DNA from: Phycisphaerae bacterium | GTDB lineage: Bacteria; Planctomycetota; Phycisphaerae; UBA1845 | Direction of reading: 5' to 3' | Assembly (NCBI GenBank): GCA_963666835.2 | Contig: CAXXGO010000006.1 | Span: 448,001-512,000, forward strand | DNA: 64,000 nucleotides | In this document: positions 1 to 64,000 of the stretch, one piece after another | Numbering within the stretch: the stretch's first letter is position 1 | How the letters are laid out: each line of letters begins with the position of its first letter | Program-made: the position numbers and the translations under genes | The notes under the pieces: model-generated | The model's input: only the letters and a program-made list of their open reading frames with translations | The model's database searches: none | Told to the model about the DNA's origin: nothing

Positions 1-1402
1 CGATGGGAGGTTCGTATCCGGCGATAGTCCCCGCCGGCACGAACGAACGAGCGACGCGATCGCCGCGCTTCAGCACGTTGTTGACAATCTTGGCCTTATC
101 CACGGCCAGGCTGAATGCCCGCCGCACCCGCGGGTCGATAAAAGGGTTCGGCTTCCCGCCGACGGTAGCGCTGACGCAGTTGAAGCTCAGAAAGTAAGTG
201 GCGAATGTCTGGCACAGGTGAAAGTCCGGCCGGGCGCCGCTTTGGGCCAGCCGGGCAATCTCGTGATCGTACGGAACGTCCATAGTCGGCAGAAAGTCGA
301 GGTCACCCGCTTCGTATGCCATAATAGCGGCACTAACGTTATCGTACACGACCATGTCCACCGTTCGACATGCAATCGCATCTGCCGTCCGATGAAACCG
401 GTTTACGCCCAGTCGGGCTCGGCGTTTGAAGCGCCAGTCGGCCAGGCGATAGGGCCCGTTGCTGATCAAGCCGGGGTATCCGTTGCGGCGGTAGTCGGGT
501 TTGGTCCACTGCGGATCGTAAACGACCAGACCCTCGGCCGTGATGGGAGCCTTACGATAACGCTCGCGGAGCCGTTCGATACTCTCGTGGCACGGGAGCA
601 GCGTCGGGAAGGCGGTGATGTCCAAGAAGTACGGGCAAGGCCGGGCCAGCCGCACGGTCAGTTCCCGTTTGCCGGATGCCCGTACGCCCACTTTGGTGAA
701 ACGCTGATCCATTTCGGAAATGTGGGCCGCAAAAGCGGCCTCGTAGCAGGCGTTCCAATCTATGGACAGACCGTCGAGCTTATCCGCAAACCGCTGCCAG
801 GCGAGGTCCGCGGCGTCTTGCGCGGGCGGCTCCGGGATGGAGTCCGCGGTCGCGTGGATCTGACTAAAAGTCGGGCAGCGGGCCAAGGCCCGGGCTTGAT
901 CGGGCGTGAGGGTCCACCCATCGCGGATTCGCGAAAGGCTGGTCAGCTCCGCGACCCCGGCGCGTCGCCAGGTGAGATACTCCCGTGCCCCTGCAAGGTG
1001 ATCGGTAAACAGGAACTGGTAGTCGCCGGCCGTGCCGGGTTCGAGCCCGCGCCGCCAGCCGCGCACAAAGTCGGCGGCGACGACGGAATCTCCGTTGGAC
1101 CACCGGGCATCGTCACGGATGGTGAACTTGTAGGTGAGCCGATCGGAGGAGACGTCGGGCGGGAACAATGCCGCGCCGTCGATGGGTTCCGTGGTTACGG
1201 GGTCGGAGGTAGTGAGCCCCTCCCAGATGTTCAGCGCGATGCGGAAGTCCGGAGTCCAGCTCATCCGTACCGGGTCGAGGGTGTGGATGCCGGACGGATT
1301 GACGTATGCGAAGTCAGCCCGGGAGTCACCGGAGGACAGCGAGTAAATGGACAATGACGAAACGAAGAGCAGAGCGCAGACCAGCAGGAGGTTGCGAATC
1401 AT
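1..1402 (-). CDS. Peptide ABC transporter substrate-binding protein (OppA / SBP family 5); 3' end lies outside the window
   Basis: Absent from the ORF track because it runs off the edge. Manual translation from ATG 1402 (GAGG upstream) gives MIRNLLLVCALLFVSS...IHTLDP...NIWEGLTTSDP...TYKFTIRDDARWSNGDSVVAADF, the classic family-5 motifs. Confidence 0.88.
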   Translation of the reverse strand, partial: MIRNLLLVCALLFVSSLSIYSLSSGDSRADFAYVNPSGIHTLDPVRMSWTPDFRIALNIWEGLTTSDPVTTEPIDGAALFPPDVSSDRLTYKFTIRDDARWSNGDSVVAADFVRGWRRGLEPGTAGDYQFLFTDHLAGAREYLTWRRAGVAELTSLSRIRDGWTLTPDQARALARCPTFSQIHATADSIPEPPAQDAADLAWQRFADKLDGLSIDWNACYEAAFAAHISEMDQRFTKVGVRASGKRELTVRLARPCPYFLDITAFPTLLPCHESIERLRERYRKAPITAEGLVVYDPQWTKPDYRRNGYPGLISNGPYRLADWRFKRRARLGVNRFHRTADAIACRTVDMVVYDNVSAAIMAYEAGDLDFLPTMDVPYDHEIARLAQSGARPDFHLCQTFATYFLSFNCVSATVGGKPNPFIDPRVRRAFSLAVDKAKIVNNVLKRGDRVARSFVPAGTIAGYEPPI

Positions 1403-1433
1403 ATCCTCGACCGCGCTGGAGCTTGGTTTCGGC

Positions 1434-2501
1434 CTACGGAGCCCCGACCGGTACGTCCCACGGGGCGGTGTTGAGGGCTCCGGCGTCCTTCGTCTGCGGG
1501 TTGCCTACCCAGAGATACGCCTGCTCGACGACCTGGCCACGCAGCTCGTGTCCGCCCTTTTCCAATTCGCCGCGGATGTCGCCGCCGCCCCGACCGCCGA
1601 GAAGGGCTGAAAGGACCTCTTCCGTTCCGTCCAGACGCCGTTCGATGGCAATCGCCTCATATTCGTCGAGTTCGGCTTTGTTGTACCGCTCGGCATCCAA
1701 CCGAAGAAAAACCGCCAACTTGTTAACAAGCTGAGTTTTCTGCGGCTGCGTTAATGGGCCGATTGTTGCGGGATCCCGGAAGAACTCCAGGGCGTTCACT
1801 TCCGCGCGATCGACCACCACGCCGCCAGCCCGCCGATCAGCCAGCCGCTTGTCGAACAACGCCATGTATGCGTCGAACGCAGCCGCCTCACCAGGATACG
1901 CCAAAGCCAAATATATCCGGCCAAGAACTACCGGGCTGGATTCGGCCAGACCGGTGTCTCGAAGAGCCTGAATCGCCTGCGCGAGCTGAGCCCGGTCCGT
2001 GGCGAGTTCGGTCTTGAGCTCCGTCAATCCCCGGACGCACAGGAACCGGCAGGCCGCATCGGCGGTCTTAACGCCGGCCAGGAGTCCGTCAAAAGTCTCC
2101 AGGCGGCGGAAATCAACGAGCACGGTCGCAAACGCTCGCCAGACCACCGGATTCGTGTCCGCCTTCGCGAACCAGCGGGCAGCCACGGCCGTCGTGCGAC
2201 TGGCCAGGTGCATGCGGAACTGCGAGGTATTCCGATCGTTGGAATACTGGGCATTCAAATCGCTACGAAACTTCTTCAGGCCGGCGTTGGGGTCGTTCGC
2301 GATGGCCGCAACTAGATTCGTCGCCTGCAGCTCGACCCAATCCTCGATCTGCCGCTGATCTCCCGATTTGATGTCATCGCGGCTGCGGATCTGCTCCACA
2401 GCGGCATCTTCGAGAGACTCGGTCTGGGCGAACGCGGTGGAAGAGATAAGGCTCGTCAACCCGAGGATCCCGGCAGCGCATAACGTGATGTGTTTCAGCA
2501 T
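1434..2501 (-). CDS. Exported hypothetical protein, helical / HEAT-like
   Basis: Signal peptide MLKHITLCAAGILGLTSLISSTAFA-Q; HEAT-like segment DAACRFLCVRGLTEL; co-oriented with and directly upstream of the OppA gene. Confidence 0.7.
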   Translation of the reverse strand: MLKHITLCAAGILGLTSLISSTAFAQTESLEDAAVEQIRSRDDIKSGDQRQIEDWVELQATNLVAAIANDPNAGLKKFRSDLNAQYSNDRNTSQFRMHLASRTTAVAARWFAKADTNPVVWRAFATVLVDFRRLETFDGLLAGVKTADAACRFLCVRGLTELKTELATDRAQLAQAIQALRDTGLAESSPVVLGRIYLALAYPGEAAAFDAYMALFDKRLADRRAGGVVVDRAEVNALEFFRDPATIGPLTQPQKTQLVNKLAVFLRLDAERYNKAELDEYEAIAIERRLDGTEEVLSALLGGRGGGDIRGELEKGGHELRGQVVEQAYLWVGNPQTKDAGALNTAPWDVPVGAP

Positions 2502-2722
2502 AGTGTATTGACTCCCACCCCCAACTCGGCCTGACACCATGGCAAGCTGCCGACCAACCGGCAACGACGCACGGTCCCGCTCGGCCGATTACGATCCCGT
2601 TCGGGACTGCTTCAAGAAGGGATGGCGCCGGTAGTGTCCAGAACCATCCCAGGCAATCAGTATGGAGGCTACCGACGGCCCCCCCAACGGTCAAGACCGC
2701 CGACTCCCCAGCTCGCAATCAG

Positions 2723-2875
2723 GTAGGGTCCGCTCCGCCGACCATGCGGACTCGATTACACGTGGACTGCTACGTCTATCAGCAGTCTGTAGGGCACGGT
2801 CGAGGCACGAGACCTGCCGCGATTGGCGTGCGACGCGCGAAGCCGGTAGGGTCCGCTCCGCCGACCATGCGGACT
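2723..2875 (+). repeat. REP-like cluster: two 30-bp direct copies of GTAGGGTCCGCTCCGCCGACCATGCGGACT around one REP-A copy
   Basis: Identical copies at 2723-2752 and 2846-2875; REP-A GTAGGGCACGGTCGAGGCACGAGACCTGCC at 2789-2818. Confidence 0.85.
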
Positions 2876-3098
2876 ACCAGCAGTCGTAGCAATCATCGTA
2901 ATAGTAGTAGTATCCGTCGTCGTAGTAGTCATCGTAGTAGTAATCGTCGTAGTAGTAATACCCATCGTAGTAGTAGTCGTTATCGTCGTCGCGGAAGAAG
3001 TCGAACGCTCCGGTGTATGGATCGCACGTGCCCACCGTTACCAGTGGGATCCCCGCACAGGCCAGCGCCAAGATTAATCGCTTCGCTCGATGCAACAT
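2874..3098 (-). CDS. Small Tyr/Asp-rich exported peptide, possible lipoprotein (74 aa)
   Basis: ATG 3098 with GGAG upstream; basic then hydrophobic leader ending VTVGT-C; the 50 residues from that Cys hold 19 Tyr and 16 Asp. Confidence 0.7.
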   Translation of the reverse strand: MLHRAKRLILALACAGIPLVTVGTCDPYTGAFDFFRDDDNDYYYDGYYYYDDYYYDDYYDDGYYYYYDDCYDCW

Positions 3099-3241
3099 GG
3101 TCTCAATCTCCGTTGTCTCGCGTGCGTTCGCCCGCACTCTGAACAGCCACATATATACACCATCACGATATAGTTGACACACGACAACTAAATTGGTTAG
3201 CTAACCTCGGGGGTTTTCTTAAAATGGTGTCTAATAAGACT

Positions 3242-4501
3242 TTAGCGACTCAGTTTTGCGGAATCCGGTCCTTCGATGGACTGCTGTTGAGCCTTTTGCA
3301 CGCCGGCCGCGAAGAGCCCGACCAAGGCGAACAGAGCTGCTCCGACCCAATAGGGCCAAGAGGGACCGACATCGTATAGCGCTCCGCCGGCCAGGGGCGC
3401 CAACGTACGTGCAAAGGAGCCGACCCCTTGAGACAGACCGAGTACTCCGCCTTGGTGCCCGGACCCGGTCTGGCGGGAGATCAGGGCGTTGAGGCTCGGC
3501 CCGGTCAGTCCCTGGCCGAAAGCCGTGGGTATGCACCCCACGATGAGGCACGTCCAGGCGACGGCGGTAGTACCCACCAGGGGAACGCCCGACAGAATCA
3601 GCAGGCCGAACGCCGCGATAAACGGTCCGGTAGCTATGAGCTTAGCCTCTCCGAACGCTCGTGACAGCCGCCCAACCAGTCCGCCCTGGACGATGACCAT
3701 CAGGATCCCGATGTAGGCGAAGAGGATTCCGGTCCCGGTCTCGGTTATCCCGAAGCGATGCACGCACAGGTAGACGAAGGTCACCTCGAGAAGGACAAAA
3801 GCGAACACATTGAAGAACGAGATGGTAAACAGCTCGCGGAGTCGGGCGTGGCCGAGAACGGATCGCAACTGTCGCAAGAAATCCACGCCGGGATAACGGG
3901 AGCGATTTTCTACAGCATCCGGGCGGCTTTCGGGTAGGTAGCGCCAGACCAGGACCAGGGCGACGAAGGTAATTGCAGCGGCGCCGAAGGCGGGCCAGGC
4001 TGAACCGTGCCCGGGTCCGCTAACCCAACCCCCGATGAAGGCGAGCCCGGCGCCCAGGGCGGGTCCGACGACGAACCCGAAGCCGAACGCGGCGCCGAAC
4101 AGCCCCATGCCGCGAGCGCGATCCCGGGCGGTGGTGATGTCGGCAATGTAGGCTTGAGCTGTCGCAATGTTGGCACCCGTTACGCCATCGCAAACCCGGG
4201 CGATAAATAGCAGGGGCAAAGAAGATGCCAGATCTGCGACACCTAGCAGAACGTGACTGAGCACGCTGCCGGCCAGGCTGAGTAGCAGCACTTTTCGCCT
4301 TCCTACGCGGTCCGACCAGCGCCCGAGGATTGGGTTGAAAATCAGTTGCATCAGGGCGTAGACGCCCATGAGCATTCCGAGCGTAAAGCCGGTGGCGTTG
4401 AGGCGCTCGGCGTACACTGCCTGCAAGGGGATGATCAATCCGAAGCCAACCAGGTCGACGAAACAGATAAGCAGGATTAGTCGAAGGGGCGAACTCTTCA
4501 T
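3242..4501 (-). CDS. MFS transporter, TetA/DHA1-like
   Basis: Motif A GRWSDRVGRRKVLL, motif C GFVVGPALGA, about 12 hydrophobic segments; start taken at MKSSPLR. Confidence 0.92.
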   Translation of the reverse strand: MKSSPLRLILLICFVDLVGFGLIIPLQAVYAERLNATGFTLGMLMGVYALMQLIFNPILGRWSDRVGRRKVLLLSLAGSVLSHVLLGVADLASSLPLLFIARVCDGVTGANIATAQAYIADITTARDRARGMGLFGAAFGFGFVVGPALGAGLAFIGGWVSGPGHGSAWPAFGAAAITFVALVLVWRYLPESRPDAVENRSRYPGVDFLRQLRSVLGHARLRELFTISFFNVFAFVLLEVTFVYLCVHRFGITETGTGILFAYIGILMVIVQGGLVGRLSRAFGEAKLIATGPFIAAFGLLILSGVPLVGTTAVAWTCLIVGCIPTAFGQGLTGPSLNALISRQTGSGHQGGVLGLSQGVGSFARTLAPLAGGALYDVGPSWPYWVGAALFALVGLFAAGVQKAQQQSIEGPDSAKLSR

Positions 4502-4775
4502 GGTCGATTCCGGGGGAGACGAAGCCCAGCCGCTCGGGGATAATAACGGGCGAGCGGTCGAAGGTCGCCATCTCAACGCGAATCGTTGTCACAGAAGCAG
4601 TCCGGCGGAGAATGGGGCTTCGCGACGTTGGCGGTAGTATCGGCCCCGCTTCGAAAAGATCCTGCAGCACGGCATTGCGTTTCCGCGACGTTTGCGGTTC
4701 GCACTCAAGTTGTTGCTGGCTTTTTTGCTGTCGTTCTTTTCGAAAAAACTTCGCAAAAACCCATGAGGAAGCCGG

Positions 4776-4803
4776 TTGACAGGGTCATTAAGGCCGCTAG
4801 TAT
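4776..4803 (+). promoter_or_regulatory. Sigma70-type rRNA promoter
   Basis: TTGACA (4776-4781), 16-bp spacer, TAGTAT (4798-4803), with A-tracts upstream; about 275 bp before the 16S gene. Confidence 0.75.
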
Positions 4804-4810
4804 AGCCAAT

Positions 4811-4846
4811 TCGCCACTGACGGTGGTGATGAGTTGTTCTTTGACA
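4811..4846 (+). promoter_or_regulatory. rrn leader boxB-like hairpin and boxA antitermination site
   Basis: Hairpin TCGCCACTGACGGTGGTGA followed by TGTTCTTTGACA (boxA consensus TGCTCTTTAACA). Confidence 0.7.
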
Positions 4847-5077
4847 AGTGAACAGGTTTGTCGTCGTGAGAGTGTGAGTGCTTCGCGGGGCGTGTCTGAT
4901 TTTGCCGCGCGTGGTTCTAAAAGCCTGTTGATCGGTTATCCGGTCAGCGGACGACCCTAAACTAGCTGACCCTACCAGGAGTCGGCGAGCTCTCATTCTC
5001 ACGGACACACGAATGATAGCCCTTAGTCGTATCTGATCGTTCCGGGTTTCGACCCGGGATGTTAGGAAACGAACTTC

Positions 5078-6625
<1,548 letters not shown>

Positions 6626-6752
6626 GAGGATTATCTAGACGTGAATCGCCTATATGGCGGTCATGAGATAGTCAACACACCTCGGTGCTCGCCTTCGGGT
6701 GAGTGCGACAACCCTGTGAGGGGTGGCCGACGACAAGCCTGTACTTGATATT

Positions 6753-6792
6753 AAACGCCCGGCGGGTCCGAACACGATCCGCCGGGCGTTTT
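6753..6792 (+). terminator. Intrinsic terminator after the 16S gene
   Basis: AAACGCCCGGCGGGTC-loop-GATCCGCCGGGCGTTTT stem with a T run, 130 nt after the 16S 3' end. Confidence 0.85.
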
Positions 6793-6863
6793 AATTATAC
6801 TTCGGCCCGCGGGCCTTGCGGTAAACCGACTCCGAGCGGACGGTGCGGGGTTGGGTTGTCATC

Positions 6864-6960
6864 ATGCGCGTCGAGGAACTCGTTCCGTTACACCAAGCGG
6901 AGACCTTCTCGCCGTTCAGGGCCCGCTTGGCCGCCAGACGCCATCTGGACGTCGAAGCTG
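6864..6960 (+). pseudogene. Possible remnant of a small planctomycete hypothetical protein
   Basis: MRVEELVPLHQAETFSPFRARLAARRHLDVE resembles, from memory, the N-terminus of the PFxPFxIxLADGRxxxVxHPE family; the similarity then stops. Confidence 0.3.
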
Positions 6961-7470
6961 TCTCAGGGAGAACCGCGCCCCAAAACCGGGCATTACGTTG
7001 CATTTTGACGCCTGCCCCGGGAGCCGGAGGGCAAGGCCTTGTCTTGCGGTCATGCTCCGACCCGGTATCAGGCTTATGTTGCGGTGGTCATACGAGTAGT
7101 CAGGCGTAAAATCGGCACACGCATCCTGCAGCCCGCTTGATGTTGCGTCCAACATCCACGTATCCGACAGGCCCGCATGCGAAGCTTCTGCGGCAGATCA
7201 CGGACCGATAAAGTCGCTTCGGACGATCACAAAGCAGAACTCATGGTACGAATCCGACGTCGCAATTGGTCACACGAATTCCGAACATCCAGGCAGCTAA
7301 ACCTGATACAATGGCAAAGTAACTTGGGGACGCTACCGACAGCGGATCCGGCCCAGGGGTGAGAGGCCATCCTGCCTGTTCGATCGTCCCCTCGTGTTGC
7401 CATTTGCCTGGACGACCGGCGCGCCGGGCTCAGCGAGCGAGAGCGTTGGGGTATTTCGGAGGATGATGAC

Positions 7471-8790
7471 ATGAGATCAACCACAGTGAGCCTACTGTTG
7501 GTTGCCACCGGGTTTTACTTCGCACCTGGATTCAGCGTCCGGGCCGAGCCAGTCGGTACGGCGTTCACCTACCAGGGACAGTTGAAGTTCCAGGGAGTGC
7601 CGATGGATGGTAAGGCGGACTTTTACTTTCGTCTGTGGAGTGCGCAGGAGGGGGGGTCGCTTGCAGGTTCGATGGGGCCGGTATCCACCGACGTCACAAA
7701 TGGTCTGTTCAAGGTCGATCTTGATTTTGGCCATGGCGTTTTTGACGGCTCGGCCTATTGGCTCGAGATTGAGGTGGCGTTCCCTTCCGGTGCAGGGAAT
7801 TGGACCGTGCTTTCTCCGCGCCAGGATATAACGCCGGCCCCTTACGCGTTGTTCGCAGCCACAGCGGAGGGCCTCGCCCTGCCGTATTCTGCTCTCGCCA
7901 ACGGCACTGCGACCCCGTTCGCCATCACGCAGACGGGCGGGGGCCGAGCTGCGACCTTCGCGACCAACAATGTCTCAAGCGATGAGTCTACATTTGTTGT
8001 GATTCACGGGGGGCAGGCTTCTGCCGGCGAATTCTGGATCAATAATCCGTCGAACGACGATGTGGCCCTCTTCGCGTCGAGTGTGGGCGGCGGGGCCAGT
8101 CTCTTCGGGCGGAATCTCTCGAGCGGACCGGCAGTGGAAGGGACGGCCCTGGGCAGCGGTCGAGCCGCATCGTTTGTTACTGAGTCTTCTACGAATGACA
8201 GCCCTACGATATATGCCGAGCAGAAAGGAACCGGACGTTGCGGTCATTTTCGGATCACGAATGCCGCAAGCGACCTAGCAGCGGTTTCTGCTTCAACGAC
8301 GGGTGATGGGCCTGCGGTTTCTGGATACACCGTCGGTGCCGGGTCGGCAATGCTCGCCAAAACCGACGGTACCGGCTACGCACTGCACGCCGATTCGACG
8401 GACGACGTGGAACCGGAGGGTGGCGGGGTCGTTCTAATCGGCCAGGAAAACGGGAATAACGTTGCCATCGACGGCAACGAAATCATGGCCCGCAGCAACG
8501 GAGAGGCATCGACGCTTTATCTCAATATCGATGGTGGCGACGTGGTGTTCGGTGGGGCGATCGACATCGGATACGAGATTGTCTCAGCGGACGAGTACGA
8601 CGTTAACACGATTAGGGTCTATTGTCCAGCCGGTAAGAAGGTGCTCGGCGGTGGTTGTGCGGGCGGCACCGACGGCGATTACATAGAGGAATCTCGGCCC
8701 TACGGTAGCAACGCTTGGGAATGCACCAAACGTTACAACCTCTCGACGCTGCAGATCCACGCCTGGGCGATCTGTGCGAACGTGAAATAG
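7471..8790 (+). CDS. Exported fibre-like protein with an FTYQG N-terminal domain
   Basis: GGAGG RBS and signal peptide; AFTYQGQL...PRQDITPAPYALFA domain seen in tail-fibre-domain proteins of PVC bacteria; Gly/Ala/Ser beta repeats; C-terminal CPAGKKVLGGGC module. Confidence 0.8.
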   Translation: MRSTTVSLLLVATGFYFAPGFSVRAEPVGTAFTYQGQLKFQGVPMDGKADFYFRLWSAQEGGSLAGSMGPVSTDVTNGLFKVDLDFGHGVFDGSAYWLEIEVAFPSGAGNWTVLSPRQDITPAPYALFAATAEGLALPYSALANGTATPFAITQTGGGRAATFATNNVSSDESTFVVIHGGQASAGEFWINNPSNDDVALFASSVGGGASLFGRNLSSGPAVEGTALGSGRAASFVTESSTNDSPTIYAEQKGTGRCGHFRITNAASDLAAVSASTTGDGPAVSGYTVGAGSAMLAKTDGTGYALHADSTDDVEPEGGGVVLIGQENGNNVAIDGNEIMARSNGEASTLYLNIDGGDVVFGGAIDIGYEIVSADEYDVNTIRVYCPAGKKVLGGGCAGGTDGDYIEESRPYGSNAWECTKRYNLSTLQIHAWAICANVK

Positions 8791-8919
8791 TATAGGCAGG
8801 GAGGAGTACACTAGGTGGCAGCGGCACGGCGTGCCGGTGCATGTCCGGGATAACGCACAGGTTTCTTGGTTGCGAGAGAACGTAAAGAGGACAAAGCGAA
8901 GAAGCGAGCAAGACGATGA

Positions 8920-9330
8920 ATCATTACGACCTGTACATCTGTTCGAACACTGCTCGGGCTGCTGATCTTCTCTGCCGGCCTAGCCGTGGCCGATGACTTC
9001 GAGATCGGCAGATCCACGATCGACGGTGGCGGTGTGATGTTAAGTGCTGGAGGAGAATTCGAGCTGTCGGGTACGACCGGGCAACCAGACGCAGGTGTTA
9101 TGGAGGGCGGGGACTTTACCCTGACCGGAGGATTCTGGTTCGAGGAGCCGCGCGGCGACTGCGATGGCACGGGCGGTGTTGACCCGCTCGATTACAGTGA
9201 TTTCGTGATATGCCTAACGGGACCGAGCGCCAACACCGCGGAGGGATGCAGCTGCTTCGACGTGGACCGCAACGGAACCGTTGACCTGTTCGACTTCGCA
9301 GTCGCTCAGACCAGCTTCACGCGATCGTAG
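8920..9330 (+). CDS. Small exported protein (STIDGGG...SGTTGQPDAG...LTGGFW domain) with a dockerin-like C-terminus; start uncertain
   Basis: In-frame signal-like stretch VRTLLGLLIFSAGLAVA upstream of the track start at 8986; two EF-hand-like repeats GDCDGTGGVDPLDY and FDVDRNGTVDLFDF. Confidence 0.75.
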   Translation: MITTCTSVRTLLGLLIFSAGLAVADDFEIGRSTIDGGGVMLSAGGEFELSGTTGQPDAGVMEGGDFTLTGGFWFEEPRGDCDGTGGVDPLDYSDFVICLTGPSANTAEGCSCFDVDRNGTVDLFDFAVAQTSFTRS

Positions 9331-9469
9331 TCCGGTCGGCGGGCCGTCCGGCGCATGAGAGCCCTTCAACGCGCATCGTCACGACCACTCCTGACGATCT
9401 TACATAAAAGATGTTATCATCCACTAAAGCGGCCGGCGCTTCTGATAGCGGCCACTTGCTCAGACCGAC

Positions 9470-9675
9470 GGCAGGTCTCGTTCCTCGACCGTGCCCTACA
9501 CCCGACGCTGACCTACAGGGAGTCTACTAACGACAGAGGTGCCGGGTGTCATGGCCCACGCTTGCGTGGCCATGAAGGTCTTTCGGGTCGGCCGAGCGCG
9601 AGGGTGTCAACTTGGTCGCGCGGCCGTGCGCTCGATAGCCGTTGCGGAAGGTCTCGTACCTCGACCATGCCCTAC
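9470..9675 (-). repeat. REP-A copies plus a GGGTGTCA-type palindrome between convergent genes
   Basis: Reverse REP-A copies at 9470-9499 and 9646-9675; CATGGCCCACGCTTGCGTGGCCATG palindrome near 9550. Confidence 0.85.
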
Positions 9676-9775
9676 ACGCGCGTACGCGGCCCTATCTGTG
9701 CGGTCGGCGTTGTCCGGGTTGCTTCACTTGCCCGGGGGTTTGTTGTTGACGGGCGTACGTTTGAAACCGGCGCGA

Positions 9776-10816
9776 TTAGATGGCGTCGAGGGTGTCGGCT
9801 ACGTTTTCGGGCAGCTCGTTTAGAAACTCGGTGAAACCCGGCTTCTCGTGCAGGCCGAGGTCCTTAACTGCCGCGGTCTCCAGCAGTTTGTACGGCACGG
9901 GCGGAGAGTACTGCAACAAAGACGTAATCATATCGGTAACCTGAAGCTGAAGACGCTCGGTGCGGAGCGGATCGTCCGGTTCGGGGTAGGCGTGATGGGC
10001 GGCGATGATCTGCCTGAGCGTGTCCGGCAGTTTCCATCCCTCGGCGACCAGCTCGCCGAACTCCTGATGGCACTCATCACAAAGATAGTCAAACGACTCC
10101 AGGTCGATGTCGAAACCGGAGATTTTGCAATGATCGGTAGCGATTCGCAGCACGATCACGTTACCGATGTCGTGCAGCAAACCGATAAGAAACGCATCCT
10201 CCTCATCAACGCCCGTGAACCGCGACAGCCCCCGCATCACACACGCGCTGGCCAGCGAGCATTTCCACAGCATCCGGGCCAGCTCCTTGTTGACCACGCG
10301 ATCGTGGAACATCGCCGCCCGCAGGGATTCGTGCATCATCAACGTCCGCAGAGCTTTGGTCCCCAACCGGGTAACGGCCGGACGCAACGCGGTGATCTTG
10401 TGCAAACCGCGGTAGAGCGGCGAGTTGGTCATTCGCAGAACGGCCGCGGCGATCACCTGGTCTTCGGAGATGTCATCGGCAACCGCCCGGAGGTTGCAGT
10501 CTCGGGTACGAAGATGCGCCAGCGTCCGCTCGACCACTTGCGGCAGCGGCGGCATGCTCAGGTCGTGCCCGTCGAAGTGCGATACCAGCACGCTCTCCAG
10601 CGCCCGCGCCTCGGTGGACAGGGTCGGCGGTGACGTATCCCGCTCGAGCACGGTGGGCTCTTCGGGCTCCCACCACGGGGGCTCCGCCTCGGCACCTGTG
10701 GCTTCAGACCCCGGGACCGCCACAGTCGCGGTAGTCTCCCCCGGGCCGGCGGACGCCGCGGGCGCGCTCGCCTGGTCCTGCTGCTTCTCTCCCGTCAGCC
10801 AAGCCCACAGACCCAT
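9776..10816 (-). CDS. HDOD domain protein
   Basis: MPPLPQV, ISEDQVIAAAVLRMTNSPLY, AFLIGLLHDIG, HQEFGELVAEGWKLP and HH motifs; GGAG RBS. Confidence 0.93.
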   Translation of the reverse strand: MGLWAWLTGEKQQDQASAPAASAGPGETTATVAVPGSEATGAEAEPPWWEPEEPTVLERDTSPPTLSTEARALESVLVSHFDGHDLSMPPLPQVVERTLAHLRTRDCNLRAVADDISEDQVIAAAVLRMTNSPLYRGLHKITALRPAVTRLGTKALRTLMMHESLRAAMFHDRVVNKELARMLWKCSLASACVMRGLSRFTGVDEEDAFLIGLLHDIGNVIVLRIATDHCKISGFDIDLESFDYLCDECHQEFGELVAEGWKLPDTLRQIIAAHHAYPEPDDPLRTERLQLQVTDMITSLLQYSPPVPYKLLETAAVKDLGLHEKPGFTEFLNELPENVADTLDAI

Positions 10817-11546
10817 GGAATAGACTCCTGCCTAATGACGACCTTTGTCTAGCTTGCAGCCCCCTCACTCCGGTGATGCAGCCCTCTCTCGCGTCCGGAA
10901 GCACGGACCCATCGATAACATCGACCATTCGCCCGCCTCGGTTGGGGACGCCGAGCCGGTCGCCTTCACTCACCGGGCGGCGCTCGGAATGGGGCACCTC
11001 TGGGGGAACAAGCGTTGCAGAACGAGTCCGTTTGGGGCTTGCCCGGGCGGGGCCGACGCAGCTCTATCACAGGCTCCAAGTTATAAGACCTTCCCATGCC
11101 GCCGGGCGCCGGACAGCGTGATCGGGGGACACCTCGATCCGCGTATAATGTGCCCACGGATAGCGCCGGTTGGGCTCCGTTTCCTGAGAAACCGGGGAAC
11201 GCCTGATACAGGGCCTTCGGCGAAGCGGCGTCCTATCGGTCCATGGCTGATAAGATCGCGATGCCAAGGGCTCGTATCGATGGCCGTGCGGAACGTATCT
11301 GCAGCCCCGCTGTCTTCCTTGTGTTGATAGGCGCGCGGCGGTAGAATAATGGTCTTTGCCCGGCGTACGTCCATCGGGCGCGTGCCGGTAATGTTGTCGG
11401 CCTTATCGGCCGGCGAGAAACGGACTTGGCCCGGGGGCATGGGGTGGGCCTAGAATACGTTGCCTGCCCGTGCAGGGTGTCTATTGGGCCTGTGAGCTGA
11501 ATTAAGAAACCGTGGTCCTGGATTCGTTGGAGACGGAACCTTGAAG

Positions 11547-14500
11547 ATGAGACGATCCATTGTCGCCGTGGCGTTTGCGGCTGGTGTTGTGTGTGCGGCC
11601 AGTACCTCTTCGGTGTGGGCGCAGTGTGAAACGGCGAAGGTGCATCACCCCGACGGTGCGGCGGACACGCGGTTCGGCTGGGCAACGGCAGTGAGCGGCG
11701 ACTACATGATAGTCGGAGCCCCGGATGCGGACGTGGGATCCAACTCCGAAGCCGGAAGAGCCTTCATATTCAAACATGATGGGCTCGACTGGGTGTCGTT
11801 CCAGGAATTGGAGCTTCCGCCGGTATCCGTGTTGGCCGACTCCGAGTACGGCTACTCCGTAGCGATTGATGGTGACGTTGCGGTAGTTGGGGCCCGGAAT
11901 AACGCACTCGGGGCAGGGGCTGCGTTCGCATGGCGCCGTAACGCTGCCAACGATGAGTGGGAATTCGAGGGCCGCCTATTGTCAAGCGGGAATAGCGGGA
12001 GTGACACCTGTGGTTACTCGGTTGCGGTCGATTCGTCGAGTCAAGATTGGATCGCCGTTGGTTGCCCGGGTCGGTCCGATGTGGCGATCGGTGCGGGGGC
12101 AGTGGCGATGTTTCGGTACAACAGCAGCACCGAGAAGTGGGACGAGCAGGATTCCCTGACCGCCGACGCCGCTCAAGGGGATAAGCTCGGCCGGGCGGTC
12201 GCCATGGATGGCGATTGGCTTGTCGCCGGAGCAGAGGGAACGAACGACGGTGCCGGTGCTGCCGCTGTTTTCAAGCACGACGGAACGGGCACCTGGGAAA
12301 GCGTGCAGCAACTCGTTGCCCTGACCAAGTACGGTTCCGACGACGCCCACGCCGCCGACAGCTTCGGGGCTAGTGTAGCGCTAAGAGGAGACCGAATCGC
12401 CTGCGGGGCTACCGGCTATGATGCTGATGGGGTCAGCAACACCGGCGCAGCCTACGTTTTTGCCCGCAACGGAGATGCGTGGGAGATCGAGGACCGGCTG
12501 CTGGCGGATGATCGCCTTAAGAGCGACAATTTCGGTACCTCGGTGACGGTCGAAGGAGATCGGGTTGTCGTGGGGGCGCCGAGGATTGATCTGCCTTCGG
12601 GAGACAACGCCGGCGCGGCTTATCTCTTCCGATTCAGCGAGGGCAATTGGACGCACGGACCAAGGGCTATTGCTGCGGAGCCGGCAAAGAATCAGTACTT
12701 CGGCAGTGCAGTCTCGGTTGACGGCGACTACCTGGTCGTGGGGGCGTACAAGGAGGAATCGGATACCGGGGCGGCTTTCGTTTTCGCGGTGGAGCTTGGT
12801 GACGACTGCGACGGCAGTGCGGTCCACGATGAGTGCGAGTACTACACCGGCGATATCACCGACAACAATGGGAACGGGTTCCCCGACCAGTGCGAGTGCG
12901 ACAACGACGGCCAGTGTGATGACGGACTGGATTGTACCGCGGATACGTGCAACTGGGAGACGCATCGCTGCCTGTTCACGCCGAACCCGGGGTTCTGCGC
13001 CATCGGCGGCGTCTGTTATGCGGCCGGCACGGAGAATAGCGAAAACGAGTGCCAGGTCTGCGACGAGGCCGACCCCAAAGTCTGGAGCAACAAGACCGAC
13101 GAAACCGGCTGCACGTCGGATGACAACGAGTGTACCGACGATGTCTGCCTGGCCGGCGAGTGCGAACACCGGAGCGTGCCTGACTTGACCGCGTGCGGAG
13201 ATCAGACCGCTACGTTCTGCAATGGGGCGGATTACTGCTGGCAAGGGGAGTGTGCCAACAATAATACCGCAAATGGCACCCCGTGCGATGAAAGCGCTGG
13301 GGATTGCATAAACGACCAGTGCATGAACGGCGTGTGCATTTATCCCGAAAGACTGCCGGGCACAGCATGCGGTGACAGCACCGACGACGAATGCACTGAT
13401 CCGGACACATGCCGGCCTGGCGGAATCTGCTGGCCGAACGATGAACCGGCCGGGACCGTGTGGACGGACGGCTTCGCCTGCAACGGTATCGAAACGTGCG
13501 ACGGCTCCGGAGGCAAGGTAGCCGGTGAGCCGGAGTGCGACCGGGCGGGCCTGACCTGCGAAGAGAGTGATGAAGACCCGTACTTCGTCTGTAAATGCAC
13601 AAGTGCCGCGGCGTGCAACGACGACCTGTTCTGCACGGGGGTCGAGACGTGCGAAGACGGGATCTGCGTTTCCAGCGGCGATCCGTGTCCGCCGGAAGGC
13701 GCTGAATCGAGGATCTTCTGTGTCGAAGACGCCGGGGCGTGTCACGAGTGTCTAACCGCGGCCGACTGCGCGGACGACGGAAACGACTGTACGGACGTGG
13801 AGTGCAATAGTGGAACGTGCGAGTACCCCTTCTTCCTGGAAGGTACTCCCTGCGGTAACGGTGATGACACGGAATGCAGTGCGCCGGACACGTGCGACGG
13901 GGCGGGGCTCTGCCGGCCCAACCACAAGGACGGCGACCCTTGCACCGACGACGGCAACGATTGCACGAATGACGTTTGTGATTCCGGCAAATGCGATCAT
14001 CAGAACAAGGATACCGGTACCGCCTGCGGTGATAGCACTGACACGACATGCAACGGGGCCGATACCTGCGACGGGGCCGGCAACTGCCTGGACAACTATG
14101 CGGCGGCAGAAACACCCTGTCCGGACGCGTCATTCTGCAACGGGGCCGAGACCTGCAACAGCGCCGGTGTCTGCGTTGACCGAGACGACCCGTGCGATAG
14201 GTCGGGTCTGACTTGCGATGAGGTCAACGATGTCTGCAGATGCACCGAGTCGGAAGCGTGCGACGACGACTTGTACTGCAACGGTTCCGAGGTTTGCGAC
14301 AACGGCGTGTGCGTGGCCGGAACGGCGATAGACTGCAGTGACGGAATCGGTTGCACGGTGGACGTCTGCAACGAGATCGTCAATGGGCACACCTGCTCTA
14401 ACAATCCGAGCGACGCGCTGTGCGATAACGATCTGTTCTGCGATGGGGTCGAGACCTGCGATGCCGATTTGGATTGCCAGCCCGGTACGTATCCGTGCGA

Positions 14501-15656
14501 CGACAGCGAGGTCTGCGACGAGAACAACGACATCTGCACCGGTTGCCTGGTGAACTCGGACTGCGCCCAGGACGGCGTGTTCTGCAACGGTCCTGAGATC
14601 TGCGTCGACGGGAACTGTCAACCGAGCGGGAACCCGTGTACCACAGCGCGTCCCTATTGCGATGACGCATTGGATATTTGCAGGGAGTGCCTCAGCAACA
14701 GCAATTGCAACGACGGGAAATTCTGCAACGGGACGGAAACCTGCGGGGCGGATGGGAGCTGCCTGGCCGGTACTAATCCGTGTGCGAGCGGGACGTTCTG
14801 CGATGACCGGGTCGACGCATGCCTGGAATGCCTCACGGATGAGGACTGTGACGACAACAATGCATGCACCAACGACCGCTGTCCGAATGGAGTCTGTGCC
14901 CATACGCCGTTCCCGTGGTGCGAGGACGATGACGCTGACGGCGTGATAAACGCCGACGACGAATGCCCGGACACGAACCCGTCGGCCGACGTGAATGGGG
15001 TGGGCTGTTCGTGCAGCCAGCTCGACGACGATGATGACGGCGTCGACAACTGCCGGGACGAATGCCCCGCTACGCCCGAGGGTGAAGATGCGGACTTCTT
15101 CGGCTGCTCGTGCAGTCAGCACGACGATGACGAGGACGGAGTCAACAACTGTCTGGATGAGTGCCCCGATTCGCTGGAGGGCGTGGCGGTCGATGACGAG
15201 GGCTGTTCCGATGGTCAGCGTGACAGCGATGATGACGGGGTCCCGAACTTCGTCGACTCGTGCAGCGGCACGCCGGCGGGTGCGGAGGTCGACGCAGTCG
15301 GGTGTGCTGAAAGTCAGCTCGACACCGACGAAGACGGAGTGACTGACGACATCGACGAGTGCCCCGACACGGAGGAAGACGCCGAAGTTGACGAAGTCGG
15401 CTGCGAAGTGGTCGAACCGGCAGGGAACGACAACGATAACGCGAACGACAATGACAACGCGAACGATAACGATAACACTAATGACAACGGTGACAACGCC
15501 AACGACAATGGTGAGAGTCCTGCCGAGCAACCTGTGCCCGGCGTGATTCTCCCCTGCACTCCGGGGATGTTACCTTTGCCCTTCATCGGGCTGGGGCTAC
15601 TGGCGATGCGGGTCTCAGTACGACGACGTCCCCGTACGGATCGTTGTCACCGTTAA
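11547..15656 (+). CDS. Large surface protein: FG-GAP beta-propeller, Cys-rich repeats, thrombospondin type-3-like repeats, Asn/Asp linker, C-terminal membrane anchor
   Basis: Signal peptide; repeated FGxxVAxxGDxxVVGA...GAAYVF; many CDDxxFCNGxETC units; DDDxDGVxNxxDxCP repeats; (ND)n linker; tail PCTPG-TM-RRR. Confidence 0.9.
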   Translation: MRRSIVAVAFAAGVVCAASTSSVWAQCETAKVHHPDGAADTRFGWATAVSGDYMIVGAPDADVGSNSEAGRAFIFKHDGLDWVSFQELELPPVSVLADSEYGYSVAIDGDVAVVGARNNALGAGAAFAWRRNAANDEWEFEGRLLSSGNSGSDTCGYSVAVDSSSQDWIAVGCPGRSDVAIGAGAVAMFRYNSSTEKWDEQDSLTADAAQGDKLGRAVAMDGDWLVAGAEGTNDGAGAAAVFKHDGTGTWESVQQLVALTKYGSDDAHAADSFGASVALRGDRIACGATGYDADGVSNTGAAYVFARNGDAWEIEDRLLADDRLKSDNFGTSVTVEGDRVVVGAPRIDLPSGDNAGAAYLFRFSEGNWTHGPRAIAAEPAKNQYFGSAVSVDGDYLVVGAYKEESDTGAAFVFAVELGDDCDGSAVHDECEYYTGDITDNNGNGFPDQCECDNDGQCDDGLDCTADTCNWETHRCLFTPNPGFCAIGGVCYAAGTENSENECQVCDEADPKVWSNKTDETGCTSDDNECTDDVCLAGECEHRSVPDLTACGDQTATFCNGADYCWQGECANNNTANGTPCDESAGDCINDQCMNGVCIYPERLPGTACGDSTDDECTDPDTCRPGGICWPNDEPAGTVWTDGFACNGIETCDGSGGKVAGEPECDRAGLTCEESDEDPYFVCKCTSAAACNDDLFCTGVETCEDGICVSSGDPCPPEGAESRIFCVEDAGACHECLTAADCADDGNDCTDVECNSGTCEYPFFLEGTPCGNGDDTECSAPDTCDGAGLCRPNHKDGDPCTDDGNDCTNDVCDSGKCDHQNKDTGTACGDSTDTTCNGADTCDGAGNCLDNYAAAETPCPDASFCNGAETCNSAGVCVDRDDPCDRSGLTCDEVNDVCRCTESEACDDDLYCNGSEVCDNGVCVAGTAIDCSDGIGCTVDVCNEIVNGHTCSNNPSDALCDNDLFCDGVETCDADLDCQPGTYPCDDSEVCDENNDICTGCLVNSDCAQDGVFCNGPEICVDGNCQPSGNPCTTARPYCDDALDICRECLSNSNCNDGKFCNGTETCGADGSCLAGTNPCASGTFCDDRVDACLECLTDEDCDDNNACTNDRCPNGVCAHTPFPWCEDDDADGVINADDECPDTNPSADVNGVGCSCSQLDDDDDGVDNCRDECPATPEGEDADFFGCSCSQHDDDEDGVNNCLDECPDSLEGVAVDDEGCSDGQRDSDDDGVPNFVDSCSGTPAGAEVDAVGCAESQLDTDEDGVTDDIDECPDTEEDAEVDEVGCEVVEPAGNDNDNANDNDNANDNDNTNDNGDNANDNGESPAEQPVPGVILPCTPGMLPLPFIGLGLLAMRVSVRRRPRTDRCHR

Positions 15657-15859
15657 GAACCGCTCGGTGATGTTGTAGCCGAGCCCCCCGGGGCGAGCGA
15701 CGGACGAAACCGCGGTTCCGTTCGTCGCTTGCCCCTCTTTTGTGTGCGGCCTACGGCCGGCCGAAGGCCGAAACCCGCCCTACGAGCCTTCTCCCGCAGC
15801 CAGGTAGGTCAGGCTCCGCCCAATGGTACTGACCTTTGTCAGGACGCCATGCGGGCAAC

Positions 15860-16400
15860 CGTCCCGAAGGGACTTTGGGCGCGTAGCCACGGGTGGAGCG
15901 CCTCGTTGTTCTATACATCTTTGCTGGGCGAGCGAAGCGTATCCGTCCGACTCCGCGGTGTCCCGATCCCCAGCCTGAAAGGCCGCAAGGCGCGGCTTCC
16001 TTTTCAGCGAAAGGCGTCAAGCCGGCTCGGTGTTCAGGCTGAAAGCCTGCAAGACAATAGCCGGGGGCAAGGCCGCGCAGCGGACGCCGCCCCCGGGTGG
16101 GGGCGACAATCCCAAGCACCCTGAAAGGGTGCAAGAAACGGCGTCGATAAACCCTGTGTCCGTTTCGGCTGCCCGGCTTCTTTGAGAATGCGTCAAAAGT
16201 CCATGGCGAAGCACATTCACTGGGGCTATTTGACCCGTGCAGGGTCAGGCAGGTTGCGGGGACCGGGTCCGGGGGCGGCGTCCGCTGCGCGGACTTGCCC
16301 CCGGCTACTTCATCTGAGCCCTTCGGGCTGTAGGACGCAACGCCGTTGGCGTATTCGGGCGGGACGCAGTCCGCACATCAGAGAGGACTCTCTCGTCTCG
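15860..16400. repeat. Composite palindromic repeat region (TAGCC-GGG / CCCTGAAAGGG family)
   Basis: Arms at about 16035-16135 and 16230-16330 are inverted relatives. 16141-16330 matches the reverse complement of 54535-54725, 16333-16400 matches about 55514-55582, and 15860-15900 matches the reverse complement of about 51675-51713. Confidence 0.8.
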
Positions 16401-16500
16401 CCCTGTTTGCGGTCTAGCCCGGGGGTCCTACGGTCGATAATATGGCCGGAGAGCGAAGCGTTTCGGGGTCTGACGTGCCTGGGAGCAGGTTATCGGACGG

Positions 16501-16584
16501 TTGAAAAAGTGGACTGGCTCCGAGCAGATTCCCGCTCACGGTGGCAATAGAAGCCTGCGGCGAGGTCCCTGTACCCTTTTTCAA
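16501..16584. mobile_element. 84-bp MITE-like element, copy 1
   Basis: Terminal IR TTGAAAAAG...CTTTTTCAA with internal GGACTGGCTCCGAGC and GGCGAGGT.CCTGTACCC; a same-length relative lies at 19555-19638. Confidence 0.7.
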
Positions 16585-16601
16585 GAGACTGGGCTCGGCT
16601 T

Positions 16602-17714
16602 ATGCTCAAAGTAGTGTGTGTTTGCGGTGCGCGACCGAACTTCATGAAGATCGCGCCTATCGTAGCGGCCTTGGAACGCACTAAGTCGGTCGAGACCCTG
16701 CTTGTTCATACGGGGCAGCACTACGATCAGCGAATGAGCCGGCTATTCTTCGACGAGCTGGGCATCCCCAAGCCGGATCTGAACCTTGAAGTGGGCAGCG
16801 GTTCCCACGCCGCCCAAACCGCCGAGGTGATGAAACGCTTCGAGCCGGTCTGTCTGGAGCATCGCCCCGATTGGGTCATTGTGGTGGGCGATGTGAACAG
16901 CACCTTCGCCTGCGCCATGGTTGCGGCCAAGCTGGGGATCGGCGTGGTTCACGTTGAAGCCGGCCTGCGCAGCTTCGATCGGGAGATGCCGGAAGAGATC
17001 AACCGAGTTCTGACCGACGCAATCAGCGATCTGCTCTTTGTTACCGAGCCTTCGGCCGTGGAGAACCTCCGCCGAGAGGGCGTTGCGGACGAGCGGGTAC
17101 ACTTCGTCGGCAACGTCATGATAGATACCCTGCTGCGGAGCCGGGAGCGGGCGGGGGAGTCCAAGATCCTCGCGCAGCAGGGACTGACCGCCGGGAACTA
17201 CGCGGCCGTCACCCTGCACCGCCCCAGCAATGTCGACCGAGCGGACGTGTTCGGTTCGATTCTGACGGCGTTCGAGGAAATCGCCGCCGACATGCCGATC
17301 GTCTTTCCGATCCATCCACGATCGCGCAAGAACCTGGAGACGATGGGACTATCGGAGCGGGTGGCGCGGATCAAAAATCTCCAGTTGCTCGATCCGCTCG
17401 GGTATCTCGACTTTATGAAGCTCATGGCAGAGGCGGCCGTCGTTATGACCGATTCCGGCGGGATTCAGGAAGAAACGACCATACTCAACGTGCCCTGTCT
17501 GACCCTGCGCGAGAACACGGAACGACCTGTAACCATCACGCAGGGCACGAACCGCCTGACCGGCAGTTCCACGGAGCGGATTCTGGAAGCGTATCGTGAG
17601 GTTCGCGACCGACCGCCGCGAACGACGACGATGCCGGAAATGTGGGACGGGCAGGCGGCGGAGCGAATCGTAACTCGCCTGTTGGACACGCCGCCGCCGG
17701 GCCGCGGTGGGTAG
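16602..17714 (+). CDS. wecB: UDP-N-acetylglucosamine 2-epimerase (non-hydrolysing)
   Basis: GARPNFMK, HTGQHYD, GDVNST, HVEAGLRS, MPEEINR, TDSGGIQEE and LRENTERP motifs. Confidence 0.97.
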   Translation: MLKVVCVCGARPNFMKIAPIVAALERTKSVETLLVHTGQHYDQRMSRLFFDELGIPKPDLNLEVGSGSHAAQTAEVMKRFEPVCLEHRPDWVIVVGDVNSTFACAMVAAKLGIGVVHVEAGLRSFDREMPEEINRVLTDAISDLLFVTEPSAVENLRREGVADERVHFVGNVMIDTLLRSRERAGESKILAQQGLTAGNYAAVTLHRPSNVDRADVFGSILTAFEEIAADMPIVFPIHPRSRKNLETMGLSERVARIKNLQLLDPLGYLDFMKLMAEAAVVMTDSGGIQEETTILNVPCLTLRENTERPVTITQGTNRLTGSSTERILEAYREVRDRPPRTTTMPEMWDGQAAERIVTRLLDTPPPGRGG

Positions 17715-17821
17715 GACTCCCAGTCCTCCTTCTTAAGGGAGGGGAAGAAGAAACGTGACTGCCTCTTTGCAGGCGGCACGAGTTTGTCATTGACTGAACG
17801 GATCTTGACGGGAGCTGTTCG

Positions 17822-19147
17822 ATGAAACTATCCGTGGTGGGAACCGGCTACGTGGGACTGGTCGCAGGAGCGTGCTTCTCCGATAGCGGAAACCACGTCA
17901 CCTGTGTCGACGTCGACGAGCGGAAGATCCGCATGCTGTCCAACGGGGAAATCCCTATCTATGAGCCGGGGCTGAAGGAGATCGTGGTCCGCAACGCCGG
18001 CACCGGACGACTGGAATTCACGACCGATCTGGAATCAGCGGTGTTGAAATCCAAGGTCATCTTCCTGGCCGTGGGTACCCCGCCGGCCGCCGATGGTTCC
18101 GCCGACATGACCGGGCTGTTGGACGTAGCTAAGACGATCGGCCGGACGATGGACGGCTATCGCATCGTGGTGATGAAGAGCACCGTTCCGGTCGGTACGC
18201 ACCGCAGGATCTCCGAGATAATCGCGGCCGAGACGGACCACCCTTTCGATTACGTCAGCAATCCGGAGTTTATGAAGGAAGGTGCGGCGATCGAAGACTT
18301 CACCCGCCCGGACCGCGTGGTAATCGGAGTAGATAACCCCGCGGTCGCCGAGATCATGAAGGAACTCTATGCTCCATTCATGCGCCGCGATGAGCGGATC
18401 TTCGTAATGGACCCGGCCAGCGCGGAGATGACGAAGTACGCCGCGAACGCGCTGCTGGCCACCAAGATATCGTTCATGAACGAGATCGCCGGTCTGTGCG
18501 ATAAGTTCGGGGCGGATGTCGAGCGGGTGAGGCGGGGCGTTGGGTCCGATTCGCGGATCGGCAGCGCGTTTCTGTTCCCCGGCGTGGGGTATGGAGGTTC
18601 GTGTTTTCCCAAGGATGTCAGCGCCCTGGTGTCGATGGGGCAGGCCCTGGACAGGCCGATGAGCATTGTGGAAGCCGTTCAGGAGGTCAACCAGCGGCAG
18701 CGGCGGCTCTTCGCCCGTCGGGTAATCGATTACTTTGGCGAGGCCTGCTCAAAAACCACCCTGGCCGTGTGGGGACTGGCTTTCAAGTCGCAGACGGACG
18801 ATATCCGAGAATCGCCCGCGGTGGATGGCGTGCGGATGTTTCTCGAAAGCGGGATGAAGATCCGAGCCCACGATCCGGAGGCAATGCCTAACGCGACCCG
18901 GGAGCTGGGTGCGGCGGTGGCGATGTTCAACGACGGCTACGAGGCGTTGGAGGGTGCCGATGCCCTCGTGGTTTTCACTGACTGGCCAAAATTCCGCACG
19001 CCGGACTTCGACATGATCGGCGAGAAACTCCGCCGGAAGCTCGTTTTCGACGGGCGGAACCTGTACGACCCGCGCTCGCTGGCGAAAAAGGGGTTCGAGT
19101 ATCATTGCGTGGGACGACCGTCCGTACCTTCGGGCGAAGCCGGGTAG
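17822..19147 (+). CDS. ugd: UDP-glucose 6-dehydrogenase
   Basis: GTGYVGL, KSTVPVGT, SNPEFMKEG, catalytic GYGGSCFPKD, DDIRESP. Confidence 0.96.
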   Translation: MKLSVVGTGYVGLVAGACFSDSGNHVTCVDVDERKIRMLSNGEIPIYEPGLKEIVVRNAGTGRLEFTTDLESAVLKSKVIFLAVGTPPAADGSADMTGLLDVAKTIGRTMDGYRIVVMKSTVPVGTHRRISEIIAAETDHPFDYVSNPEFMKEGAAIEDFTRPDRVVIGVDNPAVAEIMKELYAPFMRRDERIFVMDPASAEMTKYAANALLATKISFMNEIAGLCDKFGADVERVRRGVGSDSRIGSAFLFPGVGYGGSCFPKDVSALVSMGQALDRPMSIVEAVQEVNQRQRRLFARRVIDYFGEACSKTTLAVWGLAFKSQTDDIRESPAVDGVRMFLESGMKIRAHDPEAMPNATRELGAAVAMFNDGYEALEGADALVVFTDWPKFRTPDFDMIGEKLRRKLVFDGRNLYDPRSLAKKGFEYHCVGRPSVPSGEAG

Positions 19148-19554
19148 GCCGCCGTTTATCCGATAATCGAACCGGCTTGCGGCGGCTTCCGATAGGTGTC
19201 GGACCAGGGGCTTGCCGGGACCGATCGGGCGCCGCGAGATTGCGTTTGCATCACCGGCCCGCGGTATCCTAGACTCAGAAGCTGCCGAAAGCCCGGGAGA
19301 CAATCTCGGTCGGGGGAAAGAGGGTTGTGGATCGTCCGAGAAGGTAAGGCCTGCGCGGTGTGCCCTGAGACGATCTGCCGGGAGATGACAAAGTGAACCC
19401 GTTTCGAAACCTATCAGCCTGGTGCCGGATGAGTGTCAGTGGTTTGGCAACGTCGGAATGCGCTCTTTTGCTCTGCCTGTTGATCGTCGTTTGGGCCTTG
19501 TTGGCGCGAGTTCTCTCGAACGCGGGTTAATCCGGATCAGGTTCAGGAAACCGG

Positions 19555-19638
19555 TTGAAAAAGGGGACTGGCTCCGAGCCGCTTCGCCATCCCGGTGTTT
19601 GGAGACGCCTTCGGCGAGGTGCCTGTACCCTTTTTCAA
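19555..19638. mobile_element. 84-bp MITE-like element, copy 2; its end supplies the DMT stop codon
   Basis: Same termini and conserved blocks as 16501-16584; TCA at 19635-19637 is the stop of the DMT gene. Confidence 0.7.
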
Positions 19639-20576
19639 ATCGCCAGCTTGACAAGCCTCTCGACCAGCTCTTGTCCTTTCGGCGTGATAATCAGGACCCC
19701 GCCAAGCGCCAGCACAATCGAGATCAACTTGCGCCGGGTGAACTCCTCTTTCAACACGACCGTAGCCAGCACCATCGCGAAGATGACCGAAGTCTGATTC
19801 AACACGCCGGCTACCGATGCTTTGGTGTACTTGAAGCCCGCGATCCAGAATATCATCGCCAGGTAGTTGCCCAGAATAGAGGCCGACACGGTGAACTTCC
19901 ACGCCCCGGAAGGTCGAAACACCGCCCAATACTCCTTACGCTGCGACGACACCACCGCCAGCACCATCAGCACCACGGTCCCCGAGAAGATCCGCAACGT
20001 CGCGGCCCAGATCAGCGGGAACTCGTTTACGTCCAGGACCGGCTTGGCGATGACGATTCCGAAGGCCATCATCGCGATCGCGACGGCCGTCATGAACATG
20101 CCCAGAGCAATCTGGGCACGCGTCCGGTTGGCCGGCGGAGCGTGCCGTGATGAGAACAGAATACCGATGAGGATCAGCGCCGCGCCCGTGTAGTGATATG
20201 CGTTAAGCTCCTCTGAGAGGAGTATAAACGAGAATAGGATAACGAGCGGACTGTAGATGCAGTCGACGATCGAGATGAGCCCCACCCCGATCAGGTTGAG
20301 AGCCTTGAAAAAGAGCGTGTCGGCCAGGGCGATGCCGACCAACCCACTGAACATAAGCAGGATGAGGTCTTCCTGCGGGTACGCCCGCAGCGTGTCGAGC
20401 CCATCGCCCATCGCCAGCAGGGTGGCGAACAATAGAACCAGGGCGACCGAGCTTTTGAACAGGTTGAGCGGCAACGGCGAGACGTACTCCCCGCTCCGCT
20501 TGAACAGAACCAGGGCCATCGCCCAGGTGAACGCGGCCAGCAAGGCGAAAGTCTGTCCAAGAACGTCATGATCCAT
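19635..20576 (-). CDS. DMT/EamA family transporter
   Basis: About 10 TM helices in two repeats ending LLSEEL and VVLKEEF; start taken at MDHDVLG. Confidence 0.92.
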   Translation of the reverse strand: MDHDVLGQTFALLAAFTWAMALVLFKRSGEYVSPLPLNLFKSSVALVLLFATLLAMGDGLDTLRAYPQEDLILLMFSGLVGIALADTLFFKALNLIGVGLISIVDCIYSPLVILFSFILLSEELNAYHYTGAALILIGILFSSRHAPPANRTRAQIALGMFMTAVAIAMMAFGIVIAKPVLDVNEFPLIWAATLRIFSGTVVLMVLAVVSSQRKEYWAVFRPSGAWKFTVSASILGNYLAMIFWIAGFKYTKASVAGVLNQTSVIFAMVLATVVLKEEFTRRKLISIVLALGGVLIITPKGQELVERLVKLAI

Positions 20577-20644
20577 GCCCGGACTATAACGACCCGGCAA
20601 GACCCCCGACACCGGGTTTGTCAACCGGACGGGTGGCTCGTCAT

Positions 20645-20730
20645 GTAGGGCAGGTCGAGGCACGAGACCTGCCTCAATGGCGCGTGTCGCGCGACGACCA
20701 CGGCAGGTCTCGTTCCTCGACCTGCCCTAC
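20645..20730. repeat. Inverted REP-A pair (REPIN-like doublet)
   Basis: GTAGGGCAGGTCGAGGCACGAGACCTGCC at 20645-20673 and its reverse at 20702-20730. Confidence 0.9.
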
Positions 20731-20851
20731 AAAATACATGCCTCGACTACTTCGAGGCCAACGGACTGGATAATAACACGCGTGGCGTCGGTGCCGGGTT
20801 GCCAACCAACCGCCCCGGTCTACAATCGCCAAGGGAAGGAGCCGCGACCGT

Positions 20852-21862
20852 ATGGATGTCCATCCGCTCATCTTCGAGCCGATCTTCAAACCCAAAATCT
20901 GGGGCGGACGGCGGCTGGAATCGCTGCTGGGCAAGGACCTGCCCGCCGACGAACCAATCGGAGAATCGTGGGAGCTGGCCGACCTGGAGGACGATCAGTC
21001 CATCGTCTCGATCGGTCCGGCCCGGGGTCGCTCGTTGGGGCAGCTTGTCAAGGAATGGGGCACGGATCTGACCGGTCGGGCGCCGCTTTTCGAGGGCCAT
21101 TTCCCACTGCTCATCAAGTTCCTCGACGCCCAGGACATTCTCAGCGTTCAGGTCCACCCAGATGAGAACACCGCTCGAAGGCTGGGCGGACGGGTGCGTG
21201 TGAAGCACGAGGCCTGGTACATAATCGACGCGGAGCCGGACGGCTGCATCTATCGTGGCGTGCAAGACGGGGTCGACGCCGCGGCCTTTGAGCGGGCAGT
21301 CGCCGAGAAGCAGGTCGACAAGGTCCTCCGGCGGATTCCCGTCCGTACCGGGCAGTGCTATTACCTGCCCAGCGGGACCGTACACGCACTCGGGGCGGGG
21401 GTGCTCGTCGCGGAAGTCCAGACCCCGTCGGACATTACCTTCCGGGTGTACGATTGGGACCGCGTCGACCCGTCGACCGGGGCACCGCGCGAGCTGCACC
21501 TGGAGCAAGCTCTGGAGTGCATTTCGTACGATACCGCCCCTATCCCCGGCGAAGACGTCCGGCATGTGGCCAACCTCTGGACGCAGGTGGCCAGTCTGGT
21601 ACGGTGCGGGTCGTTCGTCATCGAACGGGTGCGGATGAACGAGGGCGTAGAGCGGCAGACTCCGTACGAGGAGTTCGCTATCTGGATGGTTTTGCAGGGT
21701 CGAGGCCGGATAGACTGCCCGAGCTTGCCCGAGCCGTTTGAGTTCAAGAAGGGTGATACCGTCCTGTTTCCCGCCGCTTTGAAGGACGCGGGTATCAAGA
21801 CGATGGAAGATTGCGTGTGGTTGGAGGTCACCATCCCGGCTTCCGAGCCGTCGGAGGGATGA
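20852..21862 (+). CDS. manA: Class I mannose-6-phosphate isomerase (cupin)
   Basis: KIWGG, IGESWE, FPLLIKFLDA..LSVQVHP, KHEAWY, GTVHALG, EVQTPSDITFRVYDWDR. Confidence 0.9.
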   Translation: MDVHPLIFEPIFKPKIWGGRRLESLLGKDLPADEPIGESWELADLEDDQSIVSIGPARGRSLGQLVKEWGTDLTGRAPLFEGHFPLLIKFLDAQDILSVQVHPDENTARRLGGRVRVKHEAWYIIDAEPDGCIYRGVQDGVDAAAFERAVAEKQVDKVLRRIPVRTGQCYYLPSGTVHALGAGVLVAEVQTPSDITFRVYDWDRVDPSTGAPRELHLEQALECISYDTAPIPGEDVRHVANLWTQVASLVRCGSFVIERVRMNEGVERQTPYEEFAIWMVLQGRGRIDCPSLPEPFEFKKGDTVLFPAALKDAGIKTMEDCVWLEVTIPASEPSEG

Positions 21863-22031
21863 GCGAGTAGGTCGGGGGCCAAGAATCGAGCCGGTTGTAG
21901 GGTACTGGAGAGACCCGTTTGGCTCGGTCGGTCGGTAGAGTCGGCGCCGCTTACATTGTGGCGCTGGCACACATTAACAGGAGCCGCAACAAGAGGGGTT
22001 TCGCCCCGCTTGTCTGCGAGAGTGATAATCG

Positions 22032-22898
22032 ATGACGCTTGATCCGCGATTGGTTGAAACCAACCGCCATACTAGAAGAACGCTCTACGTAGTTACGGGT
22101 CTGTACGTGGTTGTCGGTTTTCTTATCGCGGCCGTCGCCGCTCTGGAGGGCGACCGGCTGAGTGCTTTCCTCGGGTTCGTGATCATCAGCGGTACGCTGG
22201 CCGCGGCCGTGCTGGTCAATGCCGTGCTCCGAGTCGGGAGCCGTTTGACTACTCTGGTTGAGCGCATCGAGCAGGTTCACGACCGGCTCGGGCAACTGGA
22301 GGAGAGCCGCGTTATCCACGAGACCCGTGCGGCCGCCGCTTCCGCAGATGAGACGTTGAACACGCTCGGGCTGGCCGGGGAGCAGCCGATACCGCCGACC
22401 GTCCTGACGGCCGCCAATCTGGACCGGAGCATCTTCCCCCGTCTGGTTCCCACCGGAGACGAACAGATGGCCGGTGGGGCAGCGAACAAGACGATCGCGG
22501 CCCCTCGGCGCGCGGCGTCACAGCTCCGTGGTGAGCCGCGAGTCACGTCGGACCGGTTGTGGCGGAAGTGGGAAACGGCGGTTCAAGCGGGCGACTTGGC
22601 CGGCGGACGAGCGTTGTGTTCGGTGCTGGTCGACACGGTCGGGCCTGACGCGGTGGCAACTCTGACGGCCGAGATGGACGAGCTGACCGCCCGAACGGAA
22701 ACGTCGTTGCGGGGACAGTTCTCCGGTTATCTTCAGAAACGCGATTACGCCAACGCTCTGGCGATCGGTGCCAAGATCACTCGCCTGCTCCCGGATCGCC
22801 CCATCGCGGCCGAGTTCGCGCGGGTTCGCCCGCTGCTGGAGCGGCACCTCGGCGGCCCGTCCACCCCGTACGCCAAAGCCGGCACCGACGATCGCTGA
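22032..22898 (+). CDS. Hypothetical membrane protein
   Basis: Two N-terminal TM segments, a coiled coil and a helical C-terminal domain; GC-typical codon usage. Confidence 0.7.
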   Translation: MTLDPRLVETNRHTRRTLYVVTGLYVVVGFLIAAVAALEGDRLSAFLGFVIISGTLAAAVLVNAVLRVGSRLTTLVERIEQVHDRLGQLEESRVIHETRAAAASADETLNTLGLAGEQPIPPTVLTAANLDRSIFPRLVPTGDEQMAGGAANKTIAAPRRAASQLRGEPRVTSDRLWRKWETAVQAGDLAGGRALCSVLVDTVGPDAVATLTAEMDELTARTETSLRGQFSGYLQKRDYANALAIGAKITRLLPDRPIAAEFARVRPLLERHLGGPSTPYAKAGTDDR

Positions 22899-22971
22899 CG
22901 CGATGCGGCGCCGCGTATCGAGCGAGGGCAAGTCGCTCACGCTCGCTGTACTGATTGCGCGGACTTGCTCA

Positions 22972-23555
22972 GCAGGGCAGCGTCGAGGTACGAGACCTGC
23001 CACAACGGCGCATGTCGCGCGAAGACCGATTGCGGAAGAAGATTACCTCTCGGGTCTCCATCCGTCCCCCACCCAAGCCGGCGGCGGGGCAATGCGACTG
23101 TTCGAGCGCGCTGAACGCCGGCATGGGTGGGGCACGCGCCGAAGACGGCGGCAGGTCTCGTACCTCGACCTGCCCTACCGAGGGTGCCACGCAGGTGGCA
23201 TGGGTCAACTTGTTGTCCCGTGGAGCAGCGCGACTTCGCTGTTTCTCGTAGGTGAGGCGTGGGCACGATGTTGCGCGCAGATCATCGGCTCCCCAATCGC
23301 GGCAGGTCTCGTACCTCGACCTGCCCTACCGAGGGTGCCACGCAGGTGTCATGGGGCACCTTGTTGACCCGTGGGGCAGATGTGATTCGGCGGGTGTAAT
23401 GCGTTAACTTGTTGACCCGTGGAGCAGATGTGGCCCGCAGAGCGGACCCTACACGCTCCGGCGTATGTTCGGAACCCTGGCGCGTGCTCGGAATCCCGGG
23501 CGTTTTCGGAACCCTGGCGCGGGCTCGGATTCTCTGGAGACGTTCGGAACGCCGC
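22972..23555. repeat. Mosaic REP cluster
   Basis: REP-A at about 22972, 23150-23178 and 23301-23329; ~80-bp direct duplication 23150-23230 / 23301-23381; three CTTGTTG(A/T)CCCGTGG units; ~37-bp tandem TTCGGAACCCTGGCGCG units at 23468-23555. Confidence 0.85.
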
Positions 23556-23883
23556 CGGATGTTGTGGCATCTAATCTCGCTTACCCTGGTCGCCATGAAA
23601 ACCAGACTGGAGCCGGCAACAACGAGCAGCCGCCCTCTGGTATGACAACGCCGCTTCGCAAGGCGAGCCCGTCTGGTGACGCCGAAACTACCGGTCGCGA
23701 GCGGCGCCGAATCCCAGAGAACGCCGAAACACGGCAAGGCGGCGCTGTCATATTAAGCCCCATCTGCCGGGTCATTTTCCTTGCAATTCGATTCTCATAT
23801 TGCTACGTTGGGGAAGGGTGTTCTCCCGTGACTACAGCGGAGGGGGTCTCACCTCAGCATACCTGGCTTTGGGAGGACGAGCC

Positions 23884-25854
23884 GTGTTGAAGCTAACCGG
23901 ACAACGGATCTGGGCGGCGGTGGTCGCGCTGCTGGCGGGGGCGGCCTCAGCGGATACGGTGGTTTACGTTGATGCGAATGCCACCGGTCCTACTTACGAC
24001 GGGCTGACCTGGTGTACGGCCTATCCGGATTTGCACGTTGCTCTAGGCGGTGCGGCGGCGGATACCGAGATCCGCGTGGCGGACGGTGTGTATCTGCCCG
24101 ACCCTGCCGGATTGCCCGACCCGCGCACGGCAACGTTCCAATTGGTCAATGGGGTAACGGTTAACGGCGGTTTCGCCGGCTGCGGCGCACCGAATCCGGA
24201 CTTACGCGACCCCACCACCTACGAAACCGTTCTGAGCGGCGATCTGAACGGAGACGACGGCACCGGCGGAGGTAACTCGGACAACACCTACCACGTGGTG
24301 ACCACCGGCGGTACCGACCGCACGGCCTGGTTGGACGGAGTGACCATAACAGCCGGTAACGCCTCCGGTCCCTCGGAGAGCAGTCACGACCGGGGCGGCG
24401 GTGTCTTCAATGACGGCGGCAGCCCCACATTGGGCCAGTGCATTATCACGGACAACGAGGTCACGTTTAATGGGGGCGGTATGTACAACGCTTCCGGGGC
24501 GGCGCCGCTGCTGTCCGGATGCACTTTCACCGGGAACTACTCGGGGCAGGACGGGGGCGGGATGTGCAACATCGCCAGCTCACCCGAACTGACCGACGGG
24601 GTTTTTGAGGGGAACTGGTGCGCCAGCCTGTCGGGTAACGGCGGAGCGGTAGCCAGCGGCGGCGGTGCCCCCACGTTCACGGATTGCACCTTCCGAACAA
24701 ATCGGGGCAGGATCGGAGGGGCGATGATCAACTACGGCAGCGCGCCTACCTTGACCGGCTGCGATTTCATCGAAAACACCGCCGAGCAGTCCGGCGGGGG
24801 AATGTACAACAACGACCACAGCGACGCGTTTCTGACCGATTGTCTCTTCGACGGCAATAGCGCCACGGGTGCCGGCGGCGGGATGCGGAACTACGACAGC
24901 AGCCCGGTTCTGGAGGATTGCACCTTCGACGGCAACGAGGCCGAGTCTCTCGGGGGCGGAATGGCTAACACCGGCGGCAGCCCCGTCCTGACGGATTGCC
25001 GTTTCATCAGGAACTGGACGATCAGCGACACGCTCGACGCAATCGGCGGGGGAATGCACAACGCGGGCGGCGCCGCGCCGGATATGACGGATTGCCTGTT
25101 CCTACAGAACTTCGCCACCAACCACGGCGGGGCGATCTACAACGACGACGCGACGGACTTGGAACTTATCAACGGCCTGTTCCTGGGCAACGAAGCAGAG
25201 CACGACGGCGCCGCGATTTATTCGTTTTCGTCGACTCTTGCCTTGACCAACGTGCTGTTCTCCGGGAATACCGGCGGCGGTGACGGCGGCGCGGCATTTA
25301 ACGACCTGACAACCGTTACCCTGGCAAACTGCACGGTCTCCGGAAACCACGCGGGAAGCCAGGGTGGCGGTATTTATGATTACGTGGGCTGTGGCGTTAC
25401 GCTCGTTAACAGCATATTCTGGGGCAATACTGATGGCAGCGGCGGAGGCGAAACCGCTCAGGTATTCAACAACCCCAGCAACTTCCTAGAGGTGGACTAC
25501 AGTTGTGTGGAGGGCTGGACCGGCGGGTTCGGCGGAACCGGCAACCACGGCGACGACCCGCAGTTTGTCGACGCCGACGGGCCTGACAACGTGATCGGGA
25601 CGCAAGATGATAACCTCCGGCTGCCCGCAGATTCAACCTGTGTCGACGTCGGCGACAATGCGGCCGTGACCGTTGCCACCGATCTCGACGGCAACCCCCG
25701 CGTGGTTAACGGCATTGTGGATATGGGGTCGTACGAATACCGGAGCCCGGCCGTGCCGGCGACGTCCGCCTGGACGCTGCTCGTGATGCTGTTGGTTCTT
25801 CTGATCGCCGGCACCGTCGTTTTCGACCGGAACCGAAGAGGCGCCGGCTCGTAG
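23884..25854 (+). CDS. Exported right-handed beta-helix protein with an IPTL-CTERM-like sorting tail
   Basis: GGAGG RBS then GTG; signal peptide; many GGGMxN...xPxLTDCxFxxN repeats; DLDGNPR...VDMGSYE; tail VPATSAW-TM-RNRR. Confidence 0.88.
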   Translation: MLKLTGQRIWAAVVALLAGAASADTVVYVDANATGPTYDGLTWCTAYPDLHVALGGAAADTEIRVADGVYLPDPAGLPDPRTATFQLVNGVTVNGGFAGCGAPNPDLRDPTTYETVLSGDLNGDDGTGGGNSDNTYHVVTTGGTDRTAWLDGVTITAGNASGPSESSHDRGGGVFNDGGSPTLGQCIITDNEVTFNGGGMYNASGAAPLLSGCTFTGNYSGQDGGGMCNIASSPELTDGVFEGNWCASLSGNGGAVASGGGAPTFTDCTFRTNRGRIGGAMINYGSAPTLTGCDFIENTAEQSGGGMYNNDHSDAFLTDCLFDGNSATGAGGGMRNYDSSPVLEDCTFDGNEAESLGGGMANTGGSPVLTDCRFIRNWTISDTLDAIGGGMHNAGGAAPDMTDCLFLQNFATNHGGAIYNDDATDLELINGLFLGNEAEHDGAAIYSFSSTLALTNVLFSGNTGGGDGGAAFNDLTTVTLANCTVSGNHAGSQGGGIYDYVGCGVTLVNSIFWGNTDGSGGGETAQVFNNPSNFLEVDYSCVEGWTGGFGGTGNHGDDPQFVDADGPDNVIGTQDDNLRLPADSTCVDVGDNAAVTVATDLDGNPRVVNGIVDMGSYEYRSPAVPATSAWTLLVMLLVLLIAGTVVFDRNRRGAGS

Positions 25855-25948
25855 CAGGGCTCTCTTCGCGGACCGATTCTCCCCGGCACAGTGAACCAGA
25901 TCCTCCGCGCGCCGCGAGGCCTTTGACTCCGGCCGGTGAAGCGAAATT

Positions 25949-26260
25949 GTAGGGCACGGTCGAGGAACGAGACCTGCCGCAACATCGGGCGAAGACATCA
26001 CGCCGCGTTGCGGGCCAACAGGTTGGCGGAGGACACCAAGGTGACACCTTGCGTAGGGCATGGTCGAGGAACGAGACCTGCCGGAACATCGGGCGAAGAC
26101 GTCACGCCACGTTGCGGGCCAACAGGTTGGCGGAGGACACCAAGGTGGCACCTTGCGTAGGGCATGGTCGAGGAACGAGACCTGCCGCAACATCGGGCGA
26201 AGATATGTCGCCAGCGTGGCACTTCACGCAGGGCATGGTCGAGGTGCAAGACCTCTCCCG
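25949..26260 (+). repeat. 104-bp tandem array built on REP-A
   Basis: REP-A starts at 25949, 26053 and 26157 (period 104) with near-identical spacers; degenerate fourth copy near 26228. Confidence 0.9.
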
Positions 26261-26314
26261 CCTTCGTGCGATGCGAGTTCTGTGAACTTGCGCCCTTCAC
26301 ATAACGCCGGCGCT

Positions 26315-28189
26315 TCAGAAGTGACCCGGTGCGGCGGATTCTCCCTCCTCCGCGCGGTAGGCCGCGATGGCCTTCAAAAAGGCCTTTCCGAAGTCGGCGA
26401 GCTTCCTTTCCCCCACACCGCGGATACCCCGGAGATCGTCGAGTGACGTCGGATTGGACGCCGCCATTTCGCGGAGGGTCACGTCACCAAAGATGATGTA
26501 CGGCGGTACCCCTCGCTTGGCCGCCAGCTTGCGGCGGACACTGCGGAGGTGCTCGAACATCCCGCGATCCACACCTTCCCACGATACGCGGTCCGCTTTC
26601 GACTTGGTCACCGGCTTGGACGGCGGTTGCCGTAAGCGCACCGGACGCTCGCCGCGCATTACTTCCCAGGATGCCTCATTAAGCATGACCACCGGACGGT
26701 CCCCGGCCGTGCGGACTAGAAGACCGAGATCGATGAGCTGATACAGCATACTCGTCACCGCCCCGCGCGGCATATCATCGAGAATACCGTGGGTGCTCAG
26801 CTTGTCGTGTCCGCGCTGGCGGACCAGCTCCGGATTCGTCCCCAGCAGCACATCCACGACATAGCCCACCCCGTACCGCTCGCGCACCCGGGCGACGCCC
26901 GAGAGGATCTTCTGGGCGGTTACCGTAGCGTCGGACAGCCCCTCGATCTCGTCCAGGCAGACATCGCACGCCTGGCATGTTTCGCCATCGTACGGCTGGC
27001 CGAAATACTCGGACAAAAGCGCGTGTCGGCAGCGCAACGAGCTGCAGTAATCCCTCATGTGTTTGAGCAGCTCTAGTGCCGCTTCGAGGCACTCTTGGGG
27101 TTCCTTAGCTTCCATGGAGCTACGGCGGATGAGGGACTCCCATTTCAACGCCCCCGCCGCCGAGTAGAACAGAACGCACTCCGCTTCCAGTCCGTCGCGC
27201 CCGGCCCGCCCGGTCTCCTGCTGGTAATGCTCGACCGACTTTGGCATTGCCGCGTGCACCACGCAGCGGACGTTGCTGCGGTCGATCCCCATCCCGAAGG
27301 CCACCGTGGCCACGACCACATCGAGCCGCTCCTGTGCGAACGCATCCTGGGTTCGATGCCTTTGTTCGGAATCGAGTCCCGCATGATAGGCCTCGGCGGG
27401 CACGCCGTTGTCCTGCAGCCATAGCGCGATTCGTTCGGTGTCTTTGCGGCTGATGCAGTAGACGATCACCGCTTCACCTCGATGCCGGCGGACGACTTCC
27501 AGTATCTGCGCTTTCACCTTAACCGCGGGGACCACCCGGTAGACGAGATTCGCCCGGTCGAACCGCCCGACCAGGACGGTCGGATCTGTAAGCTGCAACT
27601 GGAGGGCAATATCGTCGCGCACTCTTTGAGTTGCGGTGGCCGTGTAAGCGTGGACCGAGGCCTGCGGGAACCGTTCTTTGAGCAACGCAAGTTGGCGATA
27701 CTCCGGCCGGAAGTCGTGACCCCAGTGGCTGATACAGTGGGCCTCGTCGATGGCGAACGCTCTGATGTCGGCCTGGGCGAGGGTATCCATGAACGGCGGA
27801 GACACCAGACGTTCCGGGGCAACGAACACCAGGCGGTACTGCCCGCGGGCGATACCGCCTTCCACCTCGCGTCGGGCGCCGGGGTCCATCCCGCCGTGAA
27901 TCGCCGCGGCCGGGTACCCGCATGCCTGCAGTCCGTCCACCTGGTCCTTCATCAACGATATGAGCGGTGACACCACAATGTCGGTCCGCTCCGCGATGAT
28001 CGGGGGGACCTGATAGCACAGCGACTTCCCCCCGCCGGTCGGCAGGACCACCACCGAGTCGTTCTGATTGATTCCCGCCCGGATCGCTTCTTCCTGCAGC
28101 GGGCGCAGGGACTCGAAGCCCCAATAATGCTTCACGACACGCGTGATCCGCTCAAGCGTCACGGGGGTTTCCGATTCGGAACGGTCCAT
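26315..28189 (-). CDS. recQ: ATP-dependent DNA helicase RecQ
   Basis: PTGGGKSLCYQ, DEAHCISHWGHDFRPEY, ATVAFGMGID, YQQETGRAGRDG, Zn/RQC cysteines and HRDC GVPPYIIF. Confidence 0.97.
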   Translation of the reverse strand: MDRSESETPVTLERITRVVKHYWGFESLRPLQEEAIRAGINQNDSVVVLPTGGGKSLCYQVPPIIAERTDIVVSPLISLMKDQVDGLQACGYPAAAIHGGMDPGARREVEGGIARGQYRLVFVAPERLVSPPFMDTLAQADIRAFAIDEAHCISHWGHDFRPEYRQLALLKERFPQASVHAYTATATQRVRDDIALQLQLTDPTVLVGRFDRANLVYRVVPAVKVKAQILEVVRRHRGEAVIVYCISRKDTERIALWLQDNGVPAEAYHAGLDSEQRHRTQDAFAQERLDVVVATVAFGMGIDRSNVRCVVHAAMPKSVEHYQQETGRAGRDGLEAECVLFYSAAGALKWESLIRRSSMEAKEPQECLEAALELLKHMRDYCSSLRCRHALLSEYFGQPYDGETCQACDVCLDEIEGLSDATVTAQKILSGVARVRERYGVGYVVDVLLGTNPELVRQRGHDKLSTHGILDDMPRGAVTSMLYQLIDLGLLVRTAGDRPVVMLNEASWEVMRGERPVRLRQPPSKPVTKSKADRVSWEGVDRGMFEHLRSVRRKLAAKRGVPPYIIFGDVTLREMAASNPTSLDDLRGIRGVGERKLADFGKAFLKAIAAYRAEEGESAAPGHF

Positions 28190-28257
28190 ACTAAGAGCCT
28201 ACCCGGAGCCCTTATTCTTTGCTATATCATCGACGTTCCGAGCTCCCGGACAATTCC

Positions 28258-28403
28258 GTAGGGCACGGTCGAGGTACGAGACCTGCCGCTGGCCTTCGCG
28301 TAGCGCAGGCATCCTGCCTGCACTCGCGCGGGTGCCCGATCCATTCCGGCGTTTGCCGGGCCGGAACAGCCGCGCCGGTTCCCCGCCGGAATGGGTGGGG
28401 GGA
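28258..28403 (+). repeat. REP-A, a GTAGCGCAGGC REP, and the 5' half of the hairpin repeat interrupted by the intron
   Basis: REP-A at 28258-28287; 28326-28403 aligns to the reverse complement of about 47708-47780. Confidence 0.8.
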
Positions 28404-30328
28404 AAGCGCCGGTAAGCCGGTGAGGAGTAGTGGATGAGAGAGCCATACGGTGAAGGAATAGCGAACCACACCGACCCCGAGTCATACTGTGGTGTCCGCA
28501 AGGGCATGGCGGGAGCGTTGACAGGGGCACGTGCGGGCCGGCCATTGAGCCGTGAAAGCCTTTTACTCCGGAGTGCCGACGCCGTCCCCCAAGGCGGAAG
28601 GCAACACCGGAGGGCGTCGTTAACGCGAGACGCCTTTCGGACTCCGCGCGGTCTTAGAACCCGAGCACGCACGGAAACTCCTCACGCGGAACCCGGGAGA
28701 TCCCGCGTTCGGCCTCGAACATGGCATCGAGGTCCGCAGTGTGAATCCATAGGAGCACGACACTGATGCACGGGCGCGGGAAGTCGGACAGGCCCATAGT
28801 ACCGAAGAAGACTGCGAACAACGGTGATCCCCCGGCGGGGAGGTCGTCCGCGGAGCAGTTGGAGGAAAGGGGCCTGGCCAAGGGCAACTCGATTCGACAC
28901 GACAGGCACCGTACGCAGAGCCGGGATCGTCTGCAAAGCGGGTTGGATCGGGTACGACAGGCAGCGGTAAAGGATAAGGATTTACAGTTCACCACGCTTT
29001 GGCACCATGTCTATGATGTCGCTCGCCTCCGGGAGGCGTACTTGAGCCTCAAGCATGCTTCGGCACCGGGGATGGACGGCATGACATGGGAGGCGTACGG
29101 CAGGGACCTAGAAGAACACCTCTTGGATCTGTCGGCACGTCTACAGCGCGGAGCGTACCGAGCGAGGCCGGTCAAGCGGGTCTACATTCCGAAACCCGAT
29201 GGACGGCAGAGACCAATAGGGATTCCCGTGTTGGAAGACAAGATCGTCCAACGGGCGATGACCGATGTGCTCTCGGCTGTCTACGAGGCAGACTTCCTCG
29301 GGTTCTCCTACGGATTTCGACCAGGACGGGACGCCCATCAGGCGTTAAGTGCCCTGACTGTCGGCATCGAGAGGAAGAAGGTGAATTGGGTGCTGGATGC
29401 AGACATTCGTGGATTCTTCGATGCCATAGACCACGATTGGCTGATCAAGTTCGTCGAGCACCGGATCGCAGACCAGCGTGTCGTGCGTCACGTGAAGAAG
29501 TGGCTGAACGCCGGCGTGCTGGAGGACGGGTGTCGAAGGGACACGGAGACGGGGACGCCGCAGGGGGGCAGTATCAGCCCGCTATTGGCGAACATCTATC
29601 TCCATTACGCCTTCGACTTGTGGGCCCGCCAATGGCGACGGACGCAAGCTCACGGAGATGTGATTATCGTGAGATATGCGGACGACTTCGTGGTGGGATT
29701 TCAACAGCGAGAGGATGCCGAGCGGTTTCGGGATGAGCTGACGGATCGCCTCCGGAAGTTCAAGCTGGAGCTACATGCGGACAAGACTCGTCTGATTGAG
29801 TTCGGCCGTTTTGCGTCGACCAATCGCAAGCGAGAAGGCCGCGGCAAACCGGCGACCTTCGAGTTTCTGGGTTTTCGCCACATCTGTGGCAAGACCCGGC
29901 GTGGGAGGTTCACGGTACTACGGCAGACTGTCGCGAAACGACGGCGTGCGAAGCTCAAAGCGATTAAGCAAGAGCTTCGGCGACGTATGCATGCCCCCGT
30001 CCGAGAGGTGGGCGCGTATTTGCGGGCGGTGGTTCGCGGGTACTATCAGTATTATGCGGTACCGCGGAACTACCCGGCCTTAACGGCATTTCGGGATGAG
30101 GTTGTCCGTCTTTGGCGCTGGACGCTCCGGCGTCGCAGCGAGAAGACTCGGATTACCTGGGCCCGCATGAACCGTTTGGCCAAGCAGTGGATACCTGCTC
30201 CCAAAATCCTACATCCTTACCCCGACCGACACCTGGCCGTTATGACCCAAGGCAGGAGCCCAGTGCGGTAGTCCCGCACGCTGGGATCTGTGGAGGGGGT
30301 CCCGGGTAACCGGGATTCCTACTCCGAC
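28404..30328 (+). mobile_element. Full-length group IIB intron RNA
   Basis: Domain V GAGCCCAGTGCGGTAGTCCCGCACGCTGGGATC (AGC triad 30257-30259); domain VI with bulged A 30321, 8 nt from the terminal AC at 30328; EBS1 TCCCCC (28585-28590) in a CGCC/GGCG stem-loop pairs with exon GGGGGA (28398-28403). Confidence 0.93.
28766..30271 (+). CDS. ltrA: Group II intron reverse transcriptase/maturase, no endonuclease domain
   Basis: APGMDG, YIPKPDGRQRPIGIP, SYGFRPGR, DADIRGFFD, GTPQGGSISPLLANIYLH, RYADD, FEFLGF; ends after domain X with no HNH. Confidence 0.97.
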   Translation: MHGRGKSDRPIVPKKTANNGDPPAGRSSAEQLEERGLAKGNSIRHDRHRTQSRDRLQSGLDRVRQAAVKDKDLQFTTLWHHVYDVARLREAYLSLKHASAPGMDGMTWEAYGRDLEEHLLDLSARLQRGAYRARPVKRVYIPKPDGRQRPIGIPVLEDKIVQRAMTDVLSAVYEADFLGFSYGFRPGRDAHQALSALTVGIERKKVNWVLDADIRGFFDAIDHDWLIKFVEHRIADQRVVRHVKKWLNAGVLEDGCRRDTETGTPQGGSISPLLANIYLHYAFDLWARQWRRTQAHGDVIIVRYADDFVVGFQQREDAERFRDELTDRLRKFKLELHADKTRLIEFGRFASTNRKREGRGKPATFEFLGFRHICGKTRRGRFTVLRQTVAKRRRAKLKAIKQELRRRMHAPVREVGAYLRAVVRGYYQYYAVPRNYPALTAFRDEVVRLWRWTLRRRSEKTRITWARMNRLAKQWIPAPKILHPYPDRHLAVMTQGRSPVR

Positions 30329-30477
30329 ACGGATGAGGACCCGAGAAGCACTCGCGTTGGGCAATCGATTCCCCACCCTTCGCCTGATGCGTGGCGCGTA
30401 TCCGGCAACTGCGCCTATGTACGAAAGCTCTCCGTCTAATGCGACACAATCCAGGGCGAAGGACGGGGCACCCGCAA

Positions 30478-33400
30478 TCAGTCTTCACACGTCACGGGCC
30501 AGCAAGTTGGCCGGGCGCCCCAATCACCCGTTGCCTCCGCGGTGTCGACCGTTATTTCACCCAACGTACAAAGCTGGAACTCGGCATAGTCGCGCAGGTC
30601 TACGTCGCCGTCTGCGTCCATATCGGCTGGCGAGTCGGACGCAATACCAGGCCCCTCTAAGGCGTTCCACAGCACCGCAAAGTCAGCCAGATCGGCGCCG
30701 CCCTGGCCATCGAGGTCGCACATCGACTGTGCGGCGGCGATGCTCGCCAGCAGGTCCGCATGAAGCCGATGAAAATCCAGAATACTCATGCTGTCGTAGG
30801 CGTCGCCGCCGAACGGATCGAAGGCATACCCGGTGTGATCGCCGTACCGCTCGCTGAGCGCGCGAGCCACCCGCGTACGATTCCACCCTTCGCAGCCGGA
30901 CAGCACATTCAGATGCTCCGCAAGCTGGACCCCGTGCCGCATGCCCTTCAACCGGATCGTGGCAATACGCCCGTCGAACGATCCGTGCCCCGGCACGTTG
31001 TCGCCGGAGGGCAGCACGGCCAGCGCGTCGGCGTTGGCCCAATCCGTGTGGTAGTTGTCCCAATAGGGCAGGGCGCCGTCGAGGCCGTGCGACCAATGCC
31101 GTAGCGTATCGGCGCTATGCCCGGTGAGCGGATCGGTCGCGGCCGGTCCGGTTCCGTACCACCACCAGCTCTCGTCGATCGGCTCGGCGAAACGGCGATA
31201 GCGTGCCTGGCGGTAGTACCACTCGATATCGCCGCCCATCACCCGGAGGTCGCAGGTGCCACGCAACTGTCCCCAGTTCTGACCCCAGCGCGTACTCGTG
31301 TCGATTCGCCACTGCCAGTCGACGTCGGGCGCGTCCGCCGATTCCGCGCCTTGTTTAGCCAGATTCAGGAAGTAGGCCGTGGCTCGGAAATCGTCGGCCA
31401 CAGCGTGCTCCTCCAACGTCCAGAGGGAGATACACGGGTCGTAATAGTACTTGTTGTTCAAATACATCTGAAAGGCGGTATCGTGCCAGCCGCGGTCCTG
31501 AGCATACTCAGCAAACTCCCGCGCCACTTGGCGGTAGCCGGTTTCATATTCCGCGTCGAACGCGTCGAAAGCGTCCGGCATATCGTGCCAGGCCGTCGTG
31601 TCGTCACTATCAACCAGTCCGTTCCAGTAAGCCCATCCCGAACCGCTCGCGTCGAAGCCCCACACCGAGTCCGTCAAGCTGACCGGCCAGCCCTCGTGAA
31701 ATGCCGTGTAGAAGTCAGCGACGGGCGTGTTCTCGCCGGGCCCGTGATAGGGATACGTGGGGTGCGTAGGAGAGAATCCGGTCCCGTCTAAGAACGGTCC
31801 GTAATGGTCGGTGAACAGACTCCAGTCGTCTATTGTGGTCGATGCCCCGGTCCCACTCAGCACCGGAGCCCGGTCCTCGTTAACGCCGCCCGTCCAGCCG
31901 TAGGGCAACGTGTTGGGCACCGCCCGGTGCTTATGGCAAAGCTGAAAGACCTGATACCGCGAGCTTTCGCTGCTCCATTTATTGCCGTACCCGTTCAGAT
32001 CGAGCAAGAACGTCGACTTGTCCGGTATGGTGACCGGATGGACTCGAACCGTAAGGCTGATGTTCAACGGGTCGTCCAACTGATCGCAGTCGATGCTGAT
32101 CGTACCGGTATAGGTCCCGGCGTCGGCGGTGCGCGGCACGTAGAGATCCGCCCAGACACTCTGGCATACTCCGCCCGGGTTATTGACACTCGGGACGTCG
32201 AAGGTGCCGGCGAACGGCGCGGATAATGGGATCGCGGGGTCGGGATAATACACGCCGTCGTCGCTGACGTAGTGGAGTTTGAACAGCTCCAGATACTCCG
32301 CGGTCGGGATGGTCGCGCCGCCCGGCCCGACGAGATCGCTGCCGGCCACCGACACATTCGAAAGGCTCTCTGCCAAACGCTCGATGATCAACTGGAACGC
32401 GACCACTTCGTTCCTGCCGGCCGGCAGGTCAACCGTCGCGGTGGCGGAATCCCACACGGCGTTGGCCTTCTTGTAGTCGTCATTACCCGCGCCGGCGTAG
32501 CCGTCGCTCATCCGGTTGCCGGTCGCCGGGTTCACCTTCGCCAGATCGGAGCAGGCCCAGAGGCTGAGCACGCCCGACACCCCGAGGATCGGCTTGCCGG
32601 TCGGGTCCGGCACCGGGAAGCCGCCGTCGATCAGACTGGGGACGTCACTCGCTGCCGGCAAAGTCAAAACGGTGGAAACCACGTTCCCTCTATTGCCGGC
32701 CTTATCGTATGCTTGCACGAAGAAGTGGTATTCCTGCTGGGGATCCAAATGCTCGATGAACACCGTCTGGACAGTACCGGCATCAAGAGGCCGGGGAATG
32801 CGCCATCTATCGACCGGGATCGCCGCGGCGAAATCCGATCCGATGGAATAGCGCACGTCATACCCGAAAGCCCGGCCGTCCTCGGTATCTTCCGGGGCAG
32901 CAAAACTGAGCACGACTTCGCCGTCCCACTCGCCGGGGCTTGCCGTCAAACCCGCTACATCACCCGGGCCAGTGACATCGTCCTGTGTAGTCTTCAGATA
33001 AAGCCGCGGCTGCAGCGCGCTGCTTTGCTCGCTCGTATAGATGGAAGGATTGACCCAGGTGCGACCTCGCCCGTCGGTGATCGTCAGCCCGTATTGGTCC
33101 AACACCATCGCGTGGACCAGAGCCGGATCGAGCTTCATCGCAATCCAGGTCTGCCCGCCGTCGTCGTAGGTCTTGAACGTGCCGCCGTGCTTGCTGCTGA
33201 GCGTCGTAAGCGAGCCGAAGTTCCCGAAGCTGGCCGTGGTGAAGTCGCTGCCGGGGAAGGTCCACTCGACACTCTCTTCCGGGGAAGCGGCGTTGTAGGC
33301 GCGATATCGCCAGCACGGGTTCCCATCGACACCGTTACCGGTAGTGCCCTCATCCCAATCGGTGTTAATCGTGGCGGCGGCGAGGGCGAACACCTCCGAA

Positions 33401-35871
33401 CTCGGATTCGAGCGGGCGACGTGCAGCTCCGCGTGCGTAACGGTTTGTCCCGCATAGACGGACAGATCCCATTTGAGCAGCGCCGGGTCGTCGTGGTTCT
33501 TGATCCGCACCGTCGACGACGTGCCGCGGTTAATCAGCCACTCCGCCTGGTTACGAGGTCCGGCGTAAAACGCTAACCCCGTATCCTCCGTATTGAGCAC
33601 GACATCGACCTCAGGATCGTCCGGATCGAGCCACTCGGCGGGCGGCTCCTCGTCGAAACACTTGCCCTTGATCTCGTTTACTTTCTGAACGGTCAGCCAG
33701 CACCACAACAGATATCCCGAATGGCTCAGGGCCGCGCCGTTGTCGGTATAAGGACTGCTCGCCGCCGAATAGCCGCCGTGCGACGCGCTGGGGTGGACCC
33801 CATCTGAGCTGATCAACGTTCCGTCCCACGAGTCGTCCGGTCGGCGACGCACGATCTCTTCATACAAGTCGATCAACGGCAAGTGTCGGCTCTGCGCCAG
33901 ACTGCGCACGGCCGCGTTATAGTCCGCGACTGCCGACTCCCGATTCCGCCGCGGCGGCAGCGTCGTTAGCGCTACGACGGTGTTATTGACCTCCACACGA
34001 TCGACGATTGCCTCCAAATCGGCGATGAACGAGGCGGTCGGACGCGGTCCGCTGACGTCGTTCGTACCCAGCAGGATCACCACGATCTCGGCGTCGCGAT
34101 ATTGCTTGCCGTCGGGGTTCGTATCCCCCGCGGTGAACATCTGATCCGCGCTGGGCAACCCGCCCCAGCCGCTCAGCATGCCTTCGGTGGTGATCGAGCT
34201 GCGGGCGGTGTAGCTGCCGTTACGCCCCGGTACGTCCACCCGCGACAGGTACCACCCGTTGGGCGAGTTATTGTGGATTGGGTCGGGCCAGGTATCGCCG
34301 GAGTGCATCCAGTTGCAGATTGCCGCGTCGGATGCGGTCTTGCCCGAACCATACTGCGCCCACTGCCCACCCGGGTTGGCATACGTGATCGAATCGCCCA
34401 GCCGGACGACGAACCCGTGGGTTTGCACGGCCGGGTCCTTGCTGCCATAGAGTTCCCGCCCATGGGCGACCCAGCCGGTCGCTCCGTCCTCCCACGCGTC
34501 GTCGTATCCGCAGGCCAGGTCGAGGTCCGCATCCTGATCGCGCACGACCAACGTTACCGGGATGAACTGCGGCGAGTTCTCGGCCGCAGGATCGCTCACC
34601 TGAATCTGTGCCGTATGCGTGCCCCGAGCAACGCCGGTGTGGTCCACGTGAACCAATAGCGTGTCGCCATCGCTGCCCGTTGTATTACTGAGCGAAAGCC
34701 AGCCGACCGGCGCGTCAACGACCGAGGCCGTCCAGTTCAGCACGCCGAACGCCGGGTTATCAACGACCACCGGCATTGCGGCCGGGGGGGCGGCGCTGGG
34801 GGCGAGATCCATATTCAGTTCACTCGGGGCCAGCTCGATCTGAGGTGACCCGGACGCAAAGACTGTTAGATCGATCCATACGCTTGCCGGTGCGTTCGCC
34901 GCCGCGGCATCCGTGATGTCAATACGGCCGGAATACTCACCCGGTGTCATATCGGTGACATCTATGGTCACGTCGAAGGTGTCTCCGTTGCTGCCTGACG
35001 GATTGGCAAGCGTTATCCAGGGCACCTCCGGAGCTTCGGCCGCAGTCCACGAGAGCATGCCGCTACCCGCATTATTGACCGCTACGCTGTACGGCGGCGA
35101 TATCGGGTCTCCGCCGTGCATCATCAGAGTAAGCGTCGCCGGCGTCGGCGTGATCCACGGGGCCGTCTGCGGAGGCGGAGCAATTTCGACTCGAATGTCA
35201 ACCGAGCCGCCCCACTGGTCGTACCCGAAGACGTCGATGTCGCCGTCGGTCTTGCGGGATCCGACGAACAAGCCGTCCGCGCTCGGGTTACGCAGGTAGT
35301 GCATAATTAGCGACTCGGGAACGTCGATAACGACGTTCCAATAGTCGCGGCCCGCGTGCGGGTTCTCGGCGGAGGACTTCCAGATCGCCTGCCACTGTGA
35401 CGGGTTCGGTTCGAAGACTGCGGAGTCACCCGTGGCGACGCCGGCCAGGACGGCCGCCGCGAAGCTGCCGTAGTTCGTTGAGCCATATCGCCAGCTTCCG
35501 GCCCCGGCGTTGTAAGCGTAGGCTGAGAACCAGGAAAGCGTGCCCGGGTCGATATCCACCGACCCGGCTACCGGATCGAGATCCGCCGGAACAGGATCGT
35601 CCACCCACTCCACCTGCGAAACGATGACGCGCGCATCCCATCCGCCGTGTGTGGTCAGGACGTTGTCGACCTCACTTTCTATTGCTGCCGGATCGAACTC
35701 CGCGAAACTCGCCCCCGCCCCGGCTTGCGGCCACAGCTCTATGCTGGGATGCCAGGTGGCGTTCCAACCCCCGCGCCAGCCGGCAATGTGTTGCGGCGTG
35801 TGCTGAACGATTCCACCGAAAACAGATGTACAGCTTAGACAGACGAGAACAGACCAGAACGTGCGCATCAT
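30478..35871 (-). CDS. Large exported multidomain protein: BACON-like x2, SGNH hydrolase, DNRLRE-like, FN3, GH123/DUF4091-like, dockerin-like tail
   Basis: GGAGG RBS and signal peptide MMRTFW; NAGSGMLSWTA; LGDSIT...LGTND...DGVHP; ALLKWDLS; GRNEVVAFQLII and VWADLYVP; CDLDGQGGADLADF / ADMDADGDVDLRDY. Domain names are from motif recognition. Confidence 0.85.
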   Translation of the reverse strand: MMRTFWSVLVCLSCTSVFGGIVQHTPQHIAGWRGGWNATWHPSIELWPQAGAGASFAEFDPAAIESEVDNVLTTHGGWDARVIVSQVEWVDDPVPADLDPVAGSVDIDPGTLSWFSAYAYNAGAGSWRYGSTNYGSFAAAVLAGVATGDSAVFEPNPSQWQAIWKSSAENPHAGRDYWNVVIDVPESLIMHYLRNPSADGLFVGSRKTDGDIDVFGYDQWGGSVDIRVEIAPPPQTAPWITPTPATLTLMMHGGDPISPPYSVAVNNAGSGMLSWTAAEAPEVPWITLANPSGSNGDTFDVTIDVTDMTPGEYSGRIDITDAAAANAPASVWIDLTVFASGSPQIELAPSELNMDLAPSAAPPAAMPVVVDNPAFGVLNWTASVVDAPVGWLSLSNTTGSDGDTLLVHVDHTGVARGTHTAQIQVSDPAAENSPQFIPVTLVVRDQDADLDLACGYDDAWEDGATGWVAHGRELYGSKDPAVQTHGFVVRLGDSITYANPGGQWAQYGSGKTASDAAICNWMHSGDTWPDPIHNNSPNGWYLSRVDVPGRNGSYTARSSITTEGMLSGWGGLPSADQMFTAGDTNPDGKQYRDAEIVVILLGTNDVSGPRPTASFIADLEAIVDRVEVNNTVVALTTLPPRRNRESAVADYNAAVRSLAQSRHLPLIDLYEEIVRRRPDDSWDGTLISSDGVHPSASHGGYSAASSPYTDNGAALSHSGYLLWCWLTVQKVNEIKGKCFDEEPPAEWLDPDDPEVDVVLNTEDTGLAFYAGPRNQAEWLINRGTSSTVRIKNHDDPALLKWDLSVYAGQTVTHAELHVARSNPSSEVFALAAATINTDWDEGTTGNGVDGNPCWRYRAYNAASPEESVEWTFPGSDFTTASFGNFGSLTTLSSKHGGTFKTYDDGGQTWIAMKLDPALVHAMVLDQYGLTITDGRGRTWVNPSIYTSEQSSALQPRLYLKTTQDDVTGPGDVAGLTASPGEWDGEVVLSFAAPEDTEDGRAFGYDVRYSIGSDFAAAIPVDRWRIPRPLDAGTVQTVFIEHLDPQQEYHFFVQAYDKAGNRGNVVSTVLTLPAASDVPSLIDGGFPVPDPTGKPILGVSGVLSLWACSDLAKVNPATGNRMSDGYAGAGNDDYKKANAVWDSATATVDLPAGRNEVVAFQLIIERLAESLSNVSVAGSDLVGPGGATIPTAEYLELFKLHYVSDDGVYYPDPAIPLSAPFAGTFDVPSVNNPGGVCQSVWADLYVPRTADAGTYTGTISIDCDQLDDPLNISLTVRVHPVTIPDKSTFLLDLNGYGNKWSSESSRYQVFQLCHKHRAVPNTLPYGWTGGVNEDRAPVLSGTGASTTIDDWSLFTDHYGPFLDGTGFSPTHPTYPYHGPGENTPVADFYTAFHEGWPVSLTDSVWGFDASGSGWAYWNGLVDSDDTTAWHDMPDAFDAFDAEYETGYRQVAREFAEYAQDRGWHDTAFQMYLNNKYYYDPCISLWTLEEHAVADDFRATAYFLNLAKQGAESADAPDVDWQWRIDTSTRWGQNWGQLRGTCDLRVMGGDIEWYYRQARYRRFAEPIDESWWWYGTGPAATDPLTGHSADTLRHWSHGLDGALPYWDNYHTDWANADALAVLPSGDNVPGHGSFDGRIATIRLKGMRHGVQLAEHLNVLSGCEGWNRTRVARALSERYGDHTGYAFDPFGGDAYDSMSILDFHRLHADLLASIAAAQSMCDLDGQGGADLADFAVLWNALEGPGIASDSPADMDADGDVDLRDYAEFQLCTLGEITVDTAEATGDWGARPTCWPVTCED

Positions 35872-35963
35872 AACCACCCTCCGTGTTACCCCAGAAAAAG
35901 CCCCGACGGAATCAGCCCGAAGATCCCGCCGCCGATCATAATACCCGCGCGACATCGGTTTGT

Positions 35964-36578
35964 GTAGCGCAGGCATCCGGCCTGCAAAACGTCGCACGAC
36001 GCCGTCGGCATGGGCAGGGCAGCGTCGAGAGACGAGACCTGCCGCGACCTTCGCGCGACGCGCGCCACTGTGGCAGGTCTCGTTCCTCGACCATGCCCTA
36101 CTTGGCTGCCCAACGAGACCGCCCCGAAACCTTCACACGTGCTCGATGGTATGCCCCGAACGTACGCCGCAGGCGTTCAACAACAAAGCCCGGGGTCAAA
36201 CGAAGCGGCGCAGCCGCGGCGTTTCACCCTGGGTTACGGAACACCCTCCCAGACCAACCCTGAAATGGGTTGAACAACAGATCGTGTCCGAGGGCTGGCG
36301 CCCTCGGCTCAGATGCGCGACGCAGCTTTCTAGAGCGGGCTCATCCGTCGATGGTGCCACCTGAGTGTCAATTCGAGTCCCCCACCGCTGAAGCGATGGG
36401 CCACCCTACATCGTCGGTCTGTGTGGGGCAGGCCGAGGCACGAAACCTGCCGCAACGGTGCGCGACGCAGGCCCTTGTAGGGGTTTGAGTCACCCACCTC
36501 TGAGGAGGCAAGCCACCCGGACAGAGAGTTACGTCGGACGAAGACCGGCGGCAGGTCTCGTGCCTCGACGTGCCCTAC
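35964..36578. repeat. Mosaic REP cluster
   Basis: GTAGCGCAGGCATCCGGCCTGC near 35964; inverted REP-A pair about 36014-36101; AGCCCGGGG...CCCTGAAATGGG unit; REP-A pair about 36423 / 36550-36578. Confidence 0.8.
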
Positions 36579-36628
36579 AACGGCTGACAATCGGGTGTCA
36601 CGGACAAACTGTTGGCGCCGGATCTCAT

Positions 36629-37927
36629 TCAGAACGTAACCCGGGCGCGGAGGCCGGCGACGAAAGCGTCGCGAGCGCTGGGGCGGGCGCCGGGGTTGCG
36701 GATGTACTGCAGGTCGGGAGTCACGTACAGCCACGGGGCTATGAAGATGCGGTAATACAGCTCGTAACCGGTCTCACGCACGAAGTCGTCGTCGATGAGA
36801 AGCCGGTAGTCGTCGGAAGCGCGGGCGGTGTACATACCGAGGCCCAGTACATCGCGGTCCCGGCCGGGGATCAGACCTTCGTACTGCGCCCCGCCCGACC
36901 AGAACTCCGCCAGCCGGTTAACGTCATCGTGCCGGAAACCATAGCGCAGAAACAGACCCAGACCCTGCCGGTCGGCCTCGCTTTCACGATAGATGAGTTG
37001 GTCGAAACTAACGTAGAAGCCGAAGTCGCCTGTCGTGTAATCGGGGGACCGCCGGTTCCGGCCGCGGGTCTCGAACTTCTCCTTCGAGTGCGGGTCGTAG
37101 AAGGTGCCGAAGCGGTAGTTGCCGGGCAGCGGACCGCGGGACGTCGGCAGATCCACATGGAACCGGGTCTCAAAGTGCCCGTAGAATCCGGCGTCGCCGT
37201 GGAAGGCCGTATCGAACCCCGCCTCGAACAGGCGTCCGTCCTTGTCGGCCCCGGCGAACCGAAACTCCAGCCAATCGGTAGCTTCGACAATCAGCGACGC
37301 CCCCAACCCGACCGGGCGCGGCACGATCGCGTTGTTGTTATCCAGGAAGGTGGCCATGAACTGCGTATCTTCCGAATGGGCGTACGCATTGTTGTCCACG
37401 GTAATCTGCATGTCGAGATAACCCAGTTGCAGCCGGATCTTGTCTTCCAGGAAGCGCTGCTCATAGAAGAGCCGGCCGAAGTAGAGCGACTCATCGCCGT
37501 CGGCGTCGTCAAACGGGTCGGAAAGAGCCGCGACCTTGTCATTAATGTTCCGACTGAAGTGGCTCTTGGTGTGCAAGACCAGGCTGCCCCCGGGGATCAG
37601 GTCCATCTTACCGAAGTCGAACGAAAGGATCAGGTCCAGCGTGCCGCTGTTGCGTTGGGCATTGTTCGTATCCGCGCCGCCGCGCATGTTCACGCCGTAG
37701 GTGTGGTTGTAGAAGAGGTCCAGGCGCACGCCTGCATCCTCCAGAGTCGTGCGCGTCCCGCCCCAGTCGCCGGTCAGGCGGGTCCGGTGCATGAGATCGT
37801 CGGTTTCGGCCGCTTGGTCGGCTGCCGGCTGGGCGGCGGCGGTAGTAAGCAGAGCGAGGGTCATTCCCAGCGCGATAACCGGCGGGCGATACCCGTCGTT
37901 ACAGGCGGCCCTTCTCAACAAGTGCAT
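36629..37927 (-). CDS. OprB-family carbohydrate porin
   Basis: LTGDWGGTRTTLEDAGV, EGLIPGRDRDVLGLG, ELYYR...VTPDLQYIRNPG and a C-terminal Phe. Confidence 0.92.
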   Translation of the reverse strand: MHLLRRAACNDGYRPPVIALGMTLALLTTAAAQPAADQAAETDDLMHRTRLTGDWGGTRTTLEDAGVRLDLFYNHTYGVNMRGGADTNNAQRNSGTLDLILSFDFGKMDLIPGGSLVLHTKSHFSRNINDKVAALSDPFDDADGDESLYFGRLFYEQRFLEDKIRLQLGYLDMQITVDNNAYAHSEDTQFMATFLDNNNAIVPRPVGLGASLIVEATDWLEFRFAGADKDGRLFEAGFDTAFHGDAGFYGHFETRFHVDLPTSRGPLPGNYRFGTFYDPHSKEKFETRGRNRRSPDYTTGDFGFYVSFDQLIYRESEADRQGLGLFLRYGFRHDDVNRLAEFWSGGAQYEGLIPGRDRDVLGLGMYTARASDDYRLLIDDDFVRETGYELYYRIFIAPWLYVTPDLQYIRNPGARPSARDAFVAGLRARVTF

Positions 37928-38051
37928 CAAACGTCCTTCCACTTATAGCCCGACCCGATGACGATCTCGGGCGGGGTTGTCGGCGGTCTTCACCTGCCTG
38001 CGCGTCGATCCGCACCTTACGCCTCAAGGCGCTTTGGCTTTGTCAGCAGGA

Positions 38052-39299
38052 TCAGACCTCGTCCAGCAAGTGGCCCATCTTCCTTTTCTTGGTAGCGAGA
38101 TAGAAACTGTTGTGGTCATTCGGCTTGATCTCGAGGCGAAGCTGTTCGGCGATGGTGATGCCGTAGACTTCGAGCCGATTGACCTTCTTGGGGTTATTCG
38201 TGAGGATCCGAAGCTGGCGCAGACCGAGATCGCGAATAATCTGAGCCCCCACACCGTAGTCGCGCCGGTCCACCGGCAGCCCCAGCTCGACATTGGCTTC
38301 GACGGTGTCCAGTCCCCCATCCTGCAAGGCATACGCCCGCAGCTTGTTGTGCAGCCCGATGCCGCGCCCCTCCTGCCGGAGATAGATCACGGCCCCTTTG
38401 CCCGCCTCCTGGATCATCCTCATCGAGACATCGAGCTGCTCTCCACAGTCGCACCGGGCGGAATGCAGAACGTGCCCGGTGAAACACTCCGACTCGACTC
38501 GCAGGATGACCGGCTCCTCGTGAATAATCGGTTGTCCATTCGAATCAAGGTCGCCGACCCCTCCGCAGCACAGAGCAAGGTGCGGTTCCGGATCGATCGG
38601 AGAATGGTACGAGATCAGCGAGAAATCGCCGAAGTGGGTGGGCAGTTTTGTGGTAACGCCGCGGACGACAAAGGGCTCGCGCTGCATGCGGTACTGAATG
38701 ATGTCGGCCACGGTGTACATCCGAATGCCGTGCTCGCGGGCGATTTCCGTCAGATGCGGCACGCGTGCCATGGTGCCGTCATCGTTGAGAATCTCGATGA
38801 TGACGGCCATGGGAGTAAGCCCCGCCAGACGACAAAGGTCCACCGAACCTTCCGTCTGCCCCGCCCGCACCAGCACTCCGCCGTCGCGTGCCATCAGCGG
38901 ATTGATGTGCCCCGGCCTGACCAGATCCGATGGGCGGGCGTCCGGAGCACAGGCGACTTCAATCGTCTTGGCCCGGTCTTCCGCCGATACTCCGGTAGTG
39001 ACTCCGAACCGGCTGTGGGCATCGACCGTAACGGTGAACGCCGTACCGAACTTGGTGTTGTTCGGAGATGCCTGCTGGTGCAGGTTAAGCTCTTCGCATT
39101 TCTGACGGCTCATTGGCAGACATAGCACGCCCCGACCCACCTTGAGCATGAAGTTGATCGCCTCCGGAGTGATCTTCTGGGCGGCCATCACCAGATCGCC
39201 TTCGTTTTCGCGATCCTCATCGTCCACCAAAATGATCATCTTCCCCTCGCGGAGATCCGCGAAGGCCTGCTCAATCGGGGAAAACGGCGACTTACTCAT
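38052..39299 (-). CDS. ribBA: Bifunctional DHBP synthase / GTP cyclohydrolase II
   Basis: [41 protein letters not shown]...[23 protein letters not shown]. Confidence 0.97.
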
Positions 39300-39901
39300 T
39301 CTCGAACCCTCTGCGCTTCTGCATGTTGTGCGGCGGCGAACCGGTTACCGATTCTCAGGTAATCCACGGCCGCGCCTATCGCCAGAACGCTGGCGAGCCA
39401 CCATAACACGGGCAAACCCCGTGCCAGGCCCGACGGCAGATCCGGGGCAATCAGAACCGCCGCGATCATCACCAATTGTACCAGAGTACAGGATTTCCCC
39501 AATAACCGCGGTTGGATGAAGAACTTCCCCGTGGTGGCGTAGACCAACCCGCAGCCTATCACCGTCAGAAGGTCCTTGCTCAGAGCGATCACCGGTACCC
39601 AACTGGGGATCCGATAACCAGGCACGGCCGACGATCCGACCGCCAGGATTATCACCGCCGAAGCGATCAGCAGTTTGTCCGCCACCGGGTCGAGGAACCG
39701 CCCCAGCGGGGTCTCTTCGTTGAGCCGGCGGGCGAGGAAGCCGTCGAGGGCATCACTCAGCGCCGAAACCACAAACAGCCCGATGGCCAGGCGTCGCCAC
39801 CCCGACCAGTCGGCGTTCAGATTCAGCATGCAAATGACCAGCGGTGCGACCAGGATGATCCGGGCGATGGTGATTCGATTCGGCCAGTTGAGCCAGGTCA
39901 T
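39296..39901 (-). CDS. pgsA: CDP-alcohol phosphatidyltransferase, PgsA-like
   Basis: NWPNRITIAR and SDALDGFLARRLNEETPLGRFLDPVADKL; ATGA overlap with ribBA. Confidence 0.88.
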   Translation of the reverse strand: MTWLNWPNRITIARIILVAPLVICMLNLNADWSGWRRLAIGLFVVSALSDALDGFLARRLNEETPLGRFLDPVADKLLIASAVIILAVGSSAVPGYRIPSWVPVIALSKDLLTVIGCGLVYATTGKFFIQPRLLGKSCTLVQLVMIAAVLIAPDLPSGLARGLPVLWWLASVLAIGAAVDYLRIGNRFAAAQHAEAQRVRE

Positions 39902-39911
39902 GAGGTCTAAC

Positions 39912-40793
39912 TCAGTTCGGAGAAGCGGACTCGGATCGCGGCACAGAGTCGGCGCTAAGCTCCGCCGTGGCGGTCCCACCTTCGCACCGGTCCGCGAAAC
40001 GTACGATAGTTTCGTACGAACCCGGCATTTCCAGAACATGGTGGGTCCCGTCGGCGTAAACCAATACTAAAGCGGGCAAGCGCAGCTCTCCATACGGAGT
40101 GCGCCGGGCCTTTGCCCAAGGGTTCCAAGAACCGACTCGGGCGTGGGCCATCCCGCGCCAACGAGCAAACACCTCCGGACGCTCGATCATCCCCTCGATT
40201 TCACTCCAATCTCGGGAGAACTGCCGATAGTAAACGACCAGTATGGGCCGGCCCGTATCTTCCGCAAACCTCTGCGCGGACTTCAGGCTGCGCCATTCGT
40301 ATTCCACGCGACGAGGAACCAGCGGGTTTATTCGGGGTGCTTGCCCGGGCTCGGCCGCATCCGACAAGAACCGCTCGACCTGCGCAGTGGTCATGGCCCC
40401 GGTTTGGGCGTGATAGGTGCCGTCGCTACGGACTACAATCAAGGCCGGAGCTCGTTCGACTCCGAACTGGGCGACGTAACGGCGGTCCGGTTCATAGCTC
40501 TTAAAGAGCATACACCTCACGAACTCGCGACTGGCTTTTCTTACGTTTCGCTCTTTCAGCGGTGCCTGGAGCGGGTCCGGACGGCCGCGATGAACGCTTC
40601 GGTACCAGATGAGCATATCGCGGTCTGACTTCCGCATGCGCTTCTCGGCCGTGTCGAAGTCCGCGCCCCAGCCTTCTACGATCCCGTGTTGGAGGGTCGC
40701 GCATCCGGAGCCGGCGAGAACAACCCACGCCGCCGCCATCAGCAGAGTGCCTATACGACCCGTTCTGCGTGCTAAGAGTGCTGCTGCCGACAT
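39912..40793 (-). CDS. Putative lipoprotein with two thioredoxin-like folds lacking CxxC
   Basis: Lipobox LAGSG-C; AQFGVERAPALIVVRSDG and LRLPALVLVYADG resemble Trx-fold cis-Pro strands. Confidence 0.65.
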   Translation of the reverse strand: MSAAALLARRTGRIGTLLMAAAWVVLAGSGCATLQHGIVEGWGADFDTAEKRMRKSDRDMLIWYRSVHRGRPDPLQAPLKERNVRKASREFVRCMLFKSYEPDRRYVAQFGVERAPALIVVRSDGTYHAQTGAMTTAQVERFLSDAAEPGQAPRINPLVPRRVEYEWRSLKSAQRFAEDTGRPILVVYYRQFSRDWSEIEGMIERPEVFARWRGMAHARVGSWNPWAKARRTPYGELRLPALVLVYADGTHHVLEMPGSYETIVRFADRCEGGTATAELSADSVPRSESASPN

Positions 40794-40929
40794 TGCAAAT
40801 CCCACCTCCGCGCGCCGTAGCTTTCGCCACCCCCGCCTGGGCGGATCTTGAAGCCGCCGCACGGAATCACCGTCGTTGGTTTATCGGTCGAAGTCTACTT
40901 GTCGGCCCGAAGGGAGGCAACTGGCAGCG

Positions 40930-43617
40930 TCACGAGGCCGGCAAAGGGTCCAGAGGGGTCAGGTCTTCAATAAACCCGGCCAAAGCCCGTTTTTGGGCGG
41001 CTTCCGGGTCATCGGCCAGGTCGAAAGCGAGCTGCTCGAACCGCAGTTCCGCCTGCCGGAGCGCCTCGACGATGTCCGGATCAAACTGCAGCCCTGAAAG
41101 CTCAAAGATGATCCCTATCGCGATATCGTGCGGAATCGGCTCCTTGTAGACGCGCCTGGTGGTGAGGGCGTCGTAGACATCCGCCACGGCGGCAATACGG
41201 GCCGCCAGGGGAATCTCGTCCCCGGTAAGCCCCTGCGGATAACCGCGTCCGTTGTACCATTCGTGATGTCCGCCGGCGATTTCCTCGGCCATGGACAGGA
41301 ATCGGGCGTTGGGCGTCCGCGACAGTACCGTCCGCAACGTGTTGGCGCCGATTCTCGTGTGATTGCGCATCACTCCGCGCTGCTGGTCCGTGAGAGGTCC
41401 CGGCTTGTTGAGAATCTGGTCGGGGATTCCAACCTTGCCAATATCGTGCAGCGGCGCGGCCCGGACGAGGTCCTGGATGAACGCTTCGGTAATAAGCGAC
41501 TTATACCGGTCACTCTCTTGAAGCTGTCGAGCCAGCGCCAGACAGAACTGGGTCACACGTTCGACATGCTGTGAAGTATCGGAGTCGCGGTACTCGGCCA
41601 GCTTTGCTAACGCAATGACGATAGACTCCTGGGCGTCGTCACGAGCCCGGCGGGTCAGGCGTTCATCGATAGCCGCCGCGGCGGCGCTGGAGATCAGATC
41701 CAGGTACCCGAGCTGGTGCGGGGCGAACCGCGTACCCCCGCGGTAACCGGCAACGTGCAACACGCCGACCGTCGACTCCGAAACCCGCATCGCTTTCGAA
41801 ACCAAGGGGAAGCCGTCGAACAAAGAGGCGTCCGCCTCGGGGTGATGGCCGGTCATATCCCCGGCGTCGTTCAGCACGAGCGTGCTTCCTTCGCTGAAGA
41901 CCTTCCCGGTAATCTCCGCACCGACCGGCACGCAGATCGGGTCGTCATTCTTGAGGTTGATTCCCACAGCTCGGGCTATGGTCATGAGTTCCCGCTTCGG
42001 ATCGGGGAGCAGAATTGCCACGCGGGCACAGCAGGTCAGCTCGGACGTAACCTGCAGGGTCCGTTCGAGTATGGCGTTCATACTCGGTGCGATGGCCAGA
42101 TCACGCGAATAGTCCAGGAGCAGACTCAACGCCCTGCTCTGTTCACCGCGCACTTCGTAGCTGCTGGTCAGGGCCAAGTCGCTACGCGATAAACGAAGCA
42201 TGGACCTGATCCGCACGAGAAGTTCGCGCGCGTCGACGGGCTTGTTGAGGTACTCGTCCGCACCGGCCTCGATACAGGTTTCGACATCCGTCGCGTCCGT
42301 CCGGGCGGTGGTCATCACTACGGGGATCTCGCGCGTATCCGGATTACTCTTGAGAAGCCGAGTGCATTCCGGACCGGACATCTCCGGCATGTTCGTGTCC
42401 ATGAGTACGACGTCCGGACGAACGACCCCGATCAGGCTCAGGGCTTCGCGTCCGTTGACCGCCTCCGTCACCTCGTATCCGGCCCGCTCGAGGAAAGCGC
42501 GATACAACGTCCGATCGGCGCCGCTGTCATCAACTATCAGAACATGTGCGCCCTGCTCGGCAGCATAACCGGAGCTTGGCGTTGTCGGCTTCTGAACGGT
42601 GCCCTCGGGGGCCGCGTGTGCTGCAATCCCGCCGGCCGAGCACACCTTGTTTCGCCCCGAGTCTTTGGCAATGTAAAGAGCCTCGTCGGCCACCCGAAGC
42701 AAATCGTCGACGCGAGTCATGCTCACCGTACGTTCGGCGACCCCGAGGCTCACAGTAACGCGGAGTTCCAGCTCGTCGGTCCGGATCACGGATTCTTCAA
42801 TACTCCGACGAAGCTGTTCCGCCAGTTCAACCGCCGCCGGCTCCGAGCATCGCGGGCAGACAATCAGAAACTCCTCCCCGCCGATGCGGCAGACCAGCGC
42901 ACCTTCCGGCGTCATTGTCCGGAGCATTCGGGCCGTGTCCTTGAGAACGAGATCACCCACTGCATGCCCGTAGACGTCGTTGAAGCTCTTGAAATGGTCG
43001 ATATCCAAGGCGACGCACGCCAACATGCGGTCCTTAGCCTTCTTTGCCGTCCACAGTTCCTCCAAGCGAATCAGCGCCTCTCGCCGGTTAGTCAGACCGG
43101 TCAGCTCGTCGGTCGTCGCCATCCGATTGAGGGTCTCGTTGGCGTCGGCCAATCTCGAATGCGCAATCGCCATCTCGGCGTTGAAGCGGTGGACCTCGCG
43201 GTTTCTCCGGTCGACATCCTCTTTAAGACGGATGATCCGCTGACCGGCCCGGATTCGAGCCATCAAAGAACACCGCTTCATCGGCTTGATAATGAAGTCG
43301 TCCGCCCCGGCGTCGAATGCCTCAACCATGCTCTCGTCGTCACTCCGTACCGTGACGATGATGACGTAGGTGAAGGGGATGCCCTCGTGGCTGCGGATGG
43401 CCCGGCACAGCTCCAGCCCATCCATCTCGGGCATCATCCAATCGGTGACGACCATTGAAGGGCCCTTGTCCAGGATCGTCTTGAGCGCGTCCTTGCCATT
43501 CACCGCGGTCAGTACTTCATGTCCCTCCCGCGTCAGAAACGCCGACAGAAGCGTTACCGCCGCCGGATCGTCATCGACTACCAGAACCCGGAGCTTCTCG
43601 CGCTCAACCTCGTACAT
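40930..43617 (-). CDS. REC-GGDEF-REC-GAF-HD-GYP c-di-GMP cyclase/phosphodiesterase
   Basis: VLVVDDD...DWMMPEMDG; DIDHFKSFNDVYGH...RIGGEEF; second REC DTNMPEMSG; HDIGK...HHEWYNGRGYP...ADVYDAL. Confidence 0.95.
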   Translation of the reverse strand: MYEVEREKLRVLVVDDDPAAVTLLSAFLTREGHEVLTAVNGKDALKTILDKGPSMVVTDWMMPEMDGLELCRAIRSHEGIPFTYVIIVTVRSDDESMVEAFDAGADDFIIKPMKRCSLMARIRAGQRIIRLKEDVDRRNREVHRFNAEMAIAHSRLADANETLNRMATTDELTGLTNRREALIRLEELWTAKKAKDRMLACVALDIDHFKSFNDVYGHAVGDLVLKDTARMLRTMTPEGALVCRIGGEEFLIVCPRCSEPAAVELAEQLRRSIEESVIRTDELELRVTVSLGVAERTVSMTRVDDLLRVADEALYIAKDSGRNKVCSAGGIAAHAAPEGTVQKPTTPSSGYAAEQGAHVLIVDDSGADRTLYRAFLERAGYEVTEAVNGREALSLIGVVRPDVVLMDTNMPEMSGPECTRLLKSNPDTREIPVVMTTARTDATDVETCIEAGADEYLNKPVDARELLVRIRSMLRLSRSDLALTSSYEVRGEQSRALSLLLDYSRDLAIAPSMNAILERTLQVTSELTCCARVAILLPDPKRELMTIARAVGINLKNDDPICVPVGAEITGKVFSEGSTLVLNDAGDMTGHHPEADASLFDGFPLVSKAMRVSESTVGVLHVAGYRGGTRFAPHQLGYLDLISSAAAAAIDERLTRRARDDAQESIVIALAKLAEYRDSDTSQHVERVTQFCLALARQLQESDRYKSLITEAFIQDLVRAAPLHDIGKVGIPDQILNKPGPLTDQQRGVMRNHTRIGANTLRTVLSRTPNARFLSMAEEIAGGHHEWYNGRGYPQGLTGDEIPLAARIAAVADVYDALTTRRVYKEPIPHDIAIGIIFELSGLQFDPDIVEALRQAELRFEQLAFDLADDPEAAQKRALAGFIEDLTPLDPLPAS

Positions 43618-44632
43618 CAGCCCCCCCTGCGTCAATCGTTGACTCCACGGATACGTCCGTGGTGAAACCAAGCCGGCCTTGCTGCGCCACGGCTTCCCCC
43701 ATGATCTCGGCCAACGGCGGAACTCGGCGAGTGCGAATCGCGAAGATCGTCCCGGCCTCTCGCCATTCGCGGCTTATCGAATCGAACATCTCGTTGTACG
43801 TCCCCGGAGGAATCCCCAGCCCGGCAGCTCGGACCACGAAATCGGAAAGAACCTCAGTATGTGCGTTCGGTCGCGGCAACACCCGAGCGATCCCGCCGGC
43901 GAGCTGCAAGATCCGCGCGAACGACAGGGAACGCGATCCCTGCTCCAACTCCCCGGAATTGGGATGCAGTTGGTGTCGAACCGCCAGACAAAAGACCTCC
44001 GGAAGATGCCAGCCGTTCATCATCTCCGCAGTCATCGCGCAGTGGTCGATTCCGAACGTCGCTACCTCACGTTCCGCCAGCCGATTGCGACTATCTTGCG
44101 ACCATGCACTCAGCACCTCCCCATAGGATTCCGGGCAGGCGACGGCGAACGCCAATCGTCCGATCTGCCCCAGCAGCCCGCACCCGAAGGCCTCGTCCGG
44201 GGCGAAGCTCCCCAACCGGCCGGCCAGATGACGCGAAGCCACCCCGTACGCCAACGACTCCGCCCAGAACAGGTCGTAATCGAAACCCCGGCAGGAACCC
44301 TGGCGATTGTCCGAAACCAGAGAGAAGCCCAAAGCCAGCGAAGTAACCGCACGGGTCCCCAGAAAAGTCACTGCTCGTTGAATCGATGCGATCCGCCGAT
44401 TCGCCCCGGCCAGGGGCGTGTTCGCAACTTTGAGCAGCCGCGCGGCGATGGCCGGATCGCACTCGATCGCCGCTGCGATGGTCTTCATCGTCGCCGCGTC
44501 GTCGCGGGAAAGCTGCAATATGCGCAACGCGACGCCCTTCGGAGACGGTAGACTCCCCTGATCGCGTATTCTCTCGAAGGCTCGGCGGACATCCGCCGAC
44601 GGCTCGGTTGCTGCCTGCACCAAGTTATGCAT
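43604..44632 (-). CDS. HDOD domain protein, overlapping the next gene by 14 nt
   Basis: LPSPKGVALRILQL, IECDPAIAARLLKVAN, GLLGQIGRL, FGIDH...WHLP. Confidence 0.9.
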   Translation of the reverse strand: MHNLVQAATEPSADVRRAFERIRDQGSLPSPKGVALRILQLSRDDAATMKTIAAAIECDPAIAARLLKVANTPLAGANRRIASIQRAVTFLGTRAVTSLALGFSLVSDNRQGSCRGFDYDLFWAESLAYGVASRHLAGRLGSFAPDEAFGCGLLGQIGRLAFAVACPESYGEVLSAWSQDSRNRLAEREVATFGIDHCAMTAEMMNGWHLPEVFCLAVRHQLHPNSGELEQGSRSLSFARILQLAGGIARVLPRPNAHTEVLSDFVVRAAGLGIPPGTYNEMFDSISREWREAGTIFAIRTRRVPPLAEIMGEAVAQQGRLGFTTDVSVESTIDAGGADVRG

Positions 44633-45034
44633 CGGTCCCCCCGACCTGCCACTTACGGCCCTGTTTCGAGTCCCACGACTTGCCCGAAGTGAACTGCCCC
44701 GACTCAGGCTGCCGACCCTCGAGCCGGCACCACTCGGCAGAAACCCCGGTGCGGCCTCCCCTCCGTAAATGCCCTGGTGAATACTTCGTCCCTTTACGAC
44801 CGGAAGCTGAGATAGAAGAGGCGGCCGGCTCGACTGCCGTAAGCGAAAGGTGCTCCCGGTGGACGTCCGGAAACCGAAGACTACGATTGCGTTCCCGAAC
44901 CGCCGGTTATTCGGGACGTTCTAACCATAACAAGATCCTATAATCGCCAGCCAACCCCCCGGCGCGGTATCAGGTGGCTCGCGGTTACAAAGAAAGAACG
45001 GCCGTCCGACGCCGCAGAGAGGAAAAGGCCCGAA

Positions 45035-45760
45035 ATGACCAATGCTCGATCTAGTATGGACCGAATCGACGAGAGCATGCGCGAGCCGGTCGGTCATCTC
45101 ATAGACGTGGTTACCGAGGCGACGGGCGGTGGAGCAAAGTCCCTGGCCCTCTTCGGGGCGATTGCCGCAGGGTCCTTCGATCGAAGCCGGCACACGGCGC
45201 GGAGCGTTCTGGTGGTCGAGCGGGTGGATCTGACGGCACTGCAACGGCTGGCCCAACACGGGCTGAAGCTCGGCAAGAGCCGCATTGCCGCCCCGCTGAT
45301 TATGACGCCGGCGTACATCAAGTCCTCGCTCGACACCTTCCCGCTGGAGATGATCGAGATTCACCAAAACCATATCACCGTGCTCGGCGAGGAGTACTTC
45401 GACAAACTCACTTTCGACGAAGCCCACATTCGCCTGCAGTGCGAACGCGAGCTGAAGACCATTCTGATCGGCCTTCGGCAGGGGCTCCTGGCCGCGACCG
45501 GAAGCGAGAAGCTTCTCGGAGCCCTCGCGCAAGACGTTGGCGAAGGCCTGATGCGCACGTTGCGCGGGCTGCTGTGGCTCAAAGGACAACGCGATGCCAA
45601 GCCGGCCGCGACGGTGATTACCGAAGTTGAGAAGATTGCCGAACGCGAGCTGCCCGGAATTCGTACCGCCCTGGATGGTAACGCCGCCCACGGCTGGCCC
45701 GAATTCGAGCGGCTCTACCGGGATGTCGAAGCCATCGGGGAGGTCGCCGATGCCTGGTAA
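45035..45760 (+). CDS. Nucleotidyltransferase-like protein lacking the DxD motif
   Basis: SLALFGAIAAGSF and SSLDTFPLEMIEI...VLGEE...IRLQCERELK match, from memory, the family usually found beside TPM and LemA genes. Confidence 0.7.
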   Translation: MTNARSSMDRIDESMREPVGHLIDVVTEATGGGAKSLALFGAIAAGSFDRSRHTARSVLVVERVDLTALQRLAQHGLKLGKSRIAAPLIMTPAYIKSSLDTFPLEMIEIHQNHITVLGEEYFDKLTFDEAHIRLQCERELKTILIGLRQGLLAATGSEKLLGALAQDVGEGLMRTLRGLLWLKGQRDAKPAATVITEVEKIAERELPGIRTALDGNAAHGWPEFERLYRDVEAIGEVADAW

Positions 45761-46598
45761 GACTCTAGCGATGATGTCGGTGCTGTTCGCTCTGGCGGCC
45801 GTGGCTCGAGGTGAGGTCACCATTCCGGACTCTGGCCGGTTCGTGATGGACCAGGCCGGCATTATCGATGCATCCCATGAAAGGCTGATCGAGGGTTGGT
45901 TGGGCGAACTCCAGCAGAAGACTCGGGTCCAAATCAAACTGCTCACCGTTACCACAACAGACGGCGAGGATTTCTTCGGTTTCGTTCAACGGCACGCCGA
46001 GCTGTGGAAGCTGGGGCTTAAAGGGCAGGACAACGGCGCGCTGATCGCGGTTCTGCCCAAGGTCGGGAGCCGGAAGGGACAGGTCCGCATTCACACCGGC
46101 TATGGCATGGAGGCGGTGCTCCCGGATTCCTGGTGCGGGGCTGTCTCGCGCGATGTCGTTCAAGAGTACTTCCGCGAAGGGCGGGTGTCTGAAGGGTCTG
46201 CCCGCCTCGTCGCCACGGTGGCCAATAAGGTCGCCCAAAGTGCGAATGTCAGTCTAAGCGGGCTATCGAATCAGCCGCAGCCAGGTCGCCACTCCCGCCG
46301 GGTTCCCAAAGGCGGGCTGGCGTGTGGCGGCATGGTGCCCTTCATCGTGCTTCTTCTGGTGTTCTCATCGATGGGGCGGCGAGGTCGCTATCGCGGGGCG
46401 TGGGGCGGGGGAGGTCTCTGGCAGGGACTGCTGCTCGGCAGCATATTGAGCAACTCGATGGGCCGGCGAGGTTCATCGTGGGGCGGCGGGTTCGGAGGAG
46501 GCGGGTTCGGTGGCGGAGGATTCGGGGGAGGTTTCGGAGGCGGGGGCTTCGGTGGAGGAGGCGGATTCGGTGGGGGCGGCGGCGGAGCGAGTTGGTAA
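45750..46598 (+). CDS. TPM domain protein (YgcG-like) with a Gly-rich tail
   Basis: VMDQAGII, WKLGLKGQDNGALI, RIHTGYGMEAVLPD, TM segment, terminal GGGGASW. Confidence 0.93.
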   Translation: MPGKTLAMMSVLFALAAVARGEVTIPDSGRFVMDQAGIIDASHERLIEGWLGELQQKTRVQIKLLTVTTTDGEDFFGFVQRHAELWKLGLKGQDNGALIAVLPKVGSRKGQVRIHTGYGMEAVLPDSWCGAVSRDVVQEYFREGRVSEGSARLVATVANKVAQSANVSLSGLSNQPQPGRHSRRVPKGGLACGGMVPFIVLLLVFSSMGRRGRYRGAWGGGGLWQGLLLGSILSNSMGRRGSSWGGGFGGGGFGGGGFGGGFGGGGFGGGGGFGGGGGGASW

Positions 46599-46664
46599 CT
46601 AAGAAGAATGATCGGGCGATGGTTGGATAATCGTCCTTACACCTCTTCCGAAAGGTCGAGAACT

Positions 46665-47261
46665 ATGAGCATTGGAAAAGTACTGGTCATAATCCTGCTG
46701 GCGCTACTGTGTGCGCTGGTCATTGTGGGTGGATGCGTCTACCGCGGCTACAACCAGGCGATTACTCTGGATGAGAACGTCCAAGCCGCCTGGGCCCAGG
46801 TCGACAACCAGCTCCAAAGGCGCTTCGAACTGATCCCCAACCTCGTGGAAACGGTCAAGGGCTTCGCCGCCCAGGAAGAGAAGGTCTTCCTCGGTATCGC
46901 CGACGCCCGTAAGTCGTATTTTCAGGCGGGATCGGTCCAGCAGAAGGCCAAGGCCGCGGGCATGTTCGAGTCTGCGCTGTCGCGTCTGCTGGTTCTGCGG
47001 GAGACATACCCCCAGCTCAAGTCGAACGAATCGTTCCTGAAGCTGCAGGACTCTTTGGAGGGCACCGAAAACCGCCTGTCCGTCGAGCGCAAGCGATATA
47101 ACGACGCGGTTAAGCAACTCAACACGTTCACGCGCCGATTGCTCGGGCGGTTCTACGCCGGCTTGGCCGGAGTCGAAAAGGCGGAGTACTTCGAAGTCAC
47201 GGAAGAAGCCAAGACCGCGCCCAAAGTCGACTTCACCCCCGAGCCCCCAAGCGGGGGGTAG
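46665..47261 (+). CDS. lemA: LemA family protein
   Basis: AWAQVDNQLQRRFELIPNLVETVKG, YPQLKSNESF, EGTENRLSVERKRYN. Confidence 0.96.
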   Translation: MSIGKVLVIILLALLCALVIVGGCVYRGYNQAITLDENVQAAWAQVDNQLQRRFELIPNLVETVKGFAAQEEKVFLGIADARKSYFQAGSVQQKAKAAGMFESALSRLLVLRETYPQLKSNESFLKLQDSLEGTENRLSVERKRYNDAVKQLNTFTRRLLGRFYAGLAGVEKAEYFEVTEEAKTAPKVDFTPEPPSGG

Positions 47262-47293
47262 CTGCCGTTTGCCAGGAGAAGGTGACGAATACG

Positions 47294-47605
47294 ATGGATC
47301 TGATGAACACACGAATCCTCGATCTGCTAATCGATGACGACGAGCAACTTGAGGAGCTGTTTCTCGGTGTGAACTTCCGCCAGGAAGACAATGTGTTCAT
47401 GCGTTATCGTGTATCCATACGAATGACCGAACTGGTCCTGCTGCTCAAGAGACTGGAGGACGACGGCATTATCGAGGTCAAGCGGGCCAGAGGATACGAA
47501 GATGATGCGGACATCGCGGGGGCGCTATTCTGTCTCACGAGTCGCGGCCGGAGTATGTGGAATCCTGAGACCTCGCGCCTGCCGGGACTCTACGAACTCG
47601 CATGA
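47294..47605 (+). CDS. Small hypothetical protein, possibly winged-helix-like
   Basis: Co-oriented after lemA; LKRLEDDGIIEV...FCLTSRGR pattern; start may be 47282 or 47303. Confidence 0.55.
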   Translation: MDLMNTRILDLLIDDDEQLEELFLGVNFRQEDNVFMRYRVSIRMTELVLLLKRLEDDGIIEVKRARGYEDDADIAGALFCLTSRGRSMWNPETSRLPGLYELA

Positions 47606-47658
47606 AGCCAAGCCAAGAAGGTTGGGCTCCGGCCAACACCTCCCGGAATTGGTTTGGC

Positions 47659-47813
47659 GGGTGGGGAATCGATGGTGGAAGGTGGGTGCCTGTCGGATTC
47701 TCGTCCATTCCCCACCCATTCCGGCGGCGAATGGGGGCGGCTGTTCGAACCCAACAAACGCCGGTATGGGGCACCCGCGCCAAGTAGGGCACGGTCGAGG
47801 CACGAGACCTGCC
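47659..47813. repeat. Uninterrupted copy of the intron target repeat (47659-47780, minus strand) plus REP-A (47784-47813)
   Basis: The reverse complement aligns to 28326-28403 joined to 30329-30378. Confidence 0.85.
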
Positions 47814-47947
47814 GCAAAGACTGACGTTCTTCCCCCGAATCCACCCACGCCGCGCATAGGAAAAGGGGGGCGTTTGCCCCCCTCTCTGAGTCTTCTGCCC
47901 GACCAATGCCGGCCGGCATACTGTCGAAAGCGTCTGCGTACTGACGG

Positions 47948-48781
47948 TTAACCGCCGACCTTCACTACTGCCAGATCGGTAACCGCGTTCACCCCGGCCG
48001 CCTTTAGCACGTCGCCGACTTTGGCCTTACCGTAGTCGTCCGTCTTGACGTGCAACTGCTCCATCAAGACTCGCTCGGAATAGTAGGCGTTGACCTTGCC
48101 CTCGGCGATCTTGGCCACGATCTGCTCCGGCTTGCCTTCGGCCTTGGCCATCTCGACAGCCTGCTCGCGGACCTTCTCGATGTCCGCGGCGGAGACGCCG
48201 GCGCGATCCACAGCCACCGGCTTGGTAAACACCGTATGCATGCAGAGGTCCGCAGCAACGTTCTTGTCAGACTTCGGCTCGGCGTCCAGAGCCAGCAGCA
48301 CACCGATCTTGCCATCGTGATGCAGGTACGACGCGAGATACTCGCCCTGCATCCGCCGGCACGAGGTCAGATTCATGTTCTCCCGCAGTTTGCCGAACAC
48401 ATCCGTGAACTTGGTGTCCAGCTCCGGATCCTTGCGGACTTCTTCAGGGTTCGGCGAAGTCTCCGTGCCGGCCGCCACCTTGCGGGCGAACGCGTCGGCA
48501 AGCTCGATGAACAAATCGTTGTGGGCCACCGGAGCCGTCTCGCACTGCAGCTCGATAATGGCACCGACCTTCTTCGCGTCGTCGATGTAGATCCCGATTC
48601 GCCCCTCGCCCGTCGCGCGATCCGTACGGTCCGCGAGCTTGCCCTTGTGCTTCTTCCGCAGCCACTCCGTCGCGGCTTCCATCTCGCCGTTGCATTCGGT
48701 CAGCGCCTGCTTGCACTCCATCATCGGGAGATCGGTCTTGGCGCGCAGCTCCTTGACCATTTGAGCCGTAATACTTGCCAT
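47948..48781 (-). CDS. tsf: Translation elongation factor Ts
   Basis: ITAQMVKELRAKTDLPMMECKQAL, ELQCETAPVA, GKPEQIVAKIAEGK; follows rpsB. Confidence 0.97.
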   Translation of the reverse strand: MASITAQMVKELRAKTDLPMMECKQALTECNGEMEAATEWLRKKHKGKLADRTDRATGEGRIGIYIDDAKKVGAIIELQCETAPVAHNDLFIELADAFARKVAAGTETSPNPEEVRKDPELDTKFTDVFGKLRENMNLTSCRRMQGEYLASYLHHDGKIGVLLALDAEPKSDKNVAADLCMHTVFTKPVAVDRAGVSAADIEKVREQAVEMAKAEGKPEQIVAKIAEGKVNAYYSERVLMEQLHVKTDDYGKAKVGDVLKAAGVNAVTDLAVVKVGG

Positions 48782-48949
48782 CTTCAGATACCTTCCACAT
48801 TCCGGCCCGACGATACTCGCCGTGGCCATGCCGTCTCTAACAAACGGGGTCCGCGCGCTTCCGCGGGCCTGCCGCGCAATTGTTCCATGTTCAAATCAGG
48901 AAGGCCGCGTCAGACCGAGATCGCGGCCCTCGGAATCGATCCGGGGAGT

Positions 48950-49819
48950 CTACGACGACCCCTCGGCGCTCGAACCAGCGTCGACTGCCGGTGCCGTGGT
49001 TCCGGGTTCGGCCGCTTCAACCGGCGGCGGCGTACCCGCCGCGCCAACATCGGCTGCAACCGGCTCGGCCGGCGGTTTGGGCCGCCGTTCGCGCTTCTCG
49101 GCCGGCGGTCGATCCTCCTCCGGCGTCGGCACCTTCCGCGCCCGCTTGCCCTCTTCGATGGCATCGGTCAGATGGGTCAAAACGACCTCGATCGCCCTGA
49201 TCGCGTCGTCGTTACCCGGGATGGGCAAGTCGGCGAAATCGGGATCGCTGTCCGTGTCAATCAGGCAAATCGTCGGAATCCCCAGCTTCTTGGCTTCGCG
49301 CACCGCGTTGCGCTCCCGGTGTACGTCAATCACAACGACGGAACCCGGGAGTTTGGACATCGTGCGGATGCCCTCGAGGTTGCGTCTGATCTTGCGAAGC
49401 TCGCGTGCCCGCGACGCTATCATCTTCTTGCTGTACTCTAGTGCAGTGCCGTCGGCTTCCGCGGCCTCAAGTTCCTCGAGACGCGACAAACGCGATCGAA
49501 TCGTACGAAAGTTGGTTAAGGTCCCACCAAGCCAGCGCTCTGCCACGAAGGGCATGCCCGCCTGCCGCGCATGCTCCCGGATCTGTATCCGCGCCTGCCG
49601 CTTGGTACCTACAAACAAGACATCCTCACCCCGGGCCACCGATTGCGCGATGAACTTCTTCGCCCGCAACAGACCCAACACCGTCTCTCGAATGTCGAGG
49701 ATGTGGATCGTGTTGCGCTTCCCAAAGATGTACGGTGCCATCTTGGGATTCCAGCGGCTCGCGCGATGGCCGAAGTGAATACCAGAGTTCACTAGTTGCC
49801 GAACCAAATCCGAAGCCAA
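48950..49819 (-). CDS. rpsB: 30S ribosomal protein S2 with a Pro/Ala/Glu-rich tail
   Basis: GIHFGH...WNPKMAPYIF, RWLGGTLTNF, IPGNDDAIRAI; TTG start with GGAGGT RBS. Confidence 0.98.
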   Translation of the reverse strand: MASDLVRQLVNSGIHFGHRASRWNPKMAPYIFGKRNTIHILDIRETVLGLLRAKKFIAQSVARGEDVLFVGTKRQARIQIREHARQAGMPFVAERWLGGTLTNFRTIRSRLSRLEELEAAEADGTALEYSKKMIASRARELRKIRRNLEGIRTMSKLPGSVVVIDVHRERNAVREAKKLGIPTICLIDTDSDPDFADLPIPGNDDAIRAIEVVLTHLTDAIEEGKRARKVPTPEEDRPPAEKRERRPKPPAEPVAADVGAAGTPPPVEAAEPGTTAPAVDAGSSAEGSS

Positions 49820-50282
49820 AAAAATACCTCCGAATAGGAGCCAAAAAAGAGCATACCGCTCGCGCGGTAACAGCCAAGAAGTCTAACAGATTGCCATGTG
49901 CCGGCAAGTCACAGGGGCGAAAGCGGCGGGAAAGAGGCTGAAACGAAGATGGCCTGCACCAGCGCGGACCCGGCCGAAGGACCAATCGAGCGAACAAACG
50001 TTACTCTCTTCCGGAGGCGATACTCCCACTTTCAGGTACGACTGTCACCGAAACGGACACCGCTGTTAAGCACACCCCCGATGCCCAAACGCGCACAGGA
50101 TGGACCGATAACCGTATGATGACCATCGGGGAATCGCCGTAACCCAGTTCAAGCAATCGACTTACGATCGTGAGCGTTGCATGAGCCGAAAGTGGTATTA
50201 CCTCGCGAAGCGGACCACGGCTCGAATCCGGAGGTTGCCGGGCGTCTGGTGCGAAAGAGGCGCGGAGGCGTATAATCGGACC

Positions 50283-50777
50283 ATGAGATTCCGCTCCGCG
50301 ACCAATGCCGATACCGCCGACATCAGGCGCGTGGCCTCCACCGTCCTGCTCGAATACGGTCTGGAAATCGATTGCGGCGGAGTGGACACCGATCTCGACG
50401 ATGTGGAGGCCGCCTACATCGAAACCGGCGGCGTCTTCGAGGTAATCGAGACCGATGAGGGGCGGATTGTCGGCACGGGTGGGATGGTGCCCAAGGGCGA
50501 TGGCGTAGCCGAGCTGCGTAAGATGTACCTGCTCCGCGAAGCGCGAGGAAAGGGCCTGGGAAAGACCATGCTCGACCGTTTGATTAGGAAGGCCAAATCG
50601 GCCGGCTTCCATCGCGTCGAGCTGGAGACTACGGGGGTACTGACGGAGGCGGCCGGGCTGTACAAACGCTATGGATTCCGGCCGATTCACCGCGAGCCAG
50701 CGGCATCACGGTGTGATCAAGCTCTGGCGCTCGATCTTCGCAAGTCCGCGGCCCAACTCAGCAAGACGGCACGGTGA
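50283..50777 (+). CDS. GNAT family N-acetyltransferase
   Basis: AELRKMYLLREARGKGLGK, LETTGVLTEAAGLYKRYGF. Confidence 0.92.
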   Translation: MRFRSATNADTADIRRVASTVLLEYGLEIDCGGVDTDLDDVEAAYIETGGVFEVIETDEGRIVGTGGMVPKGDGVAELRKMYLLREARGKGLGKTMLDRLIRKAKSAGFHRVELETTGVLTEAAGLYKRYGFRPIHREPAASRCDQALALDLRKSAAQLSKTAR

Positions 50778-51355
50778 CGCCCCGAACGACCATTGTTTTC
50801 GACTTTGACGGGACCCTTACGAGGCCCTATTTGGATTTCGACGCCATTCGCGAGGAAATCGGGGCGGTCGCCGGTCCGATTCTCGAAGCGATGGAACTAA
50901 TGGACGCGGACCGCCGGCACCGGGCGGAGCAAATCCTGCTGCGGCACGAGTGGGATGCAGCGCGCAACGCGGAACTGCAGCCGGGGGCGGCCGAGACGAT
51001 CGCAGCGCTACGATCCCGGGGGTTGCCGGTGGCAATCCTCACCCGAAACGCCCGGGATACCGTCAAGCTTGTGCTCGACAGCCACCACCTCGTCATCGAT
51101 GCGATGCGGACGCGCGAGGACGGGGCCATCAAGCCCTCGCCGGACGGAATCCTCTCCATCTGTGCCGAGTTGGGCACCGATCCGCGAAACGGATGGATGA
51201 TCGGAGACTATCGGTTTGATATCCTGACCGGCAAGGCGGCGGGGACTCAAACGGTACTCATGATCGGTGACGGCGGCGAGCCAGACTACGCCCATGAAGC
51301 GGATTACGTCATCCGCCGGCTCGAGGAGCTGTTGCCCCTGGTCTGCCGGCAATGA
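50774..51355 (+). CDS. HAD family hydrolase
   Basis: FDFDGTL, LTRN, KPSPDG, MIGDYRFD; GTGA overlap with the GNAT gene. Confidence 0.93.
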   Translation: MTPRTTIVFDFDGTLTRPYLDFDAIREEIGAVAGPILEAMELMDADRRHRAEQILLRHEWDAARNAELQPGAAETIAALRSRGLPVAILTRNARDTVKLVLDSHHLVIDAMRTREDGAIKPSPDGILSICAELGTDPRNGWMIGDYRFDILTGKAAGTQTVLMIGDGGEPDYAHEADYVIRRLEELLPLVCRQ

Positions 51356-51775
51356 CTGAGTAGGTCGGGATAAGCCCAATGGAACTAACCTTAGCAGACG
51401 AGACGAGAAAGTTCTCTCTGATGTGCGGACTGCGTCCCGTCCGAGTACGCCAACGAGACGTTCCGTCCTCCAGCCCAGGGTTGCCGCGTAGCGGCTACCC
51501 TGGGATTACGGTCAGATGGGAGGCCTACCCCGACGGGGTTGCGGCACAGTGGCGAGACCTCCGATGCCAATTGCTGTCGGCGGTGTGTGGCCATTCGGAC
51601 AATCTCTGAAACCATTCGCCGGCCCTTCGGGCCGGGAGCACGTGGGGAGCGATCTCACCCACGGGCTCCGCTTCGCTCCACCCGTGGCTACTTGCCTTCG
51701 TCCCTTCGGGACGATTGGTCGCATGGCGGCCTGACAGAGGTTCGTACCATTGAGCAGAGCCCGACCTACTTGGCT
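51354..51775. repeat. Composite repeat bounded by inverted AGTAGGTCGGG ends
   Basis: GACTGAGTAGGTCGGG at 51354 and CCCGACCTACTTGGCT ending at 51775; 51359-51536 is roughly 90% identical to the reverse complement of 55447-55622. Confidence 0.85.
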
Positions 51776-51805
51776 TGGCTTAATAAATACGTGACTGTCC
51801 CGGGT

Positions 51806-52150
51806 TTACGCGGTATTGCCGTCTTCTGAATTCTGTGACGCCCCTTCCGTGCTCGCACTCCGCCCAGCACCACCACCCTCCGGCCACTTCCGCCAAAGAG
51901 CAACGCAGGTGGCCGTCAGAACCACCGATACCAGAATGTCGTACGTAATTGCCTGCTTGAAGATCGTTCGCCACAACGGCCACCGGGCTCCATACGTGTA
52001 CCACATACTCGACCAACACGACAGCTCGGAATCGGCCATAACCAGCAGGGGGAACATGAGAAGAAAACTGCCCAGCGTAGGCCTGCGCCACGCGACTACA
52101 AAACACGTAATCACTACAATCGTCGCATTGTAGATCTTGAAACCTGTCAT
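51806..52150 (-). CDS. Small hypothetical membrane protein
   Basis: AAAGGGGA RBS, ATG 52150, three hydrophobic segments; lower GC than its neighbours. Confidence 0.55.
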   Translation of the reverse strand: MTGFKIYNATIVVITCFVVAWRRPTLGSFLLMFPLLVMADSELSCWSSMWYTYGARWPLWRTIFKQAITYDILVSVVLTATCVALWRKWPEGGGAGRSASTEGASQNSEDGNTA

Positions 52151-52259
52151 CGTCCCGTCCCCCTTTCCTAACGGTGGTCGCCTCGCGCGCGGACACACGT
52201 GTTAGATCCACAACCGACTGAGTAGGTCGGGCGCTGCTCCGAACCGCGTCTGCGCCTCC

Positions 52260-53294
52260 TTACTCGGTCGAGCTTCCCAGCTCCTTGCTTGACCGCTCGG
52301 CGACTCGGGCGCGCTGCTCGGACGTGGGGACGCGCTCAACTCTCTCCTTCAGCTCGGCGAACATGTCGTCCACGGGGCCGTACAGCTCGGTGGCCGACAC
52401 CTTTATCTCTGCCAGCGACGCGTCACTGCCATCGTTCTCCCGAATGCGCTGCTCGAGGCGGGCAATGTCCTCGCGCCGCCGATCGCGATGGGCCAAGGCC
52501 CGCTGTTTCAGTTCGACCAGACATGAAGAAACGGCGTCGCGCTGGGCGTCGCCCAAACCATACATTCTGATGAACCGGGCAACGTATTCATCCCAAGCTT
52601 CCAACTCCAGAGCGATTTGATCGACCGGGACGGCGGCCTCCTCGCTCGGCGGGGCGGCGGGTGCGGATGCCTTCGCCCGAGCCGGCTCCGTCTGCTGATC
52701 GCGCTTCTTCTCTTGCTCCCGGAGGCGCTGGGACCGCGGCGGGATCCAAACCTCCCGGGGGTCGAAGTCCCCCTCCCGCCATTGGTGGAGCTTGCCCTCG
52801 GCCACCCTCATCCCGACCCCGAACTTCATCACCTCGATTTCGAACTTGGCTCGCTGCAACGGGCTCAGGGCATCTCTCAGGTCCTCGGTGCCCGCGTCAA
52901 GCTCCGCGCGACACTGCCGGAATACCGGTTCGACCCGCCGCGCCCAGTCCTGCACGGCCTCCTTCGACGGCGGATCGACCGCCATCCTCATCTCGAGGAA
53001 CTCGTTAACCAGCGGTTGGATGGTTGTGCGGTTATCGTTCAGAAACCGGCCCCAACGCCGGCCGATCGCCTCGCGCACTTCAACCCGCTGCTCGGCGTCT
53101 AGTTCGAACTTGTCACTGAGATTGTCCGCCCAGCGCGTGAGCAGAGAGTCCATCAGCTTGGGCGTGGGCCAGATCCCCGCCACCGGCTCCGGCCGCACCG
53201 GGCCGACGAACTCGTCAGCAGGAACCACTTGCGCGGCCGCCGCACCGGCAAACAGGGTCAATACCGCCATTGCAGGGGCTGTTATCACCGACAT
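52260..53294 (-). CDS. Exported helical hypothetical protein
   Basis: GGGAG RBS; signal MSVITAPAMAVLTLFAGAAAA-Q; Spy/CpxP-like LDAEQR and LSPLQRAKF repeats. Confidence 0.75.
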   Translation of the reverse strand: MSVITAPAMAVLTLFAGAAAAQVVPADEFVGPVRPEPVAGIWPTPKLMDSLLTRWADNLSDKFELDAEQRVEVREAIGRRWGRFLNDNRTTIQPLVNEFLEMRMAVDPPSKEAVQDWARRVEPVFRQCRAELDAGTEDLRDALSPLQRAKFEIEVMKFGVGMRVAEGKLHQWREGDFDPREVWIPPRSQRLREQEKKRDQQTEPARAKASAPAAPPSEEAAVPVDQIALELEAWDEYVARFIRMYGLGDAQRDAVSSCLVELKQRALAHRDRRREDIARLEQRIRENDGSDASLAEIKVSATELYGPVDDMFAELKERVERVPTSEQRARVAERSSKELGSSTE

Positions 53295-53414
53295 GTTGGC
53301 TTGCTCCCTTCTACGCCGCCATTCGTTCGAGACCAACCCGCGGGGAAACCGGCGACAGCTCCGGCCACTGACTCGCCGATACAAGCTCAAGGTCACTGGA
53401 ACCGGGATATCCGC

Positions 53415-54176
53415 ATGGACGTGCAGAACATTGTCTCAATTGTCGTGCCTACGTTCAACCGCCTCGGGCGGCTCCAGCATTGCATCGACAGAATCCGACG
53501 GAATGTTACCCATCCGCGCGAGGTAATCGTGGTCGACGGCGGATCCACCGACGGCACCCGCGAATGGCTCGCTGATCGGAGCGAACTGCGCGTGATTCTG
53601 GAACCCGAGCGTGAAGGGGCGGTCAGGGCATTCAATAAGGGGTTCCGGGCGGCGACGGGCCACTACGTCATGTGGCTCAACGATGATGCCTATCCACTAC
53701 CCGGCAGCGTATCGGCGGCCGTGGCTTTCCTTGAACGCCCCGACCTGGCCGACGTGGGTATGGTGGCTTTCTATCATCAATGGCACAGCCCGCGGAATGT
53801 GCTCGATCGGGTCGAGCATGAGGGCACATCGTACGAATTGTGCCACGTCCGCGGGTATCCCTACGCGAATTTCGGTCTGCTCCGTCGGACGTTGCTCGAG
53901 GAGGTCGGCTACGCGGATGAACGGTACTACTTCTTTGCGTTCGACCCGGACCTGTCACTGAAGATCCAGCTCGACCGCGGGCTGAAGGTCATCGGCTGCC
54001 GCAGGGCGCTCATTGCCCACGAGGAACATCACGACGAGCGTAAGCGCGAGGATCTGAGCCGCGGCGACGAGGACAATGCCAAACTGTTTGCCAAGTGGAA
54101 TCTGCCGCCACGCGGTGCGTATGCCGACCCAAGCTCCGCCTATCGGCAAATGCTCCAAGAGCGCGGACTGCTCTGA
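53415..54176 (+). CDS. Glycosyltransferase family 2
   Basis: VSIVVPTFNR, VIVVDGGSTDGT, AFNKG, WLNDD. Confidence 0.93.
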   Translation: MDVQNIVSIVVPTFNRLGRLQHCIDRIRRNVTHPREVIVVDGGSTDGTREWLADRSELRVILEPEREGAVRAFNKGFRAATGHYVMWLNDDAYPLPGSVSAAVAFLERPDLADVGMVAFYHQWHSPRNVLDRVEHEGTSYELCHVRGYPYANFGLLRRTLLEEVGYADERYYFFAFDPDLSLKIQLDRGLKVIGCRRALIAHEEHHDERKREDLSRGDEDNAKLFAKWNLPPRGAYADPSSAYRQMLQERGLL

Positions 54177-54276
54177 GGACCGCCCGGGCTACATGCCAAC
54201 GTTCCTAAAGGGATTGCCTATCGGCCAAAGGCGGGTCGCTCACGCTCGCCGTACTGAGGGGGCATCGCAGGCGCGT

Positions 54277-54364
54277 GTAGGGCACGGTCGAGGCACGAGA
54301 CCTGCCACAATGCCGCGTATCGCGCGAAGACCACGTAGGGCACGGTCGAGGGACGAGACCTGCC
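54277..54364 (+). repeat. Two direct REP-A copies
   Basis: Copies at 54277-54306 and 54335-54364. Confidence 0.9.
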
Positions 54365-54534
54365 ATCGACGTCGCAATGGGCCGAGTCGCACGAAGATGT
54401 GCCACGTGCGTGTCTCGCGGAACCAGCCCGCCAGGGCGACAGCTCTGCCTAGGCCCGCGGCGTGAGTCCTCGTTGTTCTACATATCATTCGACCCATCCA
54501 CCAACTGTAGCCGGCTGTCGATCTCGATTCTCCA

Positions 54535-54725
54535 GCCCGAAGGGCTTAAATGAAGTAGCCGGGGGGCAAGTCCGCCATCGGCGGACGCCGCCCACGGACG
54601 CGCTCCCCGCAACCAGTCTGCCCCTGAAAGGGTCAAGTGCCTTCGGCAAATGTGTTTCGCCATGACTTCTGACGCATTCTCAAAAAGCGCTGGGCAGCCG
54701 CAACAGATGCGCGGTTCATCGACAC
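54535..54725 (-). repeat. Truncated copy of the palindromic element at 16035-16330
   Basis: Its reverse complement matches 16141-16330; the other arm is absent and an HTH gene sits in its place. Confidence 0.8.
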
Positions 54726-54733
54726 CTTCTCTT

Positions 54734-55156
54734 TCACTCTGTGAGGAGTTGTTTTTGAAGGCCGAACTCTTCGATGACACGTTGCACGCTCCGTATGCTG
54801 ATGGTCCAGCCACTCTGCGTGAGCTTCTGGGCAATGACTTCGGCGGAGGCTTGGGGGTCGAGGAAGCGGTGCCGGATGACTTGGCGAAGGACTTCGGCTG
54901 TGCGACGGTATTGGGTTTTCGGTCCGCGTTTGCGGCTTTGCAGTGCGCTGCTACCGGATTCGCGGAACGCGGCGCGCAACTGAAAGTAGCGTTGCTTGCT
55001 GAAGCCGAACTTCTGTGCAGCCTTGGTGGGGCCGAGGCCTTCGCATTCGCCTTCCAGCAACATGCAGAGTTTACGTGTCATCTCATCGTCGTCGCGTACG
55101 GGGAGCGTCCCGGCGCGGCCCACCAACGCCTGTCGTGCCTGGTCGAAGTTGGTCAT
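54734..55156 (-). mobile_element. IS-associated helix-turn-helix ORF with no partner transposase (remnant)
   Basis: GGAGGA RBS; AAQKFGFSKQRYFQLRAAFRESGSSALQSRKRGPK and ISIRSVQRVI are typical of transposase HTH modules; no DDE ORF adjacent. Confidence 0.7.
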
Positions 55157-55446
55157 TGCATGATCCTCCATGACTTCGCCGTCGCGTCGAGGTCCAGTGA
55201 CGCAACTGTCCACGGTGGAGGTTACCATACCCAGGCCGAAAAGTCTGATCATTTATGGCGTCTCCGTTAGCCCGTCCGGGGTATCTCTCCAGTATTGCTG
55301 GTGATCGCGAACTCTCAGGCGGAGAATGGCGGGTCTCGGACGCCGGAAGTCTCTTTGCCCCCGTAACATGAAACCGCAGCTCACGAACGAATCAACGAAT
55401 CGCAGGAGGATGATAGGAACAATCAACTAGCCCCAGAAAACCTCTG

Positions 55447-55627
55447 CCGTCGGGGTAAGCCTCCCATCTGACCGTAATCCCCCGGTAGCCGCTAGGCGGC
55501 AACCCTGGGCTGGAGGACACAGCGCCGTTGGCGTACTCGGACGGGACGCAGTCCGCACATCAGAGAGGACTTTCTCGTCTCGTCTGCCAAGGTTAGTTCC
55601 ATTGGGCTTTGCCCGACCTACTTGGCT
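55447..55627 (-). repeat. Inverted copy of the 51359-51536 element
   Basis: By-eye alignment over about 178 bp. Confidence 0.88.
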
Positions 55628-55637
55628 ATTCCCTTTC

Positions 55638-58600
55638 CTACGGGCAGTCCGCCGGTTGCGGGAACGGGTACGGGTCGCCCACGAATGCACTTACCGCACG
55701 CTGGACGTCGGTCATATTGACAATGGCGTTCGGGGTCACCGGGTCGAGGTCCGTCCATGCCAGCGGTGGTGCGGTCGGCGCGACTGAGAAGCACTGCAAG
55801 ATCGCCTGGATGTCGCTCATGTTCACGGTTCCGTTGGGTCCTGTCCAGGCGTAATCCGAGAATCCGCCCACCACGTCGGCCCAGAACTTAGGAGCCGGCT
55901 CGAGGATCGTCTCTACCGAGAAGGGATCGTTGAAGATTACACCGTCCTGCGTAGTGCGAATCTCATAGGTTCCGGTCGGCGCTATCGGGCAATCGGCGAC
56001 GTGGACCAACCTCGAATCCCCACTCCAATCGCGGAACACGGGGGTACCGGAAAGTCGGGCCACGCCGTCACTGTCGGGCACGTCCACCCACCAACTTGCG
56101 CCGACCGAATCGGGAAACTTCTCGCTAGCGGTCAGGGTGACCTGGTACGCCAGGATATCACTCCCGGCCACGAGCCCGAAGGAGATATACCGGTTCTTGC
56201 GAACCTCGCAATCGTCCGGGACACCGTCGCCGTTGCCGTCGGTTGCGGTGCCGGCGGCGATATCACATTCGTCCGGGACCGAGTTATCGTTGCAGTCCGG
56301 GCTCCATCCGTCTTCCACATCGCAGACGTCTTCGACGTTGTTGGCGTTGCAGTCCGAGGTCAGCGTACCGAGTGCGCAGGAACCATCGGGCATGCACGAC
56401 TCGGCCCCGTTGCACACGTCACCGTCGTCGCAATGGGCGTCCGTGAGGCAATTGACACACTGGTGGTCCGCTTCGCGGCAGAACTGCCCGGGGCACGGCA
56501 GCTCACCACCGGCGCAGGCTCCTTCGATACAGGATTCGACCGCCGTGCAGAACAAGTCGTCGTCGCAGTCGTCGTCGTAAGTGCATTCAAAGCATGAGCA
56601 GTTCTCTTCATCGCACCATTCCGGCCGCCCGCAGCGTGGCGTTCCCGGTTGGCAGGTCCCCGTCGTATCACAGAACTCCGTCCCGTTGCAGAACACATCA
56701 TCGCTGCAGACCCCACACGCATCACATTCATCGGGAACGCCGTTATCGTCGAGATCCACGCTGGTTCCCTGAGCGAGGTCGCAAACGTCGAGAGTGCTGT
56801 TGTTGTTGCAGTCAAAGATCCCCTCGTTGCCAATGCAATAACGCAAAGCATTGCGCATCAGCGTCATACCGTAGCTTGCGTCATACTTCCAATTGCCAGT
56901 GTACCAGGCCCATAGATCGTTGATGAACACGGCTTTTCCGGAACCGTAGTTATCGGTGACGGCCATAGGAACGCCGTCGTCCCAACTCAGGGCCACCTCG
57001 GCTCCCGGCTTCAATACGGGTGTCGTGGACCATCCCTCGAGCGCGGACGTTGCCGCAAGACCGTAAACAAGTGGGCTGGTCCAGTCGACAACCGTCGTTC
57101 CGGCGCGACGCTCCCACCCCTCCGCGCTTTCTATGGGAGACAGTGGGGAGTTATATGGGAAGCGGCTATAGAGGCCGGGTATGAACACAACACCACCGCC
57201 ATATAATACGTATGTTTCTATCACCCCGACTTCAGATGGCCATGCTTCACTAATCAGCACCAGGGTGTCGTACTCGTTCAACCCTCCGGCGGCCTCTATG
57301 CTGTTCTCTACCGTCACTTCGTACCCCAGGTCGGTTAATCCCATAAGGAAACTCGGAGAGGCCTGATTTGGAAGGGCTTTAACGAGGATTTTCGGTGGGC
57401 ACTCGCACTCGTCCGGAACACCGCTTGAGTTGCAGTCGACGCTTGCGCCGGCCGAAATGTCGCACTCATCAGGTATGGCGTTTCCATTGCAGTCCGGGCT
57501 GGTTCCATACGCGATATCGCATGTATCCCAGTAGCTGTTTTCGTTGCAGTCGGTGCTAGTGTCCTGGCACGCATCGGGCACGCCGTTTGCGTCACAATCC
57601 TCCGCGCCGGCGGCGATATCGCATTCATCGGGGATACCGTTGACGTTGCAGTCTGGGCTGGTACCTTCCGCCACGTCACATTCGTCCGGCGTTGCGTTAT
57701 CGTTGCAATCGGCGCTCGTCCCCTCGACGATGTCCGATACATCGGGGACTCCATTGCTATTGCAGTCCGGTTCGCACTCGTCTGGAATCATGTTTCCGTT
57801 AGTGTCCTCGCTGGTGCCAAAGAGAATATCGCAGGAATCCGCAATACCATTGGTGTTACAGTCTCTTTCGCACTCGTCCGGCATGCCGTTGCCCGTGCAG
57901 TCCTCGCTGGTACCGCCGGCGATGTCGACCTCGTCGCCGATCCCGTTCCCATTGCAGTCGATCACCTGCATCGCGTTGAGCACGCCGCCGGTCATGGTGA
58001 TCTTGGACAGCGCTTCAACCGGGCGCACGCCTAACAGAATGTAGTTCTTGACCTTCGACCACGTCCAATCGGGATGCCGGCTCATGACCAAGGCGGCTAC
58101 TCCAGCCACGTGCGGAGCAGCCATCGAAGTGCCGTCGAGGTAATCGTAAGTTGCTCCCGTCGTAGTGCTGTAGACGTTCACCCCCGGAGCTCCGAGGTCC
58201 ACGGTGGTCGCACCGAAGTTCGACGTGTCCCCGTTCGGAAAGACCCCGAGAAGGTCATCATTGTCGGTGGCGGCTACGGAGATGATGTTGGGCAGGTCGT
58301 AGGCAGCGGGATAGTGCGGGTAGCTGTCGGTGTTCGTGCTGTCGTTGCCGGCCGCCGCGACAAAGATGTGCCCGATGGCCTGCGCCGCTGCGATCGTGTC
58401 ACGCAACGCGTCCGAGTAAGCCCTACCGCCCCAACTGTTGTTCGAAAGCCGAATGCCCTTGTCAATCGCGTATTCCATCGCCCGGATGGCATCGGAGGCA
58501 CCGCCTCACCCACCGCCCCCAAGGAACCGCAAAGCCACGATCTGCCCGTGCCAGTTTACGCCGGCGACCCCCTCTCCGTTGTTCGCGACCGCTGCGATAG

Positions 58601-59306
58601 TCCCGGCCACATGGGTGCCGTGGTCACTCGTATCCATTGGGTCGCTGTCTTCATCGTAGAAGTCATAGCCGTGGATGTCGTCGATGTAGCCGTTGCTGTC
58701 GTCGTCGATTCCGTTCCCGGCGATCTCGTCGGGGTTAGTCCAGATGTTCGCCTGCAGATCGGGGTGGAGATAGTCGACACCCGTATCGATAACCGCGATG
58801 CGGAAGTCCGGATCCCCGGTCCACACGTTCCACGCCCCAAGAACACTGATGTCGGCCCCCGGCGTGCCGGCATCGCCATTGACGGTTTGCCCCGTATTGT
58901 GCATCCCCCAAAGTTCGCCGAAATCTGAGTCGTTGGGGACGTCGGTGGCACAAACACGGTAGTCCGGCTCCGCGTACAGAACGTCCGGGTGCTTCTCGTA
59001 GGAAGCAAGAGCATCGGCCAGCTTGGCCTCCGCCACGTCCACGAGTTGCAAACCCGGCACGATGCGGTATTCCCGCAAAACACCTTTTACCTGGGCCGCT
59101 GCGTGCGCGGCTTGCTTATCCGCACGGCCCGCGACAGAGCGGAACCGCACCAGAAGTCGCTCGGGGTGATAGGGCTTGTCGTTCTTCTGGATACACGCTT
59201 CGCCCGATTTGTTTGCGGGTACCTGCCCGAAGTCCACGTCCGCCCGCACAGCCGATGCGAAGAACGCAACCGGCACCAAAGCCAGCACGAATCTGATGGA
59301 TGACAT
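55638..59306 (-). pseudogene. S8 subtilase with Cys/Asp repeats and a dockerin-like tail, interrupted by an in-frame TGA at 58506-58508 (nonsense allele or read-through)
   Basis: Track ORFs 58506-59306 and 55638-58478 share one frame; the junction reads LRFLGGGG*GGASDAIRAMEYA. IDTG and HGTHVAG lie before the stop; NNSWG, AAAGN and GTSMAAP lie after it. DCNxNGxPDECD repeats follow. Confidence 0.85.
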
Positions 59307-59560
59307 CGCACTTCCTCCGAGAGTGACGCCGCCGCGACCGGCCGGGCGACGAAGCCCCTACCGAGGCCGCGAGGTGAATGAGACACTATGATACCGGACA
59401 TACGCGAGGAATTCAACAGTTTTTAAGTTCCCACTGGGGGATTGTTGGGGTAAGCTGCCCGCCCGTCCGCATGCCTTGCTCTTCCCACGGGGCACGATCC
59501 AGCCGATGACCCACGCTCAGGCAGCTAATATCGGTCCTTTGGGGTGCCGATCAACTCAAC

Positions 59561-62500
59561 GTGGGATTACTGCGCGTACCGAATCTGCGACCCGCGACCT
59601 ACGCAGCGTTTTTCTTGATCGCGATAGCCACATTGAACACCGGATGTGGCAACATAGCGTGTGCGCTGTTACCCGCCTCCCCGCCAACCGCGGTCATCAG
59701 TGCGGACCGGCATCGGCTCTCGCAGGCTCCGGGTTCATCCCTGGAAACCCAGCTAAGTGTATCCCCCGTAAAGGGTCTGCCTCCGTACAGCTTCGAATGG
59801 TCCGTAGTCGACCCGGCGGGGAGCCGGGCGGAGGTGCTTCTGGATTCTACGGACACCGCCTCGACCAACTTCACTGCCGGCGAGATTGAGGGCCCTTACG
59901 AGGTCTTTTGCACGGTCACCGATTCTTGCGGGCGGGCGTACACGGCAGGTGTGGTCTTACACGTCGGTGGTCAGGTCGGCCTGGACATCAGCACGGAACG
60001 CGTGGGGGTCGTTGCGGGCGGCGGGGTCGAGGGTCAGACTACCATTCAACTGAGCCCCAGCGCCGGAATACCGCCGTTCGACGTCAGTTGGACCTGCACA
60101 CGGCCGGACGGGCACGTGGACAATGACCGGCTCGACACCACGGACCCGTTGATGCCCGTCTTTACGAGCAGTGACGAGCTCGGGATCTACATCCTCACGG
60201 CCACTATAACGGACTCTTCCGGTGATACGTCGGTGGAATCCGTGATAGTCGTTGTCGGAGAGGTGCCCGGACTCGACATCACGGTTGATCGACCGTCGAT
60301 TGTGCCGGGCGGAGGCGAGGACGGGATGGCCCGCCTGCTGGCGACCCCGATCGGTGGTGTTGAACCCATTACGTACGACTGGGAGATCATCGATTCGCAA
60401 GGTGAGATCCGCAACGAGTTGCTCTGGGACACCACGGCGCGTTCTCCCGTCTTCCAGAGTCCGGACGAAACCGGGACGTACCTGGCACGGTGTGCAGCTA
60501 CTGATGTCGATGGCGTTGTGCTCATTGGCTCGACGACCATCCAGGTCGGCCGCCAGGTAACCGTGAATGTAGAGTCGGATCGGATGACGCTTCCGGCGGG
60601 CGAGTCGGACGGTGCTGAGGCCGCGCTTACCGCAGAGGTCCTGGGGGGGAGCGATCCCGTTGACGTGGAGTGGGCGGTCAGCGGGCCGAACGGGCGCGAT
60701 TACACCGACCTGCTTGATCGCGACGACGGGATGCAGGTCGTTCTTGCCCCGGGTACCGTACCTGGTCTGTACGCGGTCCGCTGCACCGTTACCGATGCCG
60801 ACGGCGTGTCAGCCGCTGATACGGTGGTTCTGACCATGGGGGGGACCCTGGGTTTGCTGGTTACCGCAGACCGAACGTCTCTAGCGACGGGCGGCGGGTC
60901 GCTATACGGGTCATCCGAGCTGACGGCAACGACTCACGGCGGAGCCTCGCCCTACACGTATTCCTGGTCCGTGGTTGATCCCTCCGGAAATCAGGCCTCG
61001 GCCCGCTTGGATAGCACCAATCGAGACAGCACCACGTTCACCAGTTCGTCGACGGTCGGGCTTCACACGGTAATGTGTACCGTGACGGATGCTCTCGGCG
61101 ACGTGGCGGCTGATTCCATCGCGATAGTCGTGGGGCAGCCTCTCAACGTCGATGTGACCGTCGATAGGCAGTCTCTGGTGCCGGGCGGCGGCGTCAGCGG
61201 ACAAGCTCAGCTACTCACCACCGTGAACGGTGGCGCGGCGCCGTACAGTTATACCTGGACGGTGCGCGATCCGGATGGAGTGGCGGCTCCGGCGCGGCTC
61301 AGCGACCTGACGGCCGCGACGCCGGTATTCACCAGCGCTGCGATCACCGGGACCTATCGACTCACCCTGACTACTTCCGACGCGACCGGAGTGGTGTTCG
61401 TTGATTCGGCCGAGGTGGTCGTCAGCGGGTCCAGCCTGGGCACGGCCGGGTTCTCTGTTGATGTTGCTACTAACCGGCTGACGATCGCCCCGTCCGGAGG
61501 GACCGCAACGCTTACCGCGTTCGTTACGGGAGGTATCGCCCCGATTACCTACGCCTGGACGATTACCGATCCCAGCGGCGCAGTAGACAACACGCGGATA
61601 GACTCGACGAGCAACTTCACGGCGACCTTCACTAGTGCGGCCATGCACGGGACCTATCGGGCGGTGTGCATTGCGACCGACGACTCCGGCAGCACCTTCA
61701 CCGACAGCGTGCAACTGACCGTGTCGGACGCTTTCACGCTCGATGTATCGAGTGATGTCACCCATGTGTCGCCCGGAGGAACGGTCAATCTCCTCGCCGA
61801 CCACAGCGGCGGCAGTCCCAACTTCACGTATCTGTGGAGCTGCGTGGATGATAGCAGCGTCGCCTCGGGCACCTTCGGCAGCGGCGCTACCGGAGTGGGA
61901 GCCGCCTTGCAGACCGTTGCCAATGACGCCACGAACACCTGGACCGCCCCGGCAGCGGGGCCGGGCACGCTGGGAAGTTATCGCCTGTCGGTTATCGCCA
62001 CGGACGCCGGTGGACACAGCTTCGTCGACACCGTGATGATCACCGTAACCGACGCCTTCTCACTTGACGTGTCGGCCTCCGCTACCCATGTCAGCCCGGG
62101 AGGCTCCGTTAACCTCAGCGCAGATCGAACCGGAGGAAGTTCCGATTTCACGTTTGCGTTCTCCGCCGTGAATGCCGGCAATGCCGCCTCCGGCACGTTC
62201 ACTACCGGCTCGACGGGGGTAGGCGCGGCCAGCATCGTCGCGGCCGATGACACTACGAACGTGTGGACCGCGCCGAACAGCGGGGCGGGGACCTTGGGAA
62301 CCTACCGGATTATCATAACCGCTACGGACGCCGGCGGAGTCAGCTTTACGGATACCGTGCATGTCGTCGTTTCCGATCCGTTTTCCGTTAATGTGACGGC
62401 CAACGGTACGGTTGCGGCACCCGGCACGGCCACTACCGTTACTGCCGACCGGTCCGGGGGAGAAACGACTTTCTCGTATGTCTGGAGCGCGGCGGATTCC

Positions 62501-64000
62501 TCAGGCGCGGCCGCGGGCAGCTTCGCGACCGGCTCGACCGGCGTCGGTGCCGCGACCCAAGCCGGCGAAGCGGATGATGCGGCCAATTCCTGGACAGCTC
62601 CGGCCGCGGCCGCCGGAGTGACCGGGAGCTACACCATTACTTGTGTGGCGACGGATGCGTTGGGGTTCACCTATACGGACAGCACCGCCATCGTGGTCGG
62701 CGCTGACGATATTCTGGCACTCGACATTGCCGTAGACAAGGTCTCTGTGGCTCCCGGAGGAGTCGTTAACCTCACCGTCGATCAGACCGGCGGGGCGACG
62801 CCGTTCGCCTATGCATACACCGCCGTGAATGAGTCGAACGCTGCGGCGGGAACGCTGGGCGCTGCAAGCCAGAGCGGCGTTGCCGGCAACAGCACGAACA
62901 CCTGGACCGCACCTGCGGCCGCGGCGGGGACGCTCGGCACTTATCGTATTCAGGTGACCGCGACCGATGCCGTTGGCGATACGTTTACGGATTCGGTACA
63001 GGTCAACGTAGAATCGCCGCTCTCGCTCGACTTGACGGCGAACGACACGTTCACGGCACCCTCCACCGCGATCGTGTTCTCGGCGAATGTATCCGGCGGA
63101 GAGACCCCGTACTCCTATACCTGGCTGGCCCGGAACAGCGCCGGCACCGATATCGGGACATGGCAGACCGGGGCCGGGGCGGCCGGGCATGCCACGCAGA
63201 ACGGTGAGGCCGGCGATACCGCGAACGCGTGGTCTACTACCACCGAGGGCCGCTATACCGTTACCTGTACGGTTACGGATAACACCGGGCAGTCGTTTAC
63301 CGACTCGTTGCCGGTCGTATATACATCTCAGGACGTCTATTCGCTGGACGTTCGATCCGACAAACTCACCGTCGCACCCGGCGAGCTCGTGAATCTGACC
63401 GGGGACCAGACCGGCGGGATTGCCAACTACACCTACGCCTGGAGCGCTCTGAACGAGGCGGGAGCGGCCGCGGGCACGTTGGGTAGTACTAATCAGGCCG
63501 GAATAGCCGCCGACACGACCAATACGTGGACAGCACCGACCGGCAGCGGAGTCGAGGGCTCGTATCGCATTATCTGTACGGTCACGGATGCGTCCGGACG
63601 AACGTTTACCGATAGCATGCTCCTTGATGTTACCTCGCTGGCACTGCAGAATGTCTTCCTGGCTCCAGCGGCAACCGCGACCAACAACGTGTTGGGTGGA
63701 ACGGCGCTTAACGTCTGGGCCGGAACCGCGGACCCCGGGCAGCAGATAACGGCCGGCCTGACCAACCCTGTCTACCCGCGGAACGTCATTCTCACCATCA
63801 GCGATGCCGACAACAGCATCACCGGAGGCACGGCCCGCGTTACCGGATTGGATGCCCGCGGGCTGGCTATCTCTGAGGTTATCAGCATCGCCGCCTCGGC
63901 CGGGACGTCCAGCACCAATACCGGGGTAGTGCCGTTCGCCACAGTGACCCGGGTCGACTTGTTTGCCTTCACCGGCGCCGACGCCGGAGCGGACCAGGTA
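59561..64000 (+). CDS. Giant lipoprotein with about 13 tandem PKD/SprB-like beta repeats; runs off the window
   Basis: Absent from the track, consistent with no stop in the window. GTG 59561 follows an in-frame TGA at 59507; lipobox TLNTG-C; repeats of 95-110 aa of the form GGxxPYxYxW...GTYxxxCTVTDxxG. The frame was spot-checked along its length and at 64000. Confidence 0.88.
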   Translation, partial: MGLLRVPNLRPATYAAFFLIAIATLNTGCGNIACALLPASPPTAVISADRHRLSQAPGSSLETQLSVSPVKGLPPYSFEWSVVDPAGSRAEVLLDSTDTASTNFTAGEIEGPYEVFCTVTDSCGRAYTAGVVLHVGGQVGLDISTERVGVVAGGGVEGQTTIQLSPSAGIPPFDVSWTCTRPDGHVDNDRLDTTDPLMPVFTSSDELGIYILTATITDSSGDTSVESVIVVVGEVPGLDITVDRPSIVPGGGEDGMARLLATPIGGVEPITYDWEIIDSQGEIRNELLWDTTARSPVFQSPDETGTYLARCAATDVDGVVLIGSTTIQVGRQVTVNVESDRMTLPAGESDGAEAALTAEVLGGSDPVDVEWAVSGPNGRDYTDLLDRDDGMQVVLAPGTVPGLYAVRCTVTDADGVSAADTVVLTMGGTLGLLVTADRTSLATGGGSLYGSSELTATTHGGASPYTYSWSVVDPSGNQASARLDSTNRDSTTFTSSSTVGLHTVMCTVTDALGDVAADSIAIVVGQPLNVDVTVDRQSLVPGGGVSGQAQLLTTVNGGAAPYSYTWTVRDPDGVAAPARLSDLTAATPVFTSAAITGTYRLTLTTSDATGVVFVDSAEVVVSGSSLGTAGFSVDVATNRLTIAPSGGTATLTAFVTGGIAPITYAWTITDPSGAVDNTRIDSTSNFTATFTSAAMHGTYRAVCIATDDSGSTFTDSVQLTVSDAFTLDVSSDVTHVSPGGTVNLLADHSGGSPNFTYLWSCVDDSSVASGTFGSGATGVGAALQTVANDATNTWTAPAAGPGTLGSYRLSVIATDAGGHSFVDTVMITVTDAFSLDVSASATHVSPGGSVNLSADRTGGSSDFTFAFSAVNAGNAASGTFTTGSTGVGAASIVAADDTTNVWTAPNSGAGTLGTYRIIITATDAGGVSFTDTVHVVVSDPFSVNVTANGTVAAPGTATTVTADRSGGETTFSYVWSAADSSGAAAGSFATGSTGVGAATQAGEADDAANSWTAPAAAAGVTGSYTITCVATDALGFTYTDSTAIVVGADDILALDIAVDKVSVAPGGVVNLTVDQTGGATPFAYAYTAVNESNAAAGTLGAASQSGVAGNSTNTWTAPAAAAGTLGTYRIQVTATDAVGDTFTDSVQVNVESPLSLDLTANDTFTAPSTAIVFSANVSGGETPYSYTWLARNSAGTDIGTWQTGAGAAGHATQNGEAGDTANAWSTTTEGRYTVTCTVTDNTGQSFTDSLPVVYTSQDVYSLDVRSDKLTVAPGELVNLTGDQTGGIANYTYAWSALNEAGAAAGTLGSTNQAGIAADTTNTWTAPTGSGVEGSYRIICTVTDASGRTFTDSMLLDVTSLALQNVFLAPAATATNNVLGGTALNVWAGTADPGQQITAGLTNPVYPRNVILTISDADNSITGGTARVTGLDARGLAISEVISIAASAGTSSTNTGVVPFATVTRVDLFAFTGADAGADQV

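Follow-up and report, generated by a model that had tools for sequence, protein, structure and literature searches.

A multi-copy bacterial group II intron beginning with G-AAA-GCG and the variable 5' ends of its relatives

The intron, its copies and their targets

The window analysed here, that is, the whole stretch of 64,000 nucleotides from a Phycisphaerae contig, carries a 16S rRNA gene at positions 5078-6622 and, between recQ (26315-28189, minus strand) and a large ORF ending at 30478, a hairpin-forming, REP-like intergenic repeat that is interrupted by a group II intron. The large ORF (30478-35997, minus strand) encodes a secreted-looking multidomain product of 1839 aa, in which an SGNH-like motif and a dockerin-like end were recognised by eye. 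In addition, another abundant family of short palindromic repeats adjoins the hairpin repeat at 28258-28289 and 47786-47815; it counts hundreds of copies genome-wide and is very deep in sequencing run X3.

As delimited by comparison with empty sites, the inserted element spans positions 28402 to 30328 on the plus strand (1927 nt) and starts with G-AAA-GCG. The 3' part of the repeat (28338-28401, the start coordinate being approximate) forms its 5' exon and the remainder (30329-30371) its 3' exon. Rfam detects group-II-D1D4-6 at 28437-28661 with 169 bits, and a domain V/VI model at 30254-30328 with 36.9 bits and E 4.6e-5, short of the gathering score (40). The element is a complete group II intron, and the original prediction was right that its catalytic parts are intact. 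Specifically, domain IV contains an RT/maturase ORF of 501 aa (28766-30271, YADD at 29675-29686; TIGR04416, 370.6 bits against a cut-off of 300), domain V (30256-30289) has the AGC triad at 30257-30259 and a 5-nt terminal loop, domain VI (30292-30325) has a bulged branch-point A30321, the eighth base from the 3' end, and the intron terminates with AC (30327-30328). No C-terminal endonuclease domain is evident in the sequence of the 501-aa protein.

The 5' end consists of the lead G-A-A-A (28402-28405), in which G1 is followed by AAA replacing the usual U2, with a net gain of 2 nt, and of a conserved GCG core (28406-28408) equivalent to nucleotides 3-5 of GUGCG. This core would form the epsilon/lambda anchor, and we take AGC at 28514-28516 to be its partner, from homology and general group II anatomy. 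In the register of the relatives, the Id3 loop comprises the delta U28585 and EBS1 CCCCCA (28586-28591), facing IBS1 TGGGGG (28396-28401) in the 5' exon. The putative alpha' CGUUA (28618-28622) sits in a terminal loop, an E/F-type placement, and is complementary, in this single sequence, to alpha UAGCG (28459-28463). The EBS3 U28654 is predicted to pair with A30329, the first base of the 3' exon (IBS3), and G28786 (gamma) of J2/3 (28786-28788) with the last intron base, C30328. In a set of 17 related introns that include both ends, the base of the EBS3 column could pair with the first base of the 3' exon in 14 introns, and that of the gamma column with the final base of the intron in 16; this covariation supports the 3' junction 30328/30329. 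Since these 17 introns were selected by a pattern requiring a branch A, retention of the branch A is judged below from another set. All three expected pairings, EBS1-IBS1 adjoining the 5' splice site, EBS3-IBS3 and gamma-gamma', are present, while the search for EBS2 in the first 299 nt gave no 6-nt match to exon positions -16 to -2, and the two 5-nt matches sit in stems.

The genome (6.02 Mb, 7 contigs) harbours 12 full-length copies that are 99.9-100% identical, differing by 0-2 substitutions and, in one copy, by a 1-nt insertion; the first 297 nt, used as query, are identical in all of them. Comparison of the genomic copies, proposed together with the original prediction, showed that 12/12 share the start and both junctions, the junction sequence being the same in diverged repeat copies. 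The intron targets a family of hairpin repeats, into which it inserts precisely behind TGGGGG and before A. The 1-nt insertion shifts the ORF frame of the copy at 23317-25245 of contig C1, and two 3' fragments of the intron, one of them only 95% identical, were found on contig C7 near 69128-69536 and 94469-94519. A second group II intron RT, 45% identical, is encoded at 1065660-1066925 of contig C6, with domains V and VI downstream and a 5' end that looks truncated.

A second, ORF-less element of about 670 nt (contig C6, about 259364-260034; L214) is 69% identical in domain I and resides in a different repeat family with 494 sites, the point of insertion lying between GAGACCTG and CCGC of the empty form. 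It also starts with GAAAGCG, with an EBS1 match of 6/6. A 5' fragment of an element of this type, on the minus strand of contig C1 near 352854, lies in the same second repeat family and starts with GAAAGCG. Such ORF-less elements are possibly mobilised in trans.

On contig C6, all 10 copies lie on the plus strand, against 17 plus and 31 minus empty sites (p = 1.6e-4). Because this contig shows hardly any GC skew in its first 1 Mb, where 8/10 copies lie, the reading of this bias in terms of replication forks is weak; the skew fits fork polarity only beyond 1 Mb, where the other 2/10 are found. In being endonuclease-less, in multi-copy homing into repeated targets and in strand-biased insertion, the intron resembles RmInt1 of class D. 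It differs in its class and in its hairpin-repeat targets, RmInt1 having a canonical start and targeting an IS. A preference for the lagging-strand template is described for RmInt1, and the bias on contig C6 is similar (PMC8914252), in line with what an endonuclease-less intron that exploits one strand at the fork should show.

Position of the 5' splice site

The original prediction had placed the intron start at 28404 (AAGCG), with the junction after 28403 and the loss of G1. The filled 5' flank, however, reads T, six G and three A before GCG, a run so ambiguous that the boundary must be set from empty sites. These sites, which are paralogues, were searched with the motif GGGT-G(n)-A(m) joined to any of the 3' exon starts that filled sites display; this gave 87 matches, 57 of them with at least four G. 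A junction after 28401 predicts the empty form G5-A, and one after 28403 predicts G6-AA: 50 of the 57 repeats are G5-A, 6 are G4-AA, one is G6-A and none is G6-AA. The start at 28404 had therefore been set 2 nt too far to the right, while the 3' side of the predicted junction pair, with an exon beginning at A30329, is correct. The empty copy at 47659-47780 (minus strand), a G4-AA variant mismatched at IBS1 position -1, had been cited in favour of 28403; in ungapped alignment it matches at 18/25 positions for a junction after 28401 versus 9/25 for 28403. Position 28402 is also the exact first base of the intron unitig of run X3, in which loose ends branch off behind 28401 and continue with ACGGA. 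An orthologous empty allele of the site is on no contig of the runs compared, four out of 12, the joints at 28401 being those of paralogous repeats. In relatives with non-G flanks, such as L007, L040, L131, L172 and L263, the GAAAGCG start is displayed directly.

The register of EBS1 leads to the same position. A pattern search for relatives gave 138 matches; after removal of 48 that did not have both an Id3 loop and a flank, 90 remained, 87 of them distinct. All 87 have a U (delta) as the fifth base behind the conserved GAC, although the pattern does not impose it. Taking EBS1 as the six bases after this U and sliding it over offsets 0-8, with ties broken towards offset 2, we obtained a pairing with IBS1 of at least 5/6 in 71 of the 87, while shuffled EBS1 sequences gave a mean of 7.1 and a maximum of 14. 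Applied here, the register of the canonical GUGCG relatives yields EBS1 CCCCCA against TGGGGG, and hence the lead GAAA. The complementarity of TCCCCC (28585-28590) to GGGGGA, on which the start at 28404 had been based, does exist; EBS1 pairs in two registers at this locus because of the G-run in the flank. As EBS1, however, TCCCCC would include the invariant delta U, and this register, one base 5', fails in the 38 canonical GT introns, which score at most 3.5 in it and 5-6 in the register of the relatives.

The letters A at 28404-28405 are real: they are identical in all 12 genomic copies, and no other letter is listed in the contigs of runs X3, X5 and X7 that cover the intron start (these three of the four runs compared belong to two studies, and the source is possibly included in one of them). 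In conclusion, the intron starts at G28402 with GAAAGCG, retaining G1 and replacing U2 by AAA; the stronger claim of an intron without G1 does not hold.

Starts across the clade and comparison with known introns

Among the 71 relatives with confidently mapped starts, 16 weaker-pairing rows of the 87 having been left out, the leads preceding the GCG core are GT in 38, GAAA in 15 (two of them from the genome of the window), GA in 11, GAT and GAG in two each, and GTA, GGAA and GTT in one each. The first base is G in 71/71, against a null fraction of 0.55, and 33 of the starts are non-GT. The four-nucleotide lead is GAAA or GGAA in 16/16 confident cases. A further 33 loci add GAAA (three), GAT (two), GAA (three copies in genome G534) and GT; two of these rows, one truncated and the other ambiguous, were called differently, and several lack an Id3 match. 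Outside the source genome, GAAA is thus seen in 13 distinct introns of the 71-row set and in the three among the further loci. Records of Planctomycetota, Verrucomicrobiota and Pseudomonadota are among the named carriers in the clade, and a GAGCG start is carried by cultured bacteria (Microvirga sp. VF16 and Pseudomonas veronii plasmids). The idea that GAAA was selected as a tetraloop, based on an apparent absence of GAA, is weakened by the GAA copies of G534.

On a tree of domains I-III (68 rows, 337 nt), from which the lead and EBS1 had been left out, 8 changes are required for GAAA, 6 of them forced by strong branches, and 10 for GA. Six or more changes for 8 GAAA rows are also forced by a quick RT tree, built independently from 81 proteins of which 42 have a lead label. 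When the 16 four-base leads were held as one clade on the RNA tree, a single origin was rejected (p-AU 4e-55). Near-identical sisters differ as GT/GA or as GAAA/GAG/GAT. Taken together, these phylogenies suggest that GAAA arose repeatedly, with at least 6 changes whose division into gains and losses is left unordered by trees of 337 nt and of a quick search. The original prediction of a lineage with an altered 5' splice site and added nucleotides is thus borne out as far as the 2 extra nt and their recurrence across a wide clade are concerned, but not as regards the loss of G1.

Some individual relatives deserve mention. L263 (genome G624, contig C41) is a 61-nt 5' fragment, 93% identical, whose GAAAGCG start follows a C within a member of the same hairpin-repeat family; a transposase-like sequence interrupts the fragment, and the empty repeat motif matches at 123 places in its genome. 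At L087, in a second match, an intron starting with GAGCG directly follows the 3' end of another intron in tandem. In L051 and L057, multi-copy relatives from a Bryobacterales MAG, the presumed start reads GAACAGCC, the GCG core itself being altered. The nearest named relatives of the RT are from Planctomycetota MAGs.

Nearly all group II introns share the 5' GUGYG consensus, but exceptions are known and it does not define the group strictly. The present intron departs from it, keeping G1 and the GCG core. The IIB label of the original prediction is acceptable in the broad sense, given the use of EBS3/IBS3, but the RNA has E/F-type features: alpha' in a terminal loop, an extra Id3 bulge and a 5-nt domain V loop, all listed for IIE/IIF introns (Nagy et al. 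2013, PMC3753933). Similarly to the class E/F introns Cl.be.I2, Pe.th.I2 and Ge.ur.I1 as described in PMC3753933 and PMC3552965, the element reads its exons through EBS1 and EBS3, is about 1.9 kb long and encodes an RT-X protein without an evident endonuclease domain. Unlike Ni.ha.I1 and Sr.me.I2, two references that begin with GTGCG and are listed in Table S2 of PMC3552965 (Toro and Martinez-Abarca 2013), it starts with GAAAGCG. Its RT is 33-34% identical to the proteins of these two references, those compared here for F/g3 and g1, respectively; judged by protein identity against one reference each, it belongs to neither g3 nor g1.

A displaced 5' splice site, further from the epsilon/lambda anchor, also characterises fungal mitochondrial rRNA IIB1 introns (Li et al. 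2011) and C.te.I1 of Clostridium tetani. As described in PMC4424553 and PMC4024640, those introns keep GUGYG with 1-33 nt before it, have lost the branch A and the RT, and are hydrolytic and non-retromobile. Here, by contrast, G1 comes first, the change is at position 2, no intact GUGYG is present but only GCG after GAAA, and the branch A, the RT and mobility are kept. Another bacterial intron with a non-GUGYG boundary is UHB.I2 (CL1; UUGCG..GU), which differs in having a single position-1 substitution and normal length, the consulted part of its account giving no evidence of mobility (PMC7923331). Boundary prediction is described as poor for classes E and F (PMC4028801), and the accessible part of PMC9294222 treats 3' but not 5' extensions. 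In the literature searched, which consisted mostly of open-access papers, we found no description of a GAAAGCG-type start.

Splicing, mobility and the role of position 2

The above data probably describe a recently active, endonuclease-less bacterial group II intron with E/F-type RNA and the 5' end G-AAA-GCG, which would splice by branching to G1. In this scheme, the EBS1-IBS1 pairing would set cleavage before G1, the maturase would dock domain VI, and A30321 would branch to G1 as usual, with the two additional A's bulging from the stretch that links G1 to the GCG (epsilon/lambda) anchor, and with an A contact taking the place of the base triple of U2 with domain VI, unless that triple is simply lost. 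Reverse splicing of the lariat into a single-stranded target would take place at the replication fork. Lariat splicing to G1 is suggested by the invariance of G1 while position 2 varies, by the precise 5' junctions and by the A found at the branch position in 7/7 GAAA introns with a 3' end, one of them an ORF-less copy with a degenerate stem; precise 5' junctions are described for lariat retrohoming, and mostly imprecise ones for the linear pathway (PMC3280974). In one RNA run, in which the intron is represented by a single identical contig of 244 nt at depth 2.2, the spliced joint is absent.

Other readings of the locus were weighed against branching to G1. With the same boundaries, the lengthened start could block branching, so that the intron would be excised by hydrolysis or circularisation and spread as linear RNA, through partial reverse splicing followed by RT template switching or end joining. 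Introns with nucleotides before GUGYG do splice by hydrolysis (PMC4424553, PMC4024640). In the parts of PMC3753933 consulted, three class E introns self-spliced in vitro without protein by hydrolysis only, and one class F intron circularises; the authors of that study note that a maturase may give branching. Against this pathway, which the original prediction had also entertained, we set the loss of both the branch A and the RT in the known hydrolytic cases, both of which are kept here together with an intact domain VI, the exactness of 12/12 junctions, where linear retrohoming leaves mostly ragged 5' ends, and the constancy of G1 beside a variable position 2. We thus do not favour it and rate it as rather unlikely.

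Much less credible is that the start represents a damaging lesion or an assembly error, the copies being artefacts or having been mobilised in trans by another intron. The second intron RT of this genome and the frameshifted copy on contig C1 would fit such a scenario, and a two-base lesion acquired during retrohoming had been among the original explanations. Nevertheless, the start is present in the RNA of each copy, which must have gone through splicing and reverse splicing with it, the letters are the same in other runs, and GAAA recurs in introns of other genomes. Because 12 near-identical copies share the start and the junctions, the start was inherited through transposition and is no one-off lesion; the second element, with its unrelated target, shares it as well, which refutes a dead-end lesion. 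As to an intron beginning at 28404 without G1, we give it next to no weight: in spite of the perfect 6-bp match of TCCCCC to GGGGGA, it is refuted at the DNA level by the empty sites and the EBS1 register, and is at odds with the relatives whose flanks lack G.

In the clade as a whole, position 2 would have drifted from U to A and then gained 1-2 bases, several times independently, along the series GT, GA, GAA/GAT/GAG/GTA/GTT and GAAA/GGAA; slippage in the A-run is the likely source of GAA and GAAA. A IIC structure indicates that the U2 base triple helps to dock domain VI (PMC10733145). We see about an even chance that this widespread retromobile clade has freed position 2 and the spacing between G1 and epsilon, with G1 as the branch acceptor and 1-3 variable bases, gained many times, before the GCG anchor; the four-nucleotide form may fold in a GNRA-like manner and replace the contact of U2 with domain VI. 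No compensating change is visible in domain VI of the 17 related introns that include both ends. Mutual information in domain I peaks at 0.31, where shuffling gives a 95% maximum of 0.23, but the highest-scoring columns are stem positions that track relatedness and none is diagnostic; for GA versus GT, nothing in domain I rises above the null.

In conclusion, the genomic sequences reveal a recently mobile intron with a non-canonical, G-initiated start, within a clade that appears to have changed position 2 and the length of the start repeatedly. As 33 of the 71 mapped starts are non-GT, boundary prediction based on GUGYG will overlook, or assign a wrong start to, a large part of this clade. 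Twelve fresh copies, together with the natural series GU, GA, GAA and GAAA, separate the positions from each other, G1 being fixed while U2 and the spacing are not, and the role of U2 becomes directly testable through this series. It has been suggested that mobile introns may need IBS1 adjacent to GUGYG (PMC4024640). If position 2 and the spacing have indeed been freed, the clade would constitute an exception to this proposal and, in addition, a natural exception to the 5'-GU rule that group II introns share with the spliceosome.
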